Assembly: GCA_031427195.1 (NCBI GenBank)
Contig: JANPMZ010000239.1
Span: forward strand, 1-27,646
Reading direction: 5' to 3'
Source: Nitrospirota bacterium
Lineage (GTDB): Bacteria; Nitrospirota; UBA9217
DNA length: 27,646 bases
This document shows, piece after piece, positions 1 through 27,646 of this stretch. The translations under genes were made by a program, and so were the position numbers. The notes beneath the pieces are model-generated. The model was not told where the DNA came from and searched no databases. It saw only the letters and a program-made list of their open reading frames with translations. Numbering within the stretch: the first letter of the stretch is position 1; every line of letters starts with the position of its first letter.

Positions 1-11
1 CAGAAATAGCC

Positions 12-40
12 TTTACACCTTCAGGAGAGTGTGCTATTTT
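12..40 (+). promoter_or_regulatory. Putative sigma70 promoter of acdA (-35 TTTACA, extended -10 TGcTATTTT)
   Basis: TTTACA at 12-17, 17-nt spacer, TG at 32-33, TATTTT at 35-40. The expected TSS (~47) coincides with the ATG at 47. Confidence 0.45.
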
Positions 41-46
41 TTCTCC

Positions 47-1426
47 ATGCGCCACGACCTGCATGAATTCTTCTACCCGAAAACCGTTGCCGTGATCGGC
101 GCCACCGACAATCCGCTGAAGCCCGGCAGGGCGATCCTCGAAAATATGTCTTTTTTTAACGGCGCGGTCTATCCGGTAAATCCAAAGCATACCACGCTGC
201 TCGGCCACCGCTGCTATGCATCGGTCCGCGACGTGCCGGAGGAGCTCGATCTTGCCATTGTCGCGCTTCCGGCGCCGCTCGTGGAACAGGAGATGGCGGA
301 ACTGGGGAACAAGGGCGTCCGCCGGGCCATCATCATCAGCTCAGGCTTTGCCGAAGCCGGAAGCGAGGGCTCGGCCAGGCAGCAGCGGATCGCGGCCCTT
401 GCGCGTCGCTTCAACATCAGGGTGATCGGGCCGAACGCCCTCGGCGTCTATAACACGGACAACGGGCTCGACAGCTTCTTCGTGTCCCGCGAACGCGTGT
501 CCCGTCCCACGACCGGCAAGCTCTCGATCATATCCCAGAGCGGCGCCATTGCCGTAATCCTCATGGAGGCCCTGTCCCGGGACGGCATCGGAATCGCCAA
601 GGCGCTGAACTACGGCAACCGCCTCGACGTGGACGAGGCCGATGCCCTCGATTACCTTGCCGACGACCCGCGGACCGGCGCCGTGGCCATGTACATGGAA
701 TCTGTCAACGACGGCCAAAAATTCCTCAAGGCAGCGAAGACCTTTGGCGCAAAAAAACCGCTGGTTATCTGGAAAGCAGGCAAGCACGAGATGGGCGCAA
801 AAGCCGTGGCTTCCCATACTGCAACACTAGCGGGAACCTATGGGCTTTACCAGGCCGCCTTCCGGCAGGCTGGTGCGGTCGAAGCCTTCGGATTCGACCA
901 CATGATCGATGCTGCAAAGGCCCTGGCGCTCATGGATCATCCGTGCATCGGTGGCCGACTGCTCGTCGTGACAAACGGCGGAGGACTGGCCGTTGCCGCA
1001 TCGGATCAGGCCCAGCTCGAAGGGTTCACCATGCCCGCTATGCCTCAGGCGGCGCGCAAACGGCTTGAACAGGCCTTCCCCTCGTTCTTTGTCACCAGCA
1101 ACCCCATCGACCTTACCGGCAGCGGCAAAAATGAGGACTACTATACAGCGCTTACCGAAGCGCTGCCTCACTACGATGCCGCCGTGGTGATCGTACTGAT
1201 GGGAGCGACCACGGTGACCGGGGAGGCGACCGGGCTCATCGCCCGCGCCTGTCATGAAGCGAAGAAGCCCGTCACCTGCTGCATTCTCCAGGGGCTGGGC
1301 TATACGCGCGAAGCTATGTCGGCTTTGCTTAAGCTGGGCGTACCGGTCTATCCTTCGCCCGAGCGGGCAGTGCGCGCGCTTGCGGCGCTACGGAAGGCGA
1401 CAAGCAGGGGCGCAGGTTCGGAATAA
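47..1426 (+). CDS. acdA: Acetate/acyl-CoA ligase (ADP-forming), alpha subunit
   Basis: CoA-binding N-terminus (PKTVAVIGAT..., VYPVNP), IGPNALG, SQSGA, YGNRLDV, catalytic ASHT motif, TNGGG and NPIDL ligase motifs. The ORF track starts at GTG 29; the in-frame ATG at 47 is preferred. Confidence 0.88.
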   Translation: MRHDLHEFFYPKTVAVIGATDNPLKPGRAILENMSFFNGAVYPVNPKHTTLLGHRCYASVRDVPEELDLAIVALPAPLVEQEMAELGNKGVRRAIIISSGFAEAGSEGSARQQRIAALARRFNIRVIGPNALGVYNTDNGLDSFFVSRERVSRPTTGKLSIISQSGAIAVILMEALSRDGIGIAKALNYGNRLDVDEADALDYLADDPRTGAVAMYMESVNDGQKFLKAAKTFGAKKPLVIWKAGKHEMGAKAVASHTATLAGTYGLYQAAFRQAGAVEAFGFDHMIDAAKALALMDHPCIGGRLLVVTNGGGLAVAASDQAQLEGFTMPAMPQAARKRLEQAFPSFFVTSNPIDLTGSGKNEDYYTALTEALPHYDAAVVIVLMGATTVTGEATGLIARACHEAKKPVTCCILQGLGYTREAMSALLKLGVPVYPSPERAVRALAALRKATSRGAGSE

Positions 1427-1486
1427 AATTACGCTGCAGTTCCGGTTGCCTATTTTTCTAACCCAGGCAAATCGCTAAAGATCTTC

Positions 1487-1557
1487 GACAGGATAACAGG
1501 ATAAAATCTGATAAAACCATTTCATCCCGAGAATCCTGTTAATCCTGTTATCCTGTC
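1487..1557. repeat. REP-like inverted repeat with internally repeated arms
   Basis: GACAGGATAACAGGAT (1487-1502) is the exact reverse complement of ATCCTGTTATCCTGTC (1542-1557). An extra ATCCTGTT unit lies at 1533-1540. Confidence 0.85.
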
Positions 1558-1619
1558 AAAAAAGGTTTGTTTTTACTATCCACGTTGGCGAGAACGTTTA
1601 TTTTAGACTGACTTTATTT

Positions 1620-2324
1620 ATGAGAACTCCAGAAGAAATCATAGCAGGTGCACTGAAAGAAGGACGCTCGACTCTCCTTGAACACGAGGCAAAGGAAGTC
1701 GCTCGCAGCGCGGGGGTCATGGTGCCCCGGTCCGAGGTGGTTGGCCCGGACGATCACGAAGCGATCATGACAGCGGCTGAAAAGCTCGGTTTCCCCCTGG
1801 CGCTCAAGGCCATTTCCGCCGATATACTGCACAAGACCGATGCAGGCGCGGTGATGCTGAACATCGCGAGCAGTGCGGCGCTTTCCGCATCGATACCCAC
1901 AATGAAGAACATGATCGCGGCCAGGACGTCGGGCGCGCTGATCCGGTTTTTTCTGCTGGAGAAGATGATGCCTGCAGGACTGGAACTTTTGATCGGCGGA
2001 TTGCGCGACAAGCAGTTCGGACCCGCGGTTGCCTTTGGGCTCGGCGGCGTCTGGGTCGAGGCGCTTCAGGATGCTGTTTTCGGCATCCTGCCCATGACGC
2101 GGCAGGAGCAGCTCGATATGATCGCCGAAACAAAGGCCGGTGCGTTCATCAAAGGGTTTCGCGGAAGCGCGCCGCTCGATCTGGAGGCTGCGCTCTCGGC
2201 GATCAACGCAGTCTCTTCTCTCCTGACCAGCCATCCCGATATCGTTGAGATCGATCTGAACCCGATCCGGCTGTACGCGAGGAGCGCTGTGGCACTGGAT
2301 GCGAGGATCGTGCTGCGGCGTTAG
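1620..2324 (+). CDS. acdB: Acetate/acyl-CoA ligase (ADP-forming), beta subunit (ATP-grasp)
   Basis: LLEHEAKEV, GFPLALK, LHKTDAGAV, ELLIGGLRDKQFGP, FGLGGVWVE and EIDLNP motifs; 234 aa. Confidence 0.88.
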   Translation: MRTPEEIIAGALKEGRSTLLEHEAKEVARSAGVMVPRSEVVGPDDHEAIMTAAEKLGFPLALKAISADILHKTDAGAVMLNIASSAALSASIPTMKNMIAARTSGALIRFFLLEKMMPAGLELLIGGLRDKQFGPAVAFGLGGVWVEALQDAVFGILPMTRQEQLDMIAETKAGAFIKGFRGSAPLDLEAALSAINAVSSLLTSHPDIVEIDLNPIRLYARSAVALDARIVLRR

Positions 2325-3022
2325 TGTATAGTCCTGACCTTGTTCTCAGAATAGCTGGTCACGACGGTTTTCGAAGGCAGGGCCTCTGTGCCAGAGTAGG
2401 AGTAATACGTCCGCACGAGCTCTACGGGCCGGTCTCCCGGTGCATACATCCGCAGGGACGCGATCCTGCCCTGTTCGTCGTATTCATACCGAGTATAGGA
2501 CACCACGTTCTCCCGGGCATTGACGAGCACCTTCTTCAGCTCACCTGCGGCTTCGGGAATACTTGCCGCAACGCCAACCACGAAACCGACCACGCCTCCG
2601 ACGGCAACGGGTACGAGTTTGACCGTGAGATATCCTGCCAGTGCCTCTACTGACCCGGAAAAACCTTGCATGCCCTGTGTCATGGCCATGCCGCCCTGAA
2701 ACCCCTCACCGGTCCAGTGGTAGATCACCTCCAGGGGCCGCATCATGTCCGGCTTCTCTTCACTGCGCACCAGAATATCGTAAGATTCGACGGCACGGCT
2801 TCCGGCTAACTGCACCACGGTGAACTGTGCGCCGGCTTCCTGAGGACGTTGTTTCAGTCGTTGTCCGAAAAAAGGCCTGCCTTTCACGTCATACTCAACA
2901 CGCGCTAGCATGACAAGCTTCTGCCCGGCATTTCCGGGAAGAGCGCTCAAGGGAAGATCAACGCGATGGGTCATGCAGGCCGTAACGAAAAGAAGGCAAA
3001 GCAGGAGATGTATAGCTTTCAT
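2321..3022 (-). CDS. Hypothetical lipoprotein
   Basis: 233-aa ORF with a signal peptide and lipobox-like VTAC (Cys16), a Gly-rich hydrophobic stretch and a YD-like segment (YEYDEQGRI). Confidence 0.7.
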   Translation of the reverse strand: MKAIHLLLCLLFVTACMTHRVDLPLSALPGNAGQKLVMLARVEYDVKGRPFFGQRLKQRPQEAGAQFTVVQLAGSRAVESYDILVRSEEKPDMMRPLEVIYHWTGEGFQGGMAMTQGMQGFSGSVEALAGYLTVKLVPVAVGGVVGFVVGVAASIPEAAGELKKVLVNARENVVSYTRYEYDEQGRIASLRMYAPGDRPVELVRTYYSYSGTEALPSKTVVTSYSENKVRTIH

Positions 3023-3056
3023 GGCTTGACCTGTTGGTGTACGGGTCTCTTTGACA

Positions 3057-4190
3057 TTATTTCTTTATCAGCTCGATCACCGTCACCTCGGGTGGAGAAA
3101 GAAATCTGATAGGAGGCCCCCAGGTGCCGGTGCCGCGATTCACGTACAGGATCGAGCCATGGTCAAGATCGTATCTGCCTGCGTTCAGGGGATAGAAAAG
3201 CTGGGTCAGCCAGGTAAAGGGGAATAGCTGCCCCTTGTGCGTATGGCCCGACAGCTGAAGGTCGAAGAGACCGAGTGATTCTCGGTCGATAAACGGCTGG
3301 TGCTTCAGCAGTATTGTAAACTTTTCCCGTGCGAGACCCGCAAAAAGCGTCTGCTCCGGCACGGCCTTCCGGAGCTTAAGCTGTACGCCTGTCCGGTCAT
3401 CAACCCCGACCAGCGTGATCGGGCCGCTGATGACCGCCTCGTTGCGCAGCATGGTGAACCCCGATTCCCTGATGAACGCCAGCGCTTTTTCGGCGCCCGC
3501 ATAGTATTCATGGTTTCCCATGATCGCAAATTTGCCATACGTCGGCGTTATCTCACGGAACATCTCGGCAAGCCCGGTCAGGTGGTTTATCTGGGCGTCG
3601 ACCAGATCGCCGGTAACGACCAGAATATCGGGATGGGCAGCCTTGACCGCGGCGAGCATGGGAGCCAACCGCTCGCACCGGTTGATCAGCCCCAGGTGCA
3701 CATCCGAGAGCTGAACGATCGTCAGCCGGTCCGTACCCGCGGGAAGTTTTGCGGTCTCTATCACGAGCCGCTCGGTCCGGATGTCTTTGGCTTCGAAGAA
3801 GCCATAGATACAGATGGACAGAGACAGGCCGATGCTGATCAGAAACGAGGTTTTTCCCGGGATCAACCAAGAGGAGACGCCGAAGTTTACGATCCAGCCA
3901 ACGAGACGGGTGATCTGACCGAGAAGATCGAACAGCAGTGAAGCGCCAAAATAAAAGAACAGCACCGCCATCCAGAGGTACGCAAGGTAGGCCAGCACGC
4001 GTGCTGTAAGCTCGAAGCCATCGCGTTCGACCGTACGGATCAGGATTGGCGCAAGCGTCATCGCCAGCAGGAACAGGGCGAGTGCTATCCCTCCTCCAGG
4101 GCCAAGACCCAGCGCGCCGCGGGTCCGGAAGAACGCATAGACATGCACGCTGCCGTAGATGGCGATAAAGGAGATAAAGAAAAGGGTCAT
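3057..4190 (-). CDS. Membrane-anchored calcineurin-like metallophosphoesterase (YkuE-like)
   Basis: N-terminal hydrophobic helices followed by DxH (SDVHLG), GDxxD (TGDLVD), GNHE, H (LKHQP) and GHTH motifs. Confidence 0.88.
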   Translation of the reverse strand: MTLFFISFIAIYGSVHVYAFFRTRGALGLGPGGGIALALFLLAMTLAPILIRTVERDGFELTARVLAYLAYLWMAVLFFYFGASLLFDLLGQITRLVGWIVNFGVSSWLIPGKTSFLISIGLSLSICIYGFFEAKDIRTERLVIETAKLPAGTDRLTIVQLSDVHLGLINRCERLAPMLAAVKAAHPDILVVTGDLVDAQINHLTGLAEMFREITPTYGKFAIMGNHEYYAGAEKALAFIRESGFTMLRNEAVISGPITLVGVDDRTGVQLKLRKAVPEQTLFAGLAREKFTILLKHQPFIDRESLGLFDLQLSGHTHKGQLFPFTWLTQLFYPLNAGRYDLDHGSILYVNRGTGTWGPPIRFLSPPEVTVIELIKK

Positions 4191-5266
4191 CTGCCGAAAC
4201 TCACCCCCATGCCCTCGGCGATTTTCACGAGCTCACCTTCGGGGTCGACCAGCTTGAGTTTGCTGATCGCCTCCTCAATCGGCACCGAGGTGATGATCGG
4301 CGGCTGATACGAGACCATTTCCCCGAATTTCTTCCGGGCAATCAGCTCCACGGCATGAGCGCCGTAACGTGTGGCAAGAAGCCGGTCAAAAGGACAGGGA
4401 CTGCCTCCGCGCTGCAAATGGCCAAGCACCGTCACCCGTGTTTCAAAACTTGTGCGTTTGCTGATCTCGTTCGCCACGATCTCACCCATACCACCGAGTC
4501 TCAGGACGTATCCGTCCGCCGCTTTCTCGCGCACCGCCATTTCTCCGCCCGCGGGCTTGGCGCCCTCGGCCACCACCACGATGCTCGACTTACTTCCCGC
4601 TTTTTTCCGCTCCAGGAGCCTTTCCGTCACTTTATCGATATTGAACGGGATCTCGGGGATCAGAATAACGTGGGCACTGCCTGACATACCCGCTTCGAGA
4701 GCGATCCATCCGGCATACCTTCCCATCACCTCGAGAATAATGACCCGCTGGTGACTCTCCGCTGTGGTATGGAGCTTGTCGAGCGCTTCAGTCGCCGTAT
4801 CCACGGCGGTCTGGAAACCAAAGGTCACGTGCGTGGCCATCAGGTCGTTGTCGATGGTTTTGGGAACGCCAATCACCGGGACCCCCAGTTTATTGATCCC
4901 GCTGCCGATCTTGAGAGAACCGTCACCGCCGATGACCACGAGACAGTCCAGGCCGAGCTCCCGGATATTGTTGATAACCACCGAAGACATGTCCTCTATG
5001 ATTTCTCTGCCATTCATAACGGTTTTGTGGGCGAAGGGATTGCCCCGATTCGTAGTCCCGAGAATGGTGCCGCCGACGAACAGAATGCCCCGCGTATTCC
5101 ACGAGGTGAGCGGGCGCGTCTTCGTCGGGCTGAGCAGCCCCTCGAACCCGTCCATGATGCCGGTCACTTCCCAGCCATACTTGAAAATGGCCGTTTTCGT
5201 GACCGCGCGGATTACCGCATTAAGACCGGGAGCGTCGCCCCCGCCTGACAGAACGCCGATACGCAT
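4187..5266 (-). CDS. pfkA: 6-phosphofructokinase (PfkA family, group III/mixed-substrate type)
   Basis: GGGDAPGLN, GGTILGTTN, GGDGS, PKTIDND, EVMGRYAG and LGHLQRGG motifs. ATGA overlap with the next gene. Confidence 0.93.
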   Translation of the reverse strand: MRIGVLSGGGDAPGLNAVIRAVTKTAIFKYGWEVTGIMDGFEGLLSPTKTRPLTSWNTRGILFVGGTILGTTNRGNPFAHKTVMNGREIIEDMSSVVINNIRELGLDCLVVIGGDGSLKIGSGINKLGVPVIGVPKTIDNDLMATHVTFGFQTAVDTATEALDKLHTTAESHQRVIILEVMGRYAGWIALEAGMSGSAHVILIPEIPFNIDKVTERLLERKKAGSKSSIVVVAEGAKPAGGEMAVREKAADGYVLRLGGMGEIVANEISKRTSFETRVTVLGHLQRGGSPCPFDRLLATRYGAHAVELIARKKFGEMVSYQPPIITSVPIEEAISKLKLVDPEGELVKIAEGMGVSFGR

Positions 5267-5297
5267 GATTGCCTCCTGATAGAATTAGGTCATGGTG

Positions 5298-5368
5298 AAG
5301 TAGCAAGGGGCAAGTAGCAAGGTAAGGACACGCCAATTGCCGTCCTTGCTACTTGCTACTGGCTACTT
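5298..5368. repeat. Inverted repeat built from 7-nt units (AAGTAGC / GCTACTT)
   Basis: Left arm AAGTAGC-AAGGGGC-AAGTAGC-AAGGT-AAGGAC; right arm GTCCTT-GCTACTT-GCTACTG-GCTACTT. Perfect 12-bp pairing of 5311-5322 with 5344-5355. Confidence 0.85.
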
Positions 5369-5379
5369 GACCCTCTGTG

Positions 5380-6213
5380 TTAAATTCCCAAAAGCTTCGC
5401 GCCGCCTGCGCTTGCGATCGCAATCACCATTTCGTGCGCAATGCCCGCCTGCTCGAACAGCTCGATTTCGGCATCGTAAACCGCGCGATAGGCCGGCTCG
5501 GGCAGCACGCAATCCGTACCCACGGCGAGCGGGACGCCGATCGAATGAGCATAACGCAGCATCGAAAGCTGAGACAGAATCAGTTGATCGACGAACTGAG
5601 TTGTATCAGGCGCCGCGGACACTCCCGCAGAGCGCCGCAAGGCGACCAGGGTCGGCACCCAGAAAATGCCCTTCGCAGCCATGAGGTCAAGCGCCCGTTC
5701 CGTCATGAAAAACCCGTGCTCGATGGATCGCACGCCTGCCGAAGCAGCCGCAAGGATCGCCTGCTCCCCGTTTGCATGCGCCATGACCCCGAGGCCTTGC
5801 GCGGCAGCCACGGTCACGATGCATGCCAGTTCTTCATTGCTGAACCCGCCTGCGGTTACCTTGCCGGGATGCTTGAAGCTTACCATGCCTGACGCCATGG
5901 CTTTGATTATACCAGCTCCAGCGCGCTTCAGGCGGCGGATCTCGGCCTGTATCTGGTCCGGTGCTAAGACCGCTACGCCGAAAGCGGAGCCATACCCGCC
6001 TTGGCGATACAACGCCCAGCCGCTGGAGACCACGACCGGACCGGACCCGCCCTTTGGGGGCTTGATGATGCCGCGTTCGATATTCTGCCTGAAGCCGGCA
6101 TCGCGAAGCGCACTGATCCCGGCAGAAGCGGCGCAATCAAACCCCGATGCATCCTTAAGGTGCACATGGGCATCAACGAGGCCGGTAATGGTTAGGGCTG
6201 TTTGAGAGGACAT
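5380..6213 (-). CDS. Metal-dependent amidohydrolase (short form)
   Basis: DAHVH (HxH), GIIKAMASG (Lys), MAHANG, IEHG and VGTD metal-ligand motifs; 277 aa. Confidence 0.85.
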   Translation of the reverse strand: MSSQTALTITGLVDAHVHLKDASGFDCAASAGISALRDAGFRQNIERGIIKPPKGGSGPVVVSSGWALYRQGGYGSAFGVAVLAPDQIQAEIRRLKRAGAGIIKAMASGMVSFKHPGKVTAGGFSNEELACIVTVAAAQGLGVMAHANGEQAILAAASAGVRSIEHGFFMTERALDLMAAKGIFWVPTLVALRRSAGVSAAPDTTQFVDQLILSQLSMLRYAHSIGVPLAVGTDCVLPEPAYRAVYDAEIELFEQAGIAHEMVIAIASAGGAKLLGI

Positions 6214-6229
6214 AGTAAGCGCTCAAAGG

Positions 6230-6925
6230 CTACGGACCGATCATTCCCTTATCGCGAAAACTGAAGTGCGTACCGTCGCCGATGATGATGTGGTCGAGAA
6301 CCCGGATGCCGAGCACCTCGCCGGCCTGCACCAGCCGTTTCGTGAGCAAAATATCTTCCTGGCTCGGCCGGGTATCGCCGCTCGGATGGTTATGGATGAA
6401 GATGACCGCGGCGGCTGATTCCCTGATGGCGGCTTTGAATGTCTCGCGCGGGTGGACGATGGATGCCGAGAGGCTCCCGACCGAGACCTCTTCGTTCCGA
6501 ATGATCTTGTTCTTGCTGTCAAGCAGGGCGCAGTGAAAGACCTCTTTCTTAAGGTCCTTCATGCGCGGCTGGTAATAGCTGATGACGTCATCGCAGGAAC
6601 AGAACGACTCACCGGTGAGCGACGGCAGCTGATACCGCTTCCCGATCTCGATAGCCGCCTTGATCTCGGCGGCCTTTGCCGGTCCGATACCGGGAACCTT
6701 GCGAATCTCATCAATACTCGCCTGGCCAAGCCCCGCAAGACCATCGAAGCGCGCGAGCAGTTCCATGCAGAGATCAAGCGCGGTCCGGCCCGCTTTTCCG
6801 TTCCTGATGATGATCGCGAGCAGGTGGGCATCCGACAATGACGAGGGGCCATGGGCGATCAGCCGTTCGCGCGGCCGCTCGTCTACGGGCCAGTTTTTTA
6901 CCGTTTTTCCGAACTCATTGGCCAT
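6230..6925 (-). CDS. radC: RadC (UPF0758) JAB-domain protein
   Basis: ERPRERL, LSDAHLLAII, HhH GIGPAKA, VHPRETF and HNHPSGD..PS.ED motifs. Confidence 0.93.
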   Translation of the reverse strand: MANEFGKTVKNWPVDERPRERLIAHGPSSLSDAHLLAIIIRNGKAGRTALDLCMELLARFDGLAGLGQASIDEIRKVPGIGPAKAAEIKAAIEIGKRYQLPSLTGESFCSCDDVISYYQPRMKDLKKEVFHCALLDSKNKIIRNEEVSVGSLSASIVHPRETFKAAIRESAAAVIFIHNHPSGDTRPSQEDILLTKRLVQAGEVLGIRVLDHIIIGDGTHFSFRDKGMIGP

Positions 6926-6940
6926 AGGTATGGTCCCCCT

Positions 6941-6970
6941 GAAAACATCCGCTTATGAAGTGAGGATGTT
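6941..6970 (-). terminator. Possible weak intrinsic terminator or processing hairpin after the HD-GYP gene
   Basis: AACATCC (6944-6950) / GGATGTT (6964-6970) 7-bp stem; on the minus strand it runs into only a short U tract (UUUUC). Confidence 0.3.
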
Positions 6971-6971
6971 C

Positions 6972-8492
6972 CTAAGACGAGACATGCTTCTCATCTTTAT
7001 CGGAACCAGGGGAATACTGGTGGTAGGTATGCATCCCGAGCTTCAATAATCCCTTTTCAATAAGGCGGCGGGCGGCTTCCGACACCTTTGGATCGAACTG
7101 TTTTCCTGCTTCCCGCTCCAGTTCGGCCATCACGTTTTCGGCAGAGATCATTCCGCGATAGGGGCGCTCCGACAGCATGGCATCCATCGTATCGGAGACG
7201 TTCAGCACGCGAGCAGCAAGTGTGATCTGTTCACCTGCCAATCCCCGCGGATATCCCTTGCCATCGTAGCGTTCGTGATGCTGGTAGATGGCATCGATAA
7301 TAGCCGGTGCAAACCCGATGGGTTCGAGGATCCTGAGTCCGTGCGCAGGATGATCTTTCATAATATCGAATTCTTCCCGGCTCAGGCGGTCCGGCTTGCT
7401 GATGATGCGCTCACTGATGCCGATCTTGCCCACGTCATGCAGAATGGAGGAAATATGGAGCTCCTCAAGCTGGGTGGGGCTCATACCCATATCGCGTCCC
7501 AGAGCGACGGCATATTTGGCGACATTCGTTGAATGCCACCGGGTATAGGGGTCCTTCGCCTCCACAGCCGCCACCAGCGCCTGGACCGTTCGAAAGTAGT
7601 TCTCGCGCAGGTTCTCGTAGAGGCCGGCATTTTCCATGGCCGTCACCACCTGGCTCGACAGGATCAGGAGCACCTGCAGGTCGCTGGTCGTAAAAGGCGG
7701 ATCAGCAAATTTGCTCACATTGAGCACGCCGAACATCTTGTCCCTGCCGATCAGCGGTACCGACATGGACGAGATCGGCATATTGTCGAGGTTCAGGGCC
7801 TCCATGACCTCCTGGTCGGCATGTTTGCCCCGCGATATGATCAGCGGTTTTCGGCTCTTGAGTACAAGCCCCGAGATCCCTTCACCGGTCCTGCGCCGGG
7901 CTTTCAGTGCCGTCTCCGTCGGCAACCCGTGTGAAGCGCGGATCACCAGGTTGTCGCTCTTCTCATCGAGCAGCATGAGCGAAACGCGCTCTACCGAGAA
8001 TTCCTGCACCAGGACCTCGGTGATGATCTTGAACAGGTGAGTAAGGTCGGTCTCGGTAACGAGCAGTTTACTGATCTCGAACAGGGGGATCAACGCCTTG
8101 AGCCTGATATTCTCCTTCTGGAGCCTGCTGCGATTCATTGAACGCTCGACCGTGCCGAGCAGTTCCTCCTGGGTGAACGGCTTCAATACAAACCCATCAA
8201 CGCCGCTCATCAGCGATTCGATGGCGGTATCGAGCGTGCCATGTCCCGTAATAAAGATGGTGACGATATCACGATTCAGCCCCTTGACCTGATCAAAAAG
8301 TTCCAACCCGTCCATCCCCGGCATCTTGATATCCGTGATGAGAAGATCGGTCATGTTCCGGTTCAGTTCCTCGAAGGCGGCCTTGCCGTTCGGTGCTGTC
8401 GTTACCAGGTAGCCCTCTGCCGACAGGATATGATAGCACAGGTCCCGGATCATTTCTTCATCATCAACTACCAATATCTTTTCACCGGCCAT
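6972..8492 (-). CDS. Response regulator with REC-GAF-HD-GYP architecture (predicted c-di-GMP phosphodiesterase)
   Basis: REC (VVDDE, ITDIKMP, FITG, LKPF), GAF, then HD-GYP (WHS, LHDVGKIG, HHERYDGKGYP, RPYR). ATG 8492 lies 9 nt after a GGAGGA SD; the track start at 8501 is a TTG abutting the SD. Confidence 0.92.
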   Translation of the reverse strand: MAGEKILVVDDEEMIRDLCYHILSAEGYLVTTAPNGKAAFEELNRNMTDLLITDIKMPGMDGLELFDQVKGLNRDIVTIFITGHGTLDTAIESLMSGVDGFVLKPFTQEELLGTVERSMNRSRLQKENIRLKALIPLFEISKLLVTETDLTHLFKIITEVLVQEFSVERVSLMLLDEKSDNLVIRASHGLPTETALKARRRTGEGISGLVLKSRKPLIISRGKHADQEVMEALNLDNMPISSMSVPLIGRDKMFGVLNVSKFADPPFTTSDLQVLLILSSQVVTAMENAGLYENLRENYFRTVQALVAAVEAKDPYTRWHSTNVAKYAVALGRDMGMSPTQLEELHISSILHDVGKIGISERIISKPDRLSREEFDIMKDHPAHGLRILEPIGFAPAIIDAIYQHHERYDGKGYPRGLAGEQITLAARVLNVSDTMDAMLSERPYRGMISAENVMAELEREAGKQFDPKVSEAARRLIEKGLLKLGMHTYHQYSPGSDKDEKHVSS

Positions 8493-8549
8493 TATGCTCA
8501 ATCCTCCATGGCGCTCGTCACGCCTGACTTTTTCGCATTAACCTTCGCC

Positions 8550-9998
8550 CTACACGTCCTGGACGGGAATGATCACTTTGAATATGGATCCCTTGTCCAC
8601 GGTACTCTCTACTTCAATCCTTCCGCCATGGTTCTGCACGATCATGTAACTGATCGACAACCCCAGCCCCGTACCCCCGCCATCCGGCCGGGCTGAAAAG
8701 AAAGGGTCAAATATTTTATCCAGCTGTTCTTCGGGGATCCCATGGCCGGTATCGGCAAACTCCACGATGACGGATTGCCGCCCCGTGATATCCTGGTCCA
8801 CCCGGCACCGGATAGCAAGGCTGCCGCCTTTGGGCATCGCAAAGCACGCATTGTTGATAAGATTGACAAATACCTGCCGTATCTCATCGACGTCGATCGA
8901 GACCTGCGGGAGACTGTCGTCACAGGACGTGGTGATAACAATATTACTTAATTTTGCCTGTCCCTTGATGAGCGGTATCGTATCCTGGACAACCATGTTC
9001 ATGCCGGCCTTCACCAGCCGTGGCGGCTTTCTCCGTGAAAAATCCAGAAGATTCTTCAGGATCTCCCGGGCACGAAGCGTCTCCCGTTCCACGATTTTCA
9101 AATGTTCTTTTTTGTCAGCGGGAATATCGTCGGCCTTGAGCAACAGACCGGTATATCCCAAGACACCGGTCAGCGGGTTGTTCACCTCGTAGGCGATATT
9201 CGTTGCCAGTTCACCGATAGCGGCCAGCTTTGCACTCTGCATCAGCTTGCGTTGCGACACGTGAAGGTTGTGCGTCATGGTGTTGAACGCTTCTCCCAGT
9301 TCCGTAAACTCGCTCCCCCAGGCATCCGTAATCTTAACCCGGTGCAGAAGTTCACCGCGGGCAATTCGCCGGGTCGCTTCGAGGAGTTCCTGGAGCCTCC
9401 GGTCAAGTCCCTTTATCTGCGTATAGGCGATGATAAACGCAAGTGCCAAACCCAGCAGAAGGGTGACCGAAAGCACCCAGCGTACCTCACGAATCGTGGT
9501 CATAGTTTCCTGCGTTTTCTGCTGGAGCCGGACATTGGCAGTAAATGCCATGCCCTGGGTCATCGTAATAAGTTCTTGCCCGAGGTCCTGCGCACGGCGC
9601 TCGAGCCCTGCGATACGCGACGAGTTCGCCGATGCGGTTATAAGTCGGCTGATCGCGCTTTTGTAATCGTTCGCCACGTCCCGCATCGAGACGAGCCCCT
9701 GGTGCAGCTCCGGAGAATGGTGACAACCGATACAGGAGTCCATTGTCCGGTCCATCTCCTGCACCTGACTGATGAGCACATCAATATCGCCACTATCCCT
9801 GATCCTGCTGCGGTAGATGTGCGACTGCACCTGCTGAATGCGAATGATCAGGTCCTCGCGGAGGATCTCAACCTGATAGAGCAGGACCAGGCGATCCATC
9901 CTGTCGGTGGTCCTCGTGATGTACAGCACTGCAATGATGCTCCCCGCCAAAAATATCAGCAACAGCAAGCCAAAGCCCAATAGAATTCTTTTTTTCAT
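8550..9998 (-). CDS. Membrane sensor histidine-kinase-like protein (periplasmic CxxCH, HAMP, HisKA with His->Tyr, HATPase)
   Basis: Two TM helices flank a periplasmic domain containing CIGCH. HAMP follows. The H-box reads AYEVNNPL. N, G1, F and G2 boxes are present. Confidence 0.9.
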   Translation of the reverse strand: MKKRILLGFGLLLLIFLAGSIIAVLYITRTTDRMDRLVLLYQVEILREDLIIRIQQVQSHIYRSRIRDSGDIDVLISQVQEMDRTMDSCIGCHHSPELHQGLVSMRDVANDYKSAISRLITASANSSRIAGLERRAQDLGQELITMTQGMAFTANVRLQQKTQETMTTIREVRWVLSVTLLLGLALAFIIAYTQIKGLDRRLQELLEATRRIARGELLHRVKITDAWGSEFTELGEAFNTMTHNLHVSQRKLMQSAKLAAIGELATNIAYEVNNPLTGVLGYTGLLLKADDIPADKKEHLKIVERETLRAREILKNLLDFSRRKPPRLVKAGMNMVVQDTIPLIKGQAKLSNIVITTSCDDSLPQVSIDVDEIRQVFVNLINNACFAMPKGGSLAIRCRVDQDITGRQSVIVEFADTGHGIPEEQLDKIFDPFFSARPDGGGTGLGLSISYMIVQNHGGRIEVESTVDKGSIFKVIIPVQDV

Positions 9999-10131
9999 GG
10001 ATTATTCCATCACCTGTTGGTATCCTTCTGCGCATATCCCTTGACCACTAAGGGCCGCGGTTTTTCCTACGTGCAGGCAGTTCATGGAGACAACCGTATG
10101 AACGACACGCCGCCTGCAAACCCATTTCTTT

Positions 10132-12258
10132 TCATGCCGTCGTCTCCTCCTTCTGGCTGTCGGACTGGGCCATGATTGGCGTTTTTTGATAAAGCGGGAG
10201 CGTCACCCGGAAAACAGTGCCCTGGCCGACCTGACTTGCAGCTTCGACCGTGCCGCCATGATTCTGAATAATACGATAGCTGATTGAAAGACCGAGGCCG
10301 GTGCCATCACCGTTCTCCTTGGTCGAAAAAAATGGCTCGAAGATCTTGTCTAAATTTTCCGGCGCGATACCTACACCGGTATCACCAAACTCTACAACAA
10401 CCTGATAGTCCCGCACCATGCTAAGCCGGACCCGGAACTCGCCGCCCGATGGCATGGCCTGCAGTGCATTATACGCTATGTTTATGAAGACCTGCTTGAT
10501 CTCATCATGGTCCATATTGACCATGACCGGAGTTTCCGGGTACTCCTCTACAACACGGACAGCGGAGGATTCCGCCATACCTTGCACAAGCGCGATCGTT
10601 TCCTTGATCGGCATAAGCAGGTCGGCAGGATGCATCCAGGAAGGTTTCTGCCGGGAAAAATCCAGGAGGTTTCTGATGATCTTTCTCACCCGCAGCGTTT
10701 CCTGCTCCATCATGCCAAGCATCCGCCTGGGGGTCTCTGCCAGGTCAACCGTTTTCAGAAGGTAGGTCGTATAACCAAGCACGCTCGTCAAAGGATTATT
10801 GATCTCATGGGCGACGTTCGCGGCAAGCTCGCCGATCGCGGCCATCTTCGACGAATGAACCAGTTGCTGCTGCGCACTTTTCAGCTCCAGCATTTTTTCC
10901 TTAAGGTCCGTATACAGCGAAGCATTCTGCAGTGCCGCCCCGGCAAGGTTTCCAAAGACCGTAAACAAACGCAGATCATGTTTGTCAAAGCTGGCGCCGC
11001 CCTTTTTATTGACAACCGTGAGCAGGCCGGTCAAGGTATTCGATGACCAGAGTGGTACCATCATGAGAGTCTTGACCCCGAGTGTTTTCATTCGATCGCC
11101 GTCTAACCTGAAATCAGACTGCGCATCCGGAATAAGGAGCGGCGTTCCATAGCAGGCGAGCCAGTTGTAGATCCCCCCTGTTTCGAGCGGAAGTTCCTGT
11201 TCCATGAGCAGCTGTTTTTTGCTTCCATGCACACCAAGATACTGCAGCGTAAAGCTCTTCTTGTTTAAAACCGATACAGCCGTCGTGTCGGCCCGGACAA
11301 GATCATCTGCACGCGCAGCGATTTTGGTCACAAGGGTGTCGAGCTCAAGGCTCTCCATCAGGTCCAGACCGGCGGTATGGAGGATGAACAGATCTCTGTT
11401 CCAGCTGGACAAACTGGCTTCCCGCTGCTTCAACGTAAGCGCCATCTGGTTAAAGGCATGACCGAGTTTGCTGATCTCGTCATTTCCTTTGACCGGGAGC
11501 GGCGTTTCCCAGTTTTGCTGACTCAGCATGTCAGCAGCATCGCTGAGCGTGCGTATTGGTTTCGTGATGCTGATGGTAATAATCTGACTGAACGCCATTC
11601 CCACCAGGAGAATGCCAATGAGCGCAACAGATGCTTTTTTTACCAATCCGGTAAATTTTTCCGCATACCGCTGGCTGGACACACCGACCCGGACAAAACC
11701 GGCCAGATCCTGACCCGCCATGACCGGAACGGTGAGATCGTAGACCCCAGCCTGTTTAAATAAAAAAACGGGCGCAGTCGCTCTCCTCATCTCGGGACTG
11801 AGAGAGACGTCGTCAATCATCATTTTGTTGCCAGTCGGCAACGTGTAAAAATATGAATCGCTGTTAAAGAACGCCGCCGTGGCACTACTGCCGATGATGA
11901 GCGTCCCGTCATGCCGATATATCATGATATAGAGGAGATCGCTTCCGGTGTGTACCTCGTCCTCTGGCACTAGGAGCGGGATCAGTTTCTTGTAGATATC
12001 GTGACGATTTTCGGTAATAATATCATCCAGCGTCAGCGCGGAAAGCTCGCGGGCGACAGACAGAGCACGACCGCGAATTTCCACATCAAGCATCGCCGTC
12101 CCTTCCCGATAAAAGAACATTCCAATAAAGAATGAGACAAGCAAAAGGGCTACCGCAATAAAGAAAGAGACCCTGCAGCCAACTCCTCCCCACCGCCGCG
12201 CGGCGAACTGGTGCATGCGTGCCAAGAGGTGAGAAATCATTTTCTTTTTGTCAGTCAT
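10132..12258 (-). CDS. Membrane sensor histidine kinase (periplasmic sensor, HAMP, GAF, HisKA, HATPase)
   Basis: TM-periplasmic-TM, HAMP ([13 protein letters not shown]), GAF, canonical H-box [14 protein letters not shown] and GTGLGLSIS. Start uncertain (12291, 12258, 12240 or 12216); 12258 chosen because 12291 overlaps a likely -10. Confidence 0.9.
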
Positions 12259-12281
12259 AGAAGAATTAAAATACCTGTAGA

Positions 12282-12290
12282 ATTTTAACA
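12282..12290 (-). promoter_or_regulatory. Putative extended -10 promoter of the signalling operon
   Basis: TGtTAAAAT in an AT-rich tract immediately downstream of the rplQ terminator; no clear -35. Confidence 0.4.
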
Positions 12291-12312
12291 TAATATTTCA
12301 TATAAACGCCAT

Positions 12313-12345
12313 AAAAAACGGCAAGGGATTAATTCCCTTGCCGTT
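12313..12345 (-). terminator. Rho-independent terminator of the ribosomal superoperon
   Basis: Minus strand AACGGCAAGGGA-ATTAA-TCCCTTGCCG-TTTTTT: perfect GC-rich stem with a U6 tail, ~50 nt after the rplQ stop. Confidence 0.92.
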
Positions 12346-12396
12346 CGTACCATCATACTGTTTAGTGCTCAGCGTCAGCTCGGCACAACTGCGGTG

Positions 12397-12801
12397 CTAC
12401 GCTTTGGCTATTTCTGCACCCTTCGCCCCGGGTGTTTCCTGCTTTTTGCGTTCAATAAGCTCGATTACGGCCATGGGAGCTGCATCACCGGGCCGGTTTC
12501 GGGTCAGGACAATTCTGGTATATCCCCCGTTCCTGGTTGCAAAACGCGGGGCAATACTGGTGAAAAGACCGCTTACCACTGATTCATCGTTAATAAAACT
12601 GAGCGCCTGCCGTCTCGCATGAAGATCACCCCGTTTACCCAGCGTGATCATTTTTTCAGCCAACGGTCTGAGCTCCTTGGCCTTTGCCACGGTAGTTTCG
12701 ATCTTTTCGTTCTTCAGGAGTGCTATCACGAGCATCCGGAGCAATGCTTTCCGGTGCGAACTATCTCTCCCAAACTGCCTGCCTGTACATGCATGTCTCA
12801 T
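12397..12801 (-). CDS. rplQ: 50S ribosomal protein bL17
   Basis: MRH...[27 protein letters not shown] and [11 protein letters not shown]; follows rpoA. Confidence 0.97.
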
Positions 12802-12832
12802 TGCGGTATCCTTATTTACAAAAGTAGATTTA

Positions 12833-13855
12833 TTAACTCTCGCTCGGTTTTTCTGCCAGCAATCGCCGTGCCTCGGCTACAATTTTATCATCAACTTTGA
12901 GGCCCAGGCCCAGACCCATATCCGCAAGAATTTCTTTGATCTCGTTCAATGATTTCCTGCCGAAGTTCTTTGTCTTAAGCATCTCGCTTTCGGTTTTCTG
13001 AACCATCTCGGCGATCGTCTCAATGCCAGCATTCTTGAGACAGTTCGCGGCACGAACCGAAAGTTCAAGCTCATTCACACTTCGCAGCAAATTCTCGTTG
13101 AAGGAGGGGACTTTTTTTATTTCCTCTTCCGTGACCGGGGCATCTTCTTCCTCTTCAGGAAGATGGATGAATATGGACAGATGATCCTTCAACAGCTTCG
13201 ATGCATGCGCAACGGCATCATCGGGACGAATACTTCCGTCCGTCCAAACCTCAAGCACCAGCTTATCGTAATCGGTTTCCTGGCCTACTCGCGCATTTTC
13301 CACCCTGAAATTTACTTTTCTGATCGGCGAAAAAATAGAATCGATCGGAATGACACCAATGGCTTGGCCAGGCTCTTTATTCTTGTCAGATGCTACATAG
13401 CCTCTGCCGCGCCGTGCCCGCATTTCAACTTCAATTTTCCCGTTCTTGTCGATCGTGGCCAGATGGAGCTCAGGGTTCAGGATCTCGACCTCTGCATCAG
13501 CTTCGATATCCTTGGCAGTCACTTCGCCCGGCCCCTTGGCCTTGAGCACAAGCGTCTTTGGCTTATCGGTGTGTAACTTCAACCGCACTTCCTTAAGGTT
13601 GAGGATCAGATCGGTCGTATCCTCCACCACGCCGGGAATGCTGGAGAACTCATGCTGCACACCGCTGATCTTCAGGGAGGTTATTGCCGACCCCTCAAGG
13701 GATGACAAGAGCACTCTCCGAAGCGAATTACCCAGCGTTGTACCAAAACCACGCTCTAACGGTTCGGCAGTAAATTTACCATAGGTATCAGTGATCTTTT
13801 TGGGATCATACTGAAGTTTCTTGGGCATCTGAAAATCTTTAGCTTTCTTAAGCAT
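12833..13855 (-). CDS. rpoA: RNA polymerase alpha subunit
   Basis: [32 protein letters not shown] and [10 protein letters not shown]. Confidence 0.98.
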
Positions 13856-13971
13856 GCTTCCTCCATAACGGAGTGAAAAAACTTTCTTTAGGACTACAGA
13901 GGACTATCTGGACATCTGGCATGAACCAGATCATCCCTGAGCCTTACCATATACGATTTTGACCTGCGCTA

Positions 13972-14601
13972 TTATTTTGAGTAGAGCTCGACGACAAGCT
14001 GTTCCTTGACCGTCGGGAGCGTACACTCATCGCGGGCCGGCAACGCCAGGACCTTGCCTCTGAACGCGACCTTATCCATCTCAAGCCATGCAGGGAATCC
14101 GCGCTTTTCAATAGCAGCAAGGGTTTGCTGGATCTGTCCGATACCCCTGCTCTTTTCACGCAATTCAACCACATCGCCCGCCTTCAGCAGATACGAGGGG
14201 ATATTGACCTTTTTACCGTTCACCAGCATGTGTCCGTGCCGTACCAACTGGCGCGCTTCTTTTTTGGCGCCGGCGAAGCCCATGCGCTGGACCACATTGT
14301 CGAGCCTTCTTTCCAGGAGCTGCAGAAGGTTGTCGCCCGTGATGCCTTTCATCCGCTCGGCCTTTTCGAAATAACCACGAAACTGTCCTTCGAGAACACC
14401 ATAGACACGCTTGATCTTCTGTTTTTCCCTGAGCTGCAGGCTATACTCTGAATGCTTAATCCGCGCCTGACCATGTTGTCCGGGTGGATAACTTCTCCGC
14501 GTGATGCCGCATTTATCTGTATAACAACGCTCAGCCTTCAGAAAGAGCTTCGTACCTTCCCGTCTGCAGAGTTTACAAACTGATCCAATATAGCGCGCCA
14601 C
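13972..14601 (-). CDS. rpsD: 30S ribosomal protein uS4
   Basis: GTG start with GGAGGA SD; [23 protein letters not shown] and ARQLVRHGH. Confidence 0.98.
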
Positions 14602-14614
14602 GTGATTCCTCCTG

Positions 14615-14989
14615 TTAAACCCGTCGTCTTTTCGGCGGTCTGCATCCGTTATGCGGTATGGGCGTCACATCTTTGATTGCTACAATCTCCAGTCCTGCCG
14701 CCTGAATTGACCTGATCGCCGATTCCCGGCCGGTGCCCGGACCTTTGACATACACTTCTACCTGTCGCATGCCATGTTCCATTGCTTTCTTCGCAGCAGT
14801 CTCCGCTGCGAGCTGAGAGGCAAATGGAGTGCTCTTGCGCGATCCTTTAAAGCCCTTATTCCCTGCACTGGACCATGAAAGCACATTACCAGCCGTATCC
14901 GTGATGGTCACGATCGTATTGTTGAACGATGCATGGATGTGGGCCACACCCATGGACACATTTTTTCTTTCTTTGCCCTTCTTGGCCAT
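14615..14989 (-). CDS. rpsK: 30S ribosomal protein uS11
   Basis: [16 protein letters not shown] and [18 protein letters not shown]. Confidence 0.98.
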
Positions 14990-15059
14990 CTATCCTCCTC
15001 AAGACGTATCGGACTGGATGCACAAACAAGCATCGACAGTTCAAGACGCACTTCCTGCT

Positions 15060-15446
15060 CTACTTTTTAGCTAACGATTTTTTCTTGCCTGACATCGCGG
15101 ACCTCTTTGGCCCCTTCCGGGTCCTTGCATTGGTCTTTGTTCGCTGGCCTCGTGCCGGCAAACCTTTCCGGTGCCTGAGACCGCGGTAGCTGCCGATATC
15201 CATTAACCGCTTAATATTCATCGTCACATCTCTGCGAAGGTCGCCCTCCACAACATAGTCACGCTCGAGAATGGTACGGATCTTCAGGACATCAGACTCG
15301 GCAAGATCTGCGCTCTTCATGGCAGGATCTATCCCAGCCTCAGCAATAATCTTCTTGGCAGACGTCTTTCCTATTCCAAAAATATAGGTCAGGGCAACTT
15401 CGATTTTTTTATCCTTCGGTAGATCTACTCCGGCAATTCGTGCCAC
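15060..15446 (-). CDS. rpsM: 30S ribosomal protein uS13
   Basis: GTG start; [21 protein letters not shown] and [14 protein letters not shown]. Confidence 0.98.
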
Positions 15447-15534
15447 ATTTCCTCCTCAATCGCGAAACCGCAACGCACCTGCCAACCGATGGCAAGTAGC
15501 GCACGGTTATCGTGATCCGCGTACTTCGTTCACA

Positions 15535-15648
15535 CTATCCCTGTCGCTGTTTATGACGTGCGTTTTCACAGATCACACGCACAATCCCTTTGCGGCGGAT
15601 AACCTTGCATTTGGTGCATATCTTTCGTACAGAAGAACGAACTTTCAT
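15535..15648 (-). CDS. rpmJ: 50S ribosomal protein bL36 (not in the ORF track)
   Basis: Manual translation [37 protein letters not shown] (37 aa), located between infA and rpsM. Confidence 0.97.
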
Positions 15649-15700
15649 AATGACCTACTTCCACTCTTTATAGTTATTTACACAACCCGTTTCCGGGCAG

Positions 15701-15919
15701 CTACTTGAATCGATAGGTTATCCTGCCCCTGGTGAGGTCGTAGGGTGTTAGTTCAACGGTAACCTTGTCGCCTGGCAGGATCTTAATAAAATGCATCCGC
15801 ATCTTTCCTGATATGTGCGCCAGAATCTTATGACCATTCTCCATCTCAACACGAAACATGGCGTTCGGCAGTGTTTCTAGGACGGTTCCCTGGACTTCTA
15901 TTGAATCTTCTTTCGCCAT
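15701..15919 (-). CDS. infA: Translation initiation factor IF-1
   Basis: [16 protein letters not shown] and [12 protein letters not shown]. Confidence 0.98.
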
Positions 15920-15965
15920 ATTATCTCGGTATCCTGCATCGAACCTGTCGATGATCTTCGCTCTT

Positions 15966-16712
15966 TTACCTGGTGAGTATCAGCGGTCCATCGTCCATGA
16001 CGGCAATGGTATGCTCGAAATGTGCTGACAGCGACCCATCCGCCGTTACCGCTGTCCAGCCGTCCTCCTTGACCCTGGTGACGCAACCACCTGCATTGAC
16101 CATTGGCTCTATTGCCAGGACCATGCCGGTTTTAATCCTTGGTCCGCCGCCCCGGTCACCGAAATTCGGGATCTGCGGGTCCTCATGCAGACTTCTTCCG
16201 ATTCCGTGTCCGACAAACTCTCTCACTACCGAGAAACCGTGCGCCTCAACATGCGACTGAACGGCAGCTGAAATATCATACAGTCGATTCCCAGGCCTTG
16301 CTTCCGCAATACCCTTTAGCAAAGATTCTTTTGTGATCCTGATCAAACGCTCGGCCTCGTTCGATATTGACCCTACTGGGACGGTTATTGCAGCATCACC
16401 GTAAAATCCATCGACGACGGCGCCTACGTCGATGCTGATTATGTCTCCCTGCTTCAGCATGACCCCTTGGGAGGGAATGCCATGTACTACCTGTTCATTG
16501 ACCGAAGTGCAGAGGCTGCAGGGATAGCCGCGGTAACCCTTAAAGGCTGGTTTTGCTCCGGCATCTCTGATGAACTGCTCGGCGAAATTATCCAGCTCCT
16601 TAGTTGTTACGCCTGCTTGTACTTTTGTGCGAATTATTTCCAGGACATTCGCCACGATCAGGCAGGCTCTACGAATCTTTTCGATTTCCTGAAGGGACTT
16701 GAGAATCACCAT
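15966..16712 (-). CDS. map: Type I methionine aminopeptidase
   Basis: [35 protein letters not shown] and SAHFEHT. Confidence 0.97.
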
Positions 16713-16727
16713 GAGTACAACCTGGGC

Positions 16728-18026
16728 TCATCGCCTCCCTTTAACTGAAACACCTTTCAGGAATCCTCCATAGTGCCTCTGGATAAGATGAGACTCTATC
16801 TGAGACACCGTATCCAGGGCGACACCAATGACGATCAGCAGCGATGTTCCTCCGAAATAAAAGGGAACATTAAAGGCCTTGTAGAATATGTCCGGCAATA
16901 CGCATACTGCTGAGAGGTATACCGCACCACCAAGGGTGATCCTTGTCAAAACCCGGTAAAGATAATCTGATGTCTTTTTCCCCGGACGGAAGCCTGGGAT
17001 GAAGCCGCCGTACTTCTTTAAATTTTCCGCAATGTCCACTGGATTAAAGACGATTGCCGTGTAAAAGAACGCGAAAAACACAATCATAACAACATACACC
17101 GTCGTATACAGCAAGTGTCCCGGTGCAAGCTGACCCGCAATATCCTTGATCCAACTGACGTCCGTAAAGCTGGCGATCGTTGCCGGGAATAACAGTATGG
17201 ACGATGCAAAGATCGGTGGGATAACTCCAGCCGAATTGATCTTGAGCGGCAAATGAGTGCTCTGTCCTTTGTATATCTTTCGTCCGACCATGCGTTGCGC
17301 ATACTGCACCGGAATTTTCCTCTGGCCGCGCTCCATTACAATGATCGCCGCAATAACCGAAATAATGATGACCAGAATAACCGCTATCATAAAATAGGGT
17401 ATTTCACCGGAAGTCACCAGACCAAGGGTATGAATGACCGCTGTCGGGAAACCCGCTACGATGCCTGCAAAAATAATAAGTGAAATACCGTTCCCAATGC
17501 CACGTTCGGTTATCTGTTCTCCCAGCCACATGATGAAGGTGGTTCCCGCAGTGAGCGTAATCATGGTAAGGATACGAAATGACCATCCGGTCGACTCTAC
17601 AAACACGCCGTCATTCATCTTCTCAATTCCAACTGCCATCCAGAAGGACTGAAATCCGGCAATAAGCACCGTTCCATAGCGGGTATACTCGGTGATCTTT
17701 TTTCGGCCCGATTCGCCTTCTTTTGCAAGCGCCTGCAGCCGGGGAATGACCACCGTCAGAAGTTGCAGCACAATCGAGGCGGTAATGTACGGCATGATGC
17801 CGAGCGCAAAAATAGTTACCCGGGAGAGAGCTCCACCGGAGAACATATCGAAGAAACCCATTAATCCGGACGCCGCCTCGTGCAGATATTGACTCAGTGC
17901 ATCACCCCGTATTCCGGGGGTGGGAATATGCGCACCAATCCGATACACCGCGAGCATGAGGAGCGTAAAGAGAACGCGCTTTCTGAGCTCGGGAATGTTA
18001 AATATGTTCTTAATGCCGGTGAACAA
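16728..18026 (-). CDS. secY: Preprotein translocase SecY
   Basis: TTG start; [39 protein letters not shown] and GGTSLLI. Confidence 0.98.
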
Positions 18027-18029
18027 GGG

Positions 18030-18470
18030 TTATAGTACCTCGGCCTTCCCGCCGGCGGCTTCTATTTTTGCTACCGCTGTCTTGCTGAATTTATGAGCGC
18101 GAATCGTGACACCCTTCTTCAACTCACCCATACCAAGCACCTTGACCTCGGTTTTTAGACTTTTTATAAGACCGTTCTGAAGCATCGTCTCCGGGGTTAT
18201 CGTTCCGCCGTCACTCGCCGCATCCAGATCGGTCAGGTTCACTACTGCATACTCTTTCCGGAATATATTTGTAAAACCACGCTTCGGGATGCGGCGTTGA
18301 AGGGGCATCTGGCCGCCTTCAAATCCTGCAGGCTTTACGCCACCGGAACGGGCCTTCTGTCCCTTGTGCCCCTTGGTTGAGGTCTTGCCATGTCCGGAAC
18401 CGACACCTCGACCAACCCGCTTTTGATTCTTTTTTGCCCCTGGTTGAGGTCTAAGATCTTCTAATCGCAT
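18030..18470 (-). CDS. rplO: 50S ribosomal protein uL15
   Basis: [13 protein letters not shown] and [16 protein letters not shown]. Confidence 0.98.
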
Positions 18471-18513
18471 AGTTTGTATTCCTATTATCTGCCGTAACCT
18501 GATTATTTAAAAA

Positions 18514-18714
18514 CTAGTTTTTAACATCCTCAACCCGGATCAGATGGTTGACCTTGTTGACCATGCCTCTGATTTCGGGAGTATCAAGCCTCACGACAGA
18601 CTTGTTGAGCTTTCTCAGTCCCAGTCCGATCAGGACGACCTTGTGCTTCCCCGGACGGGCAATGCTGCTCCGCACCAGGGTGATTTTTATCTTTTTGGCT
18701 TCTTCGTTCGACAT
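18514..18714 (-). CDS. rpmD: 50S ribosomal protein uL30
   Basis: IKITLVRS.I, LGLRKLN and IRGMVNKVNHLI. ATG 18714 lies 1 nt after the rpsE stop; the track start at 18756 is inside rpsE. Confidence 0.95.
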   Translation of the reverse strand: MSNEEAKKIKITLVRSSIARPGKHKVVLIGLGLRKLNKSVVRLDTPEIRGMVNKVNHLIRVEDVKN

Positions 18715-18715
18715 C

Positions 18716-19225
18716 TTAAGCAAGCTCCTCCACGGATTTACCCCGGAGTGCCGCAACCTGCGCCGCGCTTCTGAGCCTTACCAATCCGTTAATTGTAGCA
18801 CTGACCACGTTGTGCGGATTACTGGAACCCAGTGACTTGCACAGCACGTTCCGCACACCCACAACCTCAAGCACCGACCGGCTTGCACCGCCCGCGATCA
18901 ACCCCGTACCTTCGGAGGCCGGCTTCAGCAATACTTTTCCTGCCCCAAAATGGCCAAGCACTTCGTGGGGTATCGTGCCACCTTTGAGCGAAACAAGAAC
19001 CATGTTCTTTTTGGCCCGCTCAGCAGCTTTTTTGATGGCTACCGGCGCCTCGGCTGCCTTCCCTTTTCCAACGCCGATCTTGCCGTTTCCATCACCGACG
19101 ACCACCAGTGCGCTGAAATTGAACCGCTTTCCGCCCTTGACCACTTTGGCGACCCGGTTCAGGTAGACTAACTTATCCTTCAGGCCATCGCCGTCTTCTG
19201 CTTCTTTATTGTATCGCTCTGCCAA
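18716..19225 (-). CDS. rpsE: 30S ribosomal protein uS5
   Basis: [13 protein letters not shown] and [15 protein letters not shown] start 5 nt after GGAGG; the track start at 19237 overlaps the SD. Confidence 0.96.
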
Positions 19226-19252
19226 AGCTGCCTCCACAATACTGCCAGTTCA

Positions 19253-19615
19253 CTAAAAGTTTAAACCCTGCTCCCGCGCGGCGTCTGCCAAGGCCTTGAT
19301 GCATCCATGATATTGATATCCGCCGCGGTCAAAAACGACATCTTTGATATTCTTGCTCAGCGCGCGCTGCGCGATGTTCGCACCAACCTTCTTCGCAGCC
19401 GCAATGTTCCCGCAATGCTTCAAACCGGTCTGTACTTCTTTCTCGGCCGACGATGCAGCTGCAACGGTCTTGCCGTCAGTGTCGTCGATTAGCTGTACAT
19501 AAATATGGCTGAGGCTCTTATAAACACTCAACCGGGGCCTTGCAGTCGTGCCGCTTACACGTTTGCGTACCCTTTCATGTCTTCTCTGTCTCGCTTTTAG
19601 CTTGCTCTTTGCCAC
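19253..19615 (-). CDS. rplR: 50S ribosomal protein uL18
   Basis: [21 protein letters not shown] and LADAARE.GL.F. GTG 19615 is preferred over 19621 on SD spacing. Confidence 0.96.
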
Positions 19616-19685
19616 GTTCACTCTCCATCATGCTGATTGCGACACATCACTCACGTGACGCCGACCGCAATCAGAAATCTATTGA

Positions 19686-20234
19686 CTACTTTCCGCCCTT
19701 ACCTGCCTTGCCTTCTTTGCGCTTGATGACCTCGGTGCTGTATTTAATGCCCTTGCCTTTGTACGGCTCGGGTTTTTTCAGGCTTCGCACATTTGCAGCG
19801 ATCTGACCAACGAGCTGCCGATCCACACCCTTGAGTGTGATCTGTGTTTGCTTCGCGTCAACGGTCGCATTGATACCCTTCGGCAACGCATACACGATGG
19901 GATGAGAAAAACCGAGAGTTAGCATCAGGTTCGAGCCATGTACCGCCGCCTTAAAACCCACACCGGTTATTTCTAACGTTTTTTCGAAACCCTTGCTCAC
20001 CCCCACAACCATGTTGGCGATCAAATTTCTGGTCAGACCATGCAGTTCCCGGTACAGTTTCTGGTCCGACGGACGTTCTACCGTAAGCGTGTTGTTCTCT
20101 TTTTTTATCGTCAGCTTTGGGTTTACATCCTGGCTAATCTCGCCCAAGGGACCTTTGACCGTGACCTTTCCGGTCTCCAGTTTTGCTTCAACCCCTGCCG
20201 GCATCTCTATTGGTTTTTTACCAACCCTCGACAT
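19686..20234 (-). CDS. rplF: 50S ribosomal protein uL6
   Basis: MSRVGKKPI, LHGLTRNLIANMV and PEPYKGKGIKY. Confidence 0.98.
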   Translation of the reverse strand: MSRVGKKPIEMPAGVEAKLETGKVTVKGPLGEISQDVNPKLTIKKENNTLTVERPSDQKLYRELHGLTRNLIANMVVGVSKGFEKTLEITGVGFKAAVHGSNLMLTLGFSHPIVYALPKGINATVDAKQTQITLKGVDRQLVGQIAANVRSLKKPEPYKGKGIKYSTEVIKRKEGKAGKGGK

Positions 20235-20282
20235 AACAACTCCTCAAATTCCTGAATAAAACGGATTCACGTTACCGGGATA

Positions 20283-20678
20283 CTACCAAACGTGGCAAAT
20301 GACCTCACCGCCAACATTGTCCTTCTGCGCCTGCTTACCAGTCTGAATGCCCTTCGGCGTAGACAGTATGGCAATCCCGAGCCCTCGTAAAACCCGCGGA
20401 ATGGCTTTACTATTAGCATACACACGACATCCTGGTTTGCTGACCCGCTTCAGTCCCGTGATCACCGGCAATTCCTCGTCCGAATACTTGAGATACACCC
20501 GGATGACCCCTTGCCGACGGTCCTTGACCAGCTTCAGATTTTTAATATATCCCTCATCCTTAAGAATTTTTGCAACCTCCATCTTAAGTTTTGATGATGG
20601 GATGTCAACCTTCTCGTGCTTCGCTTTACTTGCGTTGCGGATCCGCGTCAGCATATCCGCAATAGGATCGGTCATCAT
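20283..20678 (-). CDS. rpsH: 30S ribosomal protein uS8
   Basis: [22 protein letters not shown] and GGEVICHVW. Confidence 0.98.
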
Positions 20679-20697
20679 CGGTTCAAACCCCTTCTGC

Positions 20698-20883
20698 TTA
20701 CCAACTCGCCTTAATCACGCCCGGGATTTCACCCTTGAGCGCACCGTTTCTAAAACAAATGCGGCACATATCAAACTTCCGCAGATACCCTCTCGGTCGT
20801 CCGCACAGAGGACAGCGCGTATATGCCTGCACTTTAAATTTTGGCGGTCTGTTTGCCTTCGCTATCAAGGACTTCTTTGCCAT
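20698..20883 (-). CDS. rpsN: 30S ribosomal protein uS14, short Zn-binding (type Z)
   Basis: 61 aa; RCPLCGRPR and MCRICFR. Confidence 0.97.
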
Positions 20884-20912
20884 GTTTCCTCCCAGAGAAC
20901 CTTACCTGAAGC

Positions 20913-21629
20913 TTATTTCCTGAACGGCATACCGAAGTGGCGAAGCAACGCCCTGCCCTCTTCATCAGTATTGGCCGTCGTGACAAACACAACATCCATG
21001 CCGTGGACCGATTCAACTTTATCGTACTCTATTTCCGGGAAAATAATCTGTTCCTTGATACCAAGGGTATAGTTTCCCCGCCCATCAAAGGACTTCGTTG
21101 GAATACCCTTGAAGTCACGGATACGGGGCAATGCCGCGCTGATAAAACGGTCCAGAAACTCGAACATATGTTCGCGTCGCAGCGTTACACAGCATCCGAT
21201 CGGCATACCTTCTCTCAGCTTAAAAGCCGCGATCGACTTTTTTGCTTTCGTTATTACAGGACGCTGGCCGGTAATTCTTCCCAGTTCATCAACCGCAAAA
21301 TCAAGCGCCTTGGCGTTCGCTATCGCTTCACCCAAGCCGACATTAAGAACGATTTTTACCAATTTCGGGGCCTGCATAGGATTCTTGTAGCTGAATTCCT
21401 TCATCAGCGCCGGAATAACGGTTTCCCTGTACAGCAACTGCATCCTCGGCGGCCCTGTTTTTACAGGAGCAGCCTTGGCAGCACTGGCCTCTGCGGTTAC
21501 AGCAGGTTTTGCGGCTTTTTTAGGTTCTTTGGCCGACGCCTTGGGTTTTCCTTCAGCTTTGGCGGACTTCGGTGCGGCCTTCTGACCGGTTCCCTTTGCT
21601 TCTTTGCTTTTTTCTTTTTTGTCTGCCAT
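20913..21629 (-). CDS. rplE: 50S ribosomal protein uL5 with Lys/Ala-rich N-terminal extension
   Basis: Core [29 protein letters not shown] and FPEI.Y; 60 extra N-terminal residues. Confidence 0.97.
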
Positions 21630-21697
21630 TGATCGCTTTCCCTATGGTGCCAGTATTCCCTTATCCACCCCTTACGTTCCGGGCGATTCGGCGTCTG

Positions 21698-22009
21698 CTA
21701 GCTCAGAGTTTCGTTGCAGTTTTTGCAAACACGGATACGCATGCCATCTTCCTGCGTCTTCCGTACAGCAGCTGTCGGCTTATCGCACTTCGAGCAGATC
21801 AACTTGACATTCGACAGGGAGATGGGACCTTCCTTCTCCACAATGCCTCCCTGCTTCAGTTGCTGGGTCGGCCGGGTATGCCGCTTAATCATGTTCAGTT
21901 TTTCTATCAAGAGCCTGTTTTCCGCCGGGAATACGGCGATAACTCTGCCCTTTTTGCCCTTCTCCTTGCCGGAGATCACTAACACATTATCATTTTTCTT
22001 TATCTGCAT
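21698..22009 (-). CDS. rplX: 50S ribosomal protein uL24
   Basis: IKKNDNVLVISGKEKGKKG, GGIVEKEGPI and CSKC...CKNC. Confidence 0.97.
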   Translation of the reverse strand: MQIKKNDNVLVISGKEKGKKGRVIAVFPAENRLLIEKLNMIKRHTRPTQQLKQGGIVEKEGPISLSNVKLICSKCDKPTAAVRKTQEDGMRIRVCKNCNETLS

Positions 22010-22060
22010 ATTCTTACGTCCTGGTTTCCTATCGGAGCGTTATTAGTCAGCGACACGGAG

Positions 22061-22429
22061 TTACAGTACTTCCGGTGCCAGTGAAATTATCTTCATAAAG
22101 TTCTTTTTCCGCAGTTCGCGGGCAACCGGTCCGAAAATACGGGTGCCGATCGGTTCATTGCTTGCGTTGATCAACACCGCTGCATTCCTATCAAATTTTA
22201 TATACGATCCATCCGCGCGCCGCACTTCCTTGGTTGTCCGCACGACAACCGCCTTCGCGACCGTTCCCTTTTTTGCCTGCCCGTCAGGAATGGCCATCTT
22301 GATCGCCACGACAATAACATCACCAAGTGACGCATACCGCTTGCGGGTCCCGCCAAGCACTTTAATGCACATTACTTTTTTTGCGCCGGAATTATCGGCG
22401 ACGTCTAATACGGTCTGTTGCTGAATCAT
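22061..22429 (-). CDS. rplN: 50S ribosomal protein uL14
   Basis: [16 protein letters not shown] and [12 protein letters not shown]. Confidence 0.98.
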
Positions 22430-22467
22430 CTCTTATCCCCTAGCACAGGTAGTCGGATTACGGCTTA

Positions 22468-22725
22468 TTACTGGGCCTTCTCCACGATCTCAAGGACTTT
22501 CCAACGCTTTTCCTTCGACAGCGGCCTGGTTTCTATGAAACGTACCACATCGCCGACCTTGCACTTATTTTCTTCATCATGAGCCTTGAACTTGGTCGTA
22601 CGGCTGATCGTTTTCGTGTACTTTGTGTGCGCTACACGCCTCGACACCGCCAGAACAACGGTCTTATCCATTTTATCGCTGACCACACGACCAATATACA
22701 TTTTTCGTTTTTTAGACTCGCCCAT
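22468..22725 (-). CDS. rpsQ: 30S ribosomal protein uS17
   Basis: [19 protein letters not shown] and ETRPLSK.KRW. Confidence 0.98.
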
Positions 22726-22912
22726 ATTTTTCCTTTAAGACCGTTTTTGCTCTTGCGATATCCTTGCGGAGTATCCGCAAACGCATCGGATTTTCTATCT
22801 GGCCCATTGCCTGTTGGAACCGCAGATTGAATATCTCTTTTTTCATATCCGTGGCTTTTGCCTCCAGCTCTTCACTGGATAAATCTTTCATATCGCGCAG
22901 ACTGGCTTTCAT
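22712..22912 (-). CDS. rpmC: 50S ribosomal protein uL29
   Basis: [10 protein letters not shown] and RKDIARAKT; ATGA overlap with rplP. Confidence 0.96.
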
Positions 22913-23325
22913 ATTGCCGCCTCCCGAGAGACAAACTTGGTGGCAATCGGCAACTTGTACGCTGCAAGCCTGAACGCCTCTCGTGCTACCGACTCATCGA
23001 CACCACCCATTTCGTAAAGCACCCGACCGGGCTTCACTACCGCTACCCAGTACTCAGGCGCTCCCTTGCCTTTGCCCATACGCGTTTCGGCCGCCTTCTT
23101 CGTAATCGGCTTATCCGGGAATATGCGTATCCATATCTTCCCTCCCCGCTTGACATAACGGGTCATGGCGATACGAGCGGCTTCAATTTGCCGGCTCGTG
23201 ATCCAGCCAGGCTCAAGGACCTTCAAGCCAAACTCACCGTAGCTGACCTCTGCTCCCCGATAGGCAGTTCCGGTCATCCGGCCCTTCATCATTTTTCTAT
23301 GTTTTACTCTTTTCGGCGCTAGCAT
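22909..23325 (-). CDS. rplP: 50S ribosomal protein uL16
   Basis: [19 protein letters not shown] and RMGKGKG. Confidence 0.98.
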
Positions 23326-23373
23326 ATTCGCATTCCTTTACAACGGTCATAGTATTGCTCATACGGCAAAGCG

Positions 23374-24018
23374 TTACGCAGTCGCCTTCGACGGCTGCAG
23401 CACATCACCTTTATAGATCCAGACCTTCACGCCGATCTGCCCCATCGTCGTTTTTGCTTCAAAAAACCCGTACTGGATGTCGGCCCGCAGCGTATGGAGC
23501 GGCACGCGTCCCTCACGGTACCATTCGGTCCTGGCGATTTCACCGCCAGCCAACCTTCCAGCGCACATGATCTTGATGCCCTGAGCGCCCAGGCGGAGGG
23601 CTGAGGTCACGGACTTTTTCATTGCCCGGCGAAAAGCAATGCGGCGCTCCAGCTGAAGAGCGATATTCTCAGCAACCAGCTGGGCATCCAGTTCCGGCCG
23701 TCTGATCTCCTGAATATTGATATATATCTGCTTGCCGGTCATGGTTTCAAGGTCTTTTTTCAGCTTGTCGACCTCGGCGCCTTTTTTCCCGATAATAATA
23801 CCGGGCCGGGCAGTATGGATATTTATCTTGGCCTTCTGGCCTGCCCGTTCAATCTCTATTTTCGAAACGCCGGCATGCATCAGGCGTTCCTTCACAATCT
23901 TACGGATCTTAATATCCTCATGCAGGAGCGCTGCATAATTCTTCTGTGAGAACCAGCGGGAGTCCCATGTCTTGATGACCCCGAGCCGGAAACCGATCGG
24001 ATGTACCTTCTGTCCCAT
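23374..24018 (-). CDS. rpsC: 30S ribosomal protein uS3
   Basis: [26 protein letters not shown] and [15 protein letters not shown] 24018 follows GGAGG; the track start at 24105 is inside rplV. Confidence 0.98.
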
Positions 24019-24037
24019 TATGCCTCCACCGTAAACA

Positions 24038-24367
24038 CTATGCTGTGAGCACCAGCGTGATATGGCTGGTCCTCTTTTTAATCTCGTTTGCCCTGCCCAT
24101 GGCACGCGCCCGTATCCGCTTCATCGTCGCACCCTGGTTGACAAACGCCCTGGTCACCATGAGAGAATCCACATCGCCCACCTTCTTCTGCTCGGCATTT
24201 GCTACCGCTGAGTCGAGCAGCTTTTTTACGATGCGAGCAGCGTGAAGCGGCGTAAAGGTGAGAATATTTATCGCGTCGCCCACCATCTTGCCGCGGATAA
24301 GGTCGATGACCTGCCTCGCCTTACGCGGAGTAATTCGTATATGTCTGACCGTTGCGCTTGCTTCCAT
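24038..24367 (-). CDS. rplV: 50S ribosomal protein uL22
   Basis: [21 protein letters not shown] and RAMGRA..I.KRTSHIT. Confidence 0.98.
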
Positions 24368-24400
24368 CTTCGTATCCTCGCTCTAGTTCACAACGCTGCA

Positions 24401-24697
24401 CTACTTGGGTGCGCTTGTCTTTTCTGCGGTCTTTGCCTTTGACCCACCATGCGCCTTGAAGGTCCGGGTCGGGGAAAACTCACCCAGTTTATGTCCCACC
24501 ATGTTTTCGGTGACATAGACCGGAATGAATTTTCTGCCATTGTGCACCGCCATGGTGTGTCCAATGAAATCCGGCGTAATGGTAGACCGCCTGGACCAGG
24601 TCTTCACGATCTTTTTATCACCCGCTGTGTTCATGGTCTCAACTTTCTTCATGAGACTCGTGTCCACAAAAGGACCTTTTTTAATTGATCTGGGCAC
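24401..24697 (-). CDS. rpsS: 30S ribosomal protein uS19
   Basis: GTG start; [19 protein letters not shown] and [11 protein letters not shown]. Confidence 0.98.
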
Positions 24698-24739
24698 CGT
24701 ATCCTCCGCTGCAACGTATCACGAGATTGCGGATTCCCG

Positions 24740-25567
24740 CTATCTGCTCTTCGTTCTTCTTTTAAGAATGAACTTGTTCGTGGTCTTGTTCTTTCTCGTT
24801 CTCACACCGTCCGGGAGACCCCAGGGCGAACATCCTGGCCTGCCGCCCGAGGATTTTCCCTCGCCGCCGCCAAGGGGATGATCAACCGGATTCATGACCA
24901 CTCCGCGCACTCTCGGCCGCATTCCCATCCAGCGCGAACGGCCCGCCTTGCCGATGCTTATATTTTCGTGGTCAAGATTTCCAACCTGGCCGATGGTGGC
25001 CATACATTCCGACCGCACGGTACGGATCTCACCGGAATTAAGCCGCAGCGTTGCAAGTTCGCCTTCCCTTGCCAGCAGCTGCACAGAAGCGCCTGCACTC
25101 CTTGCGAGCTGTCCGCCTGCACCCTTTTTGAGCTCCACATTATGGATCACCGTACCAACGGGAATCGAGGTGATGGGAAGCGCATTACCCGTCTTGATAT
25201 CAGCATCAGGTCCTGAAACTACCCGATCTCCGACATTCAGCCCAACAGGCGCGAGTATATAGCGTTTCTCACCATCAACATAGTGCAAGAGAGCGATACG
25301 CGCAGTACGATTCGGATCGTACTCAATATGCGCCACAACTGCGGGCACACCGGTCTTTTCACGCCTGAAGTCGACGATCCTGTATTTTTTCTTGTGCCAA
25401 CCAGCCCGGTAGCGGACCGTGATCTTGCCGCGATTGTTCCGACCGCCGCTCTGGCTGAGCTTTACTACCAGCGATTTTTCCGGCCGACTCCGTGTTACTT
25501 CCTCGAAGGTTGATGAAGTTTGGAATCTCCTGCCCGGTGATGTTGGATTATAGGTCTTTACCGGCAT
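24740..25567 (-). CDS. rplB: 50S ribosomal protein uL2
   Basis: [25 protein letters not shown] and MNPVDHP.GGGEG. Confidence 0.98.
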
Positions 25568-25861
25568 TTACGCACCCTCGAATATTTCTATCTTTTCACC
25601 TGGTTTCAGCGTTACATACGCCTTTTTCCAGTCTGATCGGCGGCCGAGCCTCTGCCCCATACGCTTTTTCTTGCCCGCGGTTTTCACGGTGGTTACATCC
25701 GCAACTTTTACCTTGAAGATACCCTCGATCGCCTTCCGCACCTGCAGCTTGTTGGCATCGGTCCTTACTTCGAAGGTCAGGACATTATTTTTTTCCTTCA
25801 GGCGTGTGCCCTTTTCCGTGATACGGGGCGCCCGAATTATATCATAGTGGTCGGTGATCAT
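25568..25861 (-). CDS. rplW: 50S ribosomal protein uL23
   Basis: P.ITEK, FEVRTDANK and WKKAYVTL. Confidence 0.97.
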   Translation of the reverse strand: MITDHYDIIRAPRITEKGTRLKEKNNVLTFEVRTDANKLQVRKAIEGIFKVKVADVTTVKTAGKKKRMGQRLGRRSDWKKAYVTLKPGEKIEIFEGA

Positions 25862-26481
25862 TTTCCGTACACCTCCTGAATGGCGCTCAAAGCATCCTGC
25901 GTCATAATGAGGTACCGGTACTTCATCAGATCATACACGTTAATATTTTCCATCCTGAGCACCTTGACCGAGGGGATATTGCGCGAAGCCAACGTCAGGT
26001 TCTTATTCTCCGCCTTAATGAGAACGAGTGCGTTCTCCTTGACACCGAGAGTATCAAGCATAGAAGTAACCAGCTTGGTTTTCGGCTCAGCAAAGTCTAG
26101 TGAACTGACCAGGACCAGCCGGTTATCAATAACCTTTGACGCTATGGCATCAACAAGCGCAGCTCGTTTTTCTTTTTTCGGCAGCGAATAAGAGTAATCG
26201 CGGGGCATTGGACCAAAGCAGGTGCCGCCATGCCTCCACAAGGGTGACCGGTTGCTTCCTGCACGGGCGCGTCCAGTTCCTTTCTGTTTCCAGGGTTTTT
26301 TTCCACCACCGCTCACCATCGCCTTGTTCTTCGTCGAGGCAGTACCTGCCCGCCTGTTGGCGAGCTGGTTCACGACCGAGGCATGGATAAGATGTGGCCG
26401 GATCTCGGACCCGAACAGGGACGGAAGCTCCACATCCTTTACTTTCTTATTATTCTGGTCAACCATGACGACTGACGGCAT
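25858..26481 (-). CDS. rplD: 50S ribosomal protein uL4
   Basis: KPWKQKGTGRARAGS and GGTCFGP.PR.Y. Confidence 0.98.
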   Translation of the reverse strand: MPSVVMVDQNNKKVKDVELPSLFGSEIRPHLIHASVVNQLANRRAGTASTKNKAMVSGGGKKPWKQKGTGRARAGSNRSPLWRHGGTCFGPMPRDYSYSLPKKEKRAALVDAIASKVIDNRLVLVSSLDFAEPKTKLVTSMLDTLGVKENALVLIKAENKNLTLASRNIPSVKVLRMENINVYDLMKYRYLIMTQDALSAIQEVYGK

Positions 26482-26504
26482 TTCAGTAACCCTCTATTCC
26501 TTGA

Positions 26505-27119
26505 TTAATCAGCCTTGTAGATAAGAAGCAGGCCGTTGACGCCGCCCGGCACTGCGCCGCGTACAAACAACAGGTTTTGATCCGGCCGGACATCGATGAT
26601 TTCCAGGTTTTTAATCGTTTTCTTTGCCACACCCATATGACCCGGAAGTTTCTTGCCGGGCCAAACGCGAGACGGATAGGAACTTGCACCGATCGAACCA
26701 GGAGCGCGATTGAACATGGATCCATGCCCCCCGGGACCGCCGGCAAAATTATGCCGTTTCATGACGCCGGCAAAACCCTTTCCCTTCGTCGTGCCGCTCA
26801 CGGTGACCATATCGCCCTTTTTGAACATGTCGATAGTCACGACCTGACCAGCCTCAAATTCTCCGGTCCGGAATTCTCTGAGCACGCGGTGAGGCGGTGT
26901 TTCCGTCTTCTTAAAGTGTCCGGCCATTGCTTTGGTAATGCGGTTCTTCTTCTTTTCTTCTGCAAAGGAAAGTTGGGCGGCTTCGTAACCATCCGTCGCG
27001 GTAGTTTTTTTCTGAATCACCTTGCACGGACCAGCCTGGATCACCGTTACCGGGATCAGCTCTCCACCGTTAAAGTGCTGGGTCATACCAATTTTTTTTC
27101 CGATAATACCCTTACTCAT
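26505..27119 (-). CDS. rplC: 50S ribosomal protein uL3
   Basis: IGKKIGMTQ, KGKGFAG..KRH.F, HGS and PGHMG. ATG 27119 is preferred over the track's GTG 27140. Confidence 0.97.
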   Translation of the reverse strand: MSKGIIGKKIGMTQHFNGGELIPVTVIQAGPCKVIQKKTTATDGYEAAQLSFAEEKKKNRITKAMAGHFKKTETPPHRVLREFRTGEFEAGQVVTIDMFKKGDMVTVSGTTKGKGFAGVMKRHNFAGGPGGHGSMFNRAPGSIGASSYPSRVWPGKKLPGHMGVAKKTIKNLEIIDVRPDQNLLFVRGAVPGGVNGLLLIYKAD

Positions 27120-27186
27120 ATCATATCCCTTCACCCGCACGCTGACGACAACTATTCTGCGATGCGTCTACGGCTGATTTTACCAA

Positions 27187-27492
27187 TTAGAGCTTGATCT
27201 CAACGTCTACACCTGCCGCCAAGTCAAGCTTCATCAGAGCATCGACCGTCTGGGGAGTCGGATCCAGGATGTCAAGTAAACGCTTGTGCGTCCTGATCTC
27301 AAACTGTTCTCGCGACTTCTTATCCACGTGCGGGGAACGAAGAACGGTCCAGCGATTGATACTGGTCGGCAGCGGTATAGGTCCTGCCACCTTTGCGCCG
27401 GTTCTTTTGGCCGTATCAATAATCTCTACTGCCGACTGGTCCAGCAGACGGTGGTCATATCCTTTTAATCGTATCCTGATCTTCTGCGTCAC
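27187..27492 (-). CDS. rpsJ: 30S ribosomal protein uS10
   Basis: GTG start; [17 protein letters not shown] and [14 protein letters not shown]. Confidence 0.98.
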
Positions 27493-27506
27493 GGCGTATC
27501 CTTCCC

Positions 27507-27646
27507 TTACTCGATAACTTCGGTAATAACTCCGGCGCCCACGGTCCTGCCGCCTTCGCGGATGGCGAACCGGAGCCCCTTATCCATGGCGATCGGCCCG
27601 ATGAGCTCAACGCTGCAGGTCATATTGTCGCCCGGCATCACCATCT
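27507..27646 (-). CDS. tuf: Elongation factor Tu, 3' end (cut by the window edge; not in the ORF track)
   Basis: Manual translation ...[45 protein letters not shown]. Confidence 0.97.

Follow-up and report, generated by a model that had tools for sequence, protein, structure and literature searches.

A kinase paralogue with tyrosine at the phospho-acceptor site and a putative haem c sensor beside an HD-GYP regulator gene in uncultured sediment Nitrospirota

The stretch of DNA analysed here (the window) is 27,646 nucleotides long and comes from a Nitrospirota bacterium. Three minus-strand genes, HK1, HK2 and RR, directly follow the rpoA–rplQ cluster and a terminator hairpin. The last gene of that cluster, rplQ, encodes ribosomal protein L17 (12397..12801, minus strand; Pfam Ribosomal_L17, E 1e-38). 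Between rplQ and HK1 (12307..12338, minus strand) a GC hairpin with a T-run after it, resembling a terminator, can be read directly, and a consensus scan listed a terminator at 12323-12307; in the promoter and terminator scan of the window such sites were no more numerous than in shuffles, and the hairpin is a sequence-level match only. HK1 (10132..12291, 719 amino acids) is separated by a spacer of 133 bp (9999..10131) from HK2 (8550..9998, 482 amino acids), beyond which lie RR (6972..8501) and then radC (6230..6925), also on the minus strand. An Rfam search of the window found no RNA families, and the public runs listed as containing this DNA included no RNA data set. The first-pass annotation had described three co-oriented genes with the domains given below after a ribosomal terminator, and the ORF and Pfam calls agree with it.

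The domain order of HK1, taken from Pfam, is TM, sCache-like periplasmic domain, TM, HAMP, GAF, HisKA and HATPase_c. The periplasmic part scores 24.3 bits against sCache_3_2, below the cut-off of 28.4, and the AF2 model of residues 12–300 consists of a long helix and a five-stranded sheet (pLDDT 69). The true start of the protein is probably Met12, with its ATG at 12258, where the alignment of orthologs begins. These orthologs are 54–87% identical. The H-box reads AHEINNPL and supplies the canonical His495.

RR has the architecture REC–GAF–HD-GYP (Pfam Response_reg 2e-28, GAF_2 6e-16 and HD_5 2e-35, the last over profile positions 3–170 of 170). It carries Asp57 in REC together with the HDVGK and GKGYP motifs, the sequence features of an HD-GYP phosphodiesterase response regulator, and 21 orthologs conserve D57, TDIKMP, HDVGK and HHERYDGKGYP. 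The probable start is the ATG at 8492, which has GGAGG 8 nt upstream. The nearest NCBIfam model is that of the NosR-family NO-responsive regulators (NF053512). We rejected this identity, the score being 216.6 bits against a curated cut-off of 400 and only the HD-GYP part matching. In systems of the RpfC–RpfG type, phosphorylation of REC controls an HD-GYP c-di-GMP phosphodiesterase, as we propose for RR. RR departs from that type in its GAF domain, which links REC to HD-GYP, and in the number of kinase-like proteins that serve it, up to three.

HK2 was delineated with Pfam, AF2 and ortholog comparison. It consists of TM1, a periplasmic four-helix bundle containing CxxCHH, TM2, HAMP, HisKA and HATPase_c, with profile scores of 49.3 bits for HisKA and 90 bits for HATPase_c. 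The codons of C89-I-G-C92-H93-H94, a c-type haem attachment motif with a second conserved His, occupy 9717..9734 (minus strand). The motif falls between TM1 and TM2, in the extracytoplasmic domain, and the genome encodes cytochrome c maturation proteins (ResB and CcsA-type), so that the sequence features of a c-type haem sensor are in place. Among representatives of the sensor family both Cys residues and His93 are invariant, and His94 is present in 135 of 136. At position 41, in periplasmic helix 1, this HK2 has Tyr (codon at 9876..9878, minus strand; the contigs of runs X2 and X5 match the window), where every other scorable ortholog and 94% of the wider sensor family have His. Judged from helix register only, position 41 is a candidate distal haem ligand, and with Tyr41 for a near-invariant His the haem chemistry of HK2 in this genome may differ from the family norm.

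Our AF2 model of the HK2 sensor (pLDDT 77) is all-helical, with helices at 2–63, 69–90, 96–121 and 126–204, and places the CxxCHH motif at the turn between helices 2 and 3. Its best PDB match is 4k0d (Adeh_2942), with a TM-score of 0.84 normalised by target; NarQ, PcaY and a QseG–QseE complex also match, as do 4HB_MCP and CHASE3 entries in AFDB. Foldseek returned nothing from the PDB at E <=0.001, the best value being 2.7e-3, and the fold was assigned from TM-scores and AFDB matches. The model indicates a four-helix bundle of the Tar/NarX/4HB_MCP kind that is continuous with TM1 and TM2. The domain itself gave no Pfam match at E up to 0.1, and 80 members of the sensor family gave none at E up to 1e-5. 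We considered and discarded identity with sCache_haem/Tll0287 (PF11845), there being no profile match and the model being all-helical.

The sensor family comprises 363 clusters and is without a Pfam model. Our literature search for a CXXCHH or four-helix-bundle haem c sensor, which had incomplete coverage, found no description of the domain. Extracytoplasmic CxxCH sensors of signalling proteins are known in DcrA, GSU0582/GSU0935 and Tll0287/sCache_haem, and HK2 resembles them in this respect. The DcrA, GSU0582 and Tll0287 sensors, however, are PAS/Cache folds (PF11845), whereas the HK2 domain is modelled as a four-helix bundle. Periplasmic c-type haem sensors, some of which bind NO, show enrichment in Nitrospirota and Desulfobacterota (PMC8396549, PMC12889525).

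The H-box of HK2 reads AYEVNNPL, so that Tyr270 (codon TAC, 9189..9191, minus strand) replaces the acceptor His that a functional HisKA kinase carries. HK2 is the only one of the 20 HisKA kinases found by motif in this genome to be without His. The first-pass annotation had noted this substitution, the periplasmic CxxCH-HAMP arrangement of HK2, the canonical His of HK1 and the intact Asp of RR, and all are seen in the sequence. It had also named retention of His by HK2 orthologs as one finding that would count against it; what we find is Tyr in about 113 of the 118 scored orthologs and, among 19 species-representative genomes, in 18. The only exceptions are one small clade with His, one sequence with Cys and one fully degenerate lineage, and one clade has apparently undergone a reversion from Tyr to His. 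The Tyr270 codon is covered, with no listed difference, by contigs of runs X2, X5 and X6 from a different study. Because these contigs and the orthologs agree, the Tyr is neither chance nor assembly error.

The rest of the kinase core is well kept. Among HK2 orthologs the DHp domain is the best conserved of the protein, with a mean column identity of 0.92; the periplasmic domain follows with 0.85 and CA with 0.76. Glu271, Asn273 and Pro275 are invariant and Asn274 is conserved in at least 90%; all four ATP boxes expected of a HisKA/HATPase_c kinase are retained, F without variation and N, G1 and G2 in conserved form. No other DHp His is well conserved, His299 being present in only about 60%. 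The Y-E-V-N-N-P segment retains the E-x-x-N motif after the acceptor position, and E/D-x-x-N/T is required for HisKA phosphatase activity (PMC3510030). More than 100 orthologs are intact, with identities of 57–95% and an invariant CxxCHH. There are also damaged copies: in genome G002 HK2 is split by an in-frame stop, and in the degenerate lineage (P0132) the whole H-box, including E-x-x-N, has gone while the gene still occupies the same operon slot. This pattern of conservation suggests that HK2 is under purifying selection, and most likely it tunes the signal instead of supplying phosphate.

HK2 is restricted to a single family of uncultured sediment Nitrospirota, with 34 of 63 genomes carrying it, against none of 238 genomes elsewhere in the phylum. 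Because it is so patchy it must be dispensable. The REC–GAF–HD-GYP regulator is invariant after rplQ throughout the family, and the sensor kinases around it vary. Of the 20 related loci read, 17 have an rplQ ortholog upstream of the signalling genes, and HK2 lies directly upstream of RR in all 18 loci read for this. In eight related loci a gene for a PhnD-like periplasmic binding lipoprotein of about 306–317 aa (PF12974, E 1.5e-65) takes the position of the HK1–HK2 spacer. In 11, the place of radC downstream of the regulator is taken by HK3, a PAS-PAS-HisKA-HATPase kinase, of which no ortholog was found in the present genome. The ancestral locus also held the PhnD-like protein and the third, PAS-containing kinase. 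HK1–RR occurs without HK2 in three genomes. Conversely, genomes G011 (100% complete) and G007 (89% complete) have a Tyr-bearing HK2 beside RR, and neither yielded an HK1 ortholog, from which it follows that HK2 probably acts on the regulator and not only through HK1. The three genes are syntenic across the family, a point that the first-pass annotation had proposed to check; the module as first described is not supported in full, given the two additional proteins in relatives and the loci without HK2. Nor can the proposals that HK1 is the sole phosphodonor and that HK2 heterodimerises with HK1 be general rules, since in G011 and G007 HK2–RR occurs without a detected HK1.

HK1 and HK2 had been described as close paralogues, and their cores indeed share 49% identity and form sister clades in our tree (97/93). 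The DHp specificity residues (H+7, 8, 11 and 12) read TSGY for HK1, TGGY for HK2 and NAGA for HK3, and the T-S/G-G-Y pattern occurs in HK1 and HK2 only among the HisKA kinases of the genome. Comparison with local paralogues, 31–34% identical to HK2 in the sensor and 32–33% in the core against the 49% to HK1, had given rise to the idea that HK2 is a chimera of a foreign haem sensor and a copied HK1 core. This is unneeded, since His-bearing CxxCHH kinases share the core type; the nearest of these relatives, P0141, shares with HK2 40% identity over the sensor and 50% over the core. With the chimera dropped, only the sister relation of the two cores stands.

Our preferred reading, to which we give a probability of about 0.45 and which is thus slightly short of an even chance, is that HK2 is dead as a kinase and acts, gated by haem, as a phosphatase or binder of phosphorylated RR. 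HK1 would be the only kinase of this locus able to make phospho-His and would serve as phosphodonor to Asp57 of RR, phosphorylation of which would set c-di-GMP hydrolysis by the HD-GYP domain. With Tyr270 in the acceptor's place, HK2 would be unable to form phospho-His and would act as a modulator directed at the regulator, most likely as an RR~P phosphatase or, failing catalysis, as an RR~P binder. Its activity would be set by the periplasmic bundle, in which a c-type haem bound covalently at CxxCH would report redox state or a gas ligand. The net logic would be that the HK1 signal puts phosphate on the regulator and the HK2 haem signal strips or sequesters it. We read HK2 as directed at the regulator because the DHp pair, the HK1-like specificity residues, E-x-x-N and the nucleotide pocket are all kept. 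A complex prediction with two copies of HK2 residues 245–482 and REC residues 4–125 scored 0.59, against 0.01 for the best control, and lends weak support: of 78 solved complexes 51 reached the mark used, as did 2 of 108 mismatched pairs, and at scores of 0.60 or below only 5 of the 78 solved complexes passed and all four passing mismatches are found. Agreement among the runs covers at least 81% of contacts, with partner pLDDT of at least 78, and the pass may come from likeness to solved kinase–regulator complexes. Retention of E-x-x-N is no proof of activity, because the Tyr-substituted DivL has neither kinase nor phosphatase activity (PMC4211667) and the H610A mutant of PleC loses its phosphatase activity. 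The loss of E-x-x-N in P0132 is better fitted by a non-catalytic role. The patchiness of HK2 in the family and the Tyr41 of this copy also weigh against our reading.

HK2 might instead work through HK1, either by forming DHp heterodimers or RetS–GacS-like complexes that block HK1 autophosphorylation or by phosphorylating the HK1 His in trans, so that the haem gates HK1 output. The sister relation and 49% identity of the cores speak for this, as does the adjacency of the two genes in most loci, and the ATP boxes of HK2, conserved despite the missing acceptor, would fit trans-phosphorylation of HK1 inside a heterodimer equally well. We nevertheless regard it as unlikely. The DHp hairpin loop, which sets dimer specificity, is strongly different in HK1 and HK2, and in G011 and G007 the Tyr-bearing HK2 is kept beside the regulator with no HK1 ortholog found. 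A point in favour of this route is that inhibition of one kinase by another through the DHp interface is established for RetS–GacS (PMC8498467). That system and multikinase networks resemble the present locus in having several sensor kinases, one output and one modulator that is not a donor (PMC8498467, PMC5992135); RetS, however, keeps its His and acts on GacS, whereas HK2 is without His and is present where the partner kinase was not found.

DivL also suggests an account that we think rather improbable, in which HK2 is a silent sensor whose DHp binds RR~P and relays, sequesters or localises it, being neither kinase nor phosphatase. In DivL, too, Tyr replaces His, and this protein binds DivK~P without being a kinase or phosphatase (PMC4211667); the DHp is the most conserved domain of HK2, and the lineage without any H-box remains in the operon. 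DivL binds ATP analogues weakly, however, whereas the nucleotide boxes and E-x-x-N of HK2 are constrained in nearly all orthologs, and a dedicated, highly conserved extracytoplasmic sensor suggests the usual outside-in flow of signal. It is very improbable that HK2 is still a phosphodonor, autophosphorylating Tyr270 or another residue and passing the phosphate to RR or another protein, even with its ATP site intact and its acidic residue, Glu271, invariant. Early work is said to have detected tyrosine phosphorylation of DivL. Later work found DivL to be without autokinase activity (PMC4211667), transfer from phospho-Tyr to Asp is not an established two-component reaction, and no other DHp His is well conserved. 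Hardly credible is the notion that HK2 is a functionless, decaying duplicate in which the Tyr is a neutral lesion. The patchy distribution, the split copy in G002 and the degenerate lineage would suit it, against which stand the numerous intact orthologs with their invariant haem motif, the high DHp conservation and the recurrence of the same Tyr throughout.

Like DivL of Caulobacter crescentus (Tyr550), then, HK2 is a HisKA/HATPase protein with a lineage-conserved Tyr at the phospho-acceptor site. DivL works in a multi-kinase circuit and docks a response regulator on its DHp surface (PMC4211667). It is a cytoplasmic, PAS-containing protein with weak binding of ATP analogues and no activity as a phosphatase; HK2, in contrast, combines a CxxCHH four-helix bundle in the periplasm with HAMP, conserved ATP boxes, E-x-x-N and an adjoining HD-GYP regulator gene, and it shows neither the PAS-rich cytoplasmic architecture nor a sign of common descent with DivL. 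Since the HK2 core is sister to that of the His-bearing HK1, the Tyr of both proteins is most readily explained by convergence. There is also a likeness to TorT–TorS and QseG–QseE, in that a binding-protein gene directly precedes HK2 in relatives and precedes P0141. Here the binding protein is PhnD-like and is missing from the window.

To our knowledge, few histidine pseudokinases are understood, with DivL as the main case and PsmA as a recent description. HK2 differs from both in keeping the nucleotide pocket and phosphatase motif, in having its own extracytoplasmic sensor of cofactor type and in lying next to its presumed target. It opens the questions of what a kinase fold does once the His has gone, of how two inputs are combined on one c-di-GMP phosphodiesterase and of whether a single Tyr-to-His reversion restores kinase activity. 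Tentatively, and with the balance somewhat against it, the two opposing activities of a bifunctional kinase may have been split between paralogues with separate sensors, HK1 becoming the kinase and HK2, ancient and family-wide, a dedicated haem-c-gated phosphatase or a trans-acting ATP-dependent modulator; the HK2 sensor would also define an undescribed family of CxxCHH four-helix-bundle haem c domains, which in sediment bacteria serve as inputs to kinases, hybrid kinases and GGDEF/EAL enzymes. The haem-motif four-helix-bundle family occurs in uncultured bacteria of sediment and groundwater, for which redox and nitrogen-oxide sensing is ecologically central.

The window has three long open reading frames on its minus strand, within 6972-12291. 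HK1 (10132-12291, minus strand, 719 residues) carries HAMP, GAF, HisKA and HATPase_c, and its H-box, AHEINNPL, is normal. Its periplasmic part matches sCache_3_2 below threshold, and a model of modest confidence (pLDDT 69) gives it a Cache-like fold in which a five-stranded sheet comes after a long helix. HK2 (8550-9998, minus strand, 482 residues) begins with an N-terminus rich in Lys and Arg and places a roughly 145-residue helical domain, with C89-I-G-C-H-H inside it, between two hydrophobic helices; HAMP, HisKA and HATPase_c lie C-terminal of both and the H-box reads AYEVNNPL. The response regulator RR (6972-8501, minus strand; probable ATG at 8492 behind GGAGG) is a REC-GAF-HD-GYP protein with Asp57, HDVGK and GKGYP. 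HK1 is preceded by rpoA, by rplQ and by a GC hairpin followed by a T-run; radC (6230-6925) is downstream of RR. Since the frames, domains, motifs and flanking genes are all as read in the window, the first-pass annotation had described the genes accurately.

The same annotation had taken HK2 for a kinase-like protein lacking the acceptor His, and this is borne out across its orthologs. A search among 5.8 billion proteins gave 120 of them (68-100% identity). Of the 118 scorable ones, about 113 have Tyr at the acceptor site, three His and one Cys; CxxCH is found at residue 89 in nearly all. Within one family of uncultured sediment Nitrospirota, 18 of the 19 species-representative genomes with an HK2 ortholog encode Tyr and one, G023, His. 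The Tyr270 codon is identical in contigs from another study's runs, and HK2 is the sole His-less protein among 20 motif-found HisKA kinases of the window genome. Judged from the orthologous sequences, HK2 is under purifying selection. DHp, the helix pair carrying the H-box, has a mean column identity of 0.92, compared with 0.85 for the periplasmic domain and 0.76 for the ATP-binding CA domain; E271, N273 and P275 are invariant, with conservation also of N274 and of the F, N, G1 and G2 boxes.

In a careful tree, with only moderate backbone support, the His-bearing HK2 sequences group as a single clade inside the Tyr-bearing ones, so that a reversion from Tyr to His would be the most economical reading. 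This small clade (L039:5396-6841 in G023, P0065, P0067 and P0071; acceptor-site sequence AAIIAHEVNNPL) may represent a natural return to a working kinase. A more divergent relative, P0132 (L133:5001-6440), has lost the H-box, with Gly at the His site and Lys at H+1 and H+4, and gave no HisKA or HAMP match in a profile search. It retains CxxCHH and HATPase_c and occupies the usual slot in the order rpoA-rplQ-HK1-HK2'-RR-HK3, where HK3 is a PAS-PAS kinase of the relatives. At G002:C2:161984-163253, from the same genus as the window, the HK2 match falls in two frames with a TGA within the second piece; either the copy is broken or the nine-contig assembly is in error there.

RR has an ortholog in all 24 family genomes first sampled and stands close behind rpoA-rplQ in 17 of 20 related loci read, with a kinase set that differs between loci. 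After rplQ the order is HK1-HK2-RR in the window and six others; HK1-SBP-HK2-RR, where SBP is a PhnD-like periplasmic binding lipoprotein, in seven loci read and, by coordinates, in G022; HK1-RR in G006, G014 and G018; and RR alone in G015 and G017. HK1 was not found in two genomes, G007 (89% complete; HK2-RR) and G011 (100% complete; SBP-HK2-RR-HK3). The three genes of the proposed module are syntenic across the family, with HK2, where present, directly upstream of RR in every locus read; some loci lack HK1 or HK2. A search detected HK2 in 34 of 63 family genomes and in none of 238 searched elsewhere in the phylum. Metagenomes in which the window DNA occurs come from freshwater sediment, sediment and groundwater.

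HK2 is a conserved protein without the acceptor His, kept with the regulator, with DHp specificity positions in common with HK1. The four positions tied to partner choice in published work read TSGY in HK1 and TGGY in HK2, a pattern unique within the window genome, and NAGA in HK3. Phosphatase activity does not require the His in CrdS and EnvZ but depends on Asn or Thr at H+4; PleC, which does need its His, is an exception. [quoted passage not shown] Given these features and this literature, we favour a role directed at the regulator, in which HK2 would act on RR as a haem-gated phosphatase or, failing catalysis, as a binder of phosphorylated RR. Action through a heterodimer with HK1, as the first-pass annotation had suggested, is possible in the window genome but cannot be the general rule, because G011 and G007 keep HK2 with RR and HK1 was not found in either.

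The regulator-directed role received weak support from a complex test with two HK2 cores and the REC domain, which scored 0.59 against 0.01 for the best control, in a range (0.60 or below) where only five of 78 solved complexes passed and where all four passing mismatches lay. The mark was passed by 51 of the 78 solved complexes and two of 108 mismatches. Contact agreement between runs was at least 81% and partner pLDDT at least 78. Since solved kinase-regulator complexes exist, the pass may reflect mere likeness to them.

The cores of HK1 and HK2 have 49% identity and form sister clades in the careful tree (support 97/93). Just outside them branch kinases of the same core type that have both CxxCHH and the acceptor His; P0141, the nearest such relative of HK2, has 40% sensor identity and 50% core identity to it. 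The idea of HK2 as a sensor-core chimera is unnecessary, because P0141 and its kin match it in both parts.

In an AF2 model (42-sequence alignment, pLDDT 77) the HK2 sensor is a four-helix bundle running on from both TM helices, with CxxCHH at the turn that joins helix 2 to helix 3. Helix lengths suggest that this turn is the membrane-proximal end of a short hairpin. Of the solved structures, that of the Adeh_2942 helical sensor matches it best (4k0d, TM 0.84 by target), and NarQ and PcaY come next; matches in AFDB are 4HB_MCP, CHASE3 and kinase sensors, and no Pfam family covers the domain. A profile search of 1.84 billion proteins for this sensor family (proteins P0124-P0273) gave 363 clusters at 50% identity, 159 of them at E up to 1e-30. 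Among representatives C89, C92 and H93 are invariant, with H94 at 99%, R47 at 97% and H41 at 94%. HAMP follows the sensor in 79 of 80 full-length members, and the outputs comprise about 60 kinases, 19 proteins with REC, five with GGDEF and four with EAL; hybrid kinases are among the outputs of the family. The window genome encodes ResB and CcsA-type maturation genes, and we infer that the sensor binds haem. The known haem-c sensors DcrA, GSU0582/0935 and sCache_haem have PAS or Cache folds, in contrast to the bundle predicted here.

Position 41, after R47 the best-conserved residue of sensor helix 1, is a candidate distal haem ligand. In the window HK2 it is Tyr (9876-9878), as in independent contigs of another study; all other scorable orthologs have His (116 by motif, three by eye), and Tyr recurs in five of 136 sensor-family representatives. 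At the HAMP start, residue 201 (9396-9398) is Arg in HK2 orthologs versus Pro in 88% of the sensor family.

Each ingredient is already known: the Tyr-substituted pseudokinase (DivL), and with it the pseudokinase concept as such, multikinase networks (RetS-GacS), REC-HD-GYP output and periplasmic haem-c sensors. HK2 differs from DivL in its kept ATP and phosphatase motifs. The first-pass annotation recognized no described system of this kind, and a limited literature check likewise found no earlier description of the combination, the kept motifs, the tight linkage to RR or the four-helix-bundle CxxCHH sensor family.

HK3, a cytoplasmic PAS-PAS-HisKA-HATPase kinase of about 560 residues, follows RR in 11 related loci (L022:1479-3146, L024:7483-9204 and nine others), often over the RR stop codon. 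No ortholog was found in the window genome (91% complete), where radC takes its position. The SBP gene (PF12974) directly precedes HK2 at L022:6145-7065, L029:4317-5270 and six other related loci, and a PhnD-like gene overlaps P0141 (L052) stop to start. At this position the window has a mere 133 bp spacer (9999-10131), which suggests that a pair of binding protein and helical sensor, resembling TorT-TorS, was lost there.
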